The position numbers were made by a program, and so were the translations under genes. The notes under the pieces are model-generated. The model searched no databases. It saw nothing but the letters and a program-made list of their open reading frames with translations, and was not told where the DNA came from. DNA of 64,000 bases from contig OZ250139.1 in NCBI GenBank assembly GCA_965237405.1, positions 3,781,661-3,845,660 of the forward strand, written 5' to 3'. The DNA comes from Vicinamibacterales bacterium. GTDB lineage: Bacteria; Acidobacteriota; Vicinamibacteria; Vicinamibacterales; UBA8438. Positions 1-64,000 of the stretch are shown here, piece after piece. Positions within the stretch are counted from its first letter, which is position 1, and the number at the start of each line of letters is the position of its first letter.

Positions 1-2
1 CG

Positions 3-419
3 GAGGATGTCTGGACGCCTTTGGTCGCGATTGCGGATGCGGCGGGCGACGAGTGGCCAGTATTGGCAAGACAGGCGGCGACCGAGCTGTCAGGCGAGGC
101 GAATCATCCTGATGGTGATGTCGGCGTGTTGTTGCTGCGAGACATCAAGTCGCTCTGGCCTGAGGGCCAAACGTTTCTTGCAACGGCGGAACTACTACGA
201 CACTTAAACAACTCGGACGAGCAACCGTGGCCGACATGGTGTCGCGGCCATGAGATGACTCCACATGCGCTGTCTCGGATTTTGAAAGAGTTCGGGATTA
301 AACCGACTTCGAACGGTCAGTTTCGCGGGTATCGACGTGTTGATTTTCAGGACGCCTTCATCCGACACAACGTCCTTGTGGGGGACGACCAAAGCGTCAA
401 AGCGTCAAACCCCTTATAA
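3..419 (+). CDS. DUF3631-like protein of an integrated/mobile element (5' end lies outside the window)
   Basis: The frame of ORF 21..419 is open to the window edge. The C-terminal stretch WPTWCRGHEMTPHALSRILKEFGIKPTSNGQFRGYRRVDFQDAF matches my memory of the conserved tail of DUF3631 proteins, which accompany primase/helicase modules of integrative elements. Confidence 0.55.
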   Translation, partial: EDVWTPLVAIADAAGDEWPVLARQAATELSGEANHPDGDVGVLLLRDIKSLWPEGQTFLATAELLRHLNNSDEQPWPTWCRGHEMTPHALSRILKEFGIKPTSNGQFRGYRRVDFQDAFIRHNVLVGDDQSVKASNPL

Positions 420-474
420 AGATTGGGCCAATAAACACAGCCCATTGACACTTTGACGCTTCGGTCCACGATCC

Positions 475-1620
475 CTAGCGGGCTGGTTGATTGGCCTGCT
501 GGCGGTCAGGCGGCATGACGGTAAGTGTCCATGAAACCGGGACCGACACCGGTTCGAAGCAGACCGCGTCGTCGCACGCCTGATAGTCGAGTTGCCCCGT
601 CAGGGTGATCACGTCGACATCGGCAAGCGCCTCGAGCGCTTCGGGCGACGCACCGACAACGGCCTCCTGAGTCAGTCGGAACGGTCGTTGATACACGGGT
701 ACTCGCTCGTCAAGCGGCTCGAAGTGGTAGATCTCCGAGGCGGGGTAGGCTGACGGCTCGGTCTGCACGAGTGGATTGTCTGCGAGACGAAGGGCGATCA
801 CGTAGTAGCCTAGATCGTCCGCGCCCGGCGCGTAGACATGAATGTTCGGATTTGGCTCAATGTCGAGCATCAACGCGATGCGACTGCCTGCCGAGACCTC
901 GGCATTGGTTTGGCTTGACGTGATCACCAGGTGTGGCGTCTCGCCTCTCGTACCCGACACCGGGTTGGTCTCGAGGCTCAGACGCAGCATAATGGTGGCG
1001 GCCGTGTTGCGCTCCCGGTAGAACTCTTCGAAGAACCGCGACGTCACCCGACCCTCGTTGTCGACGACAAACGTGCCGGGGAACGGCGTCCCCACGAGGA
1101 TTCGGTTCGCGCCGAAGACTGAGACGTAACGGGCAACGTCAGCCTTGACAGACGGGTCGTCAGCGTTGGCGCCCAGGCCCTCTTCCGCAACGGTATTCAG
1201 AATGCCGAACGCCCTGATCGCCGCTGAGTGCTCGTCGGAGAGTAGGGGATAGGTGATTCCCACTCGCTCGGCGAAGCTGGCGAGCACCTCTTCCGAGTCG
1301 AAGCTAATCGCAACGACGTTGAGGCCTTGTGCCTCGAGCGCCTCACGTTGTTCTTGCAGCTCCACGAGCTGCGCCTTGCAGTACGGTCACCAATCGGCCG
1401 AGCGATGAAAGACGATCATCGCACCGTTCGAGCCCAGGATCGACTCGCTGGTCCACACCGTGCCGTACTGATCGGGAAGTTTGAAGTCAGGGATCAACTC
1501 TCCGATCTGAGGTCCAAGCGAAGACACGTCGATCTGTTCGCGGGATTCCTGCATCAGAACTGGTGCGGGGCTGAACAGGGCCGCGAGCGCGCAAGCCAAT
1601 ATCACTCGTCGCATGCGCAT
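475..1620 (-). CDS. Secreted thioredoxin-fold redoxin (AhpC/TSA-like) fused to a DsbD-N-terminal-like domain; candidate selenoprotein with in-frame UGA at 1387..1389
   Basis: ORFs 1387..1650 and 475..1365 are in the same frame, separated only by TGA. The read-through gives FHRSADW-U-PYCKAQLVELQEQ, which is the W-C-P-Y-C redox motif with Sec/stop at the first Cys. The N-terminus MRMRRVILACALAALFS looks like a signal peptide. The C-terminal part (YQACDDAVCFEP) resembles the DsbD N-terminal domain. Start at 1620 or 1614 (ATG). Confidence 0.6.
1356..1372 (-). promoter_or_regulatory. Candidate bacterial SECIS hairpin (GCAGCUC-GUG-GAGCUGC)
   Basis: Perfect 7-bp stem starting 14 nt 3' of the UGA at 1387..1389. 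The apical GUG loop lies about 22-24 nt after the UGA. Confidence 0.4.
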
Positions 1621-1711
1621 GATGCTAGTCGAGTGGCTCGTTTTTTCCAACTACCACCACGCCGTCCACTCGGGCTGGAGACGCCCTGAGCTTGTCGTAG
1701 GCTCGAAAGTG

Positions 1712-1870
1712 ATGTCCCTCGGTGAGCAGGTGCAGTTCGTTGCTGGCCAGAAGTCGAAGTTAGGTGGTTCCAGAGTGGTACCACCTAACATGCCGCCTAC
1801 GCTCGCTGAGATGGGCATCGACAAGAAGACGTCGTCGCTCGCGCAGCGGTCGGAGGTGTCTCGATATTAG
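1712..1870 (+). CDS. Small phage/plasmid-type DNA-binding-like ORF or gene fragment
   Basis: The segment KLGGSRVVPPNMPPTLAEMGIDKKTSSLAQR resembles the '...TLaelGIskkqSSraQkLA' motif seen in small mobile-element proteins. The start is uncertain and this may be a remnant. Confidence 0.25.
   Translation: MSLGEQVQFVAGQKSKLGGSRVVPPNMPPTLAEMGIDKKTSSLAQRSEVSRY
1759..1789. repeat. 31-nt near-perfect palindrome GTTAGGTGGT-T-CCA-GAG-TGG-T-ACCACCTAAC
   Basis: Checked by hand: the 10-bp outer arms are perfect, with one T:T mismatch, then a 3-bp inner stem. Confidence 0.85.
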
Positions 1871-1892
1871 CGGTCGGAGGTGTCTCGATGTT
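1845..1892. repeat. Tandem direct repeat, 2 x 24 nt (AGCGGTCGGAGGTGTCTCGATRTT)
   Basis: Units 1845..1868 and 1869..1892 differ at one position (A/G). Confidence 0.9.
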
Positions 1893-1969
1893 ACAGGGTG
1901 GGTCAGCGTAGACGATGCGATATGGGTAACGCGGATTAGCGGATTAACAGTACTTCCACCACAGGAGGT

Positions 1970-2371
1970 CTACCACGGCCGCTTCACCGTGATCGCCGCC
2001 GCGACCTGAATACGTTCGGTGGCTCGCCCGACACTCCGGTCCACCAAACTATTCGCGGCACCGAGGCGAACCGCTTCGCTGGTGGCGTTGGTAACGAGAC
2101 TCTCAAGCTCGGCGACCGCACGTGGTGCCAAGTTCCGCAGGCGTAGCTCAGCCAACTCGACAGCCGCAGCAGCCTTAGCCAGGGCCTGTGGACTCGACCC
2201 GCCGTGGTTCCGACAGACTCGCTGACCTCTTCTCGCGAACTTGTTACAGGGCGCCCCAGCGCGGTTATGTCCGATGCAGAGGCGAGGGTCACGTGGCTGG
2301 ATGTCTGTCACTTCCATGGGGTCACCTGTCTTCATGGGGTCACCTTCATTGAAACGGAAAATGGCGCTCAT
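1970..2371 (-). CDS. Hypothetical protein with a Cys/His-rich motif (CIGHNRAGAPCNKFARRGQRVCRNHGG), probably mobile-element associated
   Basis: 133-aa ORF. The C-x(n)-C...C-x-x-HGG arrangement suggests a small zinc-binding motif, followed by an Ala-rich helical tail. No family was confidently recognised. Confidence 0.45.
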   Translation of the reverse strand: MSAIFRFNEGDPMKTGDPMEVTDIQPRDPRLCIGHNRAGAPCNKFARRGQRVCRNHGGSSPQALAKAAAAVELAELRLRNLAPRAVAELESLVTNATSEAVRLGAANSLVDRSVGRATERIQVAAAITVKRPW

Positions 2372-2420
2372 GTGATGCGGTCGCCTATATAGATGTTAGA
2401 GACCTCGTTGCGGTTTTTGG
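2351..2420. repeat. Direct repeat copy A (promoter plus first codons MSAIFRF of ORF 1970..2371)
   Basis: Manual alignment with 4804..4873 gives 61 of 70 positions identical, in the same orientation. Confidence 0.85.
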
Positions 2421-2545
2421 ATCCGTTCAAAGCGCCGGACGGTGCTAAGCACCACAGGATTTCAAGGTCCGTGGTTACCATGCGGTCTCCATCGAATCGT
2501 ACCAGCGGACCGTCGCCGGCGCTGACTATCTGCTGGTCGTTTGCC

Positions 2546-4678
2546 CTACTCGGCGCGCGGCAGTGCGAAGGCGATGAGCCGTGGGCCGCCGCCGACCGTG
2601 AGCGCGATGTACTGGCGGTCGTCGACCATGTAGGTCATCGGCGTCCCGATGGCCCCGCTTGGTAAATCAATTGACGCCAACTCGTTGCCGCTGGTTTTGT
2701 CGTACGCGACCAGGCGCGGGCCATTGTTCGTGCCGCCGGCTGTAAGGCAGTACAGCAGGAGCGTCTTCGTTAACAGAGGGCCATTGGAACCGTTGTCCCC
2801 ACCAAGTGGTGGTAGATTGAGATGCCGCAAGCGGGGGTGGTTACGGTAGCGATTCCCGTCACCGGTGGGAACCCACCAGAGGTGCTCGCCGGTGTTCATG
2901 TCAATCGCGGTGATCCGCGAGTAGGGCGGTTTCAGCAGGGGTAGCCCCTGTGGCATTCGCGGGCCGATGCTCGTGTACATCGTGGGGCGCCCGGCCAGGA
3001 TGTCCGCCTCTGGCGCGCCGTGCGTGTAGTCGACGGTGGCTCCGAGCGCCGGGTCAGGCGTGTATATCCCCACGACCTGGGCTTGGTTGCGTGACGGAAT
3101 GTAGAGGATGCCGGTTTCCGGGTCCATCGCGGCACCGCCCCAACCGACCGTGCCCCCGGTCGGCGGACGCATGACCGTGCCTCGCGTTACGCCCTCGACC
3201 GGACGATCCAGCGGTGTGAAGAGCGGACCCAGTCGGAACCCCTCGACGGCTTTTACCGCCATCTCTCGAATCTCAGGCGTGAAATCGACTAGGTCGTCAA
3301 GCATGACTCCCTGGTAGTCGAACGGCGCCGGTTTTGTCGGAAACGGTTGCGTGGGTGCCGGCACGTCACCTGGGATGTTGGTCTCTTGCGGAACGGGTCG
3401 TTCCTCGATTGGCCAGATGGGTTCGCCCGTGACTCGGTCGAACGCGTAGACGAAGCCTTGCTTGCTGACCTGGGCGATCGCCTTGATCTCCCGTCCGTCG
3501 ACGGTGACGTCGACCAAATTAGGATGGGTCGCGAAGTCGTAGTCCCAGAGCCCATGGTGGACAGCCTGGAAATGCCACAGCCGCTGGCCGGTCTCGACGT
3601 CGACGGCGATCAGCGTCTCCGAAAAGAGGTTGTCCCCAATCCGATCGGACCCGATGAAGTCGTTCGTGGTCGTTCCGGTCGGCAGGTATACATGTCCGAG
3701 CTCATTGTCTCCGCCGAGCATCCCCCAGACGTTCGCATTCCCCGAGTAGCGCCACGAGTCGTTGAGCCAGGTCTCGACACCGAATTCGTCGGTGCTGTTC
3801 GGGACGGTGTGAAAGTCCCAGGCGTGCTCACCGGTTCGGACGTCCCAGGCACGAACCCAGCCGGGCACCGCTTCCTTCGTGATGCGGCGGTCGGCGACCT
3901 GCGACCCGTGGATGACTTTGTCCCGGACGACGATCGGCGCAGAGAAGATGCCCCAGAGCATGGCGTTCAGATAGTCGCGATCCGCCCGATTGGCCCGCGG
4001 AAGACCGAGGGTCGTGTCGACCATGCCACTGCCGTTAGGACCGAAGTCGGAGCACGGCTGACCGGTCTTCGCCTCGACACAGACGAGGTATCCGGCCCCG
4101 GTGCCCCAGAGGATCCGTTCGTCGTCCAGTCCATCGGTCCAATAGGCGACACCCCGCGCATTCCAGGGCCCGCTCATCGGTGGGGTCCCCTCCTCGTACC
4201 CCTTCGGGTTGAAGACCCAGAGTGTCTCGCCGGTTGTCGCGTCGACTGCGACCCCCTGCCCGAGAGGCGTGTTGAAATAGAGGACGCCACCGACCATGAG
4301 CGGCGTGGCCGTTAGGCGTGATGCAAGCGGCGGGTGACCGGGTCTGTAGAGCTCGGGGTTTTCTTCGACGAGCGATTCGACGATGGTGTCGAGTGGCGCT
4401 GACCACTCACCACCGCCGGGGGTTGATCGGCTGATCAGCGTGTCGACCGATGTCCACTCCCAGGCTATTTCTAGGTCTGCGAAATTACTCGCGCCGATTT
4501 GATCGAGCGGGGAGTACTTCTTCCCACCGATGTCCCCCGCGTAGCTGCGCCACTCCCCATTCGACGTGTCGTAGGTTTGCCAGGGGCCCTGGGAGCCTCC
4601 CGGTTGCGCCTGTGCCACCGGGGCGACGGCTAACAGCGTGAGAGTAAGAAGGACACTGAGCGAGAGAAATCTATGCAT
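2546..4678 (-). CDS. PQQ-dependent (quinoprotein) dehydrogenase, secreted
   Basis: Beta-propeller quinoprotein hallmarks: WRSYAGDIGGKKYSPLDQI, GTVGWGGAAMDPETGILYIP and a repeated W-motif architecture. The signal peptide MHRFLSLSVLLTLTLLAVAPVAQA favours the ATG at 4678 over 4732. Confidence 0.85.
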   Translation of the reverse strand: MHRFLSLSVLLTLTLLAVAPVAQAQPGGSQGPWQTYDTSNGEWRSYAGDIGGKKYSPLDQIGASNFADLEIAWEWTSVDTLISRSTPGGGEWSAPLDTIVESLVEENPELYRPGHPPLASRLTATPLMVGGVLYFNTPLGQGVAVDATTGETLWVFNPKGYEEGTPPMSGPWNARGVAYWTDGLDDERILWGTGAGYLVCVEAKTGQPCSDFGPNGSGMVDTTLGLPRANRADRDYLNAMLWGIFSAPIVVRDKVIHGSQVADRRITKEAVPGWVRAWDVRTGEHAWDFHTVPNSTDEFGVETWLNDSWRYSGNANVWGMLGGDNELGHVYLPTGTTTNDFIGSDRIGDNLFSETLIAVDVETGQRLWHFQAVHHGLWDYDFATHPNLVDVTVDGREIKAIAQVSKQGFVYAFDRVTGEPIWPIEERPVPQETNIPGDVPAPTQPFPTKPAPFDYQGVMLDDLVDFTPEIREMAVKAVEGFRLGPLFTPLDRPVEGVTRGTVMRPPTGGTVGWGGAAMDPETGILYIPSRNQAQVVGIYTPDPALGATVDYTHGAPEADILAGRPTMYTSIGPRMPQGLPLLKPPYSRITAIDMNTGEHLWWVPTGDGNRYRNHPRLRHLNLPPLGGDNGSNGPLLTKTLLLYCLTAGGTNNGPRLVAYDKTSGNELASIDLPSGAIGTPMTYMVDDRQYIALTVGGGPRLIAFALPRAE

Positions 4679-4803
4679 AGAAGAACCCCGTTTCCAGGCG
4701 GCCTTCATCGAATCGTACCATGCGGCCACCATCGAATCATCATAATCTGGGTGTGTGCGGGGGTACCGTTGGGGACACCAAACTAGATCGAATCGTCTCC
4801 ATC

Positions 4804-4873
4804 AAAACGAAAAATGGCGCTCATGTGATGCGGTCGGCTATATAGATATTCGCGACCCCGCCGCGGTTTTTGG
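4804..4873. repeat. Direct repeat copy B (with a 13-codon remnant ORF MSAIFRFDGDDSI, 4783..4824 minus strand)
   Basis: See copy A. This copy keeps the same ATG context but stops after 13 codons. Confidence 0.85.
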
Positions 4874-4894
4874 TTCCTGAGGAAATCGACCGAG

Positions 4895-4920
4895 CAAAAA
4901 AGGCTGACCGGGGGTCGGCT
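4895..4920 (-). terminator. Possible intrinsic terminator downstream of tRNA-Arg
   Basis: Minus strand reads AGCCGACCCCCGGUCAGCC followed by UUUUUU. The stem has one C.A mismatch. Confidence 0.4.
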
Positions 4921-5022
4921 TACCGGGGCCTAAAAGCCACCGAAGTGTGTTGGGGTAGCCACAAAATCCGCCACATTTTTGGTGCCCACTACGACACGGA
5001 AGCAAAAAACCCCTGCAAAGAC

Positions 5023-5099
5023 TGGCGCGCCCTGCAGGACTCGAACCTGCGACCTCCTGGTTCGTAGCCAGACGCTCTATCCAGCTGAGCTAAGGGCGC
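5023..5099 (-). tRNA. tRNA-Arg (anticodon ACG), CCA encoded
   Basis: Folded by hand. Acceptor GCGCCCU/AGGGCGC; D-arm GCUC-AGCUGGAUA-GAGC; anticodon arm UCUGG-CUACGAA-CCAGG; T-arm GCAGG-UUCGAGU-CCUGC; discriminator G then CCA. Confidence 0.95.
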
Positions 5100-5233
5100 C
5101 AAAGACCGCCTACACGAAAGTAGGCGGCCACGGGTTCAAGAGTATATCAGGAAGCCTACAGAGCCCCGCGAACGAGACCATGAGGTTCACACCCTGACCC
5201 ACGCAAGCCGCCGCCGCTGACTATAATCGCGGC

Positions 5234-5737
5234 ATGAGCCACACGGCGCACCGTCAAGCTAGCGTGAAGACGACGCAGTGCTACGTCCTGACAATCAGCG
5301 ATACGCGAACCGACGACGACGACACGAGTGGCCGCGCCATCGTCGATTTGTTGACCGAAGGCGGACATCGGGTCGTTGGTAAATCGATCGTGCCAGACGA
5401 GCCTGAGCGCGTGCGACAGGTCGTCGAAGACCAGTTAGCCAGAAGTGACGTGCAAGTCCTGATCACGACGGGCGGTACCGGTATTAGTTCGCGGGATAGA
5501 ACATACGAGACGATCACCGGCCTGATCGATAAGCGAATTGACGGGTTCGGCGAGTTGTTTCGAGCGCTGAGCTATCAGGAGGTCGGAACCGCGGCGATGT
5601 TGAGCCGAGCCGTCGCCGGGACCGCACGCGGTAAAATCGTCATCAGTGTTCCGGGATCGGAAAACGCCGTCCGACTCGCAATTTCCAGGCTCGTGCTTCC
5701 TGAAATCGGCCACCTCGTGCGAGAGGCGGCTCGATGA
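5234..5737 (+). CDS. moaB: Molybdenum cofactor biosynthesis protein B (MoaB/MogA family)
   Basis: MoCF-biosynthesis fold motifs: ISDTR..., LITTGGTGISSRD, VISVPGSENAV. Overlaps moeA by 4 nt. Confidence 0.85.
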   Translation: MSHTAHRQASVKTTQCYVLTISDTRTDDDDTSGRAIVDLLTEGGHRVVGKSIVPDEPERVRQVVEDQLARSDVQVLITTGGTGISSRDRTYETITGLIDKRIDGFGELFRALSYQEVGTAAMLSRAVAGTARGKIVISVPGSENAVRLAISRLVLPEIGHLVREAAR

Positions 5738-6987
5738 CGAGCCAGACGACGGCCAACCGATCCCAGATGCATCTGATCCGCAAAACCATCCCGCTCGAGG
5801 ATGCGCGAGCCATCATCGACAAAGCGGTCGTTCCGCTCACGCGGACGACCCGAGTCGAGCTGAGCGGAGCCGGCGGGCGCGTGCTGGCGTCGACGGTGAC
5901 CGCGACCCAGGACGTTCCGCCCTTCAACCGCGCGGCGATGGACGGCTACGCCGTCATTGCCGAAGACACGTTCGGTGCGAGCCGGCACGAGCCGCGCATG
6001 CTGCATCGCGTCGAGACCGTCCATACCGGAAATGTGCCGACCGTCCCTCTCGCGGCTGGACAGTGCACAGAGATCGCCACCGGCGCACCGATGCCGGACG
6101 GCGCCGACGCTGTCGTCATGGTCGAAGAAACGGAACGAGTCACCGGTGACCGCGATCTCGCCGAAATCAGAATTCTGACCCCCGTCTACCCCAAGCAGCA
6201 CGTGGGACGCCGCGGGGCCGACATCCGCACGGGCGACGCAGTGCTTGAACGCGGTGACGTACTGACCCCGAGTCGGATTGGCGCAATCGCAGCGCTGGGG
6301 CTTGCCGACGTCGAGGTGTTCGACAAGCCGACGGTCGCCATTCTGTCAACCGGAAACGAGATCATCGATCCAGGGCGCTCACTCGGTCCCGGACAGATCT
6401 ACGACATCAACCGGTACACCTTGGCTTCGGTGATCCAAGAACACGGTGGCGTCGACGTTGGTTATCCTACGGCCGGCGACTCGATTGATGCGCTCGAAGC
6501 CGCTGTCGACGCGTGTCTGGCGCATGACGTGCTCGTGTTCTCCGGGGGAAGCTCCGTCGGTGAGCGCGACCTGACACTCGATGTCCTCGAACGCTCGGGG
6601 GAGGTATTATTTCACGGGATCGCGGTCAAACCGGGCAAGCCAACCGTGTTCGGTCGTATCGGCACAACACCCATGCTCGGAATGCCTGGCTATCCGACAT
6701 CCTGCCTTTCGAATGCCTACATGCTCCTTGTGCCCTTGCTCCGAAAGATGGCTAATCTGCCACCCCATCGCGTCGTTGCCGTCTCGGTTCCGGCCGCACA
6801 GCGCTTCGTGTCGACGACCGGACGTCACCAGTTCTATACGGTGCGCGTCATCGATGGTACCGCCGTCGCGGCGTTCAAAGCTTCGGGCGACATTACCAGC
6901 ATGTCGCGGGCTGACGGTTACATCGAGATCCCTGCTCAAACCGATATCGTGGAGAAGGGGGAAATGGTGGAGGTGAAGTTCTTCTAG
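5734..6987 (+). CDS. moeA: Molybdopterin molybdenumtransferase MoeA
   Basis: 417 aa with typical MoeA segments: PPFNRAAMDGYAV, ILSTGNEI, VFSGGSSVGERD, GIAVKPGKP. Confidence 0.9.
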   Translation: MTSQTTANRSQMHLIRKTIPLEDARAIIDKAVVPLTRTTRVELSGAGGRVLASTVTATQDVPPFNRAAMDGYAVIAEDTFGASRHEPRMLHRVETVHTGNVPTVPLAAGQCTEIATGAPMPDGADAVVMVEETERVTGDRDLAEIRILTPVYPKQHVGRRGADIRTGDAVLERGDVLTPSRIGAIAALGLADVEVFDKPTVAILSTGNEIIDPGRSLGPGQIYDINRYTLASVIQEHGGVDVGYPTAGDSIDALEAAVDACLAHDVLVFSGGSSVGERDLTLDVLERSGEVLFHGIAVKPGKPTVFGRIGTTPMLGMPGYPTSCLSNAYMLLVPLLRKMANLPPHRVVAVSVPAAQRFVSTTGRHQFYTVRVIDGTAVAAFKASGDITSMSRADGYIEIPAQTDIVEKGEMVEVKFF

Positions 6988-6994
6988 GGAACAA

Positions 6995-7087
6995 ATAGGA
7001 GATAGGAGATAACGGGTGACCTTCGGGTACTTCTAGAAACGATTAGTGGTCCTCCGATTCCCTTCTACTTCCTATCTTCCTTTCTCC
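6995..7087. repeat. GGAG/CTCC-armed intergenic repeat element, copy 1 (imperfect arms)
   Basis: Purine-rich left arm GGAGATAGGAGATAA, core GGTGAC...TCTAGAA, pyrimidine-rich right arm TTCCTATCTTCCTTTCTCC. The right arm runs into the 3' end of ORF 7065..7559. Confidence 0.6.
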
Positions 7088-7559
7088 TTTGTTTCTTGCT
7101 CTTCTCCACCTCCCTAGCCCACTCCAACTCGAGTTCGTCGGCGGTGGCTAAATCGAAGAGTGGCGCGGTGTGCGTGTGCCTTCCCCTAAACTCAGTGTGA
7201 CATCGATAGCACACGGTGAGGTCGTTGAGTCTTCCATACACGACCAAATCAATCAGGGCCGCAAGACCCAGCACCGCGTAGGCGATCAGGTCGAACCCAA
7301 ACCAATAAAACGCGACACTGATCAAACCGCCGATAATCACGACGGTCAGCCCTAACTTCGGGTCGAAATCCTTGCGGACGTAAAAGTCGGTGCCCTTGCA
7401 CTGGGGACATACATCGACCGTTCGGCAGGCGCGGAGGCCTTCCGTCACGATTAGCGGGATCGCTTGCTGACAGCCACCGCACGTCACCCTCGCGGGCGGG
7501 CTCGCCGCCTCGAACGGAAGCGCGCTGTTGCATTCCGGACACTTGAGGGTGATTCTCAT
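7065..7559 (-). CDS. Hypothetical membrane protein with two N-terminal zinc-ribbon-like CxxC pairs
   Basis: CPECN...CGGC and CPQC...CYRC motifs flank two predicted TM helices. The Lys/Arg-rich tail is encoded by the repeat arm. Confidence 0.55.
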   Translation of the reverse strand: MRITLKCPECNSALPFEAASPPARVTCGGCQQAIPLIVTEGLRACRTVDVCPQCKGTDFYVRKDFDPKLGLTVVIIGGLISVAFYWFGFDLIAYAVLGLAALIDLVVYGRLNDLTVCYRCHTEFRGRHTHTAPLFDLATADELELEWAREVEKSKKQRRKEDRK

Positions 7560-7614
7560 TAGGCCACCCTATTTCTCCTAGCTCTTAGCTCATGCCTCCT
7601 GACTCCTTGAGTAA

Positions 7615-8415
7615 TCACAGAGGCACTCTCGTCGAGAGAAGAAGATACTTAGCGAGCATCTCACCGACCACGACGGTAAAGAAGTCGACATAGAGGATCC
7701 CAGTGGCTGACTGCGTCGAACGGATCTTCGCGGTCTCCCAAGTCAAGTACGACAGGAGTGCTGGTGACCCCAATCCAAACAAGACCCGCTGCCAGAGAAA
7801 CACGCCGTCTAGAGACAGCGCGTACTGGTCGAACCCTGCGCCGGACGGCGATTGCCAGCTGGCCAGTGCGACCGCCACGACGGTTCCCACAACCAAGATC
7901 CGTGTGACGGTCGATGCGATATGGAACTTCACAATCGACTGCAGGAGCGCGACGTTCATCGACGGCAAGACCAGGTACCAGTGGCCGAGAATCATCGCCG
8001 TGCACGTACTGCCCAGCAGTGCTGACGACGACAGGAAGCTGAGTATCGTGAGCAGCGGTAGGGCCACCATGTCACCCGTCGACATGTTGAAACCCTGCGT
8101 AACCATGGTGATGACGCCACCGATGACCGTCGCCCACAGAAGGAACGGGCGCAACGCTGAGAGCGCCCGCCCAATCGACGCCCAGTACACGAGGAGAGCG
8201 CCGGTCGCCACGACAAGGGCGGTCACGCCGATCGAATCCGGCCCTGCCGTCGCCGCAAACTCCGGCCGAAAGGCCAAGGCAATCAGCAGCAGGATCGTCG
8301 CGAGCCCCGCGTTGAATCGAAAGAACTTCGCTCCAGCTCCGTCACCGACGAGCAGTAGCGTTCCGGCGATCCCGACACCCAGATGGGTCAAGAAGAGAAA
8401 GATGACGAAGGACAT
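7615..8415 (-). CDS. Hypothetical polytopic membrane protein (about 8 TM)
   Basis: 266-aa ORF, hydrophobic throughout. No family recognised. Confidence 0.55.
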   Translation of the reverse strand: MSFVIFLFLTHLGVGIAGTLLLVGDGAGAKFFRFNAGLATILLLIALAFRPEFAATAGPDSIGVTALVVATGALLVYWASIGRALSALRPFLLWATVIGGVITMVTQGFNMSTGDMVALPLLTILSFLSSSALLGSTCTAMILGHWYLVLPSMNVALLQSIVKFHIASTVTRILVVGTVVAVALASWQSPSGAGFDQYALSLDGVFLWQRVLFGLGSPALLSYLTWETAKIRSTQSATGILYVDFFTVVVGEMLAKYLLLSTRVPL

Positions 8416-8435
8416 GGGATGGGGGTATGGGGAAA

Positions 8436-8533
8436 GCAGGAGGCAGGAGACAGGAGACAGGAGAGAGTCGGTGACTGACGCACTCTAGAAGCGTCCTAGG
8501 GAACCCGGTGCCCTCCTGTCTCCTGCCTCCTGC
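8436..8533. repeat. GGAG/CTCC-armed intergenic repeat element, copy 2 (perfect 21-bp inverted arms, 56-nt spacer)
   Basis: GCAGGAGGCAGGAGACAGGAG (8436..8456) is the exact reverse complement of CTCCTGTCTCCTGCCTCCTGC (8513..8533). The spacer contains GGTGAC and TCTAGAA, like copy 1. Confidence 0.9.
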
Positions 8534-8536
8534 CGA

Positions 8537-9136
8537 TTATCCCAATCTCCTATTTACCTCGTCCCAGTTGATCGTGTTGAACCAAGCGGCGAGGTACTCG
8601 GGTCGGCGATTCTGATACTTCAGATAGTACGCATGCTCCCAGACGTCGACGCCAAGAATCGGTTTCTTGCCATCCGCAAGCGGGGTGTCCTGATTGGGCG
8701 TGCTGACGATCTCGAGACTGCCACCGGTGTCGACGAGCCATGCCCACCCGCTGCCAAAGCGGGTCACGCCAGCATTGGTAAGCTGCTCCTTGAAGGCATC
8801 GTACGACCCGAATGCGCCGTTGATGGCGTCGGCGATCTTCCCGGTCGGTGTTCCGCCCCCGCCGGGACCCATCACCTGCCAGAACATCGAGTGGTTCGCA
8901 TGCCCCCCGCCGTTGTTTCGGACCGCCCCGCGAATGTCCTCCGGGACGGCGTTGAGATTACCGACCAACTCTTCAATGGTCTTGCCAGTGAGCTCAGGAT
9001 GTTTCGCAAGTGCGTCATTAAGTTTCGCGACGTAGGTCGCGTGGTGCTTGCCGTGGTGGATCCGCATCGTCTGCTCATCGATGTGCGGTTCAAGGGTGCT
9101 GAAGTCATACGGTAGGGGTGGCAACTCGTAAACCAT
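8537..9136 (-). CDS. sodA: Superoxide dismutase [Fe/Mn]
   Basis: Canonical Fe/Mn-SOD sequence: [46 protein letters not shown]. Confidence 0.95.
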
Positions 9137-9242
9137 TGGAAAACTCTCCTTCTTGTTGAAGCATTCGCGAGACGGCCCGGACTCGCAGCAGTCGGTGGGA
9201 GCCCGGAGTAAGAACCAAAACGAAGTGATCGAGTAGATGAGT

Positions 9243-10373
9243 TTAGTGGATGCTCAACATCCGGTCGAGCGCCACGCGCGTCCAGTGCTTGTCACGGTCG
9301 GGGACCACGATCCGGTTGTGTACCTGGCCCGCGACCAACCCTTCGAGCACCCAGAGTAAGTGATTGGGGGACACGCGAAACATCGTGGAACAGAGACATC
9401 CAATCGGATCGAGCGTCATTACCGTTCGCGTTGGAGCCAGGGTCGCCGCCAATCGGTTGACCAGGTGGATCTCGGTGCCGACGGCCCACATGGACCCTTC
9501 TGGGCTCTCTGTGATCTGGCGGATGATGTACTCGGTCGACCCAGCGTCATCAGCAGCCTGGACAACATCCCATGTGCACTCGGGGTGCACGACGACCCGA
9601 ACACCGGGATGCTGGCGACGAACAAGGTCGACCTGCTGGACGCTGAAGCGGGTGTGAACCGAGCAGTGTCCATTCCAGAGGATGATGCGCGCCCTGCGTA
9701 GTGCCTCGACGTCCACCCCACCATCTACGATGTCTGGATCCCAGACGACCATCTGGTCGAGCGGAACGCCCATAGCGTAGGCAGTATTCCGACCGAGGTG
9801 TTGGTCCGGCAGAAAGAGAACCTGATCACCCTGTTCCCATGCCCAATTGAGCGTTGCCTGGGCGTTGCTCGACGTGCAGACGATACCCCCACGCTCACCA
9901 CAGAATGCTTTAATCGACGCCGCCGAGTTGATGTAAGTCACGGGGACGACGCTCGACGCGCCCAAGCTCTGAAGCTCATCCCAGCAGGTCTCAAGCTGGT
10001 CGGCAGCCGCCATGTCGGCCATCGAACACCCCGCAGCGAGGTCAGGGAGAATGACCTGCTGATCGGGACGGCTCAGCACATCGGCGCTCTCGGCCATAAA
10101 GTGAACGCCGCAGAACACGATGTGCTCGACCTTCTCCTGCCTTCTCGCCTCACGGGCGAGTTTGAACGAGTCGCCGGTACAGTCAGCAAACTTGATGACT
10201 TCGTCCCGCTGGTAGTGGTGACCGAGAATCAGCAGACGCTCGCCGAGGGCCGCCCGAGCGGCCATAATCCACTCCTCCATGACGTCATCCGGCAGACCAA
10301 GATACCGGTCGGGGAGCAGCTGCCGCTCTCCGATCTGCGTCTTCTCGAATTCCGTGAGTAGCTCAACGCTCAC
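9243..10373 (-). CDS. nadA: Quinolinate synthase NadA
   Basis: 376 aa, GTG start. NadA-type segments: [33 protein letters not shown]. Confidence 0.85.
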
Positions 10374-10477
10374 GAGTTTCTGGGACCTAAGATTGTGAAA
10401 CTTTTCTCAATGTTGGTACATCAAAAAGTCAAATCCCACGAGCCGGACATACCCGACCGAAGACTTGACTTGTCCTA

Positions 10478-10486
10478 ATTATATCA
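10478..10486 (-). promoter_or_regulatory. Extended -10 promoter element TGATATAAT upstream of nadA
   Basis: Minus strand reads TGATATAAT, overlapping the mqnE stop codon, about 105 nt upstream of the nadA GTG. No good -35 element. Confidence 0.35.
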
Positions 10487-11611
10487 CGCTGAAGTCCGGC
10501 TGGCCGGTGATCCGGACGGCATCGAGACCACGTTGTAGAGCGTGTCCCTCTCGACCGGCTGCCGACCGGCATCGACGATTAGGCCGCCGATTTCGTCCGG
10601 TGTCATCGATTCTGGCGTCGACGCGCCGGCCATGTGATAGATCCGCTCCTCTTGCACCGTTCCATCGAGATCGTCTACCCCGAACCAGAGAGCCATTTGG
10701 GCAACCTCGACACCAGTGGCAATCCAGAAGGCTTTAACGTGGGGAATATTGTCGAGCATCAACCGAGCGACGGCATGCACGCGCAGTGTGTCGGTCGCCG
10801 TGGGCGCTGGGAGCTTCTGCATTTGGTTGTTATCCGGATGGAACGCCAGCGGAATAAACGCTTGGAAGCCGCCGGTCTCATCCTGAAGCGTCCGCGCCCG
10901 TAGCATGTGCTCGACCCGCTCTTCAATCGTCTCGATGTGTCCATACAACATCGTCACATTGGACCGCACGCCAAGACGATGCGCCGTACGGTGGATGTCG
11001 AGCCATCGCTCCGTGCCGCATTTGTCATGGCAGATCTTTCGGCGTACGCGCTCGGAGAAAACCTCCGCGCCACCGCCAGGCAACGAGTCGAGCCCGGCAT
11101 CCATCAGCTCCCGGAGTACGCCCTCGTCGGTCTTGCCGTATCGGTCGGCGAAAAACGCGACCTCAACAGCGGTGAAACACTTCAAATGGATGGCCGGCTT
11201 GATCGCCTTGAAGCCGCGTAGGAGCTTCGTGTAGTACTCGAAGGGCAAGTCGGGGTGCAACCCGTTAACGACATGTACCTCGGTGATCGTCTGGCCAGTT
11301 CGTTGGCGAAGCTTGTCCCACGCCTGTTCGAGCGACATGGTGTAGGCACCCGGATCACCAGGTTTGAGACGGGCAAACGAGCAGAACAGACAGCTGGCCA
11401 CGCACACGTTCGTGGCCTCGAGTCGAATGTTGTGGTTGAAGTACGTCCGCGCGCCGTATCGTTTTTCACGCTCGCGGTTCGCCAGCCAACCGACCGCAAA
11501 CAGGTCCGGGCATTCGAAGAGACGCACCCCATCGCCGGAGTCCAGTCGGACGTTCGCGTCGAGCTTCTCGACGATTTCCTGGAGCCCACCGGCGGCCAAT
11601 CGATCCCGCAT
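10484..11611 (-). CDS. mqnE: Radical-SAM menaquinone (futalosine pathway) enzyme, MqnE-like aminofutalosine synthase
   Basis: CVASCLFCSF radical-SAM cluster motif in the context YFNHNIRLEATNVCVASCLFCSFARLKPGDPGAYTM, which fits MqnE better than MqnC from memory. 375 aa. Confidence 0.7.
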   Translation of the reverse strand: MRDRLAAGGLQEIVEKLDANVRLDSGDGVRLFECPDLFAVGWLANREREKRYGARTYFNHNIRLEATNVCVASCLFCSFARLKPGDPGAYTMSLEQAWDKLRQRTGQTITEVHVVNGLHPDLPFEYYTKLLRGFKAIKPAIHLKCFTAVEVAFFADRYGKTDEGVLRELMDAGLDSLPGGGAEVFSERVRRKICHDKCGTERWLDIHRTAHRLGVRSNVTMLYGHIETIEERVEHMLRARTLQDETGGFQAFIPLAFHPDNNQMQKLPAPTATDTLRVHAVARLMLDNIPHVKAFWIATGVEVAQMALWFGVDDLDGTVQEERIYHMAGASTPESMTPDEIGGLIVDAGRQPVERDTLYNVVSMPSGSPASRTSA

Positions 11612-11897
11612 GGTAATCCGAAGTTAGTGAGATGGTCGACTTATGCGACACCCCGCGCTCGAACGCGAAGCGGGCGGACTTGGAGTCTGGTCTCTCGCAC
11701 GATGACCCTAGAGCTCTTGCTCGCGAAGTCCTCTCGCCTTTGGCGAGCGTCTGCGCAACCGCGCGCCGATGCGGCGCCTCTCTCAATGATCCGTGACGGA
11801 AGAGTCATTGCGACCTATAAGCAGCGCATGTTATTCCATGGCAAGAGTTTTAATCAACCAGGCTACGCCGCTTCGCTCTATGGCCGATATCGGCCGG

Positions 11898-12108
11898 CTT
11901 CGGTATACTCGCCCGGTAGATCGACGTCCCGACGAGCCTGGGAAGTGGGTGCGAATCCCACACGGTCCCGCCACTGTAAGCGGGGAGTCGGACGGCGGAA
12001 AGGTGCCACTGGCGCCCGCACTGTGCTGCAGCGCGTCCACACGCGGAGCATGGGAAGACTCGCCGTTCGGTCAAAATCCGCGAGTCAGGAGACCGGCTTA
12101 TCGGGTGT
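11898..12108 (+). promoter_or_regulatory. Cobalamin (B12) riboswitch
   Basis: Conserved core GGGAAGTGGGTGCGAATCCCACACGGTCCCGCCACTGTAAGCGGGG (B12 box GCCACTG), a second GCCACTG, GGGAAG, and the 3' element GAGTCAGGAGACCGGC. Lies upstream of a BtuD/C/F-type importer. Confidence 0.9.
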
Positions 12109-12174
12109 CCTCTGAGCCACCGCCAGGCCAATCTGCCGGTGGGTAACGGTGCGTGGTCACGCCGAAGGAGGTTC

Positions 12175-12237
12175 GATGCAGGGTCTGTGGTTACTCCCGT
12201 ATCCCGCACATCACATCGCTTCGCCCGCTCGGTTCTG
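12175..12237 (+). CDS. Possible 20-codon leader ORF (MQGLWLLPYPAHHIASPARF) with a strong SD (GAAGGAGG) inside the riboswitch expression platform
   Basis: AAGGAGG lies 4-5 nt before the ATG, and the ORF ends 10 nt before the GTG of the ATPase gene. Coding status untested. Confidence 0.25.
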
Positions 12238-12247
12238 AGGTAACGCT

Positions 12248-13066
12248 GTGCTGCGAGCAGACGCGGTTTCGTTCAAGTACGGCGCCGACACCGTTCTGCG
12301 TGACGTCTCCCTTTCCGTGCCGCCCGGAGGACTGGTCGGCGTGCTCGGGCCGAACGGATCGGGCAAGACAACGCTGCTTCGAGTCCTCGCCGGTCTTCTG
12401 CCGCCATCTTCGGGGCGTGTGACCCTCGGCAATGACGATCTCGGCAGCTTCTCCAGGCGCGTGCTCGCTAAACGCATGGCCATGGTGCCGCAGGAAACCC
12501 ACATGGCTTTCGACTACGACGTGCTCGAGATCGTGCTCATGGGTCGATATCCCCACCTCAGAGCGTTTCAAATCGAAGGCACCGATGACCTTCGCTACGC
12601 GCAACACGCCTTGGCCGCGACTGGAACGTCTCAACTGTGCACGCGTGGGTTCGAAACACTTAGCGGCGGCGAGAAACAGCGGGTCGTGATTGCGAGCGCA
12701 CTAACCCAGCTCTCAAACGACGTGGACACAACGGATCAGTCGCAGATCCTTCTTCTCGACGAGCCGACCGCGTCGCTCGATCTCGGATACCAGCTGGAGG
12801 TCTCGCAGCTTATTCGATCACTCAATCAACGAGGCATCACGATCGTCGTCTCGACTCACGATTTGAACTTCGCAGCTCGCGTGTGTCACGACCTGGTGCT
12901 GTTACGGAGTGGGAGGATTCTGGCAACGGGACCAACCGAAGACGTCCTCGACGCGGATGCAGTCACGCAGCTCTTCGGAGTTAAAGCTCATGTTGGCTAC
13001 GACCAGGCAGCCGGACATCGGCTCGTCGTACCAATCGACCGCACGCATCCGTCATCCGAACCATGA
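12248..13066 (+). CDS. ABC transporter ATP-binding protein (BtuD/FecE type)
   Basis: Walker A GPNGSGKTT, signature LSGGEKQR, Walker B LLLDEPT. Confidence 0.9.
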   Translation: MLRADAVSFKYGADTVLRDVSLSVPPGGLVGVLGPNGSGKTTLLRVLAGLLPPSSGRVTLGNDDLGSFSRRVLAKRMAMVPQETHMAFDYDVLEIVLMGRYPHLRAFQIEGTDDLRYAQHALAATGTSQLCTRGFETLSGGEKQRVVIASALTQLSNDVDTTDQSQILLLDEPTASLDLGYQLEVSQLIRSLNQRGITIVVSTHDLNFAARVCHDLVLLRSGRILATGPTEDVLDADAVTQLFGVKAHVGYDQAAGHRLVVPIDRTHPSSEP

Positions 13067-14103
13067 CGATCGGTCTGGCAGCCACGTCAGTCCCACAGAC
13101 GGAGAGCTTGCGACGTCGGTTTCTCCTAACCCAGGCGATTTTTGGCGGTGCCGCACTGCTCGTCTGTCTGATCGCCCCTCTGGTGGGGCCCACACCGATC
13201 AGGCTAACGCGAGTGTTCGACGGCTCGATCGCGTTTGCGGACAACATCGATGCGCAGATCTTCTTTATCGCCCGACTGCCGCGGGCGGTTACGGGCGCTT
13301 TGGTTGGCGCTGCGCTGGCGACGGCCGGCGTCGTCCTCCAGGCCCTGCTGCGCAACCCACTGGCAACCCCGTTCACCCTCGGCGTCTCCTCGGGCGCGTC
13401 ACTCGGCGCCATGATTGTGATCGTGCTTGGCATACCGCTATCGCTATTGGGAGTACCGGTAGTTCCGCTGGCCAGCTTTAGCGGCTCACTCGTTGCGGTT
13501 GGTGTCGTCTATGTGCTGTCGAGGGTTCGGCGACAGGGGCTATCGACCCACGTCCTCCTGCTGGCCGGTGTAACCCTGAACTCGCTCTTCTCTGCAATCA
13601 TTCTGTTCGTCCAGTATTCCGCCAACATGGCTGAAAGTTTTCAGGCCATTCGTTGGCTGATGGGAAACCTCGACGTCAGCAGCTACGCTCCGATCCTGTC
13701 AGCACTGCCTCTGCTAGGAGCCGCGTTCGTTTCGTTCGCCATGCTCCCTCGGTCACTGAACCTGCTCGCGCTTGGTGCCGAACACGCCGCCATGCGAGGT
13801 GTCGACGTCCTCCGCGCGCAGCGGTTGGCGTTCGTGTCGGCCTCGCTGGCAACCGGCGCCGCGGTGTCGTTGGGCGGACCGATTGGATTCGTCGGAATCA
13901 TCGTCCCACACATGGTCCGTTTGCTCGCAGGCTCTGACCATCGGACCCTGCTCCCAGCCTCAGCGTTTCTCGGCGCAGCCTTCCTCGTGACCTGCGACGT
14001 CGTGGCACGCACGCTCATGGCACCGGTCGAACTCCCGGTCGGTATCATCACCGCGATGCTGGGCGGACCGTTCTTCCTCTGGCTTCTCATTCGACACCGA
14101 TGA
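13063..14103 (+). CDS. FecCD/BtuC-family ABC permease
   Basis: 346-aa polytopic protein with FecCD-type segments: GAALATAGVVLQALLRNPLATPFTLGVSSGA, GPIGFVGIIVPH. Confidence 0.9.
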   Translation: MTIGLAATSVPQTESLRRRFLLTQAIFGGAALLVCLIAPLVGPTPIRLTRVFDGSIAFADNIDAQIFFIARLPRAVTGALVGAALATAGVVLQALLRNPLATPFTLGVSSGASLGAMIVIVLGIPLSLLGVPVVPLASFSGSLVAVGVVYVLSRVRRQGLSTHVLLLAGVTLNSLFSAIILFVQYSANMAESFQAIRWLMGNLDVSSYAPILSALPLLGAAFVSFAMLPRSLNLLALGAEHAAMRGVDVLRAQRLAFVSASLATGAAVSLGGPIGFVGIIVPHMVRLLAGSDHRTLLPASAFLGAAFLVTCDVVARTLMAPVELPVGIITAMLGGPFFLWLLIRHR

Positions 14104-15002
14104 AGACACCACGTAGGCCCACGCTCCGTTCAGTCGGCGCGGCCTGGACGGCCGGTTTCGTCGCCGTCCTCGTTGGCTCGGTAGGCTTGGCCCAACCCCA
14201 ACAGTCGCCGCAACGTATCGTTTCCGTGATTCCAGCGGTGACCGAGACGCTGTTTGCGCTCGGAGCAGGTCCGCAGGTCGTGGGAATCAGTAGCTTCGAT
14301 GAACTTCCTGCCGGCAGCCGCAACGTCGATATTGCACGTGTCGGAGGGCTCGTGGACCCGGACACGGAACGCATGCTGACGCTTCGGCCTGATCTGGTGA
14401 TCCTGTATGCGAGTCAGGTCGATCTACGCAAACAGCTGGAGCGCGCCGGCATCCCGGTTTTCACTTACAGGCACGGAGGACTCGATGACGTCATGTCCAT
14501 GATCCGCACGATCGGGGGCCGTTCCGGGCGCGGACAGCAGGGCGAAGCACTCGCGGCCCGACTCGAAGCGGGGCTCGAAACCGTACGTGCGCGCATCGCC
14601 GAACGGCGGCGGCCAAGCACGTTGTTGGTCTTCGCGCGAGAGCCGGCCGCCCTGCGGGGCGTCTACGCAAGCGGCGGAATCGGGTTTCTCCACGACCTGC
14701 TCGCGATCGCGGGTGGCGACAACGTCTTCGCAGACGTCAGCGAAGAGAACGTCGCGCAGGTCAGCTCCGAAGCGATCTTGAGCACCGCTCCAGATGTGGT
14801 AATCGAGATCCGCAACCATGGCGCCTTCGATCCAGCCACCTTAACGGCCGAGCGTGCCGTATGGAATCGGCTGACCACCGTGCCCGCCGTTCGGAACAGT
14901 CGCGTTCACTTCCTTAGCGGAGGAGAGTTCGTCGTTCCAGGCCCACGGGTACTCAAGGCTGCGCAGCAACTCGCGCGACTGCTTCACCCCGATGCGTTCT
15001 AG
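14100..15002 (+). CDS. Periplasmic binding protein (BtuF/cluster-8 type) of the B12/siderophore importer
   Basis: Signal peptide, then RIVSVIPAVTETLFALGAGPQVVGIS and PDLVI motifs typical of PBP class 8. Translationally coupled to the permease. Confidence 0.8.
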   Translation: MKTPRRPTLRSVGAAWTAGFVAVLVGSVGLAQPQQSPQRIVSVIPAVTETLFALGAGPQVVGISSFDELPAGSRNVDIARVGGLVDPDTERMLTLRPDLVILYASQVDLRKQLERAGIPVFTYRHGGLDDVMSMIRTIGGRSGRGQQGEALAARLEAGLETVRARIAERRRPSTLLVFAREPAALRGVYASGGIGFLHDLLAIAGGDNVFADVSEENVAQVSSEAILSTAPDVVIEIRNHGAFDPATLTAERAVWNRLTTVPAVRNSRVHFLSGGEFVVPGPRVLKAAQQLARLLHPDAF

Positions 15003-15015
15003 TGTGACGAGTAAA

Positions 15016-15846
15016 TCAGGATCCCACAAACTCGACCGGTACCCGCTCCGGAATAAGCTTCTTCTCGTAGGCCTCGTCGAATAAACGCTTAACAGCAGCG
15101 TAACCGCGATCACCGTAATCAAGCGTTAGCTCGTTGACGTACATCCCAACAAACCGATTGGTTTCGTCTTTGTCGAGACCGCGCCCGTACTGCCGAGCGT
15201 AATCGATTGCATCGGAACGGTGATCCAAGGCGTACGCGATACTGCCATGGAGAAGGCGCGACGCACGGCGCATCGTGTCGGCACCCAGATCACGACGGAT
15301 GACATTGCAGCCCAACGGCAACGGCAGCCCGTTGGTTCGGTCGGCCCACCAGACGCCAAGGTCGACAATCGATCGAAGTCCCTCTGCGGCGTAGGTCAGC
15401 TGGCCTTCGTGAATGAGCAATCCGGCCTCGACTTTCCCTTTGTGGACGGCAAGCTGGATCTCATCAAACGGCATAACGGTGTGGGCCACGCCAGGCTGAT
15501 AGAGCTGCAGAGCGAGATAGGCCGTGGTGAGGGTGCCTGGAATTGCTACGGTGACACCGCTCAAGTCGGTTGGACCATCTCGACGAGTAACGAGCACGGG
15601 ACCGCAGCGATCGCCCATGCTCGCTCCGTGCGGCAACAGCGCATAGCGATCGAAAAGGTGCGCGTACGCATGAAACGAAACAGCGGTCACTTCGTACGTG
15701 CCCTCGAACGCCACTTGATTCAGGGTCTCGATGTCAGCCAGCACTTGGTTGACCTCGAAGCCGTCCAGATCGACAGCTCCAGACGCGAGTCCGAAAAACA
15801 TAAACGCATCGTCAGAATCGGGACTGTGGGCGACCGTGATCTTCAT
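15016..15846 (-). CDS. MqnA/MqnD-family menaquinone biosynthesis protein (MqnD-like)
   Basis: N-terminus MKITVAHSPDSDDAFMFFGL...DIETLNQVAFEGTYEVTAVSFHAY parallels the SPCPNDTF...DVETLN...SFHAY pattern of 1,4-dihydroxy-6-naphthoate synthase (PF02621 family). Confidence 0.65.
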   Translation of the reverse strand: MKITVAHSPDSDDAFMFFGLASGAVDLDGFEVNQVLADIETLNQVAFEGTYEVTAVSFHAYAHLFDRYALLPHGASMGDRCGPVLVTRRDGPTDLSGVTVAIPGTLTTAYLALQLYQPGVAHTVMPFDEIQLAVHKGKVEAGLLIHEGQLTYAAEGLRSIVDLGVWWADRTNGLPLPLGCNVIRRDLGADTMRRASRLLHGSIAYALDHRSDAIDYARQYGRGLDKDETNRFVGMYVNELTLDYGDRGYAAVKRLFDEAYEKKLIPERVPVEFVGS

Positions 15847-15879
15847 GCCGGAATCAAAGCGTCCAGGATGTGAGGCCGC

Positions 15880-16428
15880 TTAGACGTCGTCGTCCTCGGG
15901 CTCCGCATAGGGCTTCGCGACCTGCCGGATAACGATCGTCAGGCCGAACAACGCGATGAGAAACGACGCCCCAAGACCAACGTAGGCACCGAGTCCCATG
16001 GCTGGCACCGGTATCTCGACAGGCGAGGTCCCACCCACAATAGATTGCGCCTGAGCCCGTGCCCAGATCTGGTCCGACACTGAGCGCTCCAAGTACTTCT
16101 CTCCGAGAAGCAAGATCGCGAAGGCGGCTAGGCCTACTAGGAGTAGCGGATGTCGGGAATTCCGCCTCGTGATGATGCTCAAAGTCCCAAGAACAACAGT
16201 AAGAAGGCCGAGACCAAGCACCCAGATCCCAGCCACGCTCGGCACACCGCCCAAGCTTCGATCGCCCATACTCATCCAGGGCAGAAAGGCGCTCCAAACC
16301 AAGACGATTCCGCAGAGCACGGGCAGGTAGTACGCGCGCATACCGTGGTGGACGATGCCATAAAGCCAACGTGACAACATCGACGGCAGTCTATAGGAGT
16401 CCGTAAATGAGTCCAAGACGCAAGACAT
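15880..16428 (-). CDS. Hypothetical membrane protein (about 5 TM)
   Basis: Hydrophobic 182-aa ORF. No family recognised. Confidence 0.5.
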   Translation of the reverse strand: MSCVLDSFTDSYRLPSMLSRWLYGIVHHGMRAYYLPVLCGIVLVWSAFLPWMSMGDRSLGGVPSVAGIWVLGLGLLTVVLGTLSIITRRNSRHPLLLVGLAAFAILLLGEKYLERSVSDQIWARAQAQSIVGGTSPVEIPVPAMGLGAYVGLGASFLIALFGLTIVIRQVAKPYAEPEDDDV

Positions 16429-16600
16429 GCCGCTCTAGTAGCGTGTCAGTTTCGAGGACCGACGGCCGGCAGACCCCACTGGTTGAGTACACTCGGCCGA
16501 TGGTTGCATCCGGCTACTTTACTTGTTCATAGGGTTCGCCGTCCGAAACAACCGCGAGTGGACGATTCGGTGGTGTGGGCCCGCATCTGTGCTCAACCCG

Positions 16601-16939
16601 TTAGACGTTAAACGAGAGACCACAGCCACACTCGCTGGTGGCGTTTGGATTGCGAAATACGAGGGACTGCCCCAGCATGTTGGGATCGCAATCGAGAACC
16701 GTCCCATCCAGGTATTTGTAACTCTTCTTATCGACGAAGATTCGTGTTCCCTGAGCGCTCACGAATACCTCGTCGTCCGGCTTAGGCTCAGCTTCCCAAC
16801 GGAAAACATAACTCATCCCGTTGCAGCCGCCCGCCTTAACACCTACTCGCAATCCACCGTCTGAAACACCCTCGGTTACCATTGCCTCACGGATTCGCTT
16901 GGCTGCAACTTCAGTCACTTCGATCATTGGTCTCACCAA
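16601..16939 (-). CDS. iscA: Iron-sulfur cluster insertion protein, IscA/HesB family
   Basis: GGCNGMSY and C-terminal ECGCGLSFNV motifs. 112 aa. Confidence 0.9.
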   Translation of the reverse strand: MVRPMIEVTEVAAKRIREAMVTEGVSDGGLRVGVKAGGCNGMSYVFRWEAEPKPDDEVFVSAQGTRIFVDKKSYKYLDGTVLDCDPNMLGQSLVFRNPNATSECGCGLSFNV

Positions 16940-17920
16940 GTGTAGTCGACGGGTGACAGCCTCGCAATCGCGTCACAAGGGTCACGACCTTGTCACTCAC
17001 GTAGTCGACCTCTGCCTCTGTGTTGCTGCGGCCCAGTCCAAAGCGCACAGACGCCCTGGCTAATTCGTTCGAGAGCCCAAGGGCCAGTAAGACATGTGAC
17101 GGCTTAGGATTAATCGACGTGCACGCGGATCCCGACGACACGGCTACCTCATCGAAACCGACAAGGAGTGTCTCACCTTCCACGCCATCGATGCTGATAT
17201 TGAGGTTATTGGGCAGACGGTTAGTGACCGAGCCGTTGCAACGAAGGCCGCCCAGTCGACTGGAGAACCGCTACCACAACCGGTCACGCAATGCAGCGAG
17301 CATCGTCCGCCATCTCCGCGCGACAGATCTCCGCGGCCTGACCAAACCCAACGATGGCGGCAACATCGACGGTTCCAGAGCGAAGATCCCTTTCATGTCC
17401 ACCGCCGTCGATCTACGGCTCGATCGCGATTTTAGGCCGGCGCCGACGCACGGCCAGTGCCCCGATTCCCTTAGGTCCGTACAGCTTGTGCGCGCTGAGA
17501 GACACGAGGTTCACGGCGCTACGATCCGCAGATAACGGAACCTTGCCGAGTGCTTGGGTCGCATCAGTGTGGAATCGAACCCCGCGTTGATGAGCAACAT
17601 CACAGAGCTTTGTGATGGGCTGCAGTACCTCGATCTCGTTGTTGGCGGTCATTACCGACAAGAGCGCGGTGCAGTCGGTAAACGCGCTACCGACCTCCTC
17701 TACATCGACGCAAGCCATAGGCGTCGGGTCATACGTACGTGACTCGCATGCCAGCCGCCTCAACCGCGTCTCGGGCCACCCAACCAAACGCATGGTTCCG
17801 GCTTGCGGCGTTGCCGAACATCTTGGTAAAGAACGGCGTCATCGCGTCGACAACCCGGGGATCCACCGGGATCGTCGCGTGGTGGTCCATATAGATCGGG
17901 AGCTTCACCGCCATAACCAT
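16911..17920 (-). pseudogene. iscS: Decayed cysteine desulfurase gene (iscS/nifS-like)
   Basis: Three ORF fragments carry IscS segments ([19 protein letters not shown]; TANNEI...FHTDATQALGKVPL...SAHKLYGPKGIGAL; VAVSSGSACTS). There are in-frame TAGs at 17413..17415 and 17271..17273 and at least two frameshifts (about 17735 and about 17300). An internal deletion of about 65 codons near 17750 shows up against the E. coli IscS layout. Confidence 0.85.
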
Positions 17921-17970
17921 GCTGTGAACGTTCGACTCTGGGGGCGAGACCGCGGAGCGTATAGTCCGCG

Positions 17971-19598
17971 CTAGCAGCCTGTCGGACTTGGGCGTGGCAA
18001 ACGCGCGCGGAAGCGACTTGGCACCTGTGTGAACGACGCCCTGTGTCTCTGTGCCGGGAGGGCCGCTTCGACCGAAACGGGGACTGTATTCCTGGCCATC
18101 GGTCGCTGACGGCGCCTGGAGGCCTTTCTGACGCCTCTGGTGGGTCGCGAACACGCCAAGTTCCGCTCCTTATAGCCCCGTCATGCCAGCCTGAGGTTGT
18201 GCAAGCGTCGGCAGTTATACGCCAGCGTTACCAAGGCCCATTCGCCCTCCACCTTCTCGAGACCCCGCAGCAGAAACTGCCGGAAGCCCATCGCCTGCTT
18301 CACGATCCCGAACACCGGCTCCACCGTCTGCTTGCGCAAACGGTAATGCGCCCGGTGCTCCGGCAGTGCCATCTTCTGCTGCATCGACTTGATCCAGTCC
18401 GCCTGCGGCTCCTTCGCCAGCGGGTGCGGCGGCTCCGGTCGGAAGTCGTGCTGGCGCCGTTGGCCTTCCGCCCCCGTCGCCACCAACACCTCCACACCGC
18501 GACCTGCCAGTTGCGACACCTCGCTGCCCGTCGCGTAGCCGCTGTCCGCCAGTACCCGATCCGCCGCGCCCAACGCCGCCGGGATCGCATCCACATCCGC
18601 CACCAACTCGTTGCGGTCGCTCGCGCACACGCTCACCCTAGCCCCCAACACCAACTGACTGCCGTCGGCATCCACCGCCGCCTGCGCGTTGTACGCCTGG
18701 CGGTACTCATGGCGCCGGCTCTTGCGCATCAGCGCACTGTCCGCGTCCGTCAGGTTGATCTGCTCCTCCGCCTCCGGCGCTTCCGTCGGCGGTTTGATGT
18801 GCCGACCCTTGCGCGATCCCGTACGCCGCTCCCGCGCCGCCACCTTGCGCTCGTACTCCGCCCGCTCCGAGTCCGCACGCGCCTGCGCACGCCGTTCCAA
18901 CTCCGCGCACGCACGGTCCAGCTTCACCCGCAGCTTGTCCCGCCGCGACAACTCCTCCGGCAGACCCTGCGGGTCCGGCGCGGCGTCCGTGTCGGCGTGC
19001 TCCGCCTGATCCAACAACCCCTCGATCTCGCCTCGCAACTGCTCGCGCAACGCCCCCGCCCGGTCGTAGCGGAGGCTGTTGCGCTTATTCGCGTTCGCGT
19101 CCACCTTCGTCCCGTCCACGCTCACCGTCCCAACACGCAGCAGCTGCAGCTCCTTCGCCAGCAGCAGTACCTGCAGGAACGCCTCCGCTACCGCATCGAA
19201 GTTGCTGCGCCGGAACGTGCAGATCGTGTCGTGGTCCGGGTGACAGTTCGCCGCCACGTACCGAACGCCAATGTCCCGATACGTCGCCCGCTCGATCCGA
19301 CGCGAGCCGAAGATCCCGTTCGCGTAGCAGTACACCAGCAACGCCAGCATCATCCGCGGGTGATACTGCGCCGATCCGGTGCCCCGTTCGTTTACCTGGA
19401 ACCGCTCCAGCGGCACCCGTTCCACCGCCTCAACCACGAAGTGCGCCAGATCGTCCTCCGGCAGCCAATCGCGCAGGTCCGGCGGCAGCAAATACAGCTG
19501 CGACTGGTGCCGCTGTACGAACTTCGGCATCTACTTCGACCTCCTCGACTCGACAAGCCCTATTATAAAACCCGGGCCTAAGTCCGACAGGCTGCTAG
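17971..19598 (-). mobile_element. IS element, IS1182/IS5-like, 1628 bp, with 23-bp terminal inverted repeats (22/23 match)
   Basis: IRL CTAGCAGCCTGTCGGACTTGGGC (17971..17993) versus the reverse complement of IRR, CTAGCAGCCTGTCGGACTTAGGC (19576..19598). The terminal CTAG could instead be a 4-bp target duplication. Confidence 0.85.
18181..19530 (-). CDS. IS1182-family DDE transposase
   Basis: 449 aa. The N-terminus QSQLYLLPPDLRDWLPEDDLAHFVVEAV...YHPRMMLALLVYCYANGIFGSRRIE...PDHDTICTFR is the typical IS1182/IS5 N-terminal domain, with a DDE region downstream. Confidence 0.85.
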   Translation of the reverse strand: MPKFVQRHQSQLYLLPPDLRDWLPEDDLAHFVVEAVERVPLERFQVNERGTGSAQYHPRMMLALLVYCYANGIFGSRRIERATYRDIGVRYVAANCHPDHDTICTFRRSNFDAVAEAFLQVLLLAKELQLLRVGTVSVDGTKVDANANKRNSLRYDRAGALREQLRGEIEGLLDQAEHADTDAAPDPQGLPEELSRRDKLRVKLDRACAELERRAQARADSERAEYERKVAARERRTGSRKGRHIKPPTEAPEAEEQINLTDADSALMRKSRRHEYRQAYNAQAAVDADGSQLVLGARVSVCASDRNELVADVDAIPAALGAADRVLADSGYATGSEVSQLAGRGVEVLVATGAEGQRRQHDFRPEPPHPLAKEPQADWIKSMQQKMALPEHRAHYRLRKQTVEPVFGIVKQAMGFRQFLLRGLEKVEGEWALVTLAYNCRRLHNLRLA

Positions 19599-19600
19599 TG

Positions 19601-20089
19601 TCAAAAATCGGCGACTGTAACGCCGACTGAAGCACACTCCGGCACGTGATGGAAACGAATCGAAATCACGGAAGACCGCGCCGATCCGTCTTCGGCAAGC
19701 TCTTTCAAGGTGAAGGACTCGAGCGAACTTACGATCCGGTTCTTTAGCTGCCACAGTGGACCACGAATGTTGCATTTGGAGTACTGCTCGCAACTCTCGT
19801 CTAAATCGGAGCAAGCCGTAATCATGACCGGCCCGTCGATCGCCACGATCACATCGGCTACCGAGATCTGGATGGCGGGTCTAGAAAGCTGATAGCCGCC
19901 ACGACTTCCCTGATGCGAAACGAGTAGACCTTTTTTTGACAGCCGCTGTAGCACTTTTGCCATCAACTCGATCGGAATGTCGAATCGGCCCGCGATCTCA
20001 CGTGCGCTCGACGAAATGCCTTGAGGCTTCGAGGCTAGATCCTTAAGGGCGATGAGGGCGTAGTCGGCCTTCTTGGACAATCGCAGCAT
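19601..20089 (-). CDS. iscR: Rrf2-family transcriptional regulator (IscR-like)
   Basis: MLRLSKKADYALIALKDLA wHTH N-terminus and a C-x6-C-x5-C cluster-ligand-like spacing (CSDLDESCEQYSKC). Confidence 0.8.
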   Translation of the reverse strand: MLRLSKKADYALIALKDLASKPQGISSSAREIAGRFDIPIELMAKVLQRLSKKGLLVSHQGSRGGYQLSRPAIQISVADVIVAIDGPVMITACSDLDESCEQYSKCNIRGPLWQLKNRIVSSLESFTLKELAEDGSARSSVISIRFHHVPECASVGVTVADF

Positions 20090-20169
20090 GTCGAGACTCG
20101 GAACACTCCAGATTCTACCAGGATATCGTCCCTCTTTGCTACCCGTCGAGAAATGCCGATACGAATATG

Positions 20170-21333
20170 TCAGTACTTCGGTAGCGTCGAGTCAACCCTG
20201 TCAATCCAAGCCAGAATACCGCCACGAAGGTTCTTCGCCTTCGAGAAACCAGCTTCGCGTAAGAGCTTCACCGCCTTCGCGCTCCGGACTCCAGACTTGC
20301 AGTGCACGATCATGTCGTCGTGCCCCTCTAACTCGGTCAGCCGATGCGGAAGACCACCGAGTGGGATAAGCGTAGACCCAGGGATACGGCAGATCTCGAA
20401 CTCTTGTGGCTCTCGTACGTCGAGCAGGAACACCCCATCGTTGGCATCGAGGCGCGCCTTGAGATCCTCGACCGTCACTTCGTTCCCCTCAGATATCTCA
20501 CTGGCGACCGGCGGAGTGATACCGCAAAACTGCTCGTAGTCGATTAGCTCAGTGATGGTTGGGTTCTCACCACACACCGGGCATTCAGGATCCTTCTTGA
20601 GCTTAAGATCACGAAAACGCATCCGGAGAGCGTCGTAGATCATGAAACGGTTGATCAGCGCCTCGCCGATCCCGATGATCAACTTGACCGCTTCGGTCGC
20701 CTGAATGGTACCGATCACACCTGGCAAAATACCGAGGACCCCACCCTCGGCGCAGCTCGGTACCAGCCCGGGCGGAGGAGGTTCGGGATAGAGACACCGG
20801 TAACACGGGCCGTCCTTTGTCGCGAACACCGACACCTGCCCTTCGAACCGAAAGATGCTGCCATAGACGTTGGGCTTCCCCAGGATGACGCACGCGTCGT
20901 TCACAAGATACCGTGTCGGAAAGTTATCGGTGCCGTCGACGATGATGTCGTACCCGGAAAGCAAATCGATCGCGTTGGCCGACGACAGTGCCACGTCGTG
21001 CGTCACAACCGTCACTTCGGGATTAATCTCCGTCAACCGGTCGCGCGCCGACTCCAACTTGGGCCGTCCAACGTCGGGTGTTCCGTGAATGATCTGTCGC
21101 TGCAAGTTGCTGTAGTCCACGACATCAAAGTCGACGATGCCGATCCGCCCAACGCCTGCAGCCCCGAGATACAGCGCGACCGGAGACCCGAGGCCACCCG
21201 CTCCTATGCAGAGGACGCTGGCTGCCTTGAGCTTGAGCTGCCCATCCATGCCGACTTCCGGCATGATGAGATGGCGGCTGTAGCGCGCGACCTCCTGGTT
21301 GCTCAGCGCGGACGTAGCTTCATTCATCCACAC
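20170..21333 (-). CDS. moeZ: Adenylyltransferase/sulfurtransferase MoeZ (ThiF/MoeB E1-like domain plus C-terminal rhodanese)
   Basis: RYSRHLIMPEVG, GAGGLGSP, CxxC pairs (CYRC, CPVC), and a C-terminal rhodanese domain with active-site CKSGVRS. The start is either GTG 21333 or ATG 21327, both overlapping the carrier-gene stop. Confidence 0.9.
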   Translation of the reverse strand: MWMNEATSALSNQEVARYSRHLIMPEVGMDGQLKLKAASVLCIGAGGLGSPVALYLGAAGVGRIGIVDFDVVDYSNLQRQIIHGTPDVGRPKLESARDRLTEINPEVTVVTHDVALSSANAIDLLSGYDIIVDGTDNFPTRYLVNDACVILGKPNVYGSIFRFEGQVSVFATKDGPCYRCLYPEPPPPGLVPSCAEGGVLGILPGVIGTIQATEAVKLIIGIGEALINRFMIYDALRMRFRDLKLKKDPECPVCGENPTITELIDYEQFCGITPPVASEISEGNEVTVEDLKARLDANDGVFLLDVREPQEFEICRIPGSTLIPLGGLPHRLTELEGHDDMIVHCKSGVRSAKAVKLLREAGFSKAKNLRGGILAWIDRVDSTLPKY

Positions 21334-21604
21334 CGCCCGCCACGGATGGCACGATGCTGATGGTGTCTCCGTCGTTTACGGACGTCGCTTCCCTATCTAA
21401 ATAACGAATATCATCATCGTTGACATACACGTTGACGAAGCGCCGTAGTCGGCCGTCCTCGTTATATAGATGACTTCGCAGTTCTGAGTACTTGGCAGTC
21501 AGGTTCTCCAAAAGCTCTCCAACCGTCTTTCCTTCGACCTGTACGACATCCTGCTTACCCGCATACACACGAAGCGGTGTTGGTATCAGTACATTATTGG
21601 CCAT
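21320..21604 (-). CDS. cysO: ThiS/MoaD-family sulfur carrier protein, CysO-like, ending GG-VDE
   Basis: IPTPLRVYAGKQ...RFVNVYVNDDDIRYL...DGDTISIVPSVAGGVDE closely parallels M. tuberculosis CysO (which ends ...AVAGG), but has 3 extra residues after the Gly-Gly. Confidence 0.85.
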   Translation of the reverse strand: MANNVLIPTPLRVYAGKQDVVQVEGKTVGELLENLTAKYSELRSHLYNEDGRLRRFVNVYVNDDDIRYLDREATSVNDGDTISIVPSVAGGVDE

Positions 21605-21615
21605 ATCAATTTGTC

Positions 21616-22113
21616 CTATTCGTTTCGTCGTTCGATACGTGCTTCATCGAACGCTGAGCGGTCTTCTCGTAGTCGCCACGAGGTCATCACACCAGGCTCG
21701 CCCTTCTCGACGGCGATGATCACATACGTAAACACCGGCCAAGCGTGATCCAGATCATACTGGGACGGGCGAGCTGGGTGGTCAGGGTGCGAATGATAGA
21801 AGCCGATCAGCTCGTGGCCAAACTTCGTCGCACGCCGCTCCGCCGTTCGATAGTCGTCTGGACTGACCAAGAAGCGACGTCGCGGCCCTTCCTCGGTTGT
21901 ATTAGGGAGCGAAAAGCACTCCCCCACGACGTTATCGGTCCCAATTAAGGCGCCGCAGCACTCGTTTGGGTACGTTTCGCGACCGTGATTCTGAATATGC
22001 ACGGCAACGTTGTCACGAATGATGAGTGCCTTCTCTTGATCGTTCAACATCGACCTGTTCTTGCTGGTTCCAACCTTGTGAACTAATCGTCTCAGAACCA
22101 CTGGGGTAAGCAT
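21616..22113 (-). CDS. mec: JAMM/MPN+ metalloprotease (Mec-like)
   Basis: JAMM motif: E in YPNECCG plus HSHPDHPARPSQYD (HxHx7Sx2D). GGAGAGGA SD before the ATG at 22113. Confidence 0.85.
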   Translation of the reverse strand: MLTPVVLRRLVHKVGTSKNRSMLNDQEKALIIRDNVAVHIQNHGRETYPNECCGALIGTDNVVGECFSLPNTTEEGPRRRFLVSPDDYRTAERRATKFGHELIGFYHSHPDHPARPSQYDLDHAWPVFTYVIIAVEKGEPGVMTSWRLREDRSAFDEARIERRNE

Positions 22114-22242
22114 TCCTCTCCGCCGTCAGAGAAAATCCTGTCAACGAAGTCCTCACACAACCTGCACGCTCGCCATCAACATCAATAGATCCACTGGCCA
22201 GAATCCACTCCACCCTTGTCACCTGCCTCCAGACCTACCTAC

Positions 22243-23580
22243 CTATTTGGAGTCAGTGTCAAAGCCCTTCTCTCGCCATGCGAGAGTCCCTCCGGTAATA
22301 CTCCGTACGTTGCGATAGCCAAGAGATTTAAGGAACAAAACACCTGACAACGAAGCGTTTCCACGTTGGCACACGCTGAGAATCGGAGCGTCGAGATCAC
22401 TGGAAAGAGCTGAGAGATCCTCGCCAAGCTCCTGGAGCGGCATGCTGAGGGCACCGGGAATGTGTGCCTCCTGATATTGGTCGTTCGGACGCACATCTAT
22501 CACAGATGACTTGCCGTCCTTCCACTGCACATGAGCAGCTTCAACATCAATGGTTAGATCGGCGTTACCTCGCACGTTCTCCACCATCTTATCGAGCAGC
22601 GTGTTGCTCGGTGCCCCCCCCTTAAACTCTTCGGCTGCGAGACCCGGCAAATGTTTCACTACCGACGATGCATACTTAAATGCGCTATCGCAAAAGATAA
22701 CGACCACGACATTGCCGGATTCATCGGGCACAAGTTTGAAGGCGCCAGAAAGCGCCATGGCCGAACTCGGGCCGGCGATAATACTCTCCTCCCGATTCAA
22801 GCGTAGGCAGAGGTCAAACGCTTCTTGATTTGTCACCTCGACCAAACCGTCGTACTCGTCAGGAAAGAACAACTTCGTTTGCTGCAACTGCCGGATACTT
22901 CGCACACCCGGGATATCATGTCCCTCCTGCGGGTGCACGCCGAAGATCTTGACGGAATCATTCTGCTCCTTTAGGAACCGGCCAGTGCCGGTAATCGTTC
23001 CGCACGTACCGAGCCCCGATACAAAGTGCGTCACATTCCCTTGAGTCTGACGCCAGATCTCCGGCCCGGTCGTTTTGTAGTGCGCATCAGGGTTCGCTTC
23101 GTTGGTGTACTGGTTCAACATGTGGAACCCGGGACGATCGGCGATTTCGCTGGCCTTTGCAATAGCTCCTTCAGGTGCCCCTGGTGCCGGACAGAGACTG
23201 TCCTCAAGCTCTATTACATCGGCACCAAAAAAACGGAGCATGGTGCGCTTCTCAAGTGGGATCTCGCTCGAGAGCGGCGTTGTCAGGGAATATCCCCTAA
23301 TATTCGCGATCATGGCGAGCGCCATGCCCGTATTTCCCGAGGTTGGCTCAACTAGCTTCTGGTTGCCGTGGATCGTTTGGCGTGCTTCGCCATCGGCTAT
23401 TAGGTTGGCTGCAACACGATCCTTGACCGCACCGAACGGGTTGTACCACTCGAGCTTGCCGTACACTTGCGTGTGCCTGAACGGCAACACCCGGTTTAGG
23501 CGGACCAAGGGCGTGGGATTGTCGGTACCGGAGAGAAGGCCGAGAATAGAATCATAGACGCGCAGGGCATGATCATTCAT
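22243..23580 (-). CDS. cysM: PLP-dependent cysteine synthase (CysM-like) fused to a C-terminal rhodanese domain
   Basis: Beta-family PLP enzyme motifs: NPFGAVKDR (PLP Lys), EPTSGNTGMALA. The last roughly 110 aa form a rhodanese domain (VIDVRPNDQYQEAHIPGA ... CQRGNAS). Confidence 0.8.
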   Translation of the reverse strand: MNDHALRVYDSILGLLSGTDNPTPLVRLNRVLPFRHTQVYGKLEWYNPFGAVKDRVAANLIADGEARQTIHGNQKLVEPTSGNTGMALAMIANIRGYSLTTPLSSEIPLEKRTMLRFFGADVIELEDSLCPAPGAPEGAIAKASEIADRPGFHMLNQYTNEANPDAHYKTTGPEIWRQTQGNVTHFVSGLGTCGTITGTGRFLKEQNDSVKIFGVHPQEGHDIPGVRSIRQLQQTKLFFPDEYDGLVEVTNQEAFDLCLRLNREESIIAGPSSAMALSGAFKLVPDESGNVVVVIFCDSAFKYASSVVKHLPGLAAEEFKGGAPSNTLLDKMVENVRGNADLTIDVEAAHVQWKDGKSSVIDVRPNDQYQEAHIPGALSMPLQELGEDLSALSSDLDAPILSVCQRGNASLSGVLFLKSLGYRNVRSITGGTLAWREKGFDTDSK

Positions 23581-23900
23581 CGCCTAGCTGATCCTCACAT
23601 AAACCATAGTATTTTCGTTCTGCCGTGACGTTGGTTGGCATACACATCTTAACTCGATCGCCTGACGCCGCTCTGATTATGGCGTAAGCGATTCCCGTGT
23701 TTCCGGAAGTCGCGTCAAACAGGATCGTGCCCGAGTGCAACGGACCGCTAGCGACACCTGTGACAATCATTCGGGCCGCCCCACAGGATTTTGCCACGAG
23801 GCCGTAGCATACAGCTCAACCTAGGAAAGCCGCCGGTCGAAGCGGAGTAATCGATCCAGCGAAGTGTTTCCGGTGAGGTCGACGGCCATGGAGGCCCCCT
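23573..23900 (-). pseudogene. Remnant of a second cysteine-synthase paralog
   Basis: Minus-strand frames read GNTSLDRLLRFDRRLS*VELYATASWQNPVGRPE* and then, after a frame shift, ARMIVTG...TILFDATSGNTGIAYAII...MPTNVTAERK. The remnant is truncated where cysM starts. Confidence 0.6.
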
Positions 23901-24041
23901 TCTGCTGAAACTCCTGAGATATCGATACCAATCGATCGTAACATTCATTAAGAGAGACGCCTGTGGAACGCGAGCCGTCCCGGTTGTGCGGGCACCTCGG
24001 TTAGCTTATCCTCAGTCGGAAACTTCGGTTGTCCCATCGAT

Positions 24042-25355
24042 ATGGAACCATTTTCGACCATCGCTACCCTGGCCATGTTCCTAGTGGGGCTCGGGCTCGG
24101 GCTGGCTATGGGATGGATGCTTGGACGAGCTCTGAGTACGCGGGAAACTAGCGAACGTAACACACAATTGGTCGCAGAGACTGCGTCGGCGAAGACCGCG
24201 CTCGAAGCCGAGCGGCAAGCGATGGCCGATCGCGAGGCCCTACTTACCAAAACCGACGATCATCTTCGACAGACGTTTACCGCACTATCGGCCGAGGCGC
24301 TTCGGACCAACAATAAGTCCTTCCTCGAGCTCGCGCGTAACTCGCTCGCCGAGTACCAGCGACAGGCCTCAACCGATCTACAACACCGCCAACAGAAGAT
24401 AGGTGAGCTAGTCAAGCCACTGCACGAGTCGCTCGCTCGGGTCGACGCCAGGCTGCAGGAAGCGGAAAAAGAACGGGTCGGATCGTACTCGCAGCTTTCA
24501 GAACAACTCCGCGCGCTGGCAATCACAACCACGAACCTCGAGCGTGCGTTGCAGACGCCCAACATCCGCGGCGGCTGGGGCGAAGTGCAACTCAGGCGAG
24601 TCGTCGAGATGGCGGGAATGCTGAACCACTGCCACTTCGTCGAGAAGAAGGCCGCCACGTCGGACGACGGACGTTTCATTCCAGATCTGATAATCAAGCT
24701 GCCAGGAGACCGGAACATTGTCGTCGACGCAAAGGTGCCGTACATCGCCTATCGGGAGGCGGTAGAGGCAGCCGACGAATCCACGCGTGCGGTCAAGTTC
24801 AAGGACCACGCGCGTCAGCTCAGGGAGCACATCACTCAGCTCAGCAGCAAGAAGTACTGGGACCAGTTCCAGCCGACTCCCGAGTTCGTGTTTATGTTCC
24901 TACCCGGAGAGGGCTACTTCAGCGCGGCGCTGCAACACGACCCGACGTTGATCGAGTTCGGCGTCGACAAACGGGTCATTCCGGCAAGTCCCTTGACGCT
25001 GATCGCACTGCTGAGAGCAGTCGCATCCGGATGGCAGCAGGAAACGGTGACGCAAAACGCGAAAAGAGTCAGCGAACTGGGTCGTGAGCTCTATGACCGG
25101 GTACGCGTGCTAGGGGTGCACTTCGATGAGCTGGCGCGTGGACTCACCCGGACTATCGCTGCCTATAACAACAGCGTGGGTACACTAGAATCACGGGTAC
25201 TGGTCACCGCACGTAAGTTCAAGGATCTCGGGGTCGCAGCGAACGACCCGATCCCCGAACTCCTTCCGGTCGACCACACTCCCAGGGCGCTCCAGGCCCC
25301 CGAGCACGCAGACCTCATCAGTGATCCGACCGATGGCGAGGTGGTCAAAGACTAG
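24042..25355 (+). CDS. rmuC: DNA recombination protein RmuC
   Basis: N-terminal TM helix, a long coiled coil, and the conserved C-terminal RmuC region (RGGWGEVQLRRVVEMAGM, VVDAKVP, FVFMFLPGE). Confidence 0.85.
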   Translation: MEPFSTIATLAMFLVGLGLGLAMGWMLGRALSTRETSERNTQLVAETASAKTALEAERQAMADREALLTKTDDHLRQTFTALSAEALRTNNKSFLELARNSLAEYQRQASTDLQHRQQKIGELVKPLHESLARVDARLQEAEKERVGSYSQLSEQLRALAITTTNLERALQTPNIRGGWGEVQLRRVVEMAGMLNHCHFVEKKAATSDDGRFIPDLIIKLPGDRNIVVDAKVPYIAYREAVEAADESTRAVKFKDHARQLREHITQLSSKKYWDQFQPTPEFVFMFLPGEGYFSAALQHDPTLIEFGVDKRVIPASPLTLIALLRAVASGWQQETVTQNAKRVSELGRELYDRVRVLGVHFDELARGLTRTIAAYNNSVGTLESRVLVTARKFKDLGVAANDPIPELLPVDHTPRALQAPEHADLISDPTDGEVVKD

Positions 25356-25412
25356 TCGTGCCGCCTCGACCCGTTTCCAACCACGTCACGTTCAGTTGAA
25401 TTGGACCTGCTT

Positions 25413-26618
25413 ATGACGACGAGCCATTCCGAAGGCCCACTGGCGGGCACTACTGTTATTGATCTTACGCGAATCCTCTCCGGACCGTACTGCACGATGC
25501 TGCTCGCCGACATGGGTGCGCGGGTCATCAAGATCGAACAACCTGGCCGGGGCGACGACACCCGCGGATGGGGGCCGCCGTTCCAGAACGGCGAGAGCTC
25601 CTATTTCATGAGCATCAACAGAAATAAGGAGAGCCTCACGCTCAATCTGAAACATCCCAAGGGCCGCCGCACACTGGAGAAACTGCTGGACCGAACCGAC
25701 GTGCTGGTCGAGAACTTCCGACCCGGCACCCTCGATCGAATGCAACTGGGATATCGAGATGTGACAGGACGGTGGCCGACAATGGTGTATTGCTCGGTGT
25801 CAGGTTTCGGCCAGACCGGCCCCCGGCGAACAGAGCCCGGCTACGATGCCGTGATGCAAGCCGAGGGTGGGCTCATGAGCATCACCGGACCCAGCGACGG
25901 ACCAGCATATCGGTTGGGCGTTGCGATTGCCGACATTACCTCAGGGATGTTCGCGGCCTACGGGGTGGCCATGGCCCTGCTTGCACGTCACCGTACTGGT
26001 CGTGGGCAACTCGTCGACATCGGGATGCTCGATTCGGTCGCGGCATTACTAACCTATCAGGCTGGGATCTACTTCACGACAGGCGTGGCCCCTAAGCGAA
26101 TGGGCAACTGTCATCCGACCATCGTGCCTTACGAAACCCTAGAAGCTGCCGACGGCGAGCTGGTCGTGGCGGTGGGTAACGACCAGCTGTGGCGAACGTT
26201 CTGCAGCCTGCTTGAGCTCAAAACCCTCATCGACGACCCGCGATTCGCCACGAACAAGGACAGGGTCGAACATCGTGACGAGCTGCGTACCCTCCTGGTC
26301 GAGCGCCTGCAGAAGCGGTCGGTGACGCAGTGGATCGAGGCGCTAAAGGAAGCCGGTGTTCCGTGCGGCGCCGTCCGCGATCTCGATCAGGTCTTCACGG
26401 ATCCGCAGATCATCGAGCGGGCAATGGTCGTCGCGATGGATCATCCCGCCGCCGGCGCCATCCGGGTGCTGGGCGTGCCGGTCAAACTGACGGATACACC
26501 GGGTGAGGTTCGAACCCCTCCACCCACCCTCGGCCAGCACTCCGAACAGATCCTCGCGAATGACCTGGGGTACACGGCGGAGGAGATCGCGCGGCTCAAG
26601 GACGATGGGACCATTTGA
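25413..26618 (+). CDS. Class III CoA-transferase (CaiB/BaiF family)
   Basis: GPLAGTTVIDLTRILSGPYCTMLLADMGARVIKIE and ENFRPG motifs. ATG 25413 preferred over TTG 25401. Confidence 0.85.
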   Translation: MTTSHSEGPLAGTTVIDLTRILSGPYCTMLLADMGARVIKIEQPGRGDDTRGWGPPFQNGESSYFMSINRNKESLTLNLKHPKGRRTLEKLLDRTDVLVENFRPGTLDRMQLGYRDVTGRWPTMVYCSVSGFGQTGPRRTEPGYDAVMQAEGGLMSITGPSDGPAYRLGVAIADITSGMFAAYGVAMALLARHRTGRGQLVDIGMLDSVAALLTYQAGIYFTTGVAPKRMGNCHPTIVPYETLEAADGELVVAVGNDQLWRTFCSLLELKTLIDDPRFATNKDRVEHRDELRTLLVERLQKRSVTQWIEALKEAGVPCGAVRDLDQVFTDPQIIERAMVVAMDHPAAGAIRVLGVPVKLTDTPGEVRTPPPTLGQHSEQILANDLGYTAEEIARLKDDGTI

Positions 26619-26673
26619 GCTCGTGCGCGCGGCGATTGCGGGTCTTGCGGCCAGGGCTAGCTGACCTTTCGGG

Positions 26674-26689
26674 GCTTCGAATTCGAAGC
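26674..26689. terminator. 16-nt perfect palindrome GCTTCGAATTCGAAGC between convergent genes
   Basis: Seen directly. The stem is short and there is no clear U-run, so it would be a weak terminator. Confidence 0.25.
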
Positions 26690-26782
26690 GGATGCTTCTT
26701 TGTCACCGGTCGCCTGCACCGGCCTCTCGAACGCCGTGGAGACGAGGTAGAGTCAGCGGGTCGGTATCATTCCTTCGTCGCA

Positions 26783-27214
26783 CTATTTCTCTACAAACGG
26801 CCCCAGCTTCGCCAGAAGAAACGTCAACACATCGTCTTCCGTCAGCGACGCGATGGCGTCGGCCCTGCACATCACGTCCTCGTGGACCAACACCCGCCGG
26901 CCTCTCGCGCGGCTGACCCGAACCAGCAAAGTGGGAGGATCATGTTCGGTATCGAGATCGACCTCAACGAAGTTATCCAGGGTCGCCTGCGCCTGAAGCC
27001 TCACTGAGCGTGCCGGAGTGGCGACCTGGAACGCGTACCCCTCTCGCGTGAGGACTCCGGCGACGGCCTTGACTACCGGTGCCACCACCTGGCGCAGCAC
27101 TCGCTCGCCTTCAAGTGAGGCTGACGCGGAACGTTCCCGGCGCTCACGCGCCGCCTGTCGCGAGCGCTCGATGACCTGCTTCACGCGCTTGCGGACTTCC
27201 GCGGTCTCGACCAT
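26783..27214 (-). CDS. Hypothetical protein (143 aa)
   Basis: High-GC ORF whose ATG overlaps the upstream stop (TGATG). No family recognised. Confidence 0.5.
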   Translation of the reverse strand: MVETAEVRKRVKQVIERSRQAARERRERSASASLEGERVLRQVVAPVVKAVAGVLTREGYAFQVATPARSVRLQAQATLDNFVEVDLDTEHDPPTLLVRVSRARGRRVLVHEDVMCRADAIASLTEDDVLTFLLAKLGPFVEK

Positions 27215-27651
27215 CAGCTATCGCGTCTTGGCGTGCCAACTTCGTAGATCCGCACCAACTCAATCAGTTTGTAGCCTTTGGTCTGATACGGCGGAATGAT
27301 GCGCTCGGTATGCAGATACTGGATCATCTCCTTATCGGCATAGTCTGGCGCCCCAATATCGTCTTCACAAGCAAGCTTCGACTCCAGTTGCTCTAGCGTC
27401 ATCAGTTTCTCGGCCACGGTGCTGCCAATGGAAACAAATTTCCATAACCAATACTTTTTAACCCGGTCGTGAGTCTGAAACTGCAGAAAGATCTCGTTGC
27501 TAATGAAGTTGTACTCCACATCCGAACGGCTGGATGGTGCATCTTCGACACGTATGAACGACACCGTCGACTGACTTGTGCACCAGTCGATAAGTTTATG
27601 TGTAAAATCGCCCTCCCCGGACCAGCTGGACGAATCAACCTCGGCAAGCAT
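27214..27651 (-). CDS. Hypothetical protein (145 aa) encoded in a low-GC patch
   Basis: ATG 27651 is preceded by GAGGA. The 60-nt stretches I counted at 27301..27360 and 27421..27480 are about 53% and 40% GC, against roughly 60%+ for the window. The ORF track joins this gene to the menG tail (27214..27867). Confidence 0.4.
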   Translation of the reverse strand: MLAEVDSSSWSGEGDFTHKLIDWCTSQSTVSFIRVEDAPSSRSDVEYNFISNEIFLQFQTHDRVKKYWLWKFVSIGSTVAEKLMTLEQLESKLACEDDIGAPDYADKEMIQYLHTERIIPPYQTKGYKLIELVRIYEVGTPRRDS

Positions 27652-28254
27652 CGTGTCCTCAATCCTACTTCCTCCAAGAATTGATCGCCATGAGCCCACC
27701 AAAAACGAGGTGCAGCCGACACTCGAGAACGTCAGCTCACGCATCAGGGTTGCCACTCCGTGGGCACCAGGATAGTGACGTAGCGAAACCGGAATGTAAC
27801 TATAGGTATCCGGGTCGCCGTGTAGCACAGCGCCGAAGCAGTGCACCCACCGCGGTGAGGTACCCAAGATAGACCGCGCATGCCACCGCGTTGGTCAGCC
27901 TATTGAAATCCAAGGAGAACACCGACCCGGCCGGCCGGAGCACACGATGAATCTCACACAGCGCGCCATCGAGCGCGGGCACGTTGCGGAGTCCATACCC
28001 GACTGTCACCAAGTCGAAGGACTCATCAGGATACGGAAGCGCCATTATGTCGCCGATCACGAAAACGCAGGCGCCGGCATCGGACGTTTGTCTTGTCTTC
28101 TGCGCTGCGATCTCTACTATTCGCGGCGTAATGTCGAGTCCCACGACAGCTGTGCCCTGATGAGGTCGTACCGGTCGGCGATCGTGGAGAAGAGCCGCCG
28201 CACCTACCGGCGCGTCGTTTCGGGGAAGTCGAAGGCGCGACGGAGTCGGGGCAC
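27652..28254 (-). pseudogene. menG: Decayed demethylmenaquinone/ubiquinone methyltransferase gene (menG/ubiE-like)
   Basis: N-terminal LFSTIADRYDLI, then VVGLDITPRIVEIA...GDIMALPYPDESFDLVTVGYGLRNV...RVLRPAG, and a C-terminal DTYSYIPVSLRHYPG in another frame. There is an in-frame TAG at 28204..28206 and the SAM-binding motif I region is missing (junction about 28157). There is a frameshift at about 27840 and no own stop codon. Confidence 0.75.
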
Positions 28255-28704
28255 CTAGTCGGCTTCGACGACCTCGATCACACCGCGCATGAGCGCTGGG
28301 TGGGGACCGCAGACGTACTCGTACCGACCTGGACGATTCGGAACCTCGATAACCGCCGACACGGTGCGGCCGCCCTTCGTCGACAGAACCGGCTGGTCCC
28401 AGGTACCGACCTCGAAGGTGTGCTTGATGCCAACATCTTCGTTGCGCAACACGATCCGAACGGTTTCGCCGGCCCGCATCGTCAGGACGGGGTTGGGGGT
28501 GTCGCTGCCGCCCAGGTAGAACGCCATATCTCGCGTGACCAGCGTGATCTCCCGGGGACTGTCGGCAGGATCCGCGGCAACCGGCCACAGGACGACCAGG
28601 CTGCCCAGGGTCAAACTCGTCAACAGCAAGCCGGTCACACGACCCGCATAACCGTGCAATCGGCCGGTCAACCCCTGCCCAGGATGCACGTCGTGTCTGC
28701 TCAT
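28255..28704 (-). CDS. Cupredoxin (plastocyanin/pseudoazurin-like blue copper protein), membrane-anchored or secreted
   Basis: Type-1 Cu ligand pattern: H in IKHTFEV, then YVCGPHPALM (C-x2-H-x4-M). Hydrophobic N-terminal segment. Confidence 0.75.
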   Translation of the reverse strand: MSRHDVHPGQGLTGRLHGYAGRVTGLLLTSLTLGSLVVLWPVAADPADSPREITLVTRDMAFYLGGSDTPNPVLTMRAGETVRIVLRNEDVGIKHTFEVGTWDQPVLSTKGGRTVSAVIEVPNRPGRYEYVCGPHPALMRGVIEVVEAD

Positions 28705-29903
28705 CCGACCATCAACCCCGTGACGTACATGACACCGAAGCCGGCCATCAGCCCGGTGAGCACAGGCGCCGTTGCCATTTGTTGTGAGACCGGCTCATCG
28801 CCCGCCATCTGCCGGGCAATCTGGACGATGACCTGGGCAATCGCACCCGCGCCGACGGCAAGAAAGACGACCGACCATATCGACGAGTACACGAACCCAC
28901 CGAGCCACGCGCCGGCGATCGTTGGTGCACCCCCGATGAGCCCCAGCTGAACGAGATCCCGGACGCGGACGTGCTCTTTTACGAGAGGCGACACGATGGC
29001 GAGGCCTTCGGTTGTGTTGTGCAAGGTGAAGCCGACGATGAGGACCGTTCCTAGCGCGACCTCACCCAGCGCGAACGCCGCCCCTATGGCAAGACCTTCG
29101 CCGAAGTTGTGCAGACCGATCCCGACCGCTATGAGCACGGCCAGTACCCATCCCTCACCGTGGACCCGCTCTCGAATCCGCTGACGGCGCCCACCGAGCC
29201 ACCGCCTGAACGTCTCCAGCCCAAGAAAGGCAGCAACCGCCACGCAGACGAAGAGCGTCACCCCCTGGAACGAGCTCGGGGTCACGCCAGCCGTCTCCAG
29301 CCCCTCCTGAACCGCTTCGATCAGCAGAAACACCATCAGCCCGAGGGTCAGCGCCAGGACGAAGTCGAGACCGGCGCGGCCCAGCCGAGCAACGAGCGGG
29401 AACCACATCAAGCCGATCGCGACCGGCAGTACGCCGACGTAGAGACCGATGAGCGTGAAGACCGCGAAGTACCGACCGTCAGGTTGTGGCGTCTGTACCG
29501 CCACGGCGACCTCGTAGTCGAACGTCACCCCGTTCGACGTGACGATGCGCACGACGTGGGTGTCACCCTGCACCCAGGGATAGGGGATCGTCAGGATCGT
29601 CCGGTTGAGATGTCCGAGCTCCGTGCCCGGGTCGGCCGAGAACGCCCAGTACGCATCGTCGACCTGCACTTGGGCGATCGTCACCGGGTCGGGGCCGTCG
29701 TTGAGCACGGTGATGATGATCCCTTCATCGCCGAGCCTCACGCGCTGGAACGTGAGTTTCTCGACCGGGGGATAATCGTCACCCCGGACAGCCTCGGCCG
29801 GTCCCGACCAAACGATGAACCCGACCAGGCCGGCCAGCAGCACGAACGGCAGCACGGCGATGACCCAGACCGATACGGTCGCCTGGGTTTGACTAGGTCT
29901 CAC
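28701..29903 (-). CDS. ZIP-family metal transporter with an about 150-aa extra N-terminal extracytoplasmic domain
   Basis: ZupT-type motifs GIGLHNFGEGLAIG and FTLHNTTEGLAI in the C-terminal half. The N-terminal half is one TM helix plus a beta-rich domain. Confidence 0.7.
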   Translation of the reverse strand: MRPSQTQATVSVWVIAVLPFVLLAGLVGFIVWSGPAEAVRGDDYPPVEKLTFQRVRLGDEGIIITVLNDGPDPVTIAQVQVDDAYWAFSADPGTELGHLNRTILTIPYPWVQGDTHVVRIVTSNGVTFDYEVAVAVQTPQPDGRYFAVFTLIGLYVGVLPVAIGLMWFPLVARLGRAGLDFVLALTLGLMVFLLIEAVQEGLETAGVTPSSFQGVTLFVCVAVAAFLGLETFRRWLGGRRQRIRERVHGEGWVLAVLIAVGIGLHNFGEGLAIGAAFALGEVALGTVLIVGFTLHNTTEGLAIVSPLVKEHVRVRDLVQLGLIGGAPTIAGAWLGGFVYSSIWSVVFLAVGAGAIAQVIVQIARQMAGDEPVSQQMATAPVLTGLMAGFGVMYVTGLMVG

Positions 29904-30978
29904 GCGACGGGGTCTCCGCTCGAAACAGTCCTATCCAGCCGAGCTCCGCGAACTCGCTCTGGTGGGCGTGGAACATGAACTCGCCCGGGTACCGAAACGT
30001 CGTCTCCAAGATGGCCCGCTCGCCCTGGCACAACATCAGCGTGTCGGTGACCTCGTTCGCCTCGAGGCTGGTGCCGGTGCGGAATACGTTGAAGAACATT
30101 CCGTGTAGATGGATGCTATTCAGCACGTCGAACTCAGTCATGTTCACGAGGTAGATGCGGACCAGCTGGCCTACCGTGACTCGGACCGGCTCGTGTATGT
30201 GGAAGCTGGCCACCGTGTTGACAGCGTACACCTCGTTCTCGGCGTCGAAGTTGGTATCGAAGGCGTTCATCACCATCACTAGCTCATCGGCCGGTGGCCG
30301 TACCGCTGTCGTCTCGTCATCACGCGGGTCGACGATGAAGACGCCGTACAGCCCCTTGTGCACGTGGCGCTTCAACGGGCTAGCGTGGCAGTGGTAGAGA
30401 TGTAACCCGAACGGCTCGGCGTCGAATTCGTACAGGAACTTGCCACCTGGCATGACCTGATGGGCTGCCGACGACCCGTCCATCTCCGGGGGATGCCATC
30501 CGTGGAAGTGAATCGTGTGGGGATGCGCTCCCTGGTTGACGAAGTTGATGCGGATGCGGTCCCCCTCCGTCGCGCGGATGGTTGGTCCAGGGACCTGCCC
30601 GTTGTAGGTCCAGGCCGGGAAGAACAACCCAGGTGCGATCTCGATCTCCCGGTCGATCGTGTAGATCTCGTACTCACGTAGCATCGTCCCGTCAGACCGC
30701 GGCGTCTCGCGGTAGACCTTGGACCGCTCCTCGGGGGACAGATCAGAGAAGTTGAAGGCGCGCAGGAAGCTGGACGGGTTGAAGACGTCGGTCGACACCC
30801 GTCCGACAGGACCCATCGCCGAGGAAACGTGATCCCACGTCTTGGTGGACAGATGGTTCTCCTGCCCGGTGGCGCGGCTGCCAAACAGCAACGCCGTACT
30901 CCCGGCTAGTGAGCCGAGGCCTGCGGCGTGCATCCAGGAACGACGAGACCAGTGAGTGCGATCGTCCTTCGGTGTCAT
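29893..30978 (-). CDS. Tat-exported two-domain multicopper oxidase, NirK (copper nitrite reductase)-like
   Basis: Twin-arginine signal (SRRSWMHAAGLG). Copper motifs HTIHFHGWH, LYHCHASPLKRHVHKGLYG and FHAHQSEFAELG parallel the NirK layout. Substrate not assignable. Confidence 0.6.
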   Translation of the reverse strand: MTPKDDRTHWSRRSWMHAAGLGSLAGSTALLFGSRATGQENHLSTKTWDHVSSAMGPVGRVSTDVFNPSSFLRAFNFSDLSPEERSKVYRETPRSDGTMLREYEIYTIDREIEIAPGLFFPAWTYNGQVPGPTIRATEGDRIRINFVNQGAHPHTIHFHGWHPPEMDGSSAAHQVMPGGKFLYEFDAEPFGLHLYHCHASPLKRHVHKGLYGVFIVDPRDDETTAVRPPADELVMVMNAFDTNFDAENEVYAVNTVASFHIHEPVRVTVGQLVRIYLVNMTEFDVLNSIHLHGMFFNVFRTGTSLEANEVTDTLMLCQGERAILETTFRYPGEFMFHAHQSEFAELGWIGLFRAETPSRET

Positions 30979-31019
30979 ACCAGATTTTGAGCCATCAATT
31001 TACGATATTTAATGTTTGA

Positions 31020-31033
31020 CAAAATATGTTTTG
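31020..31033. promoter_or_regulatory. AT-rich imperfect palindrome CAAAATATGTTTTG in the divergent promoter region (candidate DtxR/MntR-type operator)
   Basis: 12 of 14 positions are self-complementary. It overlaps a TTGACA hexamer (31016..31021) in a roughly 125-bp AT-rich gap between the MCO operon and the regulator gene. Confidence 0.3.
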
Positions 31034-31104
31034 ATAATTCAAAATAAACTAACGGCCGGGTGCAAGTCAAGGCAGCAGGATCGGTTTCCAAAATAGGCAC
31101 GCCT

Positions 31105-31782
31105 ATGTTCCCCTCAAGCACGGTTGAGAACTACCTCAAGACCATCTACAAAGTTCAATCTGTCGAATCGGATGGCGAACGGCTGGTGGCGATGGGCCAG
31201 CTGGCCCACATACTCGGCGTGGCGCCGGGTACGGCGACTACCATGGTGAAGGCACTGGCTGAGTCGGGACTGGTCACGTACGAGCCGTACGCCGGGGTCC
31301 GTCTAACGGCCCCTGGCCTGAAGCTGGCAGCCCTGGTCTTGCGGCGCCACCGGCTGATGGAGCTCTTCTTAGTGCAAGTGCTGGGAATGAGCTGGGACGA
31401 GGTGCACGACGAGGCGGAACGCCTGGAGCACGCCGCGTCTGACCGCGTCATCGACCGGATCGATGCGATGCTTGGTAAACCATCAGCCGATCCGCACGGC
31501 GACCCGATCCCCGATCCAGAAGGGGCCGTCTCGGCGCAGAATTACCCAACGCTGCTGACCTGCCCCGTGGGGGCACCGGTTGTCGTGATTCGGGTCACCG
31601 ACCAGGACGCCGAGTTCCTCCGCTTTCTCGAGAGCAGTGATTTGAAGCCCGGTCAGGTGGTCCACGTCGAGGTCCGTGACTCCGCCGCCGACCAGGTGGT
31701 GGTACGTGGCAAGAACGACCGGCAGATCATGATCGGGATGCGAGCCGCCGCGAAACTACAGGTGGCACCAGCCGACGCGTAA
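31105..31782 (+). CDS. DtxR/MntR-family metal-dependent transcriptional regulator with a C-terminal FeoA/SH3-like domain
   Basis: VENYLKTIYK..., HTH MGQLAHILGVAPGTATTMVKAL, metal-site region RRHRLMELFL...W.EVHDEAERLEH. ATG 31105 preferred over GTG 31060. Confidence 0.85.
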   Translation: MFPSSTVENYLKTIYKVQSVESDGERLVAMGQLAHILGVAPGTATTMVKALAESGLVTYEPYAGVRLTAPGLKLAALVLRRHRLMELFLVQVLGMSWDEVHDEAERLEHAASDRVIDRIDAMLGKPSADPHGDPIPDPEGAVSAQNYPTLLTCPVGAPVVVIRVTDQDAEFLRFLESSDLKPGQVVHVEVRDSAADQVVVRGKNDRQIMIGMRAAAKLQVAPADA

Positions 31783-32046
31783 CCCACTCGAGAAACCCTG
31801 GAGCGCTAATGATAGGCCACGAGCCTTGGATGCATTGATGACGACGCGGTCCAACTGCTCTCAAATAAGGAAGTGAGGGTTGGAATACCCACTGTGACCA
31901 CGGGAATAACCCTGATATGCGGAAGCAGATAATCCAGATGAGGAACTGATGGTACCAGCACGTGAGAAACCAATACTTAGCGCCGGCGCTAGATAATCTG
32001 GAGAAGTTCGTAGAAGGGATGGTCGCGTAAGGTTAACCTCACTACC

Positions 32047-32919
32047 GTGGAATCAAGTGTGTTTTTGTCGAATGTCGTGTTTCGAGTCGAGAACGCACGG
32101 GTCGGAGGACGGGTCCACCGAGGAGTCGTATGCGCAAAGGACGTCGTTGGAGTGCGTCGCGTCGGGCGAGCCTTGCTTCTCTCGCTGATGGCGCACGTGG
32201 GGACTGGCATCGCGAGCGCGCAGTCGCCGGACCTGGTGACCGATCGTCCGGATCAGACCGAATCGGCTACGGTTGTGCCGCGAGGCTTGATGCAGGTGGA
32301 GACGGGATACCTGTTCGCCCGCGACGGCGACGTGAACGGCTATGAGGTACCAGGCACCTTGTTCCGCATCGGTCTCGGCGGCCGGATGGAGCTCCGCATC
32401 GGCCACGCGGGCACGGTAGGCAGAGAAGGAAGACACGGCGCGGGCGACAGCAAGCTTGGCGCCAAGGTAAATCTCATCGAGCGCGCGGATGGCTGGCAGC
32501 CTGAGCTCGCCATTCTTGGCGGACTGTCGCTCCCGACCGGCGACGACGGGTTCTCGAGCAACAGCGTTGACCCGTCGTTCCTCGTTTCGTTCGCCCACAA
32601 GCTCTCGCCGAAGCTGTCGTTCGGCTACAACGTTGGGGCGGCGTGGGAGTCCTCCGCCGATCAGCCGGCTCGCGACGCGTTCATCGTTTACTCGTTGGTC
32701 CTCGGCGTAGGCCTGACGGATCGCCTGGGTACGTTCCTTGAATTCTTCGGCGACCGGCAGACCACGGGCACCACCGCTACCGGCGTGTCCGTGGACGGCG
32801 GACTCACGTTTCTGCTGACCGACATCGTCCAGCTGGACGTCTACGTCGGCAGCGGCCTACGGGGACCGACCGACGATGTGTTCGTCGGCACGGGGCTAAG
32901 CTTCCGATTGCCACGATGA
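32047..32919 (+). CDS. Outer-membrane beta-barrel 'transporter' family protein (MetA-pathway/PF13557-like)
   Basis: Signal-like LLLSLMAHVGTGIASA, then DLVTDRPDQTESATVVPRGLMQVETGY, typical of that family. The true start is probably downstream of 32047. Confidence 0.6.
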   Translation: MESSVFLSNVVFRVENARVGGRVHRGVVCAKDVVGVRRVGRALLLSLMAHVGTGIASAQSPDLVTDRPDQTESATVVPRGLMQVETGYLFARDGDVNGYEVPGTLFRIGLGGRMELRIGHAGTVGREGRHGAGDSKLGAKVNLIERADGWQPELAILGGLSLPTGDDGFSSNSVDPSFLVSFAHKLSPKLSFGYNVGAAWESSADQPARDAFIVYSLVLGVGLTDRLGTFLEFFGDRQTTGTTATGVSVDGGLTFLLTDIVQLDVYVGSGLRGPTDDVFVGTGLSFRLPR

Positions 32920-33113
32920 GCGCCGACAGGGCTACCGGCGCTTCCCGATCAAATCTTCCAGGCATGCTCGAGGACGTCATCTCAGCCCAAGAAAGCGCCA
33001 TAGCCAGGCGCCAGTCCCTTCTGCAGGAGCTTCGTCACCGCCAGGGCGCGGTCGATGGACTCTGGGCTACCGGAGGCATAGTTGATGTGGAGGGTACGGC
33101 TGCGGGCTTGGCG

Positions 33114-33527
33114 TCAGCCGGCTGCGATCGGCCCATAGGTTGCGGACGAGGTGGGAGTCTCCCAAACAGTCACGCGAACAACGGAAAAGCCTTGATCATT
33201 CGCCTGATCAAAGATCAGTTTCGCGATTTGCTCAACCGTGGGATTGTGGTCCACGACGAACACTGGTTCTCCAAGCTGTCGAAGCGGCTCGAGGAGCGGA
33301 TCATCCCGGCGAAGGATCATCTTGTGGTCGAGCTCTCGATCGATCCAGCCCTTGACCACCCGCTTGATGTCACTGAAGTCACGGACCATGCCACGTAAAT
33401 CGAGCGATTCGGTCCGCACCTCGATCTCGGCTACAGCGTTGTGGCCATGGGGATGCTTACAGATCCCCTCGTACTCCAGCAGCCGATGGCCATAGCAGAA
33501 ATCAATCTTCTTAGTGACTGAATACAT
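33114..33527 (-). CDS. queD: 6-carboxy-5,6,7,8-tetrahydropterin synthase QueD (PTPS family)
   Basis: FCYGHRL, catalytic CKHPHGHN motif, 137 aa. Confidence 0.85.
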   Translation of the reverse strand: MYSVTKKIDFCYGHRLLEYEGICKHPHGHNAVAEIEVRTESLDLRGMVRDFSDIKRVVKGWIDRELDHKMILRRDDPLLEPLRQLGEPVFVVDHNPTVEQIAKLIFDQANDQGFSVVRVTVWETPTSSATYGPIAAG

Positions 33528-33556
33528 AAAATATCCGCTATCGTGAAGGGCTATCG

Positions 33557-34270
33557 ATGGTAGTCGAGGTTTCGAACAACGGTCAAGAACGCGTCACCGC
33601 CGTTCTCTGTTCGGCCGGGCTCGACAGTGCTGTTCTTGTAGCTCATGAGGCGCAAAATGGCGATGTGCAACCTATCTACATCACGGCGGGGCTCTCGTGG
33701 GAGCGCGCCGAACAACGGTTGGCGGCTCGCCTGCTTGCCGCGCCAATCTTTGCCATTCACGTTCGACCACTTGAATTCCTCGAGTGTCCGGTAGCCGACA
33801 TCTATTCCCCAACCCACTGGTCACTTCGAGGTGACCCACCGACCTACACAACACCGGACAGCGACGTCTATCTCGTTGGACGCAACGCCTTGCTTCTCTC
33901 CAAGGTCGCCGTCTACTGCGCGCTGCACCGGATTTCTCGGATCGCGGTTGGACCGTTAGCTGGGAACCCGTTCCCCGATGCCACGCCAGACTTTTTTTCA
34001 ACGATGGCACGCGCTTTGTCGCTGGGTCTTGACCACCCGATCGATATCGTCGCGCCGTTTGCAACAATGAGGAAACATGACGTCATCAGGATCGGAACAA
34101 CGCTCGGCGTCCCGTTGGAACTCACGCTATCGTGTATGAACCCGATTAACCTCGCTCACTGCGGTCGCTGTAGCAAGTGTCGCGAGAGGCTCCAAGCATT
34201 TGCCGCGGCCGGCTCCAGTGACCCGGCACAGTACGCCTTCCGCCCAAAAAACGTTAAAAGCGGATGTTGA
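33557..34270 (+). CDS. QueC-family PP-loop ATPase (divergent 7-cyano-7-deazaguanine synthase-like)
   Basis: PP-loop variant CSAGLDS and the C-terminal zinc motif SCMNP...HCGRCSKCRER. The usual YGQRH segment is replaced by AGLSWE. Confidence 0.65.
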   Translation: MVVEVSNNGQERVTAVLCSAGLDSAVLVAHEAQNGDVQPIYITAGLSWERAEQRLAARLLAAPIFAIHVRPLEFLECPVADIYSPTHWSLRGDPPTYTTPDSDVYLVGRNALLLSKVAVYCALHRISRIAVGPLAGNPFPDATPDFFSTMARALSLGLDHPIDIVAPFATMRKHDVIRIGTTLGVPLELTLSCMNPINLAHCGRCSKCRERLQAFAAAGSSDPAQYAFRPKNVKSGC

Positions 34271-34278
34271 CGGGGCCT

Positions 34279-35391
34279 CTATGTGCGCGCGGCAGCCGCC
34301 TGCCGCTTGAGGTCGCTCAGTAGCGCATCAAGGTGATGCCACAATCCTTTGCGTGATCGGCGGCCGTGCTCAGACCCAACGACATACTCGCAGATCAACG
34401 GAAACGCGATCGTCGAGTCACAATACGCTACTACGGTATCTGGCAACTGTTCGGGGTTCACTTTTCCCCAGCTGACTGCCTCGGCGGGCGTTGCGCCCGA
34501 CAACCCACCCCACACCGCTTGGTCGGTCGTCAGTTGGATAAAGAAGTCGGTTCCCCTCTTAGGAATCCCATAGACCTCCCAAAGTGTCGGTTGGCCCTGC
34601 AGATAGAAGTTTTTTGGTGACCCACCCCCTAGAATCACACAGCCGTTCTTCTCGGCCGCCAACATGATCGCGCACACTTCGTTTACATCCCGATTTGAAT
34701 CGACCATGCACCGACCTTCATTGAGTAACGCATGATAAGCAAGGTTCATCCCAATCGAGCTATCCCCTGGTGACGACGTATAGATGGGCACACCTAGGGC
34801 AGCCGCCTTGGCCACGACCGAACACTCGGCACACGACGGGTGTTGCGTCAACAGGTCCTGTCCAAGCCGATAGTGAAGCTCCGCCGATGAGATGGGGCCT
34901 TCGACGGCGCTGCGAACGAAAAAGTCGCGCAGATACGCATCGGTCTCAAGAAGTACATCGGCGCTGAACAACACATCGTAGATGCGGATAATGCCACGCT
35001 CATGCAAGTCTATGTCGTCGAGGTAGGGTGAGCCGCGGTGCAACGTAAAGTTCAGTGCGTAATGCAGGTCGTGGTAGAGGTTCGCACCCGTGCTAACTAG
35101 AAAGTCCACCAGCCCGCGCTCCATTAACTCGATAACGCACCCGCCGAGCCCCGCGGGCGTCATCGCGCCAGCAACTGTAAGTCCGATGGTCGTATCGTGG
35201 GCGGGGTTCAGCATCCCATCGGTGAAGATGTGGCACGCCTCGGCGAGCCGGCCAGCGTTGAACGCCTGAAAACCCTCGTCGATCAGATGCCGAACCTCAG
35301 CGCTTCCACGTGGGCGATAGTAGCGGATCGACTTGCCGCTCAGGTAATCCGTCGTATCGGTGGATGAAGAGCCGGGCGCGTGGTGAGGCAC
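34279..35391 (-). CDS. Deoxyhypusine synthase-family protein
   Basis: AGAMTPAGLGG, LVDFLVSTGANLYHD, ILGGGSPKNF segments typical of the DHS fold. 370 aa. Confidence 0.75.
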   Translation of the reverse strand: MPHHAPGSSSTDTTDYLSGKSIRYYRPRGSAEVRHLIDEGFQAFNAGRLAEACHIFTDGMLNPAHDTTIGLTVAGAMTPAGLGGCVIELMERGLVDFLVSTGANLYHDLHYALNFTLHRGSPYLDDIDLHERGIIRIYDVLFSADVLLETDAYLRDFFVRSAVEGPISSAELHYRLGQDLLTQHPSCAECSVVAKAAALGVPIYTSSPGDSSIGMNLAYHALLNEGRCMVDSNRDVNEVCAIMLAAEKNGCVILGGGSPKNFYLQGQPTLWEVYGIPKRGTDFFIQLTTDQAVWGGLSGATPAEAVSWGKVNPEQLPDTVVAYCDSTIAFPLICEYVVGSEHGRRSRKGLWHHLDALLSDLKRQAAAART

Positions 35392-35500
35392 GAAGGATTC
35401 TAGATCGGGAAGTGTGGCACTGGGCGATGCCGACGGTCGTCATCAAGACCAGATCGCCGGGGAGCGGGAGACAGGTCGAACGTAGGTCGACGATCAGAAA

Positions 35501-35734
35501 TCATCTCTCAGGATCGACCCAGTCCGGTCGCCGCGCACCAACGGCAAACAGAAACAGAGCGCCCCCAGTCCCACCAAGTACCAAGCCGAGCCCGTCGGTC
35601 AACCACGACTCCCACGCCAACTCTAAGACCACCAGTGTGACAGCGCTAGAGACAAGTACGACGCCGGCGATCGCGGCGGGTATGCGGGCCTGAACAGATC
35701 GAAGAAACGCACCGCGCGCACGACGGAACAACAT
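35501..35734 (-). CDS. Small hypothetical membrane protein (2 TM)
   Basis: 77-aa hydrophobic ORF directly downstream of fabI. Confidence 0.4.
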   Translation of the reverse strand: MLFRRARGAFLRSVQARIPAAIAGVVLVSSAVTLVVLELAWESWLTDGLGLVLGGTGGALFLFAVGARRPDWVDPER

Positions 35735-35736
35735 AC

Positions 35737-36513
35737 CTACATACCGGTGGTGTGGTAGCCGCCATCCACCATCAAAACCTCACCCGTAACGCCGCGGCTC
35801 GCGACGCTCAGCAGAAATACCGCGGCATCCGCTACCTCATCAGCGTCGACGGTGCGACGCAGCGGAGCCCGCTCGCGATAGTGCTGCAAGATTCGACTGA
35901 ACCCAGGAATACCGGAAGCAGCCAATGTCTTGATCGGTCCGGCTGAAATTGCGTTGACGCGAACATTAGCCGGGCCGAGATCGTTCGCGAGGTATCGGAC
36001 AGACGCTTCGAGCGAAGCTTTTGCGACACCCATGACATTGTAATTCGGGAATACCCGCTCACTTCCTATGTAGGTCAACGTCAGGATGCTGCCGCCGCCA
36101 CGCCTCTCCATGAGCGGTGCCACCGCCCGTGCGAGTCCAACCAACGAGTACGAACTCACGTCGAGCGACTGAAGGAAGTCTTCCCGAGAGGTTTGGACGA
36201 ACGGCTCTTTGATGGCATCGCGCGACGCGAAGGCGACACCATGCACCAGAAAGTCGAGCCCACCGTGCTCAGCGTCGACCGCCGATGCAAGGTCGGCAAT
36301 TTCGTCGCCGCTCGTAACGTCGCAGGCCGCGAACTGGGGCGGCTGGCTGAGGGTCTCTGCCAACGCGCGCGTGTTCTCACCAAAGCGATCGTTCGCGTAG
36401 CTCAGGGTGAGACGAGCGCCGGCGGCGTCGGCGGCCTTCGCGATAGCCCATGCAAGGGATCGCTTATTCGCGACACCCACCACGAGGCCGTTCGATCCAT
36501 CAAGCGCACCCAT
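35737..36513 (-). CDS. fabI: Enoyl-[acyl-carrier-protein] reductase (NADH) FabI
   Basis: GVANKRSLAWAIAKA, YxxxxxxK context (MGVAKASLEASVRYLA), NAISAGPIKTLAASGI. ATG 36513 chosen because FabI N-termini normally start just before the glycine-rich loop. Confidence 0.9.
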   Translation of the reverse strand: MGALDGSNGLVVGVANKRSLAWAIAKAADAAGARLTLSYANDRFGENTRALAETLSQPPQFAACDVTSGDEIADLASAVDAEHGGLDFLVHGVAFASRDAIKEPFVQTSREDFLQSLDVSSYSLVGLARAVAPLMERRGGGSILTLTYIGSERVFPNYNVMGVAKASLEASVRYLANDLGPANVRVNAISAGPIKTLAASGIPGFSRILQHYRERAPLRRTVDADEVADAAVFLLSVASRGVTGEVLMVDGGYHTTGM

Positions 36514-36527
36514 CGGAAATTGAGTAA

Positions 36528-37010
36528 TCAGCGCTTGCGCCCCTTGTCTTGACGAGAAGACAAGGACCGGTTTCCTGATTCGGAACGGTGCTGACCTTGG
36601 CCGTAGGGACGAGACGACCATTTCCGGTTACCCGACTGCTGCGAAACCGCGCTATCCCCTCGCACTGCGCGCTGAGGACTGCCGTGGTCACGTCCACTTC
36701 GCTTCTTGCCCTTGTTCGGTATGGTGGAACCTGGATGTCCGCTATCTTGCACGAAACGGCCGTTCCGGTTCGGCTGTCGCTCGACCGGCCCTTGCGCCTG
36801 CTGCTGATGCATTGTGAACACCGGGGGTTGCCGCGGCGTCGAAGGGCCACCGGCTGGCGGCTGAAGGGTGGCACGAATTAGCGGTCGACGAACCGCGCCA
36901 TCGTCCGAATCGTCGGTCCCGGACCCAGTATCCGGAGGGCCTGAGTCTTCCGGCTGCATGGCCGATTCCACGTCTTTCAGTTCATCGGACATACGCTCAC
37001 GTTCACTCAT
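36528..37010 (-). CDS. Possible low-complexity, highly basic/disordered protein
   Basis: ORF from MSERERMSDELKDVE... The acidic N-terminus is followed by Q/R/G/S-rich sequence. There is no recognisable domain and it could be non-coding. Confidence 0.25.
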   Translation of the reverse strand: MSERERMSDELKDVESAMQPEDSGPPDTGSGTDDSDDGAVRRPLIRATLQPPAGGPSTPRQPPVFTMHQQQAQGPVERQPNRNGRFVQDSGHPGSTIPNKGKKRSGRDHGSPQRAVRGDSAVSQQSGNRKWSSRPYGQGQHRSESGNRSLSSRQDKGRKR

Positions 37011-37362
37011 CGGTAATCGACTCGTGTTCCTCGAATGAAGTTCGTCGTCCAAAAAAGCGGAGCGCGACACCCGGATACGAGATCCTGCTCACGGTCGTCT
37101 CGACCTAAGTCTCTGTGCGCTGGCATGGACGCGCGTGGGATCGTCTCCCACGTGAACCGAATGTAATGCGGCTACCCGATGGCCAGCGGTAGGTTGGGAA
37201 CGTCTACGCGCAGGAAGCTCTGAGTCTAGCAGAGCCGCCGAAGCCGTGGCAATCCCCGCTATCGACCCATGTTCGTATCCACCTGGTCCGCAAGAATGCC
37301 TGCGTCAGCGGCTTAAAGACAAGGCCGAGAAACCCAACAGCACCGCGTTGCAGACGTCCGTA

Positions 37363-38760
37363 TTACGATGATCGCTGGGCTTCCGCCACCCAAGACTTTA
37401 GACCATCCAACGCGTGGCGAACGGCCTCGGGATTCGTCGACTGAGGGGTGCGACGCCCGCGTACTGATCCAGCCCCCGTGATGTGCTCGGCGATATCTGC
37501 GTCAAACAACTCGTGATACGACCGCCACTCAACCGCAGTCAAAGCATCAAACTCTCGTCCCTGTCCGACCAAGTCACGTACTATACCCCCTACCACCTCG
37601 TGCGCACGGCGGAACGGCAACCCTCGATTGACGAGATAGTCAGCGACGTCGGTCGCTAGCAGCATGCCCGTTGCCGAACTGCGAGCCTGATCCTCGCGAA
37701 TTCGAAGGGTCGTGACGACGGTTGTCATAGCTCGAATCGAGTCGCGTACCGTTCGCTCCGCATCGAAGAGCGCCTCTTTATCTTCTTGGAGGTCCTTATT
37801 GTAGCCACTAGGAAGACCCTTCATCGTCGTCAGCCAGCCGACGTGGTGGCCCACCACGCGCCCAGTCTTTCCTCGGACGAGCTCCAGCGGGTCAGGATTC
37901 TTTTTCTGAGGCATGAGACTGCTGCCAGTGGCTACTGCGTCGGCAAGCTCAAAGAACCCAAACTCCTCGCCGGTGAAGATAATGAGGTCTTCGGCCAACC
38001 GACTCAGGTGGACCATAACGAGGGCGAACGCATGAAGCGCCGCGGACACGAAGTCTCGGTCGGCCGCCGCATCGACACTATTGGCCACGATACGCGAGAA
38101 GCCCAATCTAGCTGCCAGCCGGGTCGTGTCGACGGCGTAGCTGGTACCGACAACCGCGCCCGAGCCAAGCGGTAGCGCATCGGCTTCGTCGCGAGCGTGC
38201 TCGAGTCGGGTATAGTCCCTCCTGAGCGCCGCGGCGTGGGCCAGGAAAAAATGTGCAGCGAGCATCGGCTGGGCGCGGCGGAGGTGCGTGTAAGCGGGTA
38301 TCAACGTCGATCCAGCGGACTCGGCTCGGGTGCCTAGTGCTGCCGTGAGCTTGACCAGCTCATGCTGGAGCGCGCGGACTCGCCTACGAAGGTACAGTCT
38401 CAAATCCAGTGACACTTGTTCGTTGCGAGACCGACCCGTGTGCAGCCGGCGCCCAACGTCGCCAACGCGCTCCACCAATCGCCGCTCGACGAACGCATGG
38501 ACATCCTCGTCGGCTCCGGAAATGAACGTGGGATCTTGTCGACCTTGCTCCCTGATTTCTGTGAGGCCCGTCATGATCGCCGCGGCGTCGTCAGCCGACA
38601 GCACCCCTGCACCGGCCAGTGCCTCTGCCCACGCGATGCTACCCTCGACGTCGTCATCGAACAGTCGACGGTCGAAGCTGAACGACGCCTGGAACTCGAA
38701 TACTTCCTGGTCCGGAGCCTCGGCGAAACGCCCCGACCAGAGATGACGATCTTCGGTCAT
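37363..38760 (-). CDS. argH: Argininosuccinate lyase
   Basis: LWSGRF..., signature GSSLMPQKKNPD. ATG 38760 lies 8 nt after the argG stop. Confidence 0.95.
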   Translation of the reverse strand: MTEDRHLWSGRFAEAPDQEVFEFQASFSFDRRLFDDDVEGSIAWAEALAGAGVLSADDAAAIMTGLTEIREQGRQDPTFISGADEDVHAFVERRLVERVGDVGRRLHTGRSRNEQVSLDLRLYLRRRVRALQHELVKLTAALGTRAESAGSTLIPAYTHLRRAQPMLAAHFFLAHAAALRRDYTRLEHARDEADALPLGSGAVVGTSYAVDTTRLAARLGFSRIVANSVDAAADRDFVSAALHAFALVMVHLSRLAEDLIIFTGEEFGFFELADAVATGSSLMPQKKNPDPLELVRGKTGRVVGHHVGWLTTMKGLPSGYNKDLQEDKEALFDAERTVRDSIRAMTTVVTTLRIREDQARSSATGMLLATDVADYLVNRGLPFRRAHEVVGGIVRDLVGQGREFDALTAVEWRSYHELFDADIAEHITGAGSVRGRRTPQSTNPEAVRHALDGLKSWVAEAQRSS

Positions 38761-38768
38761 GCGATGTT

Positions 38769-40007
38769 TCAGGTTGAAGACTTCGCCGGCGACGCGCCAG
38801 GCTCGGCGACTGTGCCCAGGTAAGACTCTCGCCGCGCGGCCGTTTCGACCGGTAGACCCCACAGCTTAATGAAGCCTACAGCCGCGGAATGGTCAAACAC
38901 GTCACCTTCGTCATAGGTCGCCAGTTCCGTGTCGTAGAGCGCATATTCGGACTTGCGGCCAACCACCCGGCAGTCGCCGCGATAAAGCTTGAGGCGCGTG
39001 CTGCCCGTGACCCGTTCCTGGACCTTGCCCACAAACGCATCGATCGCTTCGCGTGTGGGCGTGAACCACAGCCCGTTGTAGACCAAGTCGGCGTAGGTCC
39101 GGCCAAGGGTATCCTTCAGTCGCTCGAGGTCCTTCGGAATCACCAACGACTCGAGCTCCCGGTGTGCTGAATGTAGAACGGTTGCGGCTGGCGCCTCATA
39201 GATTTCGCGAGATTTGATACCAACGAGACGATTCTCAACCATGTCGATGCGCCCCACACCATGCGCCCCGGCAATCGTTTCGAGTGAGTGGATCAACTCG
39301 GTCAGCGGCATTCCCACTCCGTTGATCTTCGTGGGTAAACCGGAGTCAAACTCGACCTCAACGTAGGCTGGTACGCCGGGACATTCGGTTGGTGACTTCG
39401 TGAGCGTGTAGATCTCCTCCGGCGGCTCAATCCACGGGTCCTCCAGCACTCCGCATTCGATCGAACGACCCCAGAGATTGGAGTCGGTGCTGTACGGGCT
39501 CTCGACCGTCGTCGGCACCTGGATTCCGTGGGTCTTGGCGTACTCGATCTCGTCAGGGCGCGTCATTCCCCACTCGCGGGCCGGAGCCACGACAGTGATG
39601 GTCGGATCGAGCGCGCGCGCTGACACGTCCATCCGCACCTGATCGTTGCCCTTGCCTGTGCACCCATGGGCAATCATCCCGGCTCCCTCAAAATGCGCAA
39701 CCTCGACCAACTTCTTGGTAATCAGCGGTCGGCCGAGCGCAGTTGCCAGCGGATATTTACCTTCGTACACCGCCCCGGCCTGAAGGGCCGGCATAATGTA
39801 GTCACGGGCAAACTCTTCCCGAACGTCGACGACGTGCGCACGCACCGCTCCGACCGCAAGCGCGCGCTCCCTGACATCATCGAGTTCCTTCCCCTGCCCC
39901 AGATCCATTGTGACTGCGATCACCTCCGCGTCGTACCTCTCGGTGAGCCACTTGACGGCGACTGAGGTATCGAGGCCACCGGAATACGCAAGAACGATTT
40001 TCTCCAT
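38769..40007 (-). CDS. argG: Argininosuccinate synthase
   Basis: LAYSGGLDTSV, AHGCTGKGNDQVR, SPYSTDSNLWGRS. Confidence 0.95.
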   Translation of the reverse strand: MEKIVLAYSGGLDTSVAVKWLTERYDAEVIAVTMDLGQGKELDDVRERALAVGAVRAHVVDVREEFARDYIMPALQAGAVYEGKYPLATALGRPLITKKLVEVAHFEGAGMIAHGCTGKGNDQVRMDVSARALDPTITVVAPAREWGMTRPDEIEYAKTHGIQVPTTVESPYSTDSNLWGRSIECGVLEDPWIEPPEEIYTLTKSPTECPGVPAYVEVEFDSGLPTKINGVGMPLTELIHSLETIAGAHGVGRIDMVENRLVGIKSREIYEAPAATVLHSAHRELESLVIPKDLERLKDTLGRTYADLVYNGLWFTPTREAIDAFVGKVQERVTGSTRLKLYRGDCRVVGRKSEYALYDTELATYDEGDVFDHSAAVGFIKLWGLPVETAARRESYLGTVAEPGASPAKSST

Positions 40008-40051
40008 AACTCCCCCGTCGATACCGACTTAGGCTTACCGTTCGGAGGTAC

Positions 40052-40504
40052 TCATCCTCTGGCCCAGCCTTCGATCAACCGCTTAACTTCGCGTCCCGCT
40101 CGAGCGTGACGGGTGATAACGAGGATCGTGTCGTCCCCACCGACGGTCCCGACAACATCCGCCAGCTCGGCCCGGTCGATGGCCAGCGCCAGCGGCTGTG
40201 CGAGACCGGGATCGGTTCGTAGCACTAGTAGCTGCTGAACCTGGTCAACCCGGCGTAGATAATCAGACACCGCTCGCCTGACCACCGCGTCAGCAGCTCC
40301 CCCAGCCTTGGCGACAATGCCAGGCCTCTGATACGCGCCATCAGCCGCTCGCTTGACGAACCCGAGCTCCTTGATGTCGCGCGAGATCGTAGCCTGGGTC
40401 GCGTTGAAGCCTTTCGCCCGTAGCCGTTGCCTCAGCTGCTCCTGGCTACCGATATCTTCCTGGGTGACTAGGTCAAGAATGGCGGACTGCCGGTAGTGCT
40501 TCAT
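40052..40504 (-). CDS. argR: Arginine repressor
   Basis: 150 aa. wHTH FNATQATISRDIKELG and C-terminal GTVGGDDTILV oligomerisation/arginine-binding motif. Confidence 0.9.
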   Translation of the reverse strand: MKHYRQSAILDLVTQEDIGSQEQLRQRLRAKGFNATQATISRDIKELGFVKRAADGAYQRPGIVAKAGGAADAVVRRAVSDYLRRVDQVQQLLVLRTDPGLAQPLALAIDRAELADVVGTVGGDDTILVITRHARAGREVKRLIEGWARG

Positions 40505-40517
40505 ATTTATACATAAC

Positions 40518-40535
40518 TATGAATTACTATACATC
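40518..40535. promoter_or_regulatory. ARG box 1 (TATGAATTACTATACATC), overlapping the putative argR -10
   Basis: Fits the TNTGAATWWWWATTCANW consensus at most positions. The argR promoter candidate is -35 TTGCAG (40549..40554, minus), 17 nt spacer, -10 TATAGT (40526..40531, minus). Confidence 0.55.
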
Positions 40536-40608
40536 ATAAAAAGTCTAGCTGCAACGGCAAAATTACCCTCGCATTAATCCTTTTACTCGTCTGACCGACT
40601 ACTTTGAT

Positions 40609-40638
40609 TTGACGCCAAAGTATCGAAAGGTGTATAAA
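40609..40638 (+). promoter_or_regulatory. Candidate sigma70 promoter of argC operon (TTGACG - 18 nt - TATAAA)
   Basis: Hexamers at 40609..40614 and 40633..40638 in the AT-rich divergent region. Confidence 0.45.
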
Positions 40639-40650
40639 TAAACTTTTTAT

Positions 40651-40668
40651 CGCATAAATATTCATAAC
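40651..40668. promoter_or_regulatory. ARG box 2 (reverse complement TTATGAATATTTATGCG)
   Basis: Good match to the TNTGAATWWWWATKCA core. It lies just downstream of the candidate argC -10, 21 nt before the argC ATG. Confidence 0.55.
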
Positions 40669-40688
40669 ATTACTATCAAACTTAAACC

Positions 40689-41672
40689 ATGAGGCTACAA
40701 ATTGGAATCGTCGGCGCCACTGGCTACGTTGGCCAAGAGCTGATTCGTTTGGTCGCCCGTCACCCGCGCGCCGAGGTTGCAGTCGCGATGACGTCGAGTA
40801 CGGGAGAAGAAAACCGCACGCTGCCCGCGTTGACGGATATCTGGGATGGTGATCTGTCTGGATTCGACATCGATCTGCTCGCAGACACCGACGTCGTGTT
40901 TCTGGCTTTACCTGACACTGTAAGCGCGGAGCTCGCCCCAGAACTGCTGTCAAAGGGCCGAAGGGTGCTTGACCTCTCTGGAGCGTTCCGATTGAGGAAC
41001 GCCGACGTTCGACGACGCTGGTATCCCAACACACCTGATCTTGAGCATCCAGCCGTGTATGGGCTGACTGAACGCCGTCGCGACCAGCTGCGGGAAGCGC
41101 GCTTCGTGAGTTGCCCGGGATGCTACCCGACCGCAGCGCTGCTGGCGCTGGAGCCACTCGTGGCCGCCGGACTCATCACCGGTGAGATCACTATCGACGC
41201 TAAGTCGGGTATTTCCGGCGCGGGGCGGCAACTGAAGCTTCGGTATCACTTCTCGGAATGTCACGCCAACGTGGTGCCGTACGGAATCTTTGCGCACCGC
41301 CACGGGGCCGAGATCGAGCAAGAACTGGAGCACGAAGTCACCTTCGTCCCGCATCTCATGCCATTTGACCGTGGCATTCTCGAGACGATCTATACGCGTG
41401 TTACGCCACGTGCGAGCACAGCCGCGATCGGTGAGGTGCTCCGTCAAGCCTATGACGATGCGCCGTTTGTTCGGCTGCGCGCCGATGTCGTTCCAGAAAT
41501 CGCGCATGTTGCCTACACCAACTACTGCGACATCGGATGGACCCTTGACGCCGCGACTGGGCGTCTAGTGATCGTCTCGTGCATCGACAACTTGTTGAAG
41601 GGTGCGGCCGGACAAGCGCTACAGTGTATGAACGTTACCCTTGGGCTTGACGAGCGCGAAGGGCTTGGCTGA
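40689..41672 (+). CDS. argC: N-acetyl-gamma-glutamyl-phosphate reductase
   Basis: IGIVGATGYVGQELIRLV, active-site SCPGCYPTA. Confidence 0.95.
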   Translation: MRLQIGIVGATGYVGQELIRLVARHPRAEVAVAMTSSTGEENRTLPALTDIWDGDLSGFDIDLLADTDVVFLALPDTVSAELAPELLSKGRRVLDLSGAFRLRNADVRRRWYPNTPDLEHPAVYGLTERRRDQLREARFVSCPGCYPTAALLALEPLVAAGLITGEITIDAKSGISGAGRQLKLRYHFSECHANVVPYGIFAHRHGAEIEQELEHEVTFVPHLMPFDRGILETIYTRVTPRASTAAIGEVLRQAYDDAPFVRLRADVVPEIAHVAYTNYCDIGWTLDAATGRLVIVSCIDNLLKGAAGQALQCMNVTLGLDEREGLG

Positions 41673-42496
41673 TGCCACCGCGGTGTCCAACGTTAGTCAA
41701 ATTCGGCGGCGAGTTGCTCGAGGAGCCGCGGCGGCTCAGGCGCATCGCGAAAATCCTTACCGAGGCATCGAGACGAGTGCCGATCGTCGTCGTTCATGGT
41801 GGCGGTCGGGAAGTCGACGGCGAAATGGCCAGACTGGGAATTCCCAAGCAAACCGTTGACGGCCTGAGGATTACCGACACCGATACCCTCGACGTCGTGC
41901 TCGGCGTACTGGCGGGCCGAGTCAACACCCGGTTCGTCGCGGCGATCGGCGCAGCCGGCGGAAGTGCCGTTGGTCTCACGGGGGTCGATGGCGGACTGAC
42001 ACAGGTCCGACGAGTACGACGATATCGGACAACGCAAGGAAAATCGATCGACCTTGGATTTGTCGGCGTTCCGACCGGACATGGCTCGGCTCGCGTCATT
42101 GAACAATTAACTCGGGCAGGGCATATCCCAGTCGTGGCGAGCATCGGCGTCGACAGAACCGGGCGACTGTATAACGTCAACGCCGACACCCTGGCCGGTG
42201 ACCTGGCTCCGCGTATCGGCGCACGGGCCCTCATCATCGCCGGGACGACGGCCGGGGTTCTCGACGCAAGCGGTCGAACCATTCCAGTTGCGGACACCGC
42301 GCGCATCGACAGCTTGATTCGGGAAGGTCAGGCCAGCGCGGGCATGGTAGCAAAGTTGCTCGCATGCCGCGCCGCGTGCATGGCAGGTGTGAGCAACGTG
42401 GCGGTCGTCAATGGTAAGCGAACGAACTTTCTCGAGACAGGTGATGCGTCCGGCATAACGAGGGTGACCGGAACACGCGGGAGCAAGAAACGATGA
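41672..42496 (+). CDS. argB: Acetylglutamate kinase
   Basis: VKFGGE, VVVHGGG, LYNVNADT motifs. TGATG overlap with argC. Confidence 0.9.
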   Translation: MPPRCPTLVKFGGELLEEPRRLRRIAKILTEASRRVPIVVVHGGGREVDGEMARLGIPKQTVDGLRITDTDTLDVVLGVLAGRVNTRFVAAIGAAGGSAVGLTGVDGGLTQVRRVRRYRTTQGKSIDLGFVGVPTGHGSARVIEQLTRAGHIPVVASIGVDRTGRLYNVNADTLAGDLAPRIGARALIIAGTTAGVLDASGRTIPVADTARIDSLIREGQASAGMVAKLLACRAACMAGVSNVAVVNGKRTNFLETGDASGITRVTGTRGSKKR

Positions 42497-43704
42497 CGAT
42501 CGATGCCGGACAAGTTCGGGAGATCGAGGCCACCCACGTCCTCCAAGTCTACAAACGCATTCCGATCGTCTTTGTGCGTGGGAAGGGCGCGAGGCTGGTC
42601 GATACCGAAGGCCGAGAGTACATCGACTTTCTCTCGGGGATCGGAGTGGCATCGCTCGGACATGCCCACGCCGGACTCGCGGACGCGATCAATGAACAGG
42701 CACGGGAGCTCGTTCACACGTCGAACCTATTCTTTCACGCGCTGCAAGGCGTGGTCGCCGAGAAGCTTACGCGGCTCTCCGGGCTCGATCGAGTGTTCTT
42801 TAGTAACAGCGGGACCGAAGCTGTCGAGGCGTGTCTCAAGTTCGCTCGACGGTACTGGCACACCCGCGGTGAAACGACCCGAACCGGCATCGTGGCGTTT
42901 AATCGATCGTTTCACGGACGTACCTTTGGAGCACTCTCGGTGACATCGGGTGCGGCCTACCGTGACCCATTCAAGCCGCTGGTCCCAGACGTAATGTTCG
43001 TTTCGGCCGATGACCCGACCACGATTCGACAGGCTGTGACCCCAAACACGGCCGCGATAATTGTCGAACCGATCCAGGGCGAAGGCGGTGTCTTGCCACT
43101 GCCTGCAGCGACGGCCAACACCATCAGCGCAGTCTGCCGAGATACCGGTACGTTACTGATCGCCGACGAGGTCCAGTGTGGTCTCGGTCGAACCGGCTAT
43201 CCGTTCTATTCGAACGTGCTCGGGCTTAAACCTGACCTTATGTCTCTCGGGAAGGCCCTCGGCGCTGGCGTGCCGGTCGGCGCAGCTCTGATAAGCCAGC
43301 GTGTGGCGGATTCGGTCAGCTTTGGCGACCACGGCAGTACCTATGGTGGTAACCTGCTGGCTTGTCGAGCCGCGCTGGTGTTTCTGGACGTTCTAGAATC
43401 TGGCCTGCTTGAGCGTGTTGGTGCCGCTGGAGTTCGCCTCGAAGCTGGGCTGCGATCGCTCGCGTCGGCGCACTCCGAAATCGGTGAAATTCGGGGCAAA
43501 GGCCTCATGTGGGGTTTCGATGTTCAAGAGAACGTGGCCGAACGCATGGTGGGGGCAGCGCTCGGGCATGGATTGATCGTGAACCGAATAGCCGGCACGG
43601 TCATTCGGTTGTTGCCACCGCTCACGATCAGCGACGTTGAGATTGACGAAGGCATCGCCCGACTCGCCACAGCTATCGAGACCGCAACTGCGGAGGCAAC
43701 GTGA
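42493..43704 (+). CDS. argD: Acetylornithine aminotransferase
   Basis: Class-III aminotransferase: FSNSGTEAVE, LIADEVQCGLGRTG, LGKALGAG (PLP Lys). Confidence 0.9.
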   Translation: MTIDAGQVREIEATHVLQVYKRIPIVFVRGKGARLVDTEGREYIDFLSGIGVASLGHAHAGLADAINEQARELVHTSNLFFHALQGVVAEKLTRLSGLDRVFFSNSGTEAVEACLKFARRYWHTRGETTRTGIVAFNRSFHGRTFGALSVTSGAAYRDPFKPLVPDVMFVSADDPTTIRQAVTPNTAAIIVEPIQGEGGVLPLPAATANTISAVCRDTGTLLIADEVQCGLGRTGYPFYSNVLGLKPDLMSLGKALGAGVPVGAALISQRVADSVSFGDHGSTYGGNLLACRAALVFLDVLESGLLERVGAAGVRLEAGLRSLASAHSEIGEIRGKGLMWGFDVQENVAERMVGAALGHGLIVNRIAGTVIRLLPPLTISDVEIDEGIARLATAIETATAEAT

Positions 43705-44228
43705 GCCGATCCCAAGCCGTGTCAGCCGACTCGGATCTGACACCCACGGGCGACCGGGTTCGAATACGCCCTGCCGAAGCTGACGAAGCTGACGACCTGT
43801 TTCATTTGATCATGGACAACGTCGAGTCAGGCCACCTATTGCCGCGACCGCTCGGTGAAGTCGTCCTTCATGTCCCGCGTTTCCTCGTTGCGGCCGGGCC
43901 GGAGGGAGTCGTAGGATGCGCGGAACTCTCACGACTGAGTCCGCGAATGGCCGAGGTTCGATCGCTCGTTGTCGCTGAGAAATATCGGGGCATGGGCATC
44001 GGCACCCGCCTCCTGAAAACGGTCCTCGATACGGCCCGTGAACAGCGGCATCCGCACATCTGCGGGTTTACCCACGACCCTCGACCATTCATCCGGTTCG
44101 GGTTCTCCATCGTGCCTCACCCATGGATTCCTGACAAGATCGCCTCGGACTGCCAAAGCTGCATATGGTTTCGGCACTGCACCCAGTACGCGGTTATCCT
44201 CGACATCGAGAAAAAAGTGACCTCCTGA
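43701..44228 (+). CDS. GNAT N-acetyltransferase, short N-acetylglutamate-synthase-like
   Basis: Acetyl-CoA motif YRGMGIGTRLL and the C-terminal PDKIASDCQSCIWFRHC tail typical of short ArgA-like proteins found in arg clusters. Confidence 0.65.
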   Translation: MSRSQAVSADSDLTPTGDRVRIRPAEADEADDLFHLIMDNVESGHLLPRPLGEVVLHVPRFLVAAGPEGVVGCAELSRLSPRMAEVRSLVVAEKYRGMGIGTRLLKTVLDTAREQRHPHICGFTHDPRPFIRFGFSIVPHPWIPDKIASDCQSCIWFRHCTQYAVILDIEKKVTS

Positions 44229-45445
44229 TGCACGCAAAGGTAGACATACTCAACATCGACGGCGGCATCACGGCCGCCGAGGGATTTCGTGCCGCCGCCG
44301 TAGGTTGCGGAATCAAGACCGATGCACTCGACCTTGCGCTCATCGTTTCCGACGAGCCCGCCAACGCGGCCGGCATGTTCACCACCAGTCAAGCGGTGGC
44401 CGCACCGGTCGTCGTGTGCCGCGAGCACCTCGAGAAGTCACACGGAGTGGCACAGGCGGTCGCTGTGAACAGCGGTTGCGCAAACGCCTGTACCGGAAGC
44501 TCAGGCATGCGGGCGGCGCGCGCAATGGCTGACACTGTCGCGACTACCCTCGGATGTCCGGTCGACCAGGCTCTGATCGCCTCAACCGGCGTCATTGGGA
44601 TGCCGCTTCCAATCGAAAAGATCACGCGCGGCATCACGGCGGCCGCTGACATGCTCGCACGCGACACCGGCCTCGCAGCAGCGAAAGCCATCATGACGAC
44701 CGACTCCCGACCCAAAGAATTCGCAGTTCGCGCCAACGCGGCGGCCAGATCGTTCGTGGTGGGCGGGATGGTTAAGGGAGCCGGGATGATCGAGCCCATG
44801 ATGGCAACCATGCTTGGGTTCCTGACGACCGACGCTGACGTCGACCCAGCGCGCCTCAAGCACGCGCTCACCGCGGTGAACGATGACACGTTCAACGCGA
44901 TCACCGTAGATGGTGAGTGCTCGACGAACGACTCAGTTTTCTTGTTAGCGAACGGCGCGAGCCAATTCGCCATTGACGACGCCATGTATCCAGCATTTGT
45001 CACCGCGTTGCATCACGTTTGCAGCCACCTCGCCCGCGAAATCGTCCGAAACGGCGAGGGCGCGACCAAGCTCATCACGGTTCGGGTAACGGGCGCCGAA
45101 ACATGTGACGACGCAAAGCGGGCGGCGCGCGCCATCGCCAATTCACCCCTCGTCAAGACCGCGCTGCACGGCGGCGACCCAAACTGGGGTCGCCTAGTTG
45201 CAGTAGCTGGACGCGCCGGAGTCGCGTTCGAGCTCGCGCGCGCCCGTGTCAGAATCGGTCCCGCCGTCCTCTTCGAGGAAGATACCATTCACATCGACCG
45301 AGAACCCAAAGCGGCGGAACACTTGCGCGCGAAAGAGGTTGAGGTAGAGGTTGACTTGGGAACGGGCGGCCCAGAATCGGCACGCGTCTGGACGTGTGAC
45401 TTTAGCGCAGAGTACATCCGAATCAACGCGGATTATCGGACGTAG
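44228..45445 (+). CDS. argJ: Bifunctional ornithine acetyltransferase / N-acetylglutamate synthase ArgJ
   Basis: GGITAAEGFRAA, self-cleavage site region ATMLGFLTTDA, C-terminal YIRINADYRT. ATG 44228 overlaps the upstream stop. Confidence 0.9.
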   Translation: MHAKVDILNIDGGITAAEGFRAAAVGCGIKTDALDLALIVSDEPANAAGMFTTSQAVAAPVVVCREHLEKSHGVAQAVAVNSGCANACTGSSGMRAARAMADTVATTLGCPVDQALIASTGVIGMPLPIEKITRGITAAADMLARDTGLAAAKAIMTTDSRPKEFAVRANAAARSFVVGGMVKGAGMIEPMMATMLGFLTTDADVDPARLKHALTAVNDDTFNAITVDGECSTNDSVFLLANGASQFAIDDAMYPAFVTALHHVCSHLAREIVRNGEGATKLITVRVTGAETCDDAKRAARAIANSPLVKTALHGGDPNWGRLVAVAGRAGVAFELARARVRIGPAVLFEEDTIHIDREPKAAEHLRAKEVEVEVDLGTGGPESARVWTCDFSAEYIRINADYRT

Positions 45446-45490
45446 AGGGAATTCCTTCTATTACCCAACTCCTTCAACCCGCACATCAAG

Positions 45491-46438
45491 ATGTCCGACT
45501 CTCTCTCCGGTCGGTGTTTTCTCTCGGTCCTCGACTTCGAGCCCGAAGACCTACGACACAACCTGCAACTGGCAACCACCATTAAACGCGATCGCGATCG
45601 CGGACGCGAAGCCTCTACGGCGGCGGCGCTCGAGGGAACGTACATCGCGTTACTCTTTGAGAAGCCGTCTCTCCGTACCCGTTCGACGTTTGAGATTGCC
45701 ATCCGTGAGCTCGGTGGCGACTTCATCGACCCGGTAGCCGAGGTGGTACTTGGTAAGCGCGAGTCGTTGGCAGATGTTGGACGGAGTCTCGAGCGGTGGG
45801 TGGCCGGGGCTATCGTTCGTACATTCGAGCAGTCACGGCTCGTTGACCTGGCAACAGCGACACGCGAGCTACGCGTGATCAACGCGCTCAGCAACGACGA
45901 GCATCCGTGTCAGGCGCTGGCGGACTGCCTCACGCTTCAGGAGCGCTGGGGTGACGTGAGGGACCGGACCGTGGCGTTCGTCGGCGACGGTAACAACGTG
46001 GCGACGTCGTTCGCGCAAGCCGCCACAATGCTGGGAATTACAGTGCATGTCGCATCGCCAGAGGGGTTCAACCTGCCAGGGTCGGTCGACACCGACGTCG
46101 CGCGCGTGGCCAAACATGGCGCGGAGCTCCGTCGATTCCGTGATCCGATCGCCGCCGTCAGTGGTGTCGACGGCATCTATACCGACGTCTGGACATCAAT
46201 GGGACACAAGGCGGCCGATGTCGCTGTGCGACGGCGTCTATTTGGTCCCTACCAGGTCAACGACTTACTCATGGCCCACGCCAAGCCAGACGCCTGTTTT
46301 ATGCACTGTCTTCCGGCACACCGAGGCGAAGAAGTAACTGACTCGGTCATGGACAGCTCCGCTTCGGTTGTATTCAACCAAGCAGAAAATCGTCTCCACA
46401 CTCAGAAGGCACTGCTGTTGATGTTATTCGAGGACTGA
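45491..46438 (+). CDS. argF: Ornithine carbamoyltransferase
   Basis: FEKPSLRTRSTFE (STRTR variant), HPCQ, DVWTSMG, HCLPAHRGEE. Confidence 0.85.
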   Translation: MSDSLSGRCFLSVLDFEPEDLRHNLQLATTIKRDRDRGREASTAAALEGTYIALLFEKPSLRTRSTFEIAIRELGGDFIDPVAEVVLGKRESLADVGRSLERWVAGAIVRTFEQSRLVDLATATRELRVINALSNDEHPCQALADCLTLQERWGDVRDRTVAFVGDGNNVATSFAQAATMLGITVHVASPEGFNLPGSVDTDVARVAKHGAELRRFRDPIAAVSGVDGIYTDVWTSMGHKAADVAVRRRLFGPYQVNDLLMAHAKPDACFMHCLPAHRGEEVTDSVMDSSASVVFNQAENRLHTQKALLLMLFED

Positions 46439-46443
46439 CGCAT

Positions 46444-46944
46444 TCAAGCGCGTATCTCGATTTTCGCGGCTGCACGTTCGACATTCTTAGCAAGCGCAGC
46501 CTTGTACGTTGAGAGTGCCGTCGCGATGGTTGGATCGGCGAGGGCAAGAATCTGGGCAGCGAGCACCCCTGCGTTGGTCGCACCCGCCTTCCCGACCGAA
46601 ACGGTTGCAACCGGCACGCCCGGCGGCATCTGGACCGTGGCTAGAAGCGCGTCCCAGCCCTGGAGGGGAGACGAGTCAATCGGCACCCCGATCACAGGCA
46701 ACGTCGAGTGTGCCGCTACCACACCGGCTAAATGGGCAGCGGCTCCCGCGCCCACGACGAACACCTTCACGCCCTCTAAAGGCGCCGATCGCACGAGATC
46801 AAGCACACGGCCAGGAGACCGGTGGGCAGACGCGACCGTCATCTCACACGAGATTCCTAGATCACTTAGGACATCGACAGTTCGTTGCATAGTTGGAGCA
46901 TCCGAATCAGACCCCATCAGAATCTGGACTTGTCGCTCGGCCAT
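46444..46944 (-). CDS. purE: 5-(carboxyamino)imidazole ribonucleotide mutase
   Basis: MGSDSD, ASAHRSP, GAGAAAHLAGV, IGVP motifs. Confidence 0.95.
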   Translation of the reverse strand: MAERQVQILMGSDSDAPTMQRTVDVLSDLGISCEMTVASAHRSPGRVLDLVRSAPLEGVKVFVVGAGAAAHLAGVVAAHSTLPVIGVPIDSSPLQGWDALLATVQMPPGVPVATVSVGKAGATNAGVLAAQILALADPTIATALSTYKAALAKNVERAAAKIEIRA

Positions 46945-46964
46945 CTTCTCACCTCAATCGCTGG

Positions 46965-48233
46965 CTATGGGACCGCAAGCGCCTTTTGCCCAATGTCGGT
47001 CCGGTAGTGTTGATTGGAGAACTCTATATATCCCACAGCTTCATATGCTCGTGCTGTTGCCGCGTCGAAACTGACACCTTGGGCGACGACCGTAAGCACA
47101 CGGCCGCCGCTCGTAACGACGGTGCCATCCCGGAGCGCCGACCCGGCGTGGAAAACAACGACGTCCGAAACAGCTGACGCTTCGGCGAGCCCACGGATAG
47201 GGAACCCCGTCTCGTGAGGTCCTGGATAACCGCCGGATGCGATGACCACTCCGACGTGTGGGTCGCTGGTGGCACGCCATGTTGCGTTACTGAGATCCCC
47301 GCGCGCAGCGGCGACCAAAACCGGCGATAGCTCGGTTGTGATCATCGGCAGCACCACCTGGGCTTCCGGGTCTCCGAACCGAACGTTGAACTCGATGACC
47401 TTTGGCCCGGCCGACGTCAACATCAGGCCAACGTAAAGCACGCCGCGATACTCGGAGCCTTCCTGCCGGAGACCGTCTAGCACCGGAGCCACGATCTCTC
47501 GCTTCACCTGGGACGACAGCGTGTTAGAGAATAGCGGGCTTGGGGCAAAAGCGCCCATGCCACCTGTGTTTGGACCCTCGTCACCATCGTACACACGCTT
47601 GTGGTCTTGCGCTGAGGGAAGGCTCATCCCCTGGTGCCCGTCGCAGATCACAAAGAGTGACACTTCCGGCCCAACGAGACACTGCTCGATCACGAGACAG
47701 GCGCCGGCATCGCCAAAGCGGCCCTCAATGATGGCCTCGCGAACCGCTCGCCGAGCCGCGACCCTGTCCGCTGCAACGGTCACACCCTTGCCTGCTGCCA
47801 ACCCGTCAGCCTTGACGACAACGGGGTATCCAAATGCCTCGCACGCGGTAATGGCATCAGTCTCGGTCCGGCAGACACGAAAGTCTGCCGTTGGAATGCC
47901 GTGTCGAGCCATGAACTGCTTAGCGAACGCCTTGCTCGACTCAAGACGAGCCGCCGCCTGGACAGGCCCGAACAGCAACTGCCCCGCCTCGCCAAACCGG
48001 TCGGCAACGCCGGCGGCAAGGGGTAGTTCCGGCCCGACAACCGTAAGGTCGACTCGTTCGTCAGTCGCAAGCTTCAGGATCGCCTCAGGATCCCCCACTT
48101 CAACCGGAACGCACCTGGCCTTGATACCAGCATTTCCAGGAGCGCAAATTACCTCGTCAACCACGCTTTCACCACCAAGCTTCCAGGCCAGGGCATGCTC
48201 GCGTGCACCTCCGCCGACGATCAGCAGCCTCAT
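46965..48233 (-). CDS. purD: Phosphoribosylamine--glycine ligase
   Basis: MRLLIVGGGAREHALAWKL, ATP-grasp core, FHAGS...GGRVL. Confidence 0.95.
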   Translation of the reverse strand: MRLLIVGGGAREHALAWKLGGESVVDEVICAPGNAGIKARCVPVEVGDPEAILKLATDERVDLTVVGPELPLAAGVADRFGEAGQLLFGPVQAAARLESSKAFAKQFMARHGIPTADFRVCRTETDAITACEAFGYPVVVKADGLAAGKGVTVAADRVAARRAVREAIIEGRFGDAGACLVIEQCLVGPEVSLFVICDGHQGMSLPSAQDHKRVYDGDEGPNTGGMGAFAPSPLFSNTLSSQVKREIVAPVLDGLRQEGSEYRGVLYVGLMLTSAGPKVIEFNVRFGDPEAQVVLPMITTELSPVLVAAARGDLSNATWRATSDPHVGVVIASGGYPGPHETGFPIRGLAEASAVSDVVVFHAGSALRDGTVVTSGGRVLTVVAQGVSFDAATARAYEAVGYIEFSNQHYRTDIGQKALAVP

Positions 48234-48497
48234 CTCTACATCCTCAATAAATACAATTATTCATAGGGCATACCGGTGCTCGATCGTGCAAAACTCTTGA
48301 TTGACGGTGAATCGGAATTCATCTTAAGATGGAGGGCTCGCTAGCCTCTCGTGGTCCGACCACCCTCACGGGAGCACAGATTACGCAAGCGGTCGGTCGG
48401 TTCGGGGCCGGGTCATGGCTTAATTATGGGTAAACCAACCGTCGATCGCGCGTAGCCTAGCACATCACAGTAGATAGCATCACAGGCGTAGGAGGGG

Positions 48498-48707
48498 GTG
48501 ACAGTCCAGGTGGCGGAAGTCAGGGTTCAAGATAGTGAGTCAATTGAAAGCGCCCTTCGCCGATTTAAGCGAAAGGTTCAAACGGAAGACATCATTAAGG
48601 ATATCAAGAAGCACTCCTTCTATTTGAAGCCTGGCGACAAGCGACGCGCAAAGCAGGCGCTCGCAAGGAAACGTAGCCGAAAGAAGATGCGGCTTCACCC
48701 CGAATGA
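48498..48707 (+). CDS. rpsU: 30S ribosomal protein S21
   Basis: ESIESALRRFKRKV...FYLKPGDKRRAKQALARKR. GTG start preceded by GGAGGGGG. Confidence 0.9.
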   Translation: MTVQVAEVRVQDSESIESALRRFKRKVQTEDIIKDIKKHSFYLKPGDKRRAKQALARKRSRKKMRLHPE

Positions 48708-49170
48708 ATCAATGGCGGTCGCCAGAGCGCGGCGGCCGGTATTCGCGCGAAGTGGCGCGTGACCCTTTGTCACAATCTGTATCCCAGACGGCGCCCGGTG
48801 GTCGGACGTCAGTCCGTTCCTCAGTTTCCGCTCTCCTTGTTTCCCTCCGGCTTGATCAGCGGATCAAGAACTTCATTGTTCTTTTCAGTTTAATATTCGG
48901 CGAGCGTCTCGGCGACATCGGAGCCTTCAGGATCTTCTGCGAACTGTCCGGTGCGATGTATGCTAGTGAACGATCAGAACGAGGGTCCACGGCATCTTGC
49001 AATACGGTGTATTTTGCGAACCGCCACGATGGCACCAGCAAGTCCTACTGCGACACTGCTGCCTGACCGTACGTCCCTGTCCTACGTCTGGCTCTTGGCA
49101 GTAGCTATATTACTAGTCATCTACCGCCCGCTGGACTGAGCGATACTCGAGAGACCGAGACCTACTCCTA

Positions 49171-50115
49171 ATGTCTGAATTCACACTTGAGTCCGAATCG
49201 ATCGACGTCGAACGAATCATGGAGCAGATCCGGACTCGCATCCGAGAGAAGCGTGACGAAAGCTACTCAGAAGAACTGATCCATGAGCTAGCGAATGCCA
49301 CGATCAAGCGCTTCTTCGACCCGACACACGCTCATTCGAGCACGATCGCGTACTACCAGAAGCGATTGCGAGAAAAACAGAAAATGCTGCGGACATCGCC
49401 GCAGATACCGCCGTCGTTTACGTTCGACCCCGACATTATCTATCGTTCGTCACGTGGATTCTCGGGTCGGATACTGTATCGGTTCCGTAAACTCCTCAGC
49501 CCAATCCTCAAATTCTTCTTTAATCCAGCGCCGATCGTGCACGCGTTGACGATGCAGCAGCAGATCAACGAGCGTCACACTGAGGTAATCAGTCAGATGG
49601 TCCGAAGCCAAACCGAGTTCGTCGAGATTGCCGCCATGAATTACGAAGTCATGAATCATCTCGTTGTCGAGATGACGCGGCTTTCGATTGAAATGAAGAA
49701 CCATAAGATGCTGGTTGAGTCCGTCGCCAGGCGACTCGACTTCGATGAGCGACGAGGTCGCGGTCCGGAAAGACCGCCCATCGAACACACCAACCGAGAC
49801 CGCGTCGGATCCAGCGATGCCCACGCCAGTTCTGAGAAGCCGCGCCGCCGGCGGCGGCGCGGACGACGACGTTCGGGTACCACTGCGCCAGGGAACAGCG
49901 CGACGCCCGAAGTCTCAACCGAACCCGCGCAGGCCAGTGGCCGCATCCCTCAGACGGCAGAACCGAGTGCCGGCACCGAAGCACCGACGGTATCTGGATC
50001 GACCAAGCCATCGGGTTCGGCCGACGCGACCGGTCCGACCTCAGCCACCGAGCCAATGTCATCACCTGACGTTCCCGGTTCCCCGGTGACCGGTGGCGGT
50101 TCATCTGGACAGTGA
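49171..50115 (+). CDS. Hypothetical coiled-coil protein with Arg-rich and S/T/P-rich disordered C-terminal tail; first gene of the glycosyltransferase operon
   Basis: The N-terminal IDVERIMEQIRTRIREKR and LLSPILKFFFNPAPIVHALTMQQQINE pattern recalls accessory domains found beside polysaccharide glycosyl/methyl-transferases. GTGA overlap with the next gene. Confidence 0.6.
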   Translation: MSEFTLESESIDVERIMEQIRTRIREKRDESYSEELIHELANATIKRFFDPTHAHSSTIAYYQKRLREKQKMLRTSPQIPPSFTFDPDIIYRSSRGFSGRILYRFRKLLSPILKFFFNPAPIVHALTMQQQINERHTEVISQMVRSQTEFVEIAAMNYEVMNHLVVEMTRLSIEMKNHKMLVESVARRLDFDERRGRGPERPPIEHTNRDRVGSSDAHASSEKPRRRRRRGRRRSGTTAPGNSATPEVSTEPAQASGRIPQTAEPSAGTEAPTVSGSTKPSGSADATGPTSATEPMSSPDVPGSPVTGGGSSGQ

Positions 50116-51455
50116 AGCTCGCCGTTGTCGTCCAGCGCTACGGCGCCTCGCTCAACGGCGGGGCCGAGTTGCACGCGCGTTACCTGGCCGAACACCTCGC
50201 TCGACATGCTGATGTCGAGGTCCTGACGACCTGTGCGCAAGACTACATCACGTGGACCAATGCGCTACCTCGTGGCGTTGGTGAGGTCAACGGCATTCCT
50301 GTACATCGGTTTCCCGTAGCGCGCCAACGCGACCCCCACGATTTCGGCCGACGGTCCAGTCGGGTATTCGGTAGAGTTCACTCACTCTCCGACGAATTCA
50401 AGTGGCTCGACAGCGAGGGGCCAACCAGCCCGTCGCTCGTGCGCCACTTGCGGAATCATTACGACGATTACGACTATTTCATTTTTTTCAGCTACCGCTA
50501 TTACCACGCGTATCACGGAGTGCGCGCCGTCGCGGCGCGGGCAGTGTTGGTGCCAACAGCCGAGCGAGACTCCGCACTCGGTCTCACGATCTTTGCCCCG
50601 ATCTTTCGCTCCGTTCGCGCCATCATGTACAACTCGCACGAAGAACGCGCGCTGATCCAGACCGTCTCGTCGAACCATGGCGTCCCAGGAGTTGTCGTCG
50701 GCGTTGGGTCGGAAGTACCGTCGCGTGCCGACCCGGGTCGATTTCGCGAACGGCATCGAATGACTCGGCCATTTGCCATCTACATCGGCCGAATCGATAC
50801 GAACAAGGGATGCGTCGAGCTGTTCGATTACTTTCAGCAGTATGCGAACGTATCCGGTGAGCTGGATCTCGTGTTGATCGGAAATCCCATGATGTCGATT
50901 CCCTCACATCCGCGAATCCGTCACCTGGGCTTCGTTTCCGAAGAAGACAAGTACGACGCGCTAGCAGCAGCCGATATCCTCATCATGCCCTCATACCTGG
51001 AGAGCTTATCCATGGTCACCCTGGAGGCATGGGCGATGGGCGTTCCGGTGTTGGTCAACGGTGCCTGCGACGTGCTGCGCGGCCAAGTCGTTCGCGGAAA
51101 TGCCGGACTTTACTACACGGAGTCCAAGGAATTCGTCGAGACGCTTCGCGTTCTCGAGAGCCACCCGGTGCTGCGCCGCCGGCTTGGACAGAATGGTCGT
51201 CAGTACTTTCGTCGCCACTACACGTGGCCAGTGATCGAGCAGAAGTACCTCGACATGCTGGAGCGGCTACGGCGCGAGGACGAAGTGGGACACCATCACC
51301 GCCTTGAGCCGCTACCCGGCTGGTTCGTCCGGCACCGTCGTTCGATCCCTGCCGCCGACGAAGTTATCAATGGTCTCCCGTCGGGCCCAGTCCTTTCCAC
51401 GCCCAGCGCTCGAAAGCGGACCGGCGCGCGGCGCACCGATCGACAAACATCGTGA
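50112..51455 (+). CDS. Glycosyltransferase family 4 (type A paralog)
   Basis: GT-B fold with the EX7E-type C-terminal region (PSYLESLSMVTLEAWAMGVPVL). The N-terminus is paralogous to ORF 53744. Confidence 0.8.
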   Translation: MKLAVVVQRYGASLNGGAELHARYLAEHLARHADVEVLTTCAQDYITWTNALPRGVGEVNGIPVHRFPVARQRDPHDFGRRSSRVFGRVHSLSDEFKWLDSEGPTSPSLVRHLRNHYDDYDYFIFFSYRYYHAYHGVRAVAARAVLVPTAERDSALGLTIFAPIFRSVRAIMYNSHEERALIQTVSSNHGVPGVVVGVGSEVPSRADPGRFRERHRMTRPFAIYIGRIDTNKGCVELFDYFQQYANVSGELDLVLIGNPMMSIPSHPRIRHLGFVSEEDKYDALAAADILIMPSYLESLSMVTLEAWAMGVPVLVNGACDVLRGQVVRGNAGLYYTESKEFVETLRVLESHPVLRRRLGQNGRQYFRRHYTWPVIEQKYLDMLERLRREDEVGHHHRLEPLPGWFVRHRRSIPAADEVINGLPSGPVLSTPSARKRTGARRTDRQTS

Positions 51456-52681
51456 CGATATCCGCCACAAGCAATCGGCGTCCCGCCGTGCATCAAGTCA
51501 TGGCAACGCTTGGTTACGGAGACGCCATCGGCAATGAAGCGCTGGGAATTCGCCAGGTCCTTCGCGACCAAGGATACGACTCGCGTATCTACGTGCAAAC
51601 GAGCGATCCGAAGGTCGAAGACGAAACCGAGGATTACCGCAATCTGATCGACGACAGTCACCCTGACAATATCCTGATCCATCACTTCTCGATCGGTTCG
51701 CGAGCATCCCGCTTGGCCTTTGCGCTTCCCGACCGGATGATTCTCATCTATCACAACATCACCCCTCCCGAGTACTTCATTGGCGTCAACAAGACCCTGG
51801 TGAAGCTGTGTTGGATCGGTCGCCGAGAGCTGACCGCCTACCGGAGTCGGTGTGATCTGGCCTTGGGCGATTCGGAGTTCAATCGTCTGGAACTCAAGTC
51901 CATGGGATTCCCGCGGGCCGGAGTACTCCCCGTCGTACCTTCCTTCACTCATATCGACTGCATACCCAACGCGATGTTGGCCAACCAGTTCGACGACGGC
52001 CGAACGAACATTCTGTTCGTGGGTCGGGCGATTCCCAATAAACGCCTTGAGGACGTGATTCGGTTTTTCCAGGCGTACCGTCTCCGCTACGACCGGAGCG
52101 CCAGACTATTACTCGTCGGCGCCCAAAGCGGATTCGAAGACTACGTCACGTCGCTCCAGAATCTTATCTCAACGCGTCACGTCGACGGGGTACATCTGAT
52201 CGGTCACGTGACGAACGAAGAGTTGACGGCCCTGTACGACGTTGCGGATCTCTTCTTGTCGGCCAGTGAACATGAAGGGTTCTGCGTACCCCTCATCGAA
52301 GCGTTTCACAAGCGGATTCCCGTGCTAGCATTCGCCGCTACGGCGGTCCCAGATACTATGGATGGTGGGGGTGTTTTGTACGCCCGAAAGGACCCTCGCT
52401 ACGTCGCCTCCCTCATGCACGCAATTCTCGCAGACGATGTACTCGTGGATCAGGTCCTCAAGTCGCAGGATGCCGCATTGGAGCGACTAAAGAACCGAGA
52501 CTTCGGCGCAACGCTGATGCGATTCGTCACCCAGGTTCAACAAACACCACCCATTTCATCGGCGCCGGTGGCGCCCGCCTTCTGGAAACAGTTCGAGTGG
52601 TGCGAGCATCTGGCGGAGATTCGCCAACGTCGTCCATCGGCGTACTTGGCGTTGCCGAAGGAGGAGGAACACCCGATCTGA
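51452..52681 (+). CDS. Glycosyltransferase family 4 (type B paralog)
   Basis: SASEHEGFCVPLIEAFHKRIPVLA motif. Paralogous to ORF 52683 (shared LALGDSEFNR.EL). Confidence 0.8.
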   Translation: MTISATSNRRPAVHQVMATLGYGDAIGNEALGIRQVLRDQGYDSRIYVQTSDPKVEDETEDYRNLIDDSHPDNILIHHFSIGSRASRLAFALPDRMILIYHNITPPEYFIGVNKTLVKLCWIGRRELTAYRSRCDLALGDSEFNRLELKSMGFPRAGVLPVVPSFTHIDCIPNAMLANQFDDGRTNILFVGRAIPNKRLEDVIRFFQAYRLRYDRSARLLLVGAQSGFEDYVTSLQNLISTRHVDGVHLIGHVTNEELTALYDVADLFLSASEHEGFCVPLIEAFHKRIPVLAFAATAVPDTMDGGGVLYARKDPRYVASLMHAILADDVLVDQVLKSQDAALERLKNRDFGATLMRFVTQVQQTPPISSAPVAPAFWKQFEWCEHLAEIRQRRPSAYLALPKEEEHPI

Positions 52682-52682
52682 A

Positions 52683-53747
52683 ATGATCATCAACCAGTGG
52701 GTGCCCGCGGCTCACCGGCGTGACGCGGTCGGTGACAGCGCACGGGCCGTACGTGACCTCCTACGAGCTAAGGGGCACACGTCGGATCTCTATGCGCTCA
52801 CCATCGACGACGACCTCATCGGCGATGTTAGGCCGTTCAACGACCCAGAGGCGCGGCGCGGCGACGTAACCATCCTACACTTTGCCATTCCGTCTCCAAT
52901 GAGCGAGGCGCTGGCAGCGCTGTCACGGGGTCGAGTCCTGCAGTACCATAACGTAACGCCCGCTCATTTCTTTGCCCCGTACGACCCAGAAATATTTCGA
53001 GTCGCAAGCCGGGGCCGTATCGAACTCGCCAGTCTCGTAGGACGCATCGACCTCGCACTGGGTGATTCCGAGTTCAACCGCCAAGAGCTCAACGAGCTTG
53101 GGTTCGACAGAACCGGCGTCATGCCTATCCTGGTTGACACCGATCGTGTCACCCGTGCGGTGCGGCTTCCAGCGTTAGAAGCCGCCCTGGGTGACGATTT
53201 GACGAATATTCTCTTTGTCGGCCGGGTTGCCCCGAACAAACGAATCGAAGACCACATCCGGCTGGCCGAGCTCTATAAGCGGTACGTGGACCGAGAGTAT
53301 CGATTTATCTTCGTTGGTCGAACGGATGCCGTTCCTCGGTACTTCGCAACTATCCGCGCACTGATGCTCAAATACAAGATGCCTGCGGACCGGTTTCTTT
53401 TCGTGGGACAGGTTCCCGATGACGAACTTGCGGTGTACTATCGGGTCTCGCACGCGTACGTGTCATTGAGCGAGCACGAAGGCTTCTGTGTCCCGCTTGT
53501 CGAAGCCATGGCCACCGGCGTCCCGATCCTCGCGTATGGCGCCGGGGCGATTCCGGAAACACTGGGCGGATCGGGAATCTGCTTCACACCCAAGGATCTC
53601 GAATACGCGGCCGAGCTCCTCGGCATGCTGGTGTACGATGGTACGTTTCGAGCGCAGGTAATTGCCGGTCAGCGTCGACGACTTGCCGACTTTGGTTCAG
53701 ATCAAACAGAACGCGCACTGGACGAGATGATCGCGAGATTGACGTGA
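52683..53747 (+). CDS. Glycosyltransferase family 4 (type B' paralog)
   Basis: SLSEHEGFCVPLVEAMATGVPILA motif. Confidence 0.8.
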   Translation: MIINQWVPAAHRRDAVGDSARAVRDLLRAKGHTSDLYALTIDDDLIGDVRPFNDPEARRGDVTILHFAIPSPMSEALAALSRGRVLQYHNVTPAHFFAPYDPEIFRVASRGRIELASLVGRIDLALGDSEFNRQELNELGFDRTGVMPILVDTDRVTRAVRLPALEAALGDDLTNILFVGRVAPNKRIEDHIRLAELYKRYVDREYRFIFVGRTDAVPRYFATIRALMLKYKMPADRFLFVGQVPDDELAVYYRVSHAYVSLSEHEGFCVPLVEAMATGVPILAYGAGAIPETLGGSGICFTPKDLEYAAELLGMLVYDGTFRAQVIAGQRRRLADFGSDQTERALDEMIARLT

Positions 53748-55060
53748 GGATTGCATTTGTCGTCCAACGATACGGCACCGAGATCATTGGGGGATCTGAG
53801 TATCACTGCCGGCTTGTCGCCGAGCATCTCTCTGCCCGATACGACGTCGAGGTCCTCACGACATGCGCCCGCGAGTACACGACCTGGGAAAACACCTATC
53901 CTGAGGGGACGGACCGTGTGCGCGGCGTGACGGTTCGACGGTTTCCGAACGCTGAGACCCGGGATCTCGAATCGTTCAACGAATTTTCAGACTGGCTGTT
54001 CAACAATCCCCATAGCGCCGCCGACGAGGAGAAGTGGCTGCACGAACAGGGACCATGGTGTCCGGCGCTGCTCGAATTTCTTGAACGCGAACACGCGTCG
54101 TATGACGCGCTTATCTTCTTTACGTACCTGTATGCGCTTACGGTGCAAGGGTTGAAGGTAGATCCACAACGGAGCATCTTAGTTCCGACCGCTCACGACG
54201 AACCGGCGATTCGTCTCGATCTCTATCGCGACGTCTTTTCGAAGCCGGCCGCAATCGCCTACAACACCGGCGTCGAGCGTGCATTCCTCATTCAGCAGTT
54301 TGCGATTTCGGCAGCGATGCAAGAGATCGTCGGATGTGGTGTCGACCTTCCACCGCATCTGACTCCATCAAATCCAGAGGATGCTTCCAACATAGAAAGT
54401 GCGGCTCACCGCGGTGCTGTTTTCAAACGCCGGCATCGCCTGTTCGATCCGTTCGTTCTATACGGGGGACGTATTGATCCAGGCAAGGGAGTTGAAGAGC
54501 TGATCGAGTACTTCAGCACCTACGCCCAGGAGTGCGGAGACGCGACACTAGCCCTCATGGGAGTCAAACTGATGCCGATTCCCGATGAACCGTTCATACG
54601 GTTTGCGGGGATGCTCCCCGAGCTCGAACGTCTCGAAGCACTCGAGGCGGCAACGGTCGTCGTCGTCCCATCGCCCTATGAAAGCTTGTCCCTCCTAGCA
54701 CTCGAGGCCTTTACCGTCGGTACTCCTATCCTGGCCAACGCTCGAAGCGATGTCTTGACCGACCACTGCCAGCGCAGCAATGCCGGCTTGTACTACGGCA
54801 GTCGCAATGAGTTCGTCGAATGCCTGAAGCTCTTCATGCGTGATGCCGAGCTACGAACGAGAATCGGCCGTCAGGGTCGTGCCTACGTAGAGGCAAACTA
54901 TAGCTGGAACGTGATCCTGGATAAATACGAGCGCATGATTAGGGGCATTTCGAAGCGGAGTGTATCCCGAAACTCACGGAGCAAAAGGGGGTCAAGGGGT
55001 CATGGACGCTCGGGACGGGCGCGGGCTTCCTCTCGTACCCGTCGTGCCCGGCCGAACTAG
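53744..55060 (+). CDS. Glycosyltransferase family 4 (type A' paralog) with a basic C-terminal tail
   Basis: The [29 protein letters not shown] N-terminus mirrors ORF 50112. [22 protein letters not shown] motif. R/S-rich tail. Confidence 0.8.
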   Translation: [438 protein letters not shown]

Positions 55061-55083
55061 GCGATCTTGTTTCTCGCGTCCCG

Positions 55084-56592
55084 CTAGTTGGTCACCCGCT
55101 TGTCGATGATTTCGACCAATTCACCCGTCGGGTCCTCCCGGTCACCGCCGCTGGGTCGAGAGTGTGGCCGTTGGCTCCTGACCAAGCCGGATCTATCGAT
55201 TTGTCGGCGGCTTGTCGGACGGATACCGTAACGTTTAATCATCTCGTTGAACGTCGTCGGTTTGAGCTGCAGCAGCTCGGCAGCCCTCTTCTGAATACCA
55301 CCGGCCGCTTCCAACGACCGCGTAAGCAGCATCGACTCCATGTCTTCGATGACCTTGCGGAAAGGAATCCCTTCTGACGGAAGCTGGAAACTCGGGAGGC
55401 GAAACGACTGCGATGTCCGAACCGAATCCGGGATGAGCTCGACACCGATCGTCCTACTCGATGTCAGCACCACGGCCCGCTCAATGACGTTCTCAAGCTC
55501 ACGTACGTTTCCTGGCCAGTGGCACTCCTCAAGCAGACGGATCGCATCCTGGGTGAGCTCAAGTCCGGGCTTCTCGTTCTCGCAACCATACTGCTCCAAG
55601 AAATGCCGCGTCAGATACAGGATGTCTTCGCGACGATCGCGAAGCGGCGGTAATTCTATCGCGATCACGTGGAGACGATAATAAAGGTCCTCGCGAAACT
55701 GACCCTTGTCGACCAATCGCTTGAGGTCTACGTTCGTGGCCGCAACGATCCGAACGTCAACCTTGATTGTGTCGACACCACCGAGGCGCATGAACTCGCG
55801 CTCCTGAATGACGCGGAGGAGCTTCGCCTGAGTCTCTCTGGGTACCGTACCGATTTCGTCGAAGAAGATCGTTCCTTTATCCGCGACCTCGAATAAACCC
55901 TTCTTGGGCGCCACCGCGCCGGTGAACGCGCCCTTCACGTGCCCGAAGAGATTAGACTCCAATAAATCGGGCGGCAGGCTCCCAGAGTTGACCGTAATGA
56001 ACGGGCGATCACTTCGCGACGAGTTTGCGTGCACCGCGCGAGCGACGAGTTCCTTGCCCGTACCGCTCTCGCCCTGCACGAGAATCGTAGTCCGACTCGG
56101 CGCCGCCTGCTTGATCAAGTTAAACACCTGATGCATGCAGGGGCTATTGCCGATGATGTCACTGAATCGCTGACCCTGCTCGTGTAGGCTTTGACGGAGT
56201 GTCTGGTTTTCAGCCAGTAAGCGCCGCTGGGCAGTGGCATTCCGTACGACCAGCAGTACGTCGTCGTTCTTGAAGGGTTTCTCGACGAAATCGAAGGCAC
56301 CGCGCTTGAAGGCCTCGCGGGTGTTCGCCGAAGATCCAAAAGCCGTGATGATGACAACAGGCAGTTCTTCATCGAAGCGCTTGAGTTCCTCGAGCGTCTC
56401 GATCCCGTCGATGCCCGGCATCATGATGTCGACAATCGCGACATCGAACGTTCGCGTCTTGGCAATCTCGACGGCCTCTTCACCCGACGACGCCAGCGTT
56501 ATCTGACACCCTTCTCGACCGAGCAGGGAGTCGAGGATCTCCCGCATAATCTCTTCGTCGTCGACGACCAGAATCGAAACATCCTGCAGCAT
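55084..56592 (-). CDS. Sigma54-dependent response regulator (NtrC family: REC, AAA+, Fis-type HTH)
   Basis: REC domain (VDDEE...D in AIVDIMMPG), Walker A GESGTGKE, GAFTGA sigma54-contact motif, C-terminal HTH. Confidence 0.9.
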   Translation of the reverse strand: MLQDVSILVVDDEEIMREILDSLLGREGCQITLASSGEEAVEIAKTRTFDVAIVDIMMPGIDGIETLEELKRFDEELPVVIITAFGSSANTREAFKRGAFDFVEKPFKNDDVLLVVRNATAQRRLLAENQTLRQSLHEQGQRFSDIIGNSPCMHQVFNLIKQAAPSRTTILVQGESGTGKELVARAVHANSSRSDRPFITVNSGSLPPDLLESNLFGHVKGAFTGAVAPKKGLFEVADKGTIFFDEIGTVPRETQAKLLRVIQEREFMRLGGVDTIKVDVRIVAATNVDLKRLVDKGQFREDLYYRLHVIAIELPPLRDRREDILYLTRHFLEQYGCENEKPGLELTQDAIRLLEECHWPGNVRELENVIERAVVLTSSRTIGVELIPDSVRTSQSFRLPSFQLPSEGIPFRKVIEDMESMLLTRSLEAAGGIQKRAAELLQLKPTTFNEMIKRYGIRPTSRRQIDRSGLVRSQRPHSRPSGGDREDPTGELVEIIDKRVTN

Positions 56593-56594
56593 GA

Positions 56595-59546
56595 CTAATC
56601 TATGTGGACGGCCTCGGCCGCGCGTTCACGCAAGGGAGTCGCCAGTGGCAACCTCAGCGTGAACCGCGTGCCCTGTCCCGGGCTACTATCGCACTCAATC
56701 GCTCCGTGATGTTCCTGGACGACACCATAAGTAACCGACAAGCCTAGCCCTGTCCCCTGACCAGGAACCTTGGTAGTGAAGAACGGATCATAGATTCGGG
56801 AAAGCACCTTCGAGGAAATCCCAGATCCTGTGTCGGCCACCTCGACGACCGCCTCGCGCTCGCTGATACGCGCACCGACGGTAAGCCAGCCTCCATTCGG
56901 CATCGCATCGCGCGCGTTGAGGAAAAGATTCAGGAACACCTGCTGGAGCTTGAACTCCACGCCGGACACGACGACGGGAGTCTGCGGAAGTTCTCGCCGA
57001 ACCTTAACGCTCCCAGCTGCGAGCTGATGCTCAAGCAGCGCCATCACGTCACCAATCACCACGTTAAGGTCAATGAGACCTGAAGCATCAGTTCGCCCAG
57101 GACGCGCCAGGTTCAGCAAGCCGTTGATGATCTTCGCGGCCCTAAACGTCTGGCGCTCTATTTTCTCAAGCACCTTCGTCTTAGGGTCCTCTGGGTCGGA
57201 ACTCTCTAACAACATTTGGGTAAAACTCGAAATCCCGGTAAGCGGCGTGTTCACCTCATGTGCCACTCCGGCCGCCAAGAGACCGATTGAGGCCATCTTC
57301 TCAGAGATCTGCAACTGTTCTTCCAGCTGGACTCGCTGCGTGATGTCCTCCACGATCATCATCATCCCGCTGGTATTGCCCTCTGGCGTCAAGAGCGGCG
57401 CGGTCGCCACGTTGACCAGGAGGCGCCGACCTGAGCCGTCCGCATCAGCATCGCCGCCGGCAGACTCGTCTTGATGCCGCGAACGAAGCGGGACGCGATA
57501 GAGCACGGTTCCCTCGGGTGCCTCATCGCAGGCTGCCTTCATGCGCGAGGCAAACGGCCCATCAAAAACCGCGGCGAGCTTTTGACCGACAGCAGCATCC
57601 CGAGATAGCCCGTACAAGCGCTCCAGTCCTGCGTTCCACCGCACCACGCGTTCGTCGAGGTCGAATACGACGAGCCCGTCGTTGAGGGATTCGATGATGT
57701 TCTCGCTGAATTGTCGCAATCGATCGAACTCAGCGGCCTTCTGACGCAGCTGCCCATACAACCGGCCGTTCTCAAGCGCGGTTGCAACTTGACCCGCCAC
57801 AGCGGCGAGCAACGCCATATCTTCACTGCTTAGGGGCTCGCCACTCCCCTTTCGACCGAGCCCCATCACCGCGATCGTGCCCTCTTCGAAGACGCACGGC
57901 ACAAAGTAGTGAAGTCCGCGCTCGCGCCAAGAACTGACCTCCTCAACCGGCAAACCCCCACGATGAGGGACTGCATCGATCGAGATCGTGTGCCGCATGC
58001 TCAGCTTCATCCCAAGCTTCGAATCATGGTCGATTGCCGGCGGCGGCGTCTCGAAACCCGTCCACCGGAGTGGCACGAACGCGCCATCGGCGTCACCGCT
58101 GACTCCCTGAAGGAGCACCATCTTGTCGACCACCAACGTTTCACTGACGCGAGTTACCAAGCGGTCAGTCAGTCGGTCCAGATCGAGGTCACTGTTGAGA
58201 TCGCGCGCAAAACCTACCAGCGCCCGTCGATAGTCGTACCGATCGCGGTAATACACGCGATCAAGCATGGTCTGGATCCTGTTCTTCACGGGTCCAGCTA
58301 ACAGGACCACCACAGCTGTTGCGAGTAGCGCGATGATCGAATTGTATTGGTCGGACTCCTCAAGAAAGACTTCGCTTGCGAGTGCCTCGAGAACGAGGTA
58401 GATGGCCGCCATCGCCAAGACCACAGCCGTATACACGACGCTGCGCTTTACGATCACTTCGACATCTTGGAGTCGATACCGAACAATGGCCGACGCAAAC
58501 GCTAACGGAACGACACAAAAAGGAATCGCGGTCAGATCAAGACGCGCAACCGGCTCGAACCCAAGCGACCATGGAATGGCATATCCAACGGTAAACGGCA
58601 AGCCACCTAAGACTGCCCCCGACACGACCCACCGAAGCTGCCGACGCGCCGTCACGGAATGGACACGCCGGAGCGCGACAATCATGATCGCAAGTGCCCC
58701 CACAATGCACGCAGCGAGATACGCCATCTCAAGGCGCCAAATTACCTCGACAGCATGCATCAGCGACTGACCTGATTCGATCGTGACGACGCTGGCCACT
58801 TCCACCAGACCCATGACAAGCACCGGAAGGTAGATGAGCGGTACGACCCTACGTCCGGCCCAATGACGGAATCGCCACGGGGTCCGATCCGGGAACACGA
58901 GAGCAAAGTGGAGAAAGAGTGGAGCAAGCAGGAGCGTCGATATCGCGTCCGCCCAGAAGAAGACCCAATCGAGCCGATCGAGTCGCCCAGTGAACGAAAA
59001 CGCGAACATCCCGAAGAACGCGACAGTCAGCCAAAAAAAGTGCAGAGTCGTCTGATGGCCAGGCAATCGGACTCGAACTAATGCTCCGATCAGCAGCGCA
59101 AAGATGCCCACCCCAACTAGAACGAAATAGACGGTAATATCGCTCGATGGCGACGGTCGAAGCGTCAACTCGTAGAGCTCTTGAGTCCCGCGCCGGAAAA
59201 CGGTATATGTGAGTTGGGAGCCAGCACGACTCTCATGCAACACATTAAGGATTTCACCACGCGTCTCCACCGGTTGCCCATTGACCGACAGCAGGACGTC
59301 TCCCTGCTGAACGCCGGCCGCGGCCCCAGCGGAGTTCAGGTCGATCGCCGTGGCCACCAGCCCCTGAGACCTCTCGACCCACAGCACGCCATCGTCGACC
59401 TCGGTCCAGTTCACACGCACAACGACGTTGGAGGCCGCTAGGAAGAGCAACACTGACACCACGCCAACGGCTAGCAGGGTAACGCCCCAACCAGCACGAA
59501 GTCGTCTGTAAACGTCACGAATTGTCGGAGGGTTTGACGCGGGCAT
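56595..59546 (-). CDS. Multidomain sensor histidine kinase (periplasmic PDZ, polytopic membrane region, GAF, PAS, HisKA, HATPase)
   Basis: PDZ-like GVQQGDVLLSVNGQPV, about 8 TM helices, H-box AAGVAHEVNTPL, N/G boxes (NLFLNARDAM, DTGSGI, GTGLGL). Confidence 0.85.
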   Translation of the reverse strand: MPASNPPTIRDVYRRLRAGWGVTLLAVGVVSVLLFLAASNVVVRVNWTEVDDGVLWVERSQGLVATAIDLNSAGAAAGVQQGDVLLSVNGQPVETRGEILNVLHESRAGSQLTYTVFRRGTQELYELTLRPSPSSDITVYFVLVGVGIFALLIGALVRVRLPGHQTTLHFFWLTVAFFGMFAFSFTGRLDRLDWVFFWADAISTLLLAPLFLHFALVFPDRTPWRFRHWAGRRVVPLIYLPVLVMGLVEVASVVTIESGQSLMHAVEVIWRLEMAYLAACIVGALAIMIVALRRVHSVTARRQLRWVVSGAVLGGLPFTVGYAIPWSLGFEPVARLDLTAIPFCVVPLAFASAIVRYRLQDVEVIVKRSVVYTAVVLAMAAIYLVLEALASEVFLEESDQYNSIIALLATAVVVLLAGPVKNRIQTMLDRVYYRDRYDYRRALVGFARDLNSDLDLDRLTDRLVTRVSETLVVDKMVLLQGVSGDADGAFVPLRWTGFETPPPAIDHDSKLGMKLSMRHTISIDAVPHRGGLPVEEVSSWRERGLHYFVPCVFEEGTIAVMGLGRKGSGEPLSSEDMALLAAVAGQVATALENGRLYGQLRQKAAEFDRLRQFSENIIESLNDGLVVFDLDERVVRWNAGLERLYGLSRDAAVGQKLAAVFDGPFASRMKAACDEAPEGTVLYRVPLRSRHQDESAGGDADADGSGRRLLVNVATAPLLTPEGNTSGMMMIVEDITQRVQLEEQLQISEKMASIGLLAAGVAHEVNTPLTGISSFTQMLLESSDPEDPKTKVLEKIERQTFRAAKIINGLLNLARPGRTDASGLIDLNVVIGDVMALLEHQLAAGSVKVRRELPQTPVVVSGVEFKLQQVFLNLFLNARDAMPNGGWLTVGARISEREAVVEVADTGSGISSKVLSRIYDPFFTTKVPGQGTGLGLSVTYGVVQEHHGAIECDSSPGQGTRFTLRLPLATPLRERAAEAVHID

Positions 59547-59666
59547 ATCTCAATCGATTCAAGGAATCGGACGTGCTATCCCAACCATCGGATCAAGAGT
59601 CACCTTCTGGTCATCTCCACGCAGCCAAATCGTATCGGCTGGCCATCAGCTCTAGATTATCGAGGA

Positions 59667-61733
59667 TCAAAAATTCACAACCAACCCGCCAACAACTTCC
59701 TTTGGCGGGTTGACCACGAGGAGCTCATCGTAGACCGACGCTCCGGCAACCTGTTCGCGGAACAAGCTCCGGATGTCGAAAAGCACTTCCCAGTTGCTGC
59801 CTCCAATGGGCGAGAATGGCAACGTTTGCCTCACACGCAAGGCGAAGCGGCCACCGAACCCAATCCGAAGTGCCTCTGTTCCGGTTTCCCGATTCGCAAA
59901 CGCGGAACTGAAACGGTACAGCAGTAGCACCCGGGTCGCGCTCTCCGGGACCACAGTCTCAATGGACGTCGTGATGTCGTGTATACGTTCGGAACCGGAC
60001 CGAAGCACACTCACGGTTCTCGGCGACAAACCGCTTACCATCCACGGCGCCCATTCGGCGTCGATAATGCTGTAGTCGACCGAGCCGGTGAAACGATCGC
60101 CAACTTCGTGCGCAAACATCACCGCCCACCCGTCGGTAGTGACGCCGCTGGCGCTGGTCATGTAGTAGTGGTCGGACGACGAGACTGACGGTACAAGTCG
60201 GGCACCGAACAACGTTATGATCTGGTCGTCGACATTCTGTGCGAATCGCCGAACACCGACGGTCGACGTTCGGCCCACGTCATGCTCAACGGCAATCTCG
60301 AAATGCCGGGACCGTTCCGCATGCAGAGGATCGGTCGAAGACAGCGGAGCAAAGGTGCGTACCGGTGGAAGCCAGACACCCTCAGACGGCGGAAGATATT
60401 CTTCGGCCCCGGGTGCCAGCATGTACTGCGACATCCCCAACCTAACCCGGGTCCCCTCGAAAGGAGTCAACGTGACCGCGACGTTGGGACTGAACAGGTA
60501 AGCCTCCTCGAGATACCCGTACCCCGCCAACGTGGCCCCGTAGTCCAGCGTCATGCTCGGGTTCAGGGTCCACTGTCCGTCAGCCCGCACGCTGCCGGCA
60601 TCCCGGCGAGGATCATCCGCCGAGCGACCCAGATCGCGCGGGAACGCGCTGAGAGTTAGGTCGCCGGTCTGAACACGCTGACGGCTATAGGACATCCCGA
60701 TGGCCAACGCGTTAGTCTGTGATGTCCCAGCCAAATACGTTCCCGAAAGCACCCACGAGCCAGCATCCCCCGTACGTACGGCGCCACGAACTCCCCACAC
60801 CTGGTCTTGTTCAATTCCGCCGAGCGACACGTATGCAATCTGACCCGGGAGAATATTCGTGGCCTGGAAATCGTGAGGCGAATGAACGCTCGTTCGAGTC
60901 AGTAAATGAAACTGACCCAACAGCGGAAAGCTTCTACTCAAGTCGACCGACGGCGAACCCGTCACCGACCCGCTCCCAAAGCCAAGACGGGCCCCGCCAG
61001 GTCCCTCAAATGCCAAGGTGTCGATCGCTACCAACTCGACTTGGGTGTCCTTGAGCACGCTCCGACGAGCTCGACGTAGCCACCAAGCTTTGTCGGAATC
61101 ATCATGCGGCGTAACACCGTACTCGACAGCACCGTCTGGGCCGGCTCCAGTTAAATTTAGGTCGGCGCCCTCAACGGGCTGTAAGGCTTCAGCCTCCACG
61201 ATCCCATCGCTAGTTCCGCTACCGGGCACAAACCCGGCCGCCAGGAGTGTTGAGGGTACATTGGATGTTCCGTCGGTTCGGCGCAGGGTAACCGAACGTG
61301 TCGTAGCGAGACCAGAACGGACCTGCACAACGTGACGGTTGGCGGGCTTGAATCCGTACACGTGCGCGCGGAGTAGGTAACTTCCGGGACGAAGACCACG
61401 AAACTCGAATCTGCCGTTGACATCGCACACCACCAACGCGGTGCCGGATGGGCCGGTAGCGGAAATGAGCGTGTCATCTAGGGGAACGCCGGCAACGTCG
61501 GTCACCGTGCCAAGAAGCCGGCCTGGACTCAGTAGCCCCATCTCTCCAGTTGAAGCCGGCACCTTTTTCGAAGCCGCAGACGCCGAAGCGCCTGCGGGTA
61601 ACTCGACAACTCCTCGGGCCCACGTTGCCTCAGTGCCTACGACGATCACGATCAGGAACAAACCGAAGACGAACTGAACTATCGGCGGCATCACTTTAGT
61701 TCCCCTCACTAATCCGCCATGAACGATCATCAA
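59667..61733 (-). CDS. Outer-membrane protein with N-terminal carboxypeptidase-regulatory-like domain and a C-terminal beta-barrel-like region
   Basis: GTVTDVAGVPLDDTLISATGPSG...DVNGRFEFRGLRPGSYLLRA is a CarboxypepD_reg-type domain, and the C-terminus ends in an aromatic residue (VVNF). The start may be at 61691. Confidence 0.6.
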   Translation of the reverse strand: MMIVHGGLVRGTKVMPPIVQFVFGLFLIVIVVGTEATWARGVVELPAGASASAASKKVPASTGEMGLLSPGRLLGTVTDVAGVPLDDTLISATGPSGTALVVCDVNGRFEFRGLRPGSYLLRAHVYGFKPANRHVVQVRSGLATTRSVTLRRTDGTSNVPSTLLAAGFVPGSGTSDGIVEAEALQPVEGADLNLTGAGPDGAVEYGVTPHDDSDKAWWLRRARRSVLKDTQVELVAIDTLAFEGPGGARLGFGSGSVTGSPSVDLSRSFPLLGQFHLLTRTSVHSPHDFQATNILPGQIAYVSLGGIEQDQVWGVRGAVRTGDAGSWVLSGTYLAGTSQTNALAIGMSYSRQRVQTGDLTLSAFPRDLGRSADDPRRDAGSVRADGQWTLNPSMTLDYGATLAGYGYLEEAYLFSPNVAVTLTPFEGTRVRLGMSQYMLAPGAEEYLPPSEGVWLPPVRTFAPLSSTDPLHAERSRHFEIAVEHDVGRTSTVGVRRFAQNVDDQIITLFGARLVPSVSSSDHYYMTSASGVTTDGWAVMFAHEVGDRFTGSVDYSIIDAEWAPWMVSGLSPRTVSVLRSGSERIHDITTSIETVVPESATRVLLLYRFSSAFANRETGTEALRIGFGGRFALRVRQTLPFSPIGGSNWEVLFDIRSLFREQVAGASVYDELLVVNPPKEVVGGLVVNF

Positions 61734-61761
61734 GCCCGTAACCGGTTAACTAACAAAACGT

Positions 61762-62808
61762 CTACTCGGTCACGTTAAAACTCACGCCGCGAATGACGTT
61801 CTCACCCGATATGTTATCCGTCACGTTGATTTCCAAGCGATAACTACCGGCCGGAAAAGCACTGAGCGGGATGGACTGGCCCGCGACGATCTGATGCCCC
61901 ACCGAGAGGTCGAACCCGAGTGGCAGTGTCTGCACGTTGAACTGCTGCGGGTTGGTCTTATTGAAGAACTCCTCACCGCTCTCGTTCTGCGTCTGGAAAC
62001 TGTAATCGACGGTGAGATCAGGCATCTGGTCTGACGACAGCCGCGGATTGTAGACAAGCACAACTAGGGCCAACTCATCCGTACTCCCAAACTCTCGGTT
62101 CGTTTTAGGAACGATTCGCGTAGTGCCCAACGTGTATGGACTGGCAACCTGCTGGTCTGGACTCAGTGGTTGGTCGAGTGGTTCGACGAGCTCAGCAACG
62201 ATCACCGAGCTTGTCTGCAGCTGATCGTTCCAGAAGTCAGGAATCTCCACCTTTTCCTTAAGCATCAGTACGGTCGACGATTCACGGACCTCATCGTCAC
62301 TCGGTGGGCCTAAGCTGTCGCGAACGGCTACGTACACATCGTACATGCCGGCGACGGCGGTGAACGCTCGACTCACCTCGATCGCTTTATCCTCTGCACG
62401 ACCAGAAACGTCGATGAAGTGTCTGTCTTCGAAGACCGGGTCCAGCGACTCGATCGCTCCGTCGGCTGATGGAACCGGAAGTACATCGGCGTGCGGAGTG
62501 ACTAAGAAGTACATCGCCAATGATGATCCCATCACCTGGGAAGAATCGATTGACAACGTAAACGGCACGTATGTTTTGCCCTCCATACCCTTCAGAAAAT
62601 CAGCCGTCATGGCGAACGGCTGCTTAGTCGGCACCAGCTCACCCCGAACCGCCGAAGCAACCACGTCGACCAGCGTCTGCAGTTCGGCCAGCTGCCATGC
62701 CTCCATGGACGCTTGCTCGCCCCAGGCACCCGATGCCGGTGCGCCCATCAGGATTTGCACGATGGCGCATACGACGGTGGCGTGTCGCAAACGGAACAAA
62801 TGTGTCAT
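61762..62808 (-). CDS. Hypothetical secreted protein
   Basis: Signal peptide, then a beta-rich sequence ending ...AGSYRLEINVTDNISGENVIRGVSFNVTE. It resembles C-terminal modules of acidobacterial envelope proteins, but no confident family call. Confidence 0.5.
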   Translation of the reverse strand: MTHLFRLRHATVVCAIVQILMGAPASGAWGEQASMEAWQLAELQTLVDVVASAVRGELVPTKQPFAMTADFLKGMEGKTYVPFTLSIDSSQVMGSSLAMYFLVTPHADVLPVPSADGAIESLDPVFEDRHFIDVSGRAEDKAIEVSRAFTAVAGMYDVYVAVRDSLGPPSDDEVRESSTVLMLKEKVEIPDFWNDQLQTSSVIVAELVEPLDQPLSPDQQVASPYTLGTTRIVPKTNREFGSTDELALVVLVYNPRLSSDQMPDLTVDYSFQTQNESGEEFFNKTNPQQFNVQTLPLGFDLSVGHQIVAGQSIPLSAFPAGSYRLEINVTDNISGENVIRGVSFNVTE

Positions 62809-62889
62809 GAAGGCTGGTACTCGTTGAGCCGGGATGGAGGCAGTTTAGTGACTTCTTCATCATAGGTCACCATGATGCCTAAGTCAAAC

Positions 62890-62918
62890 TTGACAATACC
62901 ATGTAACTTATTTATTTA
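62890..62918 (+). promoter_or_regulatory. Candidate sigma70 promoter for gpmI (TTGACA - 17 nt - TATTTA)
   Basis: Hexamers in the AT-rich gap between divergent genes. Confidence 0.3.
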
Positions 62919-62996
62919 TATATGCTTGCATGAAATTTTGCGAGCCTATCTGAAGGCCAAGCATGGTATCATGGCCAGTCTCGCCTCGTGAATGCC

Positions 62997-64000
62997 ATGT
63001 CGTCATCCTGGCCCCCACTGGTTCTCGTCGTCCTCGATGGATGGGGGCTTCGAGAAGACCCCGCTCACAACGCGATTGCCCGTGCGCATACGCCGACGTA
63101 TCGAGAGTTGCGTGCCCGGTATCCCGTCGGTTCGCTGATCACCACCGGAGAGGCGGTGGGGCTCCCCCACGGTCAGATGGGTAACTCGGAAGTGGGCCAC
63201 ATGAATCTCGGTGCAGGTCGAATCGTTTATCAAGACTTGACCAGAATCGACAGGAGCATCCAGGACGGCGACTTCTTTGATAACCCGCGGCTGGTGGCGG
63301 CCATGGACCGGTGCACCCAAGATCGGCATGCGCTACACCTCGTGGGCTTGGTCTCAGACGGCGGCGTGCATAGCCACATTCGACACTTGGAGTCTATGGT
63401 CGAAATGGCGCGTCAGCGACAGGTCTCCCTGGTGTTCGTGCACGCGATAACCGACGGGCGGGACACAGCCCCGACCAGCAGTGTCGATTACCTGGGTCGG
63501 ATCGAGCAATGCATGTCTGACCTGGGAACAGGGCGCATCGCCACCGTGTGCGGGCGGTACTTCTCGATGGACCGGGATTGCCGATGGGAACGCACTCAAC
63601 GGGCGTACGACGCCATGACGACTGGGCAGGGTCGAGCGGCAACATCGCTAGCCGAGCTCCTGACTACTTCTTATGACTCTGGCGTCACCGACGAGTTCAT
63701 GGAACCAGGTGTGATCACCGATTCGACCGGAAGGCCCTTGGGTTTGATCCGAGACGGCGATTCGATGGTTTTCTTCAATTTCCGATCCGACCGGGCACGC
63801 CAACTGACACGCGCCTTTGCATTCCGCGCTGAGTTCGACGCGTTTGAGCGCCAAGTTCATCCCACGATCCACATGACCACGATGACCGAGTACGACGCGA
63901 CGTTCGAACTACCGGTCGCGTTTCCACCACGGGTCTTTGCCTCTAATGTGGCCGACGTGCTGGCCAACAACGGACTTACCAACCTCCGACTTGCCGAAAC
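62997..64000 (+). CDS. gpmI: 2,3-bisphosphoglycerate-independent phosphoglycerate mutase (3' end outside the window)
   Basis: My translation from ATG 62997 gives MSSSWPPLVLVVLDGWGLREDPAHNAIARAHTPTYRELRARYPVGSLITTGEAVGLPHGQMGNSEVGHMNLGAGRIVYQDLTRID. It is absent from the ORF track because no stop lies inside the window. Confidence 0.9.
   Translation, partial: MSSSWPPLVLVVLDGWGLREDPAHNAIARAHTPTYRELRARYPVGSLITTGEAVGLPHGQMGNSEVGHMNLGAGRIVYQDLTRIDRSIQDGDFFDNPRLVAAMDRCTQDRHALHLVGLVSDGGVHSHIRHLESMVEMARQRQVSLVFVHAITDGRDTAPTSSVDYLGRIEQCMSDLGTGRIATVCGRYFSMDRDCRWERTQRAYDAMTTGQGRAATSLAELLTTSYDSGVTDEFMEPGVITDSTGRPLGLIRDGDSMVFFNFRSDRARQLTRAFAFRAEFDAFERQVHPTIHMTTMTEYDATFELPVAFPPRVFASNVADVLANNGLTNLRLAE

Follow-up and report, generated by a model that had tools for sequence, protein, structure and literature searches.

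A seemingly broken gene on a tRNA-Arg-integrated island is one intact gene with a UGA that very probably encodes selenocysteine

An apparently broken gene in the 64-kb stretch of DNA analysed here (hereafter, the window) is one intact gene, in which an in-frame UGA very probably encodes selenocysteine (Sec) in a predicted secreted redox enzyme. The gene belongs to a family that was predicted from ocean metagenomes in 2008; the family is real and it is not new. We are highly confident that the gene, running from 1620 to 475 on the minus strand, specifies a secreted two-domain 'Prx-like 1' (UxxC) selenoprotein that operates by the mechanism proposed in the Discussion. Conservation of the TGA, the existence of Cys homologs, a covarying, TGA-linked hairpin and the agreement of this hairpin with the rules for bacterial SECIS (bSECIS) elements all support the selenoprotein assignment, which had originally been made from the window sequence by itself (the sequence-only reading).

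Gene structure

The coding sequence has the following features:

475..1620, minus strand: complete selenoprotein CDS, 381 codons including Sec-78
1620..1618 (start, ATG) and 477..475 (stop, TAG), minus strand: ends of the selenoprotein CDS
1387..1389, minus strand: UGA codon 78, predicted to be read as selenocysteine, first position of U-P-Y-C (from the TGA/Cys alignment)
1378..1380, minus strand: Cys81 (TGC), second residue of the UxxC redox pair
1356..1372, minus strand: bSECIS-type hairpin, 7-bp stem GCAGCUC/GAGCUGC with apical loop GUG (from covariation and TGA linkage)

A reading-frame check showed that the TGA at 1389..1387 is the sole in-frame interruption of the minus-strand ORF 1620..475, joining in one frame the ORFs at 1387..1650 and 475..1365 (minus strand), and translation of the window gives ...FHRSADW-TGA-PYCKAQLVELQ around it. 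The positions that the sequence-only reading had given for the TGA, the two ORFs and the hairpin all proved correct on the window sequence, as did its joined product of 381 aa from ATG 1620 with U as residue 78. Annotation pipelines handle the gene differently: in a neighbouring genome the gene caller divided it into ORFs of 77 and 296 aa, public gene calls cut it short to approximately 296 aa, using a GTG or ATG start in hundreds of homologs, and one public protein record (P0088/L086) renders the UGA codon as W.

Conservation of the UGA codon

We compared the gene with a genome set of 80 species-representative loci, which hold 83 gene copies, and a metagenome set of 85 copies; the tblastn matches in the 80 genomes cover residues 1-381. 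The aligned codon is TGA in 83/83 genome copies and 54/85 metagenome copies. TGA forms total 135 homologous copies from at least three phyla (Acidobacteriota, Gemmatimonadota, Gammaproteobacteria); their identity to the window protein ranges from 48 to 84%, a second lesion is absent from all of them, and the reading frame through the UGA is kept in every TGA copy examined. In 30 relatives TGC or TGT stands in place of the TGA, encoding the first of the two Cys in W-C-P-Y-C, bearing out the earlier expectation that Cys homologs would be found. These homologs are uninterrupted proteins of 376-385 aa, and they are intermingled with the Sec forms, at least 12 switches having taken place between the two. 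Cys81 is present in all recovered Sec and Cys forms, the extraction pattern itself having demanded it.

Over the 45 codons to either side of the TGA there are zero stops in 84 copies. Both halves of the gene are under protein-level selection, since divergence follows the coding pattern: the pairwise values at codon positions 1/2/3 are 0.21/0.13/0.54 upstream and 0.28/0.25/0.57 downstream. The family carries the general marks of a selenoprotein, namely a Sec/Cys pair and UGA orthologs elsewhere with coding conservation on both flanks. Orthologs with TGA are also present in related Vicinamibacterales genomes, which implies that the order is Sec-competent.

The hairpin downstream of the UGA

The stem of the hairpin begins 14 nt past the UGA and its loop lies 21 nt past it; the 7-bp structure GCAGCUC-GUG-GAGCUGC noticed earlier at 1372..1356 was found exactly as described. 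According to the bSECISearch model consensus (for elements of the E. coli fdhF type; summary in PMC13188914), a bSECIS has a loop of 3-9 nt with a G within its first two nucleotides, a stem of 4-16 bp, a distance of 16-37 nt from the UGA and an MFE ≤ -7.5, and the window hairpin has all of these features (loop GUG, 7 bp, 21 nt, -10.1 kcal/mol for the hairpin alone). As in the bacterial consensus, it is located inside the CDS just downstream of the UGA, with G and then U opening the loop. It differs from that consensus in being very small and minimal, with neither a bulged U nor an extended lower stem, and it has no sequence similarity to the E. coli fdhF element.

The fold of the 63-nt region at 1392..1330 (MFE -18.7) is not above chance when compared with shuffles (mean -20.8, z = +0.79). 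Because shuffles fold equally well, the single-sequence fold is no evidence by itself, and the significance of the hairpin comes solely from comparative data. Rfam gave no match at the hairpin, either at the gathering threshold over the window or in a permissive search over 1280..1450. Across 69 distinct sequences, 99.4% of pair cells in the stem are paired, two stem pairs covary (GC 48/AU 20 and GC 63/CG 3), and 0 of 500 shuffles attain the observed pairing and covariation values. Synonymous third positions in the hairpin, stem and loop alike, are invariant in 83/83 copies, while adjacent third positions vary freely.

Among the metagenome copies the hairpin is retained in 49/54 TGA forms versus 3/30 Cys forms (p = 8e-14), the three Cys forms that still carry it being L084, L107 and L135. 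The QLVELQ peptide is inherently prone to palindromic coding, which counts against the selenoprotein reading, as do the three Cys forms with the hairpin. Cys forms that encode the identical QLVELQ peptide have lost the hairpin, which ties it to the TGA rather than to the encoded peptide.

Protein domains

Further features of the protein are:

1552..1620, minus strand: predicted Sec-type signal peptide, approximately residues 1-23, MRMRRVILACALAALFSPAPVLM (read from sequence; boundary approximate)
1042..1506, minus strand: AhpC/TSA (peroxiredoxin/thioredoxin-fold) domain, residues 39-193 (Pfam and structure matches)
517..951, minus strand: beta-sandwich domain resembling DsbD/ScsB alpha, residues ~224-368 (structure model, weak Pfam match)
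559..576, minus strand: Cys349-x4-Cys354 (Y-Q-A-C-D-D-A-V-C-F), putative second redox pair (from invariance)

The N-terminus is predicted to be a Sec-type signal peptide: a basic n-region precedes a hydrophobic h-region, the N-termini of homologs are equivalent, and in the structure model of the natural Cys homolog P0073 the residues matching 1-30 have pLDDT < 50. Pfam searches with the joined protein returned PF00578 (AhpC-TSA, 4.4e-28) and PF08534 (3.5e-16). The fold of the N-terminal domain was taken from the P0073 model, the best PDB matches of which are the peroxiredoxins BCP/PrxQ (5epf, 5e-12) and AhpE (1xvw), with E values from 5e-12 to 1e-10 and TM of ~0.78-0.80 over the target. While the domain thus resembles BCP/PrxQ and AhpE in its Pfam AhpC-TSA match and modelled fold, it departs from them in its thioredoxin-like W-U-P-Y-C site. 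The canonical peroxiredoxin active-site motif is P-x-x-x-T/S-x-x-C; the window protein has F-H-R-S-A-D-W-U in its place, and the canonical motif is absent as such. The NCBIfam models for PrxQ, BCP and AhpC score 24-49 bits, below their cutoffs of 140-272. We therefore rejected membership among the canonical peroxiredoxins (AhpC/BCP/PrxQ) on both motif and equivalog scores, the fold itself being a match. Given the W-U-P-Y-C site and the NCBIfam peroxiredoxin scores far under the cutoffs, peroxidase activity is uncertain.

Of the domain plan put forward by the sequence-only reading, the redoxin part is well founded (Pfam 4e-28); the DsbD-N-like part has a weak Pfam match at residues 239-357 (DsbD_N, 1.2e-4, 22.5 bits, under the 25-bit gathering cutoff). 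A precomputed match to the same family, PF11412, is present in many homologs. A model of window residues 215-381 (pLDDT 89.2, pTM 0.81) has as its top PDB match the periplasmic domain at the N-terminus of ScsB (6c29_A, E 4.3e-5, probability 1.00), the superposition reaching a TM of only 0.54 with an rmsd of 7 Å. E. coli nDsbD is not within the 50 best PDB structure matches of this model, and phmmer found no meaningful match for the C-terminal domain among PDB sequences. In the model of the full-length Cys homolog pTM is 0.50, and the inter-domain geometry is not fixed by the prediction.

Cys349 and Cys354 are invariant across alignments A1, A3 and A5. In a 25-column local match with a probability of 7.7%, hhalign places them on the two Cys of YQGCADAGFCYPP in E. 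coli DsbD alpha, the redox pair of which is Cys103/Cys109. The modelled C-terminal beta-sandwich and the Cys pair in a Y-Q-x-C...C-[FY]-x-P context suggest a likeness to the alpha domains of DsbD (nDsbD) and ScsB. Apart from the Pfam score under the cutoff, there are differences: the Cys spacing is CxxxxC in the window protein and CxxxxxC in E. coli DsbD, and the alpha domain of DsbD/ScsB lies N-terminal to the membrane beta domain, whereas here the domain follows a soluble redoxin as its C-terminal fusion partner.

Relation to known selenoprotein families

In the selenoproteome of the GOS metagenome, Zhang & Gladyshev (2008, PMC2398784) defined 'Prx-like 1' by pfam00578 and a UxxC motif and used it as a wide category holding 225 reads. 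The window protein falls in this class, having both the PF00578 match (4.4e-28) and U-P-Y-C. Reads listed under '#Prx-like 1' in the supplement carry ...FHRSADWUPYCKAQLVELQ..., the SADWUPYCKAQLVELQ stretch being identical in at least three of them. One read, JCVI_READ_900765, aligns with the window protein at 59% identity along 263 residues and with 0 gaps (E = 2e-120), and JCVI_READ_1599685 has the C-terminal HVYAPG...LDYQACDD motifs as well. The novelty at first attached to the gene was overrated, for the exact family, C-terminal domain included, was listed with U in 2008. PMC2398784 gives no description of the C-terminal domain or the SECIS of this sub-family, nor of how it dominates in Acidobacteriota of the soil, and the window copy differs from the ocean reads in being island-borne in a Vicinamibacterales-like genome. 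An alternative family with three conserved Cys, including a CxxC, was set aside; the family of the window gene is filed under Prx-like 1.

No NCBIfam model scores above its cutoff with the window protein, and the sub-family has no dedicated model. Membership in the SelL-related family NF040769 (55.7 bits versus a cutoff of 120), the ResA-like WAxxUGC family NF041054 (35.8 versus 300) and PrxU NF040737 (16.1 versus 270) was rejected on these scores; the window protein shares with their members a thioredoxin/Prx fold and Sec in a redox motif, the homology being partial. Literature searches returned nothing specific on Sec use in Vicinamibacteria/Acidobacteria or on a Prx-DsbD-alpha selenoprotein fusion.

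Genomic context

The gene sits on an island of ~8.9 kb integrated at a tRNA-Arg gene, two parts of which fall within the window:

5023..5099, minus strand: tRNA-Arg(ACG), attachment site (attL) of the gene-bearing island (ARAGORN, Rfam)
21..419, plus strand: C-terminal part of a DUF3631 gene, island backbone, cut by the window edge (Pfam PF12307, 1.7e-28)

In the near-identical genome L169 the 3' 45 nt of the tRNA-Arg are repeated exactly past a phage-type integrase, and the repeat pair brackets the selenoprotein gene, in good agreement with the integrated element that had been suspected at the outset. The same genome has the full 384-aa DUF3631 gene, followed by HTH_17 and then the phage integrase. 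A second assembly has the C-terminal 296 aa at 99% identity. The window gene has no neighbours in common with orthologs of other Vicinamibacterales, and when the 80 loci were screened for an operon partner that is conserved, nothing emerged apart from lineage-specific synteny, with no electron-donor gene conserved nearby. E. coli SelA, SelB and SelD gave no tblastn match in the 64-kb window or the fetched homolog loci, and ARAGORN found no tRNA-Sec in the window or the homolog flanks. Apart from the selenoprotein gene, a scan of the window for frames interrupted by a single TGA yielded nothing else convincing, the remainder resembling off-frame noise in GC-rich DNA.

Alternative explanations

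Could the TGA be a recent nonsense mutation (TGC/TGT to TGA) that turned an ordinary CxxC redoxin into a pseudogene, with the hairpin a coincidence of QLVELQ coding? The window sequence alone does not discriminate, its fold being no better than that of shuffles, and a few Cys forms (L084, L107, L135) bear the hairpin as well. However, a mutation private to this gene, the rival that the sequence-only reading had itself raised, is excluded by the TGA in the 83/83 genome and 54/85 metagenome copies: the same codon is TGA in 135 independent, 48-84% identical copies without a second lesion, purifying selection acts on both flanks, the hairpin shows covariation and goes together with the TGA, and it is implausible that assembly or translation-table artefacts would recur over 80 independent assemblies. 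We consider a pseudogene almost inconceivable. It is extremely unlikely that the locus instead makes two polypeptides, a 77-aa secreted peptide and a 296-aa protein started at the GTG in the loop (1365..1363), with the hairpin serving translational coupling. Although public gene calls adopt exactly such a start in hundreds of homologs, this arrangement would break the thioredoxin fold midway through its active-site motif, and the larger product would have no signal peptide; moreover, the Cys homologs are continuous, the frame across the UGA is always preserved, and the 'start' is a conserved internal Val of QLVELQ, found in Cys forms too, the codon of which is a non-start GUC or GUU in many Sec forms.

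Readthrough of the UGA as an amino acid other than Sec, by near-cognate Trp or Cys decoding or by a lineage reassignment like genetic codes 4 and 25, would accommodate the W in record P0088/L086 and the lack of visible Sec machinery in the window and homolog flanks. We judge it highly unlikely: TGA is an ordinary stop in the window, where 17 of the 36 long frames end with it, which means that the code has not been reassigned; the carriers come from three phyla with the standard code; the UGA falls exactly on the catalytic Cys of the Cys homologs; the bSECIS-consensus structure co-occurs with the UGA and decays once the codon is Cys; and specialists have classed the family as a selenoprotein. 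Nor does it seem at all probable that the gene is a genuine selenoprotein gene carried as silent cargo by a host lacking Sec machinery, in which only the 77-aa fragment is made. The integrase-bounded island with its att repeats, the absence of neighbours shared with other Vicinamibacterales and the absence of sel genes from the window and homolog flanks would all suit such a scenario. Against it, the ORF, the UGA and the hairpin are all intact in the window, the second assembly is 99% identical over the C-terminal 296 aa, and related Vicinamibacterales genomes carry TGA orthologs, which implies a Sec-competent order. Our preferred reading is accordingly an intact, recoded selenoprotein gene.

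Discussion

We propose the following mechanism for this selenoprotein. During translation, UGA-78 would be passed over as a stop because the downstream hairpin exposes a G-U-G apical loop 21 nt from it and most likely recruits SelB-GTP-Sec-tRNA(Sec), leading to the insertion of selenocysteine; we infer the SelB dependence of this step. The product has a predicted signal peptide and is therefore probably periplasmic. There, the U78-P-Y-C81 centre of the peroxiredoxin-fold domain would cycle between the selenol/thiol and selenylsulfide states. DsbD/ScsB alpha domains exchange disulfides with thioredoxin-fold partners, and the C349-x4-C354 pair, which together with U78 and Cys81 makes up the four conserved redox residues, most likely acts as a relay, through which electrons pass between the U-x-x-C centre and a membrane transporter of the DsbD/CcdA/ScsB type. 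Such a relay could enable the enzyme to reduce peroxides or oxidised thiols of the cell envelope.

More tentatively, the sub-family might have an architecture that has so far gone undescribed: a selenoenzyme of the periplasm that brings along a relay domain of the DsbD/ScsB alpha type and would act as a 'plug-in' Sec reductase or peroxidase docking directly onto the membrane DsbD/CcdA/ScsB transporter. It would be abundant among the Vicinamibacterales of soil, in some cases as tandem arrays, and would reach Sec-competent hosts by horizontal transfer on small islands integrated at tRNA genes. We regard this larger picture as possible and rather doubtful.

Among bacterial selenoproteins, those with a thioredoxin fold and a UxxC motif are the commonest, and the family was predicted in 2008, so the gene opens no new class. 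What it offers is an apparent pseudogene that, judged from sequence comparison, is a working recoded gene with an unusually clear comparative signature, made up of TGA/Cys pairs, covariation in the hairpin and the decay of that hairpin after a switch from Sec to Cys. The gene also points to selenium-dependent redox chemistry in the envelope of abundant soil bacteria and is an example of a selenoprotein gene moving on a mobile island. Finally, hundreds of public entries for the family are cut to ~296 aa or mistranslated; with the entries truncated and NCBIfam lacking a model, a dedicated one would mend the annotation of many genomes of Acidobacteriota, Gemmatimonadota and marine Gammaproteobacteria.

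The in-frame UGA is conserved and must be decoded

The sequence-only reading had proposed a selenoprotein with a SECIS-type hairpin just past its UGA, and we confirmed what it observed: the frame, the lone TGA, the hairpin, the 381-aa joined product, its redoxin domain and a weaker DsbD_N-like match are all present. The elements, all on the minus strand, are as follows.

1620 to 477..475, minus: single frame from ATG to TAG
1389..1387, minus: TGA, the sole interruption, codon 78 (...GAMIVFHRSADW-TGA-PYCKAQLVELQ)
1372..1356, minus: hairpin GCAGCUC-GUG-GAGCUGC, its stem beginning 14 nt past the UGA

The window sequence alone does not discriminate between a selenoprotein gene and a pseudogene in which a private nonsense mutation made the TGA. 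Used as a protein query with Cys in place of U, the joined product matched thousands of relatives. Nearly all of the top 120 (P0001-P0120, down to 64% identity) are ~296 aa long and start at a common internal Val/Met right after the UGA, which is the pattern expected where gene callers halt at a conserved UGA. At the DNA level, we fetched the locus from each of 80 species-representative genomes covering Vicinamibacterales and other Acidobacteriota, Longimicrobiales/Gemmatimonadota and the marine Gammaproteobacteria Pseudohongiella, OM182 and SAR86. TGA occupies the aligned codon in all 80 loci (83 gene copies), with the frame open on both sides. A second set, of metagenome copies found by a search seeded with Cys forms, contributed 54 more TGA copies (Sec forms), 30 with TGC/TGT (Cys forms) and one with TTA.

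Across 84 copies there are no stops in the 45 codons upstream and 45 codons downstream of the UGA, and codon positions 1/2/3 diverge pairwise by 0.21/0.13/0.54 on the upstream side and 0.28/0.25/0.57 on the downstream side, a pattern indicating protein-level purifying selection on both halves. Since 17 of the window's 36 longest frames terminate at TGA, the genetic code is standard. Together, the conserved TGA, the selected flanks and the standard code exclude a private nonsense mutation and require the codon to be decoded. The base 3' of the UGA is always C in the homolog gene copies; UGA-C is the weakest bacterial termination context. Decoding is predicted to depend on SelB; no Sec machinery was found within the 64-kb window. 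Sec and Cys forms intermix on a rough NJ tree, with at least 12 switches, and we infer that Sec was the state at the root.

Two loci carry tandem Sec paralogs, each copy with its own TGA and hairpin: a three-copy array in a Longimicrobiales genome (L080, TGA at 3159, 4350 and 5658) and a pair in a gammaproteobacterial MAG (L077, TGA at 1851 and 3030). The TTA (Leu) copy, from a metagenome (L085, position 1238; protein P0006), shares 84% identity with a Sec form and retains an intact 6-bp version of the hairpin; its TTA reflects either a sequencing error (G to T) or very recent inactivation.

A conserved hairpin accompanies the UGA

Measured against the four bSECIS criteria published in PMC13188914 (Fig. 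2), the hairpin fits on every count, with a 3-nt loop opening with G then U, a 7-bp stem, a UGA-to-loop distance of 21 nt and an MFE of -10.1 kcal/mol. Rfam gave no match at the hairpin, and the local fold of the window sequence alone was no better than that of shuffles (z = +0.79). In an alignment of 84 Sec-form sequences, 69 of them distinct, pairing holds in 99.4% of stem cells, with pair 4 being G-C in 48, A-U in 20 and G-U in one, and pair 1 G-C in 63, C-G in three and G-U in one. In 500 shuffles neither the pairing nor the covariation was ever matched, and pairing collapsed when the stem partners were slid out of register. Synonymous third positions inside the hairpin (CUC, GUG, GAG, CUG) show no variation in 83/83 copies, while those just flanking it vary freely.

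Because the Q-L-V-E-L-Q peptide is itself palindrome-prone, the critical control comes from the Cys forms. Scored as kept at an MFE of -7.5 kcal/mol or lower, the hairpin persists in 49/54 Sec forms versus 3/30 Cys forms (Fisher p = 8e-14). Cys forms with the identical QLVELQ peptide have lost it via synonymous changes. One Cys form with 86% identity to a Sec form already lacks the hairpin, and in the rough NJ tree one hairpin-keeping Cys form groups nearer to Sec forms than to the rest of the Cys forms. The selenoprotein interpretation of the earlier reading is supported by conserved TGA, coding flanks and a TGA-linked hairpin across homologs: judging from these comparisons, gene 1620..475 (minus strand) genuinely encodes a selenoprotein, and its SECIS is conserved.

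Public records of the family are still truncated or mistranslated, a systematic artefact. The ~296-aa entries start inside the hairpin loop, and hundreds more are, by extension, probably truncated likewise. In P0088 (locus L086) the UGA is translated as Trp, and in L169, a 2.74-Mb contig from a near-identical genome, the gene (5746-6891) is called as two ORFs of 77 and 296 aa.

A new member of a predicted selenoprotein family

UxxC proteins of thioredoxin/Prx fold are the commonest bacterial selenoproteins. The GOS selenoproteome lists a 'Prx-like 1' family (pfam00578, UxxC, 225 reads; PMC2398784), and its supplementary sequence file contains, under '#Prx-like 1', the window protein's family with U, as in JCVI_READ_1599685 (...LLFHRSADWUPYCKAQLVELQ...HVYAPG...LDYQACDDAICY). 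Another read, JCVI_READ_900765, aligns gap-free with the window protein over 263 residues at 59% identity. These U-annotated reads mean that the family had already been predicted to be selenoproteins, and the window gene adds a new member to this known family, itself a computational prediction. In the literature searched we found no description of the family's C-terminal alpha-like domain, SECIS or prevalence in soil Acidobacteriota, and NCBIfam holds no model for it.

Domain architecture suggests an internal redox relay

By eye, the N-terminus resembles a Sec-type signal peptide, and the product is predicted to be exported. Pfam places AhpC-TSA at residues 39-193 (4e-28) and, weakly and below cutoff, DsbD_N at 239-357 (1.2e-4). 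A model of the natural Cys homolog P0073 shows a confident peroxiredoxin/thioredoxin fold for the N-domain, with BCP/PrxQ and AhpE as best PDB matches. However, where peroxiredoxins carry P-x-x-x-T/S-x-x-C, the active site here is a thioredoxin-like W-U-P-Y-C, and scores against the NCBIfam models for peroxiredoxins and selenoproteins all fall far under cutoff.

The C-terminal domain of the window protein itself (residues 215-381) is modelled as a beta-sandwich (pLDDT 89). Its top PDB match is the periplasmic N-terminal domain of the DsbD-family electron transporter ScsB (6c29_A, E = 4e-5, TM 0.54); the remaining matches are generic Ig-like folds. C349 and C354 are invariant in homolog alignments, within Y-Q-A-C-D-D-x-x-C-F, and align, locally only, with the E. 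coli DsbD alpha cysteine pair YQGCADAGFCYPP, the redox-active Cys103/Cys109. Alpha domains exchange disulfides with thioredoxin-fold partners. Electrons would pass from a membrane transporter to the C349/C354 pair, from there to the U78/C81 centre and finally to a substrate. This internal relay is supported, not proven, with both electron flow and substrate being putative; the P0073 model spanning both domains has a pTM of 0.50 and does not fix inter-domain geometry. No conserved neighbour encoding an electron donor was found at the homolog loci.

In L081 (1762-4149), a Cys-form homolog lies directly downstream of genes for an ECF sigma factor and an NrsF-type anti-sigma factor, overlapping the latter at 3001-3004, an arrangement that hints at envelope-stress regulation in that lineage.

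The gene lies in a genomic island at tRNA-Arg

The stretch of L169 that holds the selenoprotein gene has tRNA-Arg at one end and a phage-type integrase at the other. An exact copy of the final 45 nt of the tRNA (2300-2344) occurs at 11148-11192, just past the integrase, and this repeat bounds the island. Its order in L169 is PQQ dehydrogenase, 133-aa ORF, selenoprotein gene, DUF3631, HTH_17, 318-aa ORF and integrase; the left edge of the window cuts it inside DUF3631.

Window 1..5099 (L169 2268-11192): island of ~8.9 kb at tRNA-Arg(ACG), with the exact 45-nt repeat in L169
2546-4732, minus: 728-aa PQQ-dependent dehydrogenase, island cargo
1970-2371, minus: 133-aa ORF between dehydrogenase and selenoprotein genes, also called in L169

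The window gene and its orthologs elsewhere share no neighbours, which is consistent with horizontal acquisition. The 133-aa ORF has a Cys/His-rich stretch (CIGHNRAGAPCNKFARRGQRVCRNHGG) and no Pfam match. Two exact 21-nt direct repeats (ATCGAGACACCTCCGACCGCT; 1889..1869 and 1865..1845, within 1845..1889, minus strand), their starts 24 nt apart, lie ~225 nt upstream of the ATG of the selenoprotein gene and may serve as an operator or as a site tied to the island. Elsewhere in the window, a cobalamin riboswitch lies at 11897-12115 on the plus strand (Rfam RF00174, 74 bits, E = 2e-16).

Follow-up and report, generated by a model that had tools for sequence, protein, structure and literature searches.

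A probable thiocarboxylate-dependent cysteine synthesis operon in Vicinamibacterales, with a tailed carrier and a rhodanese-fused synthase

The closest described systems to the locus studied here begin with the thiocarboxylate-dependent cysteine pathway of Mycobacterium tuberculosis, made up of CysO, CysM, Mec+ and MoeZR (Burns et al. 2005; steps summarised in PMC3227635). Related operons were surveyed by Iyer, Burroughs and Aravind (2006), and excerpts of that survey (PMC1779556) describe a type 4c, which combines a ThiS/MoaD carrier, an E1-rhodanese, a JAB protein and a cysteine synthase and occurs in Solibacter (Acidobacteria), Salinibacter, Chloroflexus and others, as well as an actinobacterial type 4d that also has ClpS; the same excerpts predict that the JAB protein frees the C-terminus of fused carriers. 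Tailed carriers matured by JAMM proteases are known from the biosynthesis of thioquinolobactin (QbsE, ending in GG-CF, with QbsD) and chuangxinmycin (CxnE, with 10 aa after GG, with CxnF; PMC5925218), and the cleavage of MoaD-MoaE fusions is a further precedent for JAMM maturation according to excerpts of two other papers (PMC8832034, PMC4326299). Finally, single-domain rhodaneses relay persulfide into E1/carrier systems, examples being E. coli YnjE (from IscS to MoaD/MoeB), MOCS3 and Uba4 (PMC3227635).

Here we analysed a four-gene cluster in a window of DNA (i.e., the whole stretch of 64,000 nucleotides under analysis, from a Vicinamibacterales bacterium; GCA_965237405.1 OZ250139.1:3781661-3845660), for which an earlier note had proposed a system of the M. 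tuberculosis kind. Vicinamibacterales abound in soils and sediments and few of them have been cultured; the way in which sulfur enters their cysteine is relevant to the sulfur cycle of soils. In our reading, the cluster is an operon of the M. tuberculosis CysO type that makes cysteine by way of a protein thiocarboxylate; its carrier tail would be a junction spacer and the rhodanese on its synthase a sulfur relay. We give this reading a probability of about 0.62.

Gene layout and conservation of the cluster

We confirmed the four ORFs on the minus strand where the earlier note had placed them (Table 1), with every catalytic sequence motif intact. Only cysO and moeZ overlap; mec lies 11 nt upstream of cysO, and the gap between the synthase gene and mec is 129–192 nt, depending on the choice of mec start, so that the description of the four genes as translationally coupled was overstated. 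Homologues of mec align starting at ATG 22050, and moeZ likely starts at ATG 21327 and not at GTG 21333. The Rrf2-family regulator probably heads an adjacent Fe-S/cysteine desulfurase operon and is not part of the pathway. An Rrf2 gene follows moeZ in most related loci, where an intact IscS usually comes next.

Table 1 Features of the cluster and its flank (window coordinates)
Feature	Position	Strand	Remarks
PLP-dependent CysK/CysM-type synthase with C-terminal rhodanese	22243-23580	-	445 aa; Pfam PALP (E 6e-64) and Rhodanese (E 4e-16); Lys53 codon 23424-22; Cys404 codon 22371-22369
Mec-like JAMM/MPN+ zinc metalloprotease	21616-22050	-	144 aa from ATG 22050; longest ORF to 22113; Pfam Prok-JAB (E 1e-23, ORF 21616-22113)
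CysO-like ThiS/MoaD-family sulfur carrier	21320-21604	-	94 aa; Pfam ThiS family (E 2e-17); C-terminus ...PSVAGGVDE*
cysO-moeZ junction	21320-21337	-	Gly90-Gly91 codons GGC GGT, 21337-21332; Val-Asp-Glu 21331-21323; stop 21322-21320; 8-nt stop/start overlap ATGAATGA
MoeZ-type E1-like adenylyltransferase with C-terminal rhodanese	20170-21327	-	385 aa from ATG 21327; Pfam ThiF (E 1.5e-84) and Rhodanese (E 2e-18), both for ORF 20170-21333; Cys343 codon 20301-20299
Rrf2-family (IscR/SufR-like) regulator	19601-20089	-	downstream of moeZ; Pfam Rrf2, NCBIfam Rrf2 superfamily

The same cluster, in the order synthase-JAMM-carrier-E1, was found in 76 out of 80 Vicinamibacterales species genomes, across which the synthase gene is 72–92% identical; three loci had no carrier cluster within 6 kb of the fusion gene. 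Homology and this conserved synteny uphold the assignment to a CysO/CysM/Mec/MoeZ-type system, which is ordinary in kind, i.e., the Vicinamibacterales (Acidobacteriota) version of a known carrier-protein cysteine pathway. The JAMM protein carries the motif E...HSHPDHPARPSQYD (E(30)...H86-S-H-x7-S-x2-D), intact in all 77 loci with a match, and its closest solved protein is PDB 2kcq (E 1e-29). MoeZ has a GAGGLG nucleotide loop, the zinc motifs CYRC and CPVC, and SCAEGG, together with a rhodanese loop HCKSGVRS that is conserved in 76/76 loci scored; its PDB matches are Uba4 and MoeB, and its NCBIfam MoeB/MoeZ scores (567/546 bits) lie under the equivalog cut-offs (633/647).

The carrier tail and the cysO-moeZ junction

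The carrier matched the CysO structures of M. tuberculosis (3dwg_C, E 1e-19) and Amycolatopsis (4n6e_B, E 7e-19), both of which end at a Gly-Gly aligned with its own. It belongs to the ThiS/MoaD fold family, and since VDE follows the aligned Gly-Gly, the latter would be exposed only after cleavage. Its sequence runs on past Gly-Gly and the cluster includes a JAMM gene, the two features by which JAMM-matured precursor carriers are recognised; the carrier-E1 fusions described below strengthen this match. Of the 120 closest carrier homologues, 117 have a tail. Among unfused carriers this holds for all 73, from the window and 72 related loci, with 2–10 variable residues after an invariant PSVAGG or PTVAGG. 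The masking of Gly-Gly proposed earlier is thereby borne out, and a mis-called stop, considered as a cause of the tail, is ruled out by the same counts.

As the gene arrangement indicates, the tail fills the gap from the G-rich Gly-Gly codons to the beginning of moeZ, which overlaps the stop of cysO, and so amounts to a spacer. We found this overlap in 73/73 unfused loci (as [A/G]TGA in 62 and as ATGAATGA in 8), with the Gly-Gly codons 4 nt upstream of the moeZ ATG in the window, 4–14 nt upstream of the moeZ start in 71 loci and 17 and 29 nt upstream in the other two. The tail would thus exist because the stop overlaps a start lying only a few nucleotides past the Gly-Gly codons, which, judging by spacing alone, probably act as the moeZ ribosome-binding site.

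In-frame fusions of carrier and MoeZ (ThiS-ThiF-Rhodanese) occur in four species genomes and in at least 120 protein clusters. They keep PSVAGG, followed by a variable linker of 6–20 aa, and therefore make cleavage after Gly-Gly obligatory; the JAMM gene is retained in all four genomes, and the adjacent JAMM protein most likely makes the cut. This natural series, from short tail through long tail to full carrier-E1 fusion, would show that JAMM processing of ubiquitin-like carriers is obligatory in the whole order, and it suggests how gene overlap can bring about such dependence as an incidental consequence.

The rhodanese-fused synthase

The PLP domain (about aa 20–308) contains K53, TSGNTG (T80-G85), GTCGT, C130, C193 and R227, all invariant in the family alignment. 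An AF2 model of the synthase (pLDDT 91) gave Foldseek TM scores of 0.92 to E. coli CysM and 0.91–0.94 to CysM and the CBS catalytic core. The PLP-binding Lys, the Asn loop, the Gly-rich phosphate loop and the modelled fold together mark the protein as a predicted CysK/CysM/CBS fold-type II PLP beta-replacement enzyme. An inserted loop, LCPAPGAPEG, holds Cys130 and is itself invariant but of low confidence (i.e., flexible) in the model; it is common to all the rhodanese-, TusA- and cysteine desulfurase-linked families of this PLP subfamily (see below), and E. coli and M. tuberculosis CysM are without it. Fold-type II CysK/CysM enzymes carry out beta-replacement on a three-carbon aminoacrylate, and homocysteine synthesis proceeds via MetY, which has a different fold. 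For this reason the product, previously held to be unreadable (cysteine, homocysteine or another thiol), is more constrained, and the predicted fold argues for one of the cysteine type.

The best PDB matches of the synthase were E. coli and Salmonella CysM (E 1e-61 to 1e-62, 211–214 bits), with M. tuberculosis CysM at about 1e-45 and 157 bits against 3dki. Its PLP domain scored under every NCBIfam equivalog cut-off, those for CysM included (cysteine synthase B, NF008735/TIGR01138; 276 vs 413 and 261 vs 394 bits), and a neighbour-joining (NJ) tree placed it in a separate subfamily outside the clades of both M. tuberculosis and E. coli CysM. The tree, the PDB scores and the cut-offs speak against a close kinship with M. 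tuberculosis CysM and give orthology no support; hence it is solely synteny that suggests use of the carrier thiocarboxylate by this synthase. Functional analogy is possible despite this, and the equivalent of the M. tuberculosis CysM Arg is kept (Arg227).

A conserved linker helix, LLDKMVENVRGN, leads from the PLP domain to the rhodanese (about aa 343–441), which matches GlpE/PspE-type thiosulfate-sulfurtransferase domains and has the loop SVCQRGNAS. The fusion is invariant in Vicinamibacterales, with the loop CQRGN, and the catalytic Cys of the six-residue loop C404-Q-R-G-N-A-S is kept in 79/80 loci, with changes at flanking positions only; the fusion with a catalytic Cys is thus as had been claimed. 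By its residues the domain is predicted to be a catalytic-type rhodanese, with neither the seven-residue loop of Cdc25 nor the Cys-less site of inactive domains, and we take its CQRGNAS loop to resemble CRRGNDS of MOCS3. We found no paper on a synthase-rhodanese fusion in the literature. The architecture is common, and JGI annotations already call it ‘cysteine synthase/rhodanese-related sulfurtransferase’. Tail and fusion, the two differences from M. tuberculosis singled out in the earlier note, are therefore real and at the same time less novel than presented, since JAMM proteases are already known to mature tailed carriers and the fusion has its database name.

The PLP subfamily is recurrently fused to, or encoded beside, rhodanese, TusA or cysteine desulfurase. 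Specifically, behind the gene of the nearest unfused relative comes a separate rhodanese gene, one other relative is fused to TusA, and another lies beside sulfite reductase-TusA-PAPS reductase. Distant PALP-rhodanese families occur without any carrier or E1, meaning that sulfur can reach a rhodanese-fused synthase independently of a carrier.

Sulfur route and comparison with known systems

In the CysO-type operon that we propose, the carrier would be made as the precursor PSVAGG-VDE (or, in sister lineages, as the carrier-MoeZ fusion) and cut after Gly-Gly by the adjacent JAMM protein. By homology, MoeZ would adenylate the exposed Gly and the persulfide on its rhodanese would turn the adenylate into a thiocarboxylate; the PLP domain would form aminoacrylate from O-phospho- or O-acetylserine, the carrier thiocarboxylate would attack it, and an S-to-N acyl shift would give carrier-cysteine. 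The same JAMM protein may then hydrolyse carrier-cysteine, which would free cysteine and recycle the carrier. A single protease of Wolinella, HcyD, reportedly both trims its carrier (HcyS-Ala) and releases the amino acid. The tail would have no sequence-specific role and would be tolerated because the protease is present, and the synthase rhodanese is predicted to be a catalytically competent sulfane-sulfur relay, typical of this PLP subfamily. Most probably it hands persulfide sulfur to the carrier/synthase complex, by feeding or channelling, with thiosulfate or a cysteine desulfurase as the origin; in the latter case net cysteine synthesis would be futile.

Alternatively, the synthase may work independently of the carrier: its own rhodanese, charged by thiosulfate or a cysteine desulfurase, would hold the persulfide that attacks the PLP-aminoacrylate, possibly by relay via the invariant Cys130/Cys193. 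Reduction of the product, a protein-cysteine disulfide or cysteine persulfide, would follow, while carrier, E1 and JAMM serve another purpose or supply sulfur upstream. We consider this rather unlikely, as JAMM-carrier-E1 synteny in 76 of the 80 genomes is hard to square with unrelated functions, the carrier is CysO-like and not MoaD/ThiS-like, and the other fusion families form separate NJ clades whose logic need not transfer. It does accord with the recurrence of the PLP subfamily alongside rhodanese, TusA or cysteine desulfurase, fused or separate, where carrier and E1 are absent, with the three Vicinamibacterales-type fusion genes that lack a nearby cluster, with the invariant Cys130 in a flexible loop foreign to E. 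coli and M. tuberculosis CysM, and with the GlpE/PspE character of the rhodanese. Taken further, and only as a tentative idea that we doubt, the LCP-loop CysK/CysM-like subfamily, rhodanese fusion included, could constitute a class of its own, namely synthases of cysteine or cysteine persulfide that use protein persulfide instead of free sulfide. A rhodanese or TusA, fused or neighbouring, would deliver this sulfur, with relay via the invariant Cys130 of the flexible loop. In Vicinamibacterales the class would be coupled to the ubiquitin-like carrier, with the synthase rhodanese either loading the carrier adenylate directly, so that an acyl-disulfide tethers it at the PLP site, or giving a second, carrier-independent sulfur entry.

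The top PDB and NCBIfam matches, all enterobacterial CysM, could also mean that the PLP domain is a thiosulfate-using CysM which makes S-sulfocysteine as its enterobacterial counterparts do, the rhodanese handling thiosulfate or S-sulfocysteine and the carrier being an alternative sulfur donor under stress. A resemblance of the rhodanese to thiosulfate sulfurtransferases and a conserved CysM-type short loop with Arg227 (GVRS vs GIRR) would fit, but an equivalent Arg is also found in M. tuberculosis CysM, where it binds O-phosphoserine; with a score far under the CysM cut-off (276 vs 413 bits) and a position in the tree outside the E. coli CysM clade, this explanation is improbable. More improbable still is a ubiquitin-like conjugation system (SAMP/TtuB-like), in which carrier, E1 and JAMM would not carry sulfur for cysteine but would serve the reversible modification of proteins, the synthase perhaps among them. 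Modifiers typically undergo precursor processing, the carrier exceeds the NCBIfam SAMP1 cut-off (64.3 vs 60 bits), the sole NCBIfam match of JAMM is desampylase and E1 matches UbaA; however, the desampylase and UbaA scores are well under their cut-offs, an E1 rhodanese with an invariant Cys is a hallmark of sulfur transfer, the linkage to a cysteine-synthase-type enzyme is tight, and the best structural relatives of the carrier are CysO proteins. In known systems, conjugation and sulfur-carrier roles are not mutually exclusive.

Both the rhodanese on the synthase and the recurrent links of its PLP subfamily with rhodanese, TusA and cysteine desulfurases suggest an unstudied route of sulfur delivery to cysteine synthases, which may avoid free sulfide and is testable with four recombinant proteins.

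With the M. tuberculosis system the cluster shares the same four protein families, an E1 with a C-terminal rhodanese, a JAMM gene beside the carrier, a carrier about 45% similar over its full length with its Gly-Gly aligned to the CysO C-terminus, and a fold-type II PLP synthase with a CysM-type Arg loop. By contrast, CysO ends at Gly-Gly whereas the window carrier has a three-residue tail. The M. tuberculosis CysM falls in another clade and lacks both a rhodanese and the LCPAPG insertion, and M. tuberculosis moeZ is unlinked whereas the window moeZ overlaps cysO. Type 4c operons, as excerpts of PMC1779556 present them, have the same gene set in the same phylum; these excerpts mention a rhodanese on the E1 only, with none on the synthase, and no universal tail or overlap. 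The fused domain shares with YnjE, MOCS3 and Uba4 its single-domain rhodanese form and a Cys loop of six residues, but this second rhodanese is fused to the acceptor synthase and is neither part of an E1 nor free-standing. We know of no other system with a rhodanese on the acceptor synthase. Like QbsE, CxnE and HcyS, the carrier is a precursor that continues past Gly-Gly and is encoded in one cluster with a JAMM gene. Those systems yield a siderophore, an antibiotic and homocysteine (the last via MetY, fold type I), whereas the partner in the window is of the CysK/CysM type and the tail appears to be a by-product of gene overlap that grades into full carrier-E1 fusions.

The cysO-moeZ cluster and its surroundings

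We found that five head-to-tail minus-strand genes, read from the ORF listing and Pfam matches, occupy 19.6-23.6 kb of the window and comprise a PLP-dependent synthase with a C-terminal rhodanese domain, a JAMM metalloprotease (Mec), a CysO-like sulfur carrier, a MoeZ-type adenylyltransferase (E1) and an Rrf2 regulator. The JAMM motif (E...HSHPDHPARPSQYD), the nucleotide loop and zinc Cys pairs of the E1, and both rhodanese loops (CQRGNAS in the synthase, HCKSGVRS in the E1) are intact, and the carrier has PSVAGG-VDE as its C-terminus, its Gly-Gly aligning with the C-terminal Gly-Gly of CysO from M. tuberculosis (3dwg_C, E 1e-19) and Amycolatopsis (4n6e_B, E 7e-19). These observations thus confirm an earlier note which had described a CysO-like carrier with a GG-VDE tail in a Mec/synthase-rhodanese/MoeZ cluster. 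The same note took the four genes from synthase to moeZ to be translationally coupled, and this had to be narrowed to a single junction: only cysO and moeZ overlap (8 nt, ATGAATGA), while 11 nt separate mec from cysO and 129-192 nt separate the synthase gene from mec. No terminator-like or Rfam element was found between the synthase gene and mec, no riboswitch or other known RNA was detected in 19000-25000 (E up to 1), and promoter and terminator scans of the locus remained at background level.

Features of the window cluster, its flanks and the fused loci of related genomes
Feature	Sequence	Position	Strand	Remarks
PALP (aa 20-298) + Rhodanese (aa 354-437) protein, 445 aa	window	22243-23580	-	Pfam
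Prok-JAB/JAMM protein	window	21616-22050 (longest ORF to 22113)	-	Pfam
ThiS-family carrier, 94 aa	window	21320-21604	-	Pfam
ThiF + Rhodanese protein (MoeZ-type E1)	window	20170-21327	-	Pfam
Rrf2 regulator	window	19601-20089	-	Pfam
CysK/CysM-like gene, decayed 5' fragment	window	23573-23950	-	immediately upstream; overlaps the start of the fusion gene
DDE transposase (DDE_Tnp_1/DUF772, 449 aa)	window	18181-19530	-	between Rrf2 and the desulfurase pseudogene
IscS/NifS-like cysteine desulfurase pseudogene	window	16962-17914	-	three reading frames, about residues 60-124 missing
IscA/HesB-like gene	window	16601-16939		next after the desulfurase pseudogene
Carrier-E1-rhodanese fusion	L014	8335-9786		in-frame ThiS-ThiF-Rhodanese
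Carrier-E1-rhodanese fusion	L028	8280-9731		in-frame ThiS-ThiF-Rhodanese
Carrier-E1-rhodanese fusion	L038	7841-9286		in-frame ThiS-ThiF-Rhodanese
Carrier-E1-rhodanese fusion	L065	7841-9286		in-frame ThiS-ThiF-Rhodanese

A scan at one genome per species returned 126 relatives of the synthase-rhodanese fusion protein, the best 80 of which come almost entirely from Vicinamibacterales (Acidobacteriota) MAGs and are 72-92% identical to it. Among these best 80 loci, the order synthase-JAMM-carrier-E1 is kept in 76 and a JAMM match is present in 77; one locus runs into a contig end, and in three (L061, L063 and L078) the fusion gene has no carrier cluster within 6 kb. In these three loci the fusion gene is 72-78% identical and the JAMM, carrier and E1 genes are all absent within that distance; one of the genomes is labelled Gemmatimonadota and another Pseudomonadales (the latter possibly mis-binned). 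At most loci moeZ is followed by an Rrf2 gene, and usually then by an intact IscS-like gene.

The flanks of the window cluster carry decayed genes. The classical CysK/CysM-like fragment upstream of the synthase gene reads GNTSLDRL...; ...FDATSGNTGIAYA...MPTNVTAERK, with in-frame stops and a frameshift, and is only 51% identical in amino acids to its counterpart in the closest relative (L002), compared with 92% for the neighbouring gene, which indicates a pseudogene remnant. On the other side, the IscS/NifS-like gene follows Rrf2 in related genomes; with its split frames and deleted residues, this nearby desulfurase, which might feed the rhodaneses, is dead in the window genome.

The carrier tail and carrier-E1 fusions

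When the 120 closest homologues of the carrier were taken from the protein collection, 117 had residues beyond PSVAGG. All 73 unfused carriers (the window's and those of 72 related loci in which the carrier has its own gene) extend 2-10 residues past an invariant PSVAGG/PTVAGG; this tail is three residues long in 58 of them and variable in sequence (RAS 22 times, xDE 8 times, VRS and AGRRA 6 times each). Recurrence of tails at this frequency in independent assemblies rules out a sequencing error or a wrongly placed stop where cysO and moeZ overlap, and the proposal that a real tail masks the Gly-Gly therefore stands. The variability of the tails (RAS, VRS, AGRRA, xDE and others) also rules out VDE as a sequence-specific pro-peptide.

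The cysO stop overlaps the moeZ start in 73 of 73 unfused loci, through a 4-nt [A/G]TGA in 62 and through ATGAATGA in 8, including the window, and 4-14 nt separate the Gly-Gly codons from the downstream moeZ start in 71 (exactly 8 nt in 50), the two exceptional loci having spacings of 17 and 29 nt. The most economical interpretation of this spacing is that moeZ uses the G-rich Gly-Gly codons as its ribosome-binding site, the tail being a spacer from these codons to the overlapping start/stop; this would account for both the length of the tail and its absent sequence conservation. The xDE form follows from the overlap itself, since in the window subclade D-E is what the moeZ codons ATG-AAT-GA encode when read in the cysO frame.

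The cysO stop is missing from four species genomes (L014, L028, L038 and L065), where a Pro/Ala-rich linker of 13 residues joins the carrier in frame to MoeZ, giving proteins of 481-483 aa. When one such fusion was used as query, all 120 best matches listed (75-100% identity, many occurring on several contigs) combined ThiS, ThiF and Rhodanese and retained PSVAGG. The fusion proteins P0437-P0556 from the homologue searches are 476-494 aa long and widespread in Acidobacteriota, with variable, Pro/Ala/Glu-rich linkers; these span 6-20 residues in the 80 fusions whose MoeZ N-terminal motif matched the search pattern. Some long tails of unfused carriers (e.g., TGSVATGLSR) look like such linkers, which suggests repeated carrier-E1 fusion and fission via loss or gain of the stop codon.

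A JAMM gene adjoins the fusion in all four fused genomes examined, and the carrier in these organisms could not be activated without cleavage after Gly-Gly. HcyD of Wolinella reportedly both trims HcyS-Ala and releases homocysteine. Among JAMM-processed tailed carriers are QbsE (GG-CF), paired with QbsD, and CxnE (GG plus 10 residues), paired with CxnF (PMC5925218), and MoaD-MoaE fusions are a further case of such cleavage (PMC8832034, PMC4326299). Because of the carrier-E1 fusions and these processing precedents, the dual role that the earlier note proposed for Mec, which would both trim the carrier and release the product, is well supported by comparison.

A synthase from a subfamily linked to persulfide carriers

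Catalytic Lys53, the TSGNTG and phosphate loops and a CysM-type short loop with Arg227 are all present in the PLP domain of the synthase, whose confident AlphaFold model (pLDDT 91, pTM 0.74) superposes on E. coli CysM with a TM-score of 0.92. Sequence and model together identify it as a fold-type II beta-replacement enzyme, from which one would expect cysteine, or else some other beta-substituted alanine, as the product. Of the products that the earlier note had considered unreadable from sequence, homocysteine is thus disfavoured, as the fold is not of the MetY type. The same note had called the synthase a CysM within an M. tuberculosis-like pathway; in our comparisons it scores higher against enterobacterial than against M. 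tuberculosis CysM, falls below all NCBIfam cut-offs and, in a rough neighbour-joining distance tree without support values, sits on its own branch with an unfused 337-aa relative, so that it is evidently not an orthologue of the M. tuberculosis enzyme. Two invariant family cysteines are absent from classical CysM, namely Cys193, which takes the place of Thr/Gly in the loop that binds the PLP phosphate (GTCGT), and Cys130, in an invariant inserted loop (LCPAPGAPEG, residues 129-138) whose pLDDT below 50 suggests flexibility.

The fusion to rhodanese was present in all 120 closest homologues listed. The catalytic Cys of its CQRGNAS loop is kept in 79 of 80 loci, which led us to reject an inactive domain and supports the earlier note's description of a second, putatively persulfide-carrying rhodanese. 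This GlpE/PspE-type domain shares only 28% identity with the MoeZ rhodanese, so it is not a recent copy duplicated from there. It may load or channel sulfur to the carrier and E1, or could attack the aminoacrylate directly.

More widely, PALP is joined to a C-terminal rhodanese in no fewer than a dozen distinct clusters when proteins are grouped at 50% identity. The versions from Streptomyces and Clostridiales (33-35% identity) lie in operons of the form Orn/Arg-decarboxylase - PALP-rhodanese - cysteine-desulfurase-like, and further versions adjoin FUR and CbiA-like genes; no carrier, E1 or JAMM gene was found near any of these distant versions. The neighbourhoods of these distant families (L081-L084 and L090-L092; Streptomyces, Clostridiales and other metagenomic contigs) are conserved, with Orn/Arg-decarboxylase-like and Aminotran_5 (cysteine desulfurase-like) genes and/or a CbiA-like ATPase and FUR-family regulator, sometimes with ZIP or CobW genes nearby; such gene content suggests an uncharacterised thiol or metallophore pathway, perhaps under metal regulation. 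The nearest unfused relatives show similar links: a stand-alone rhodanese gene comes after one of them, another carries a fused TusA-like domain, and a third belongs to a sulfite reductase-TusA-PAPS reductase cluster. All rhodanese- or TusA-linked relatives share the LCP loop and its Cys, which the CysM enzymes of E. coli and M. tuberculosis lack. Because of this shared loop and these linkages, the PLP subfamily would appear to work habitually with a protein persulfide carrier.

Comparison with known systems

The PALP-rhodanese fusion is common and already annotated (JGI labels it 'cysteine synthase/rhodanese-related sulfurtransferase'); a full-text literature search found no study of a CysM-rhodanese fusion, and none of the solved structures among the top Foldseek matches has this architecture. 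The kind of system and the tail mechanism are likewise already known, as is the type of mechanism represented by a dual-role Mec. In its biochemical logic the window cluster matches CysO/CysM/Mec+/MoeZR of M. tuberculosis (PMC3227635), and its gene set corresponds to the type 4c operon that Iyer, Burroughs and Aravind (2006) reported from several bacteria, an Acidobacterium among them, with the prediction that its JAB enzyme frees fused carriers at their C-terminus (PMC1779556). What is new relative to these systems is that carrier tailing or fusion is the rule across a whole order, that the tail is plausibly a by-product of gene overlap, and that the synthase falls within a subfamily with ties to persulfide carriers.
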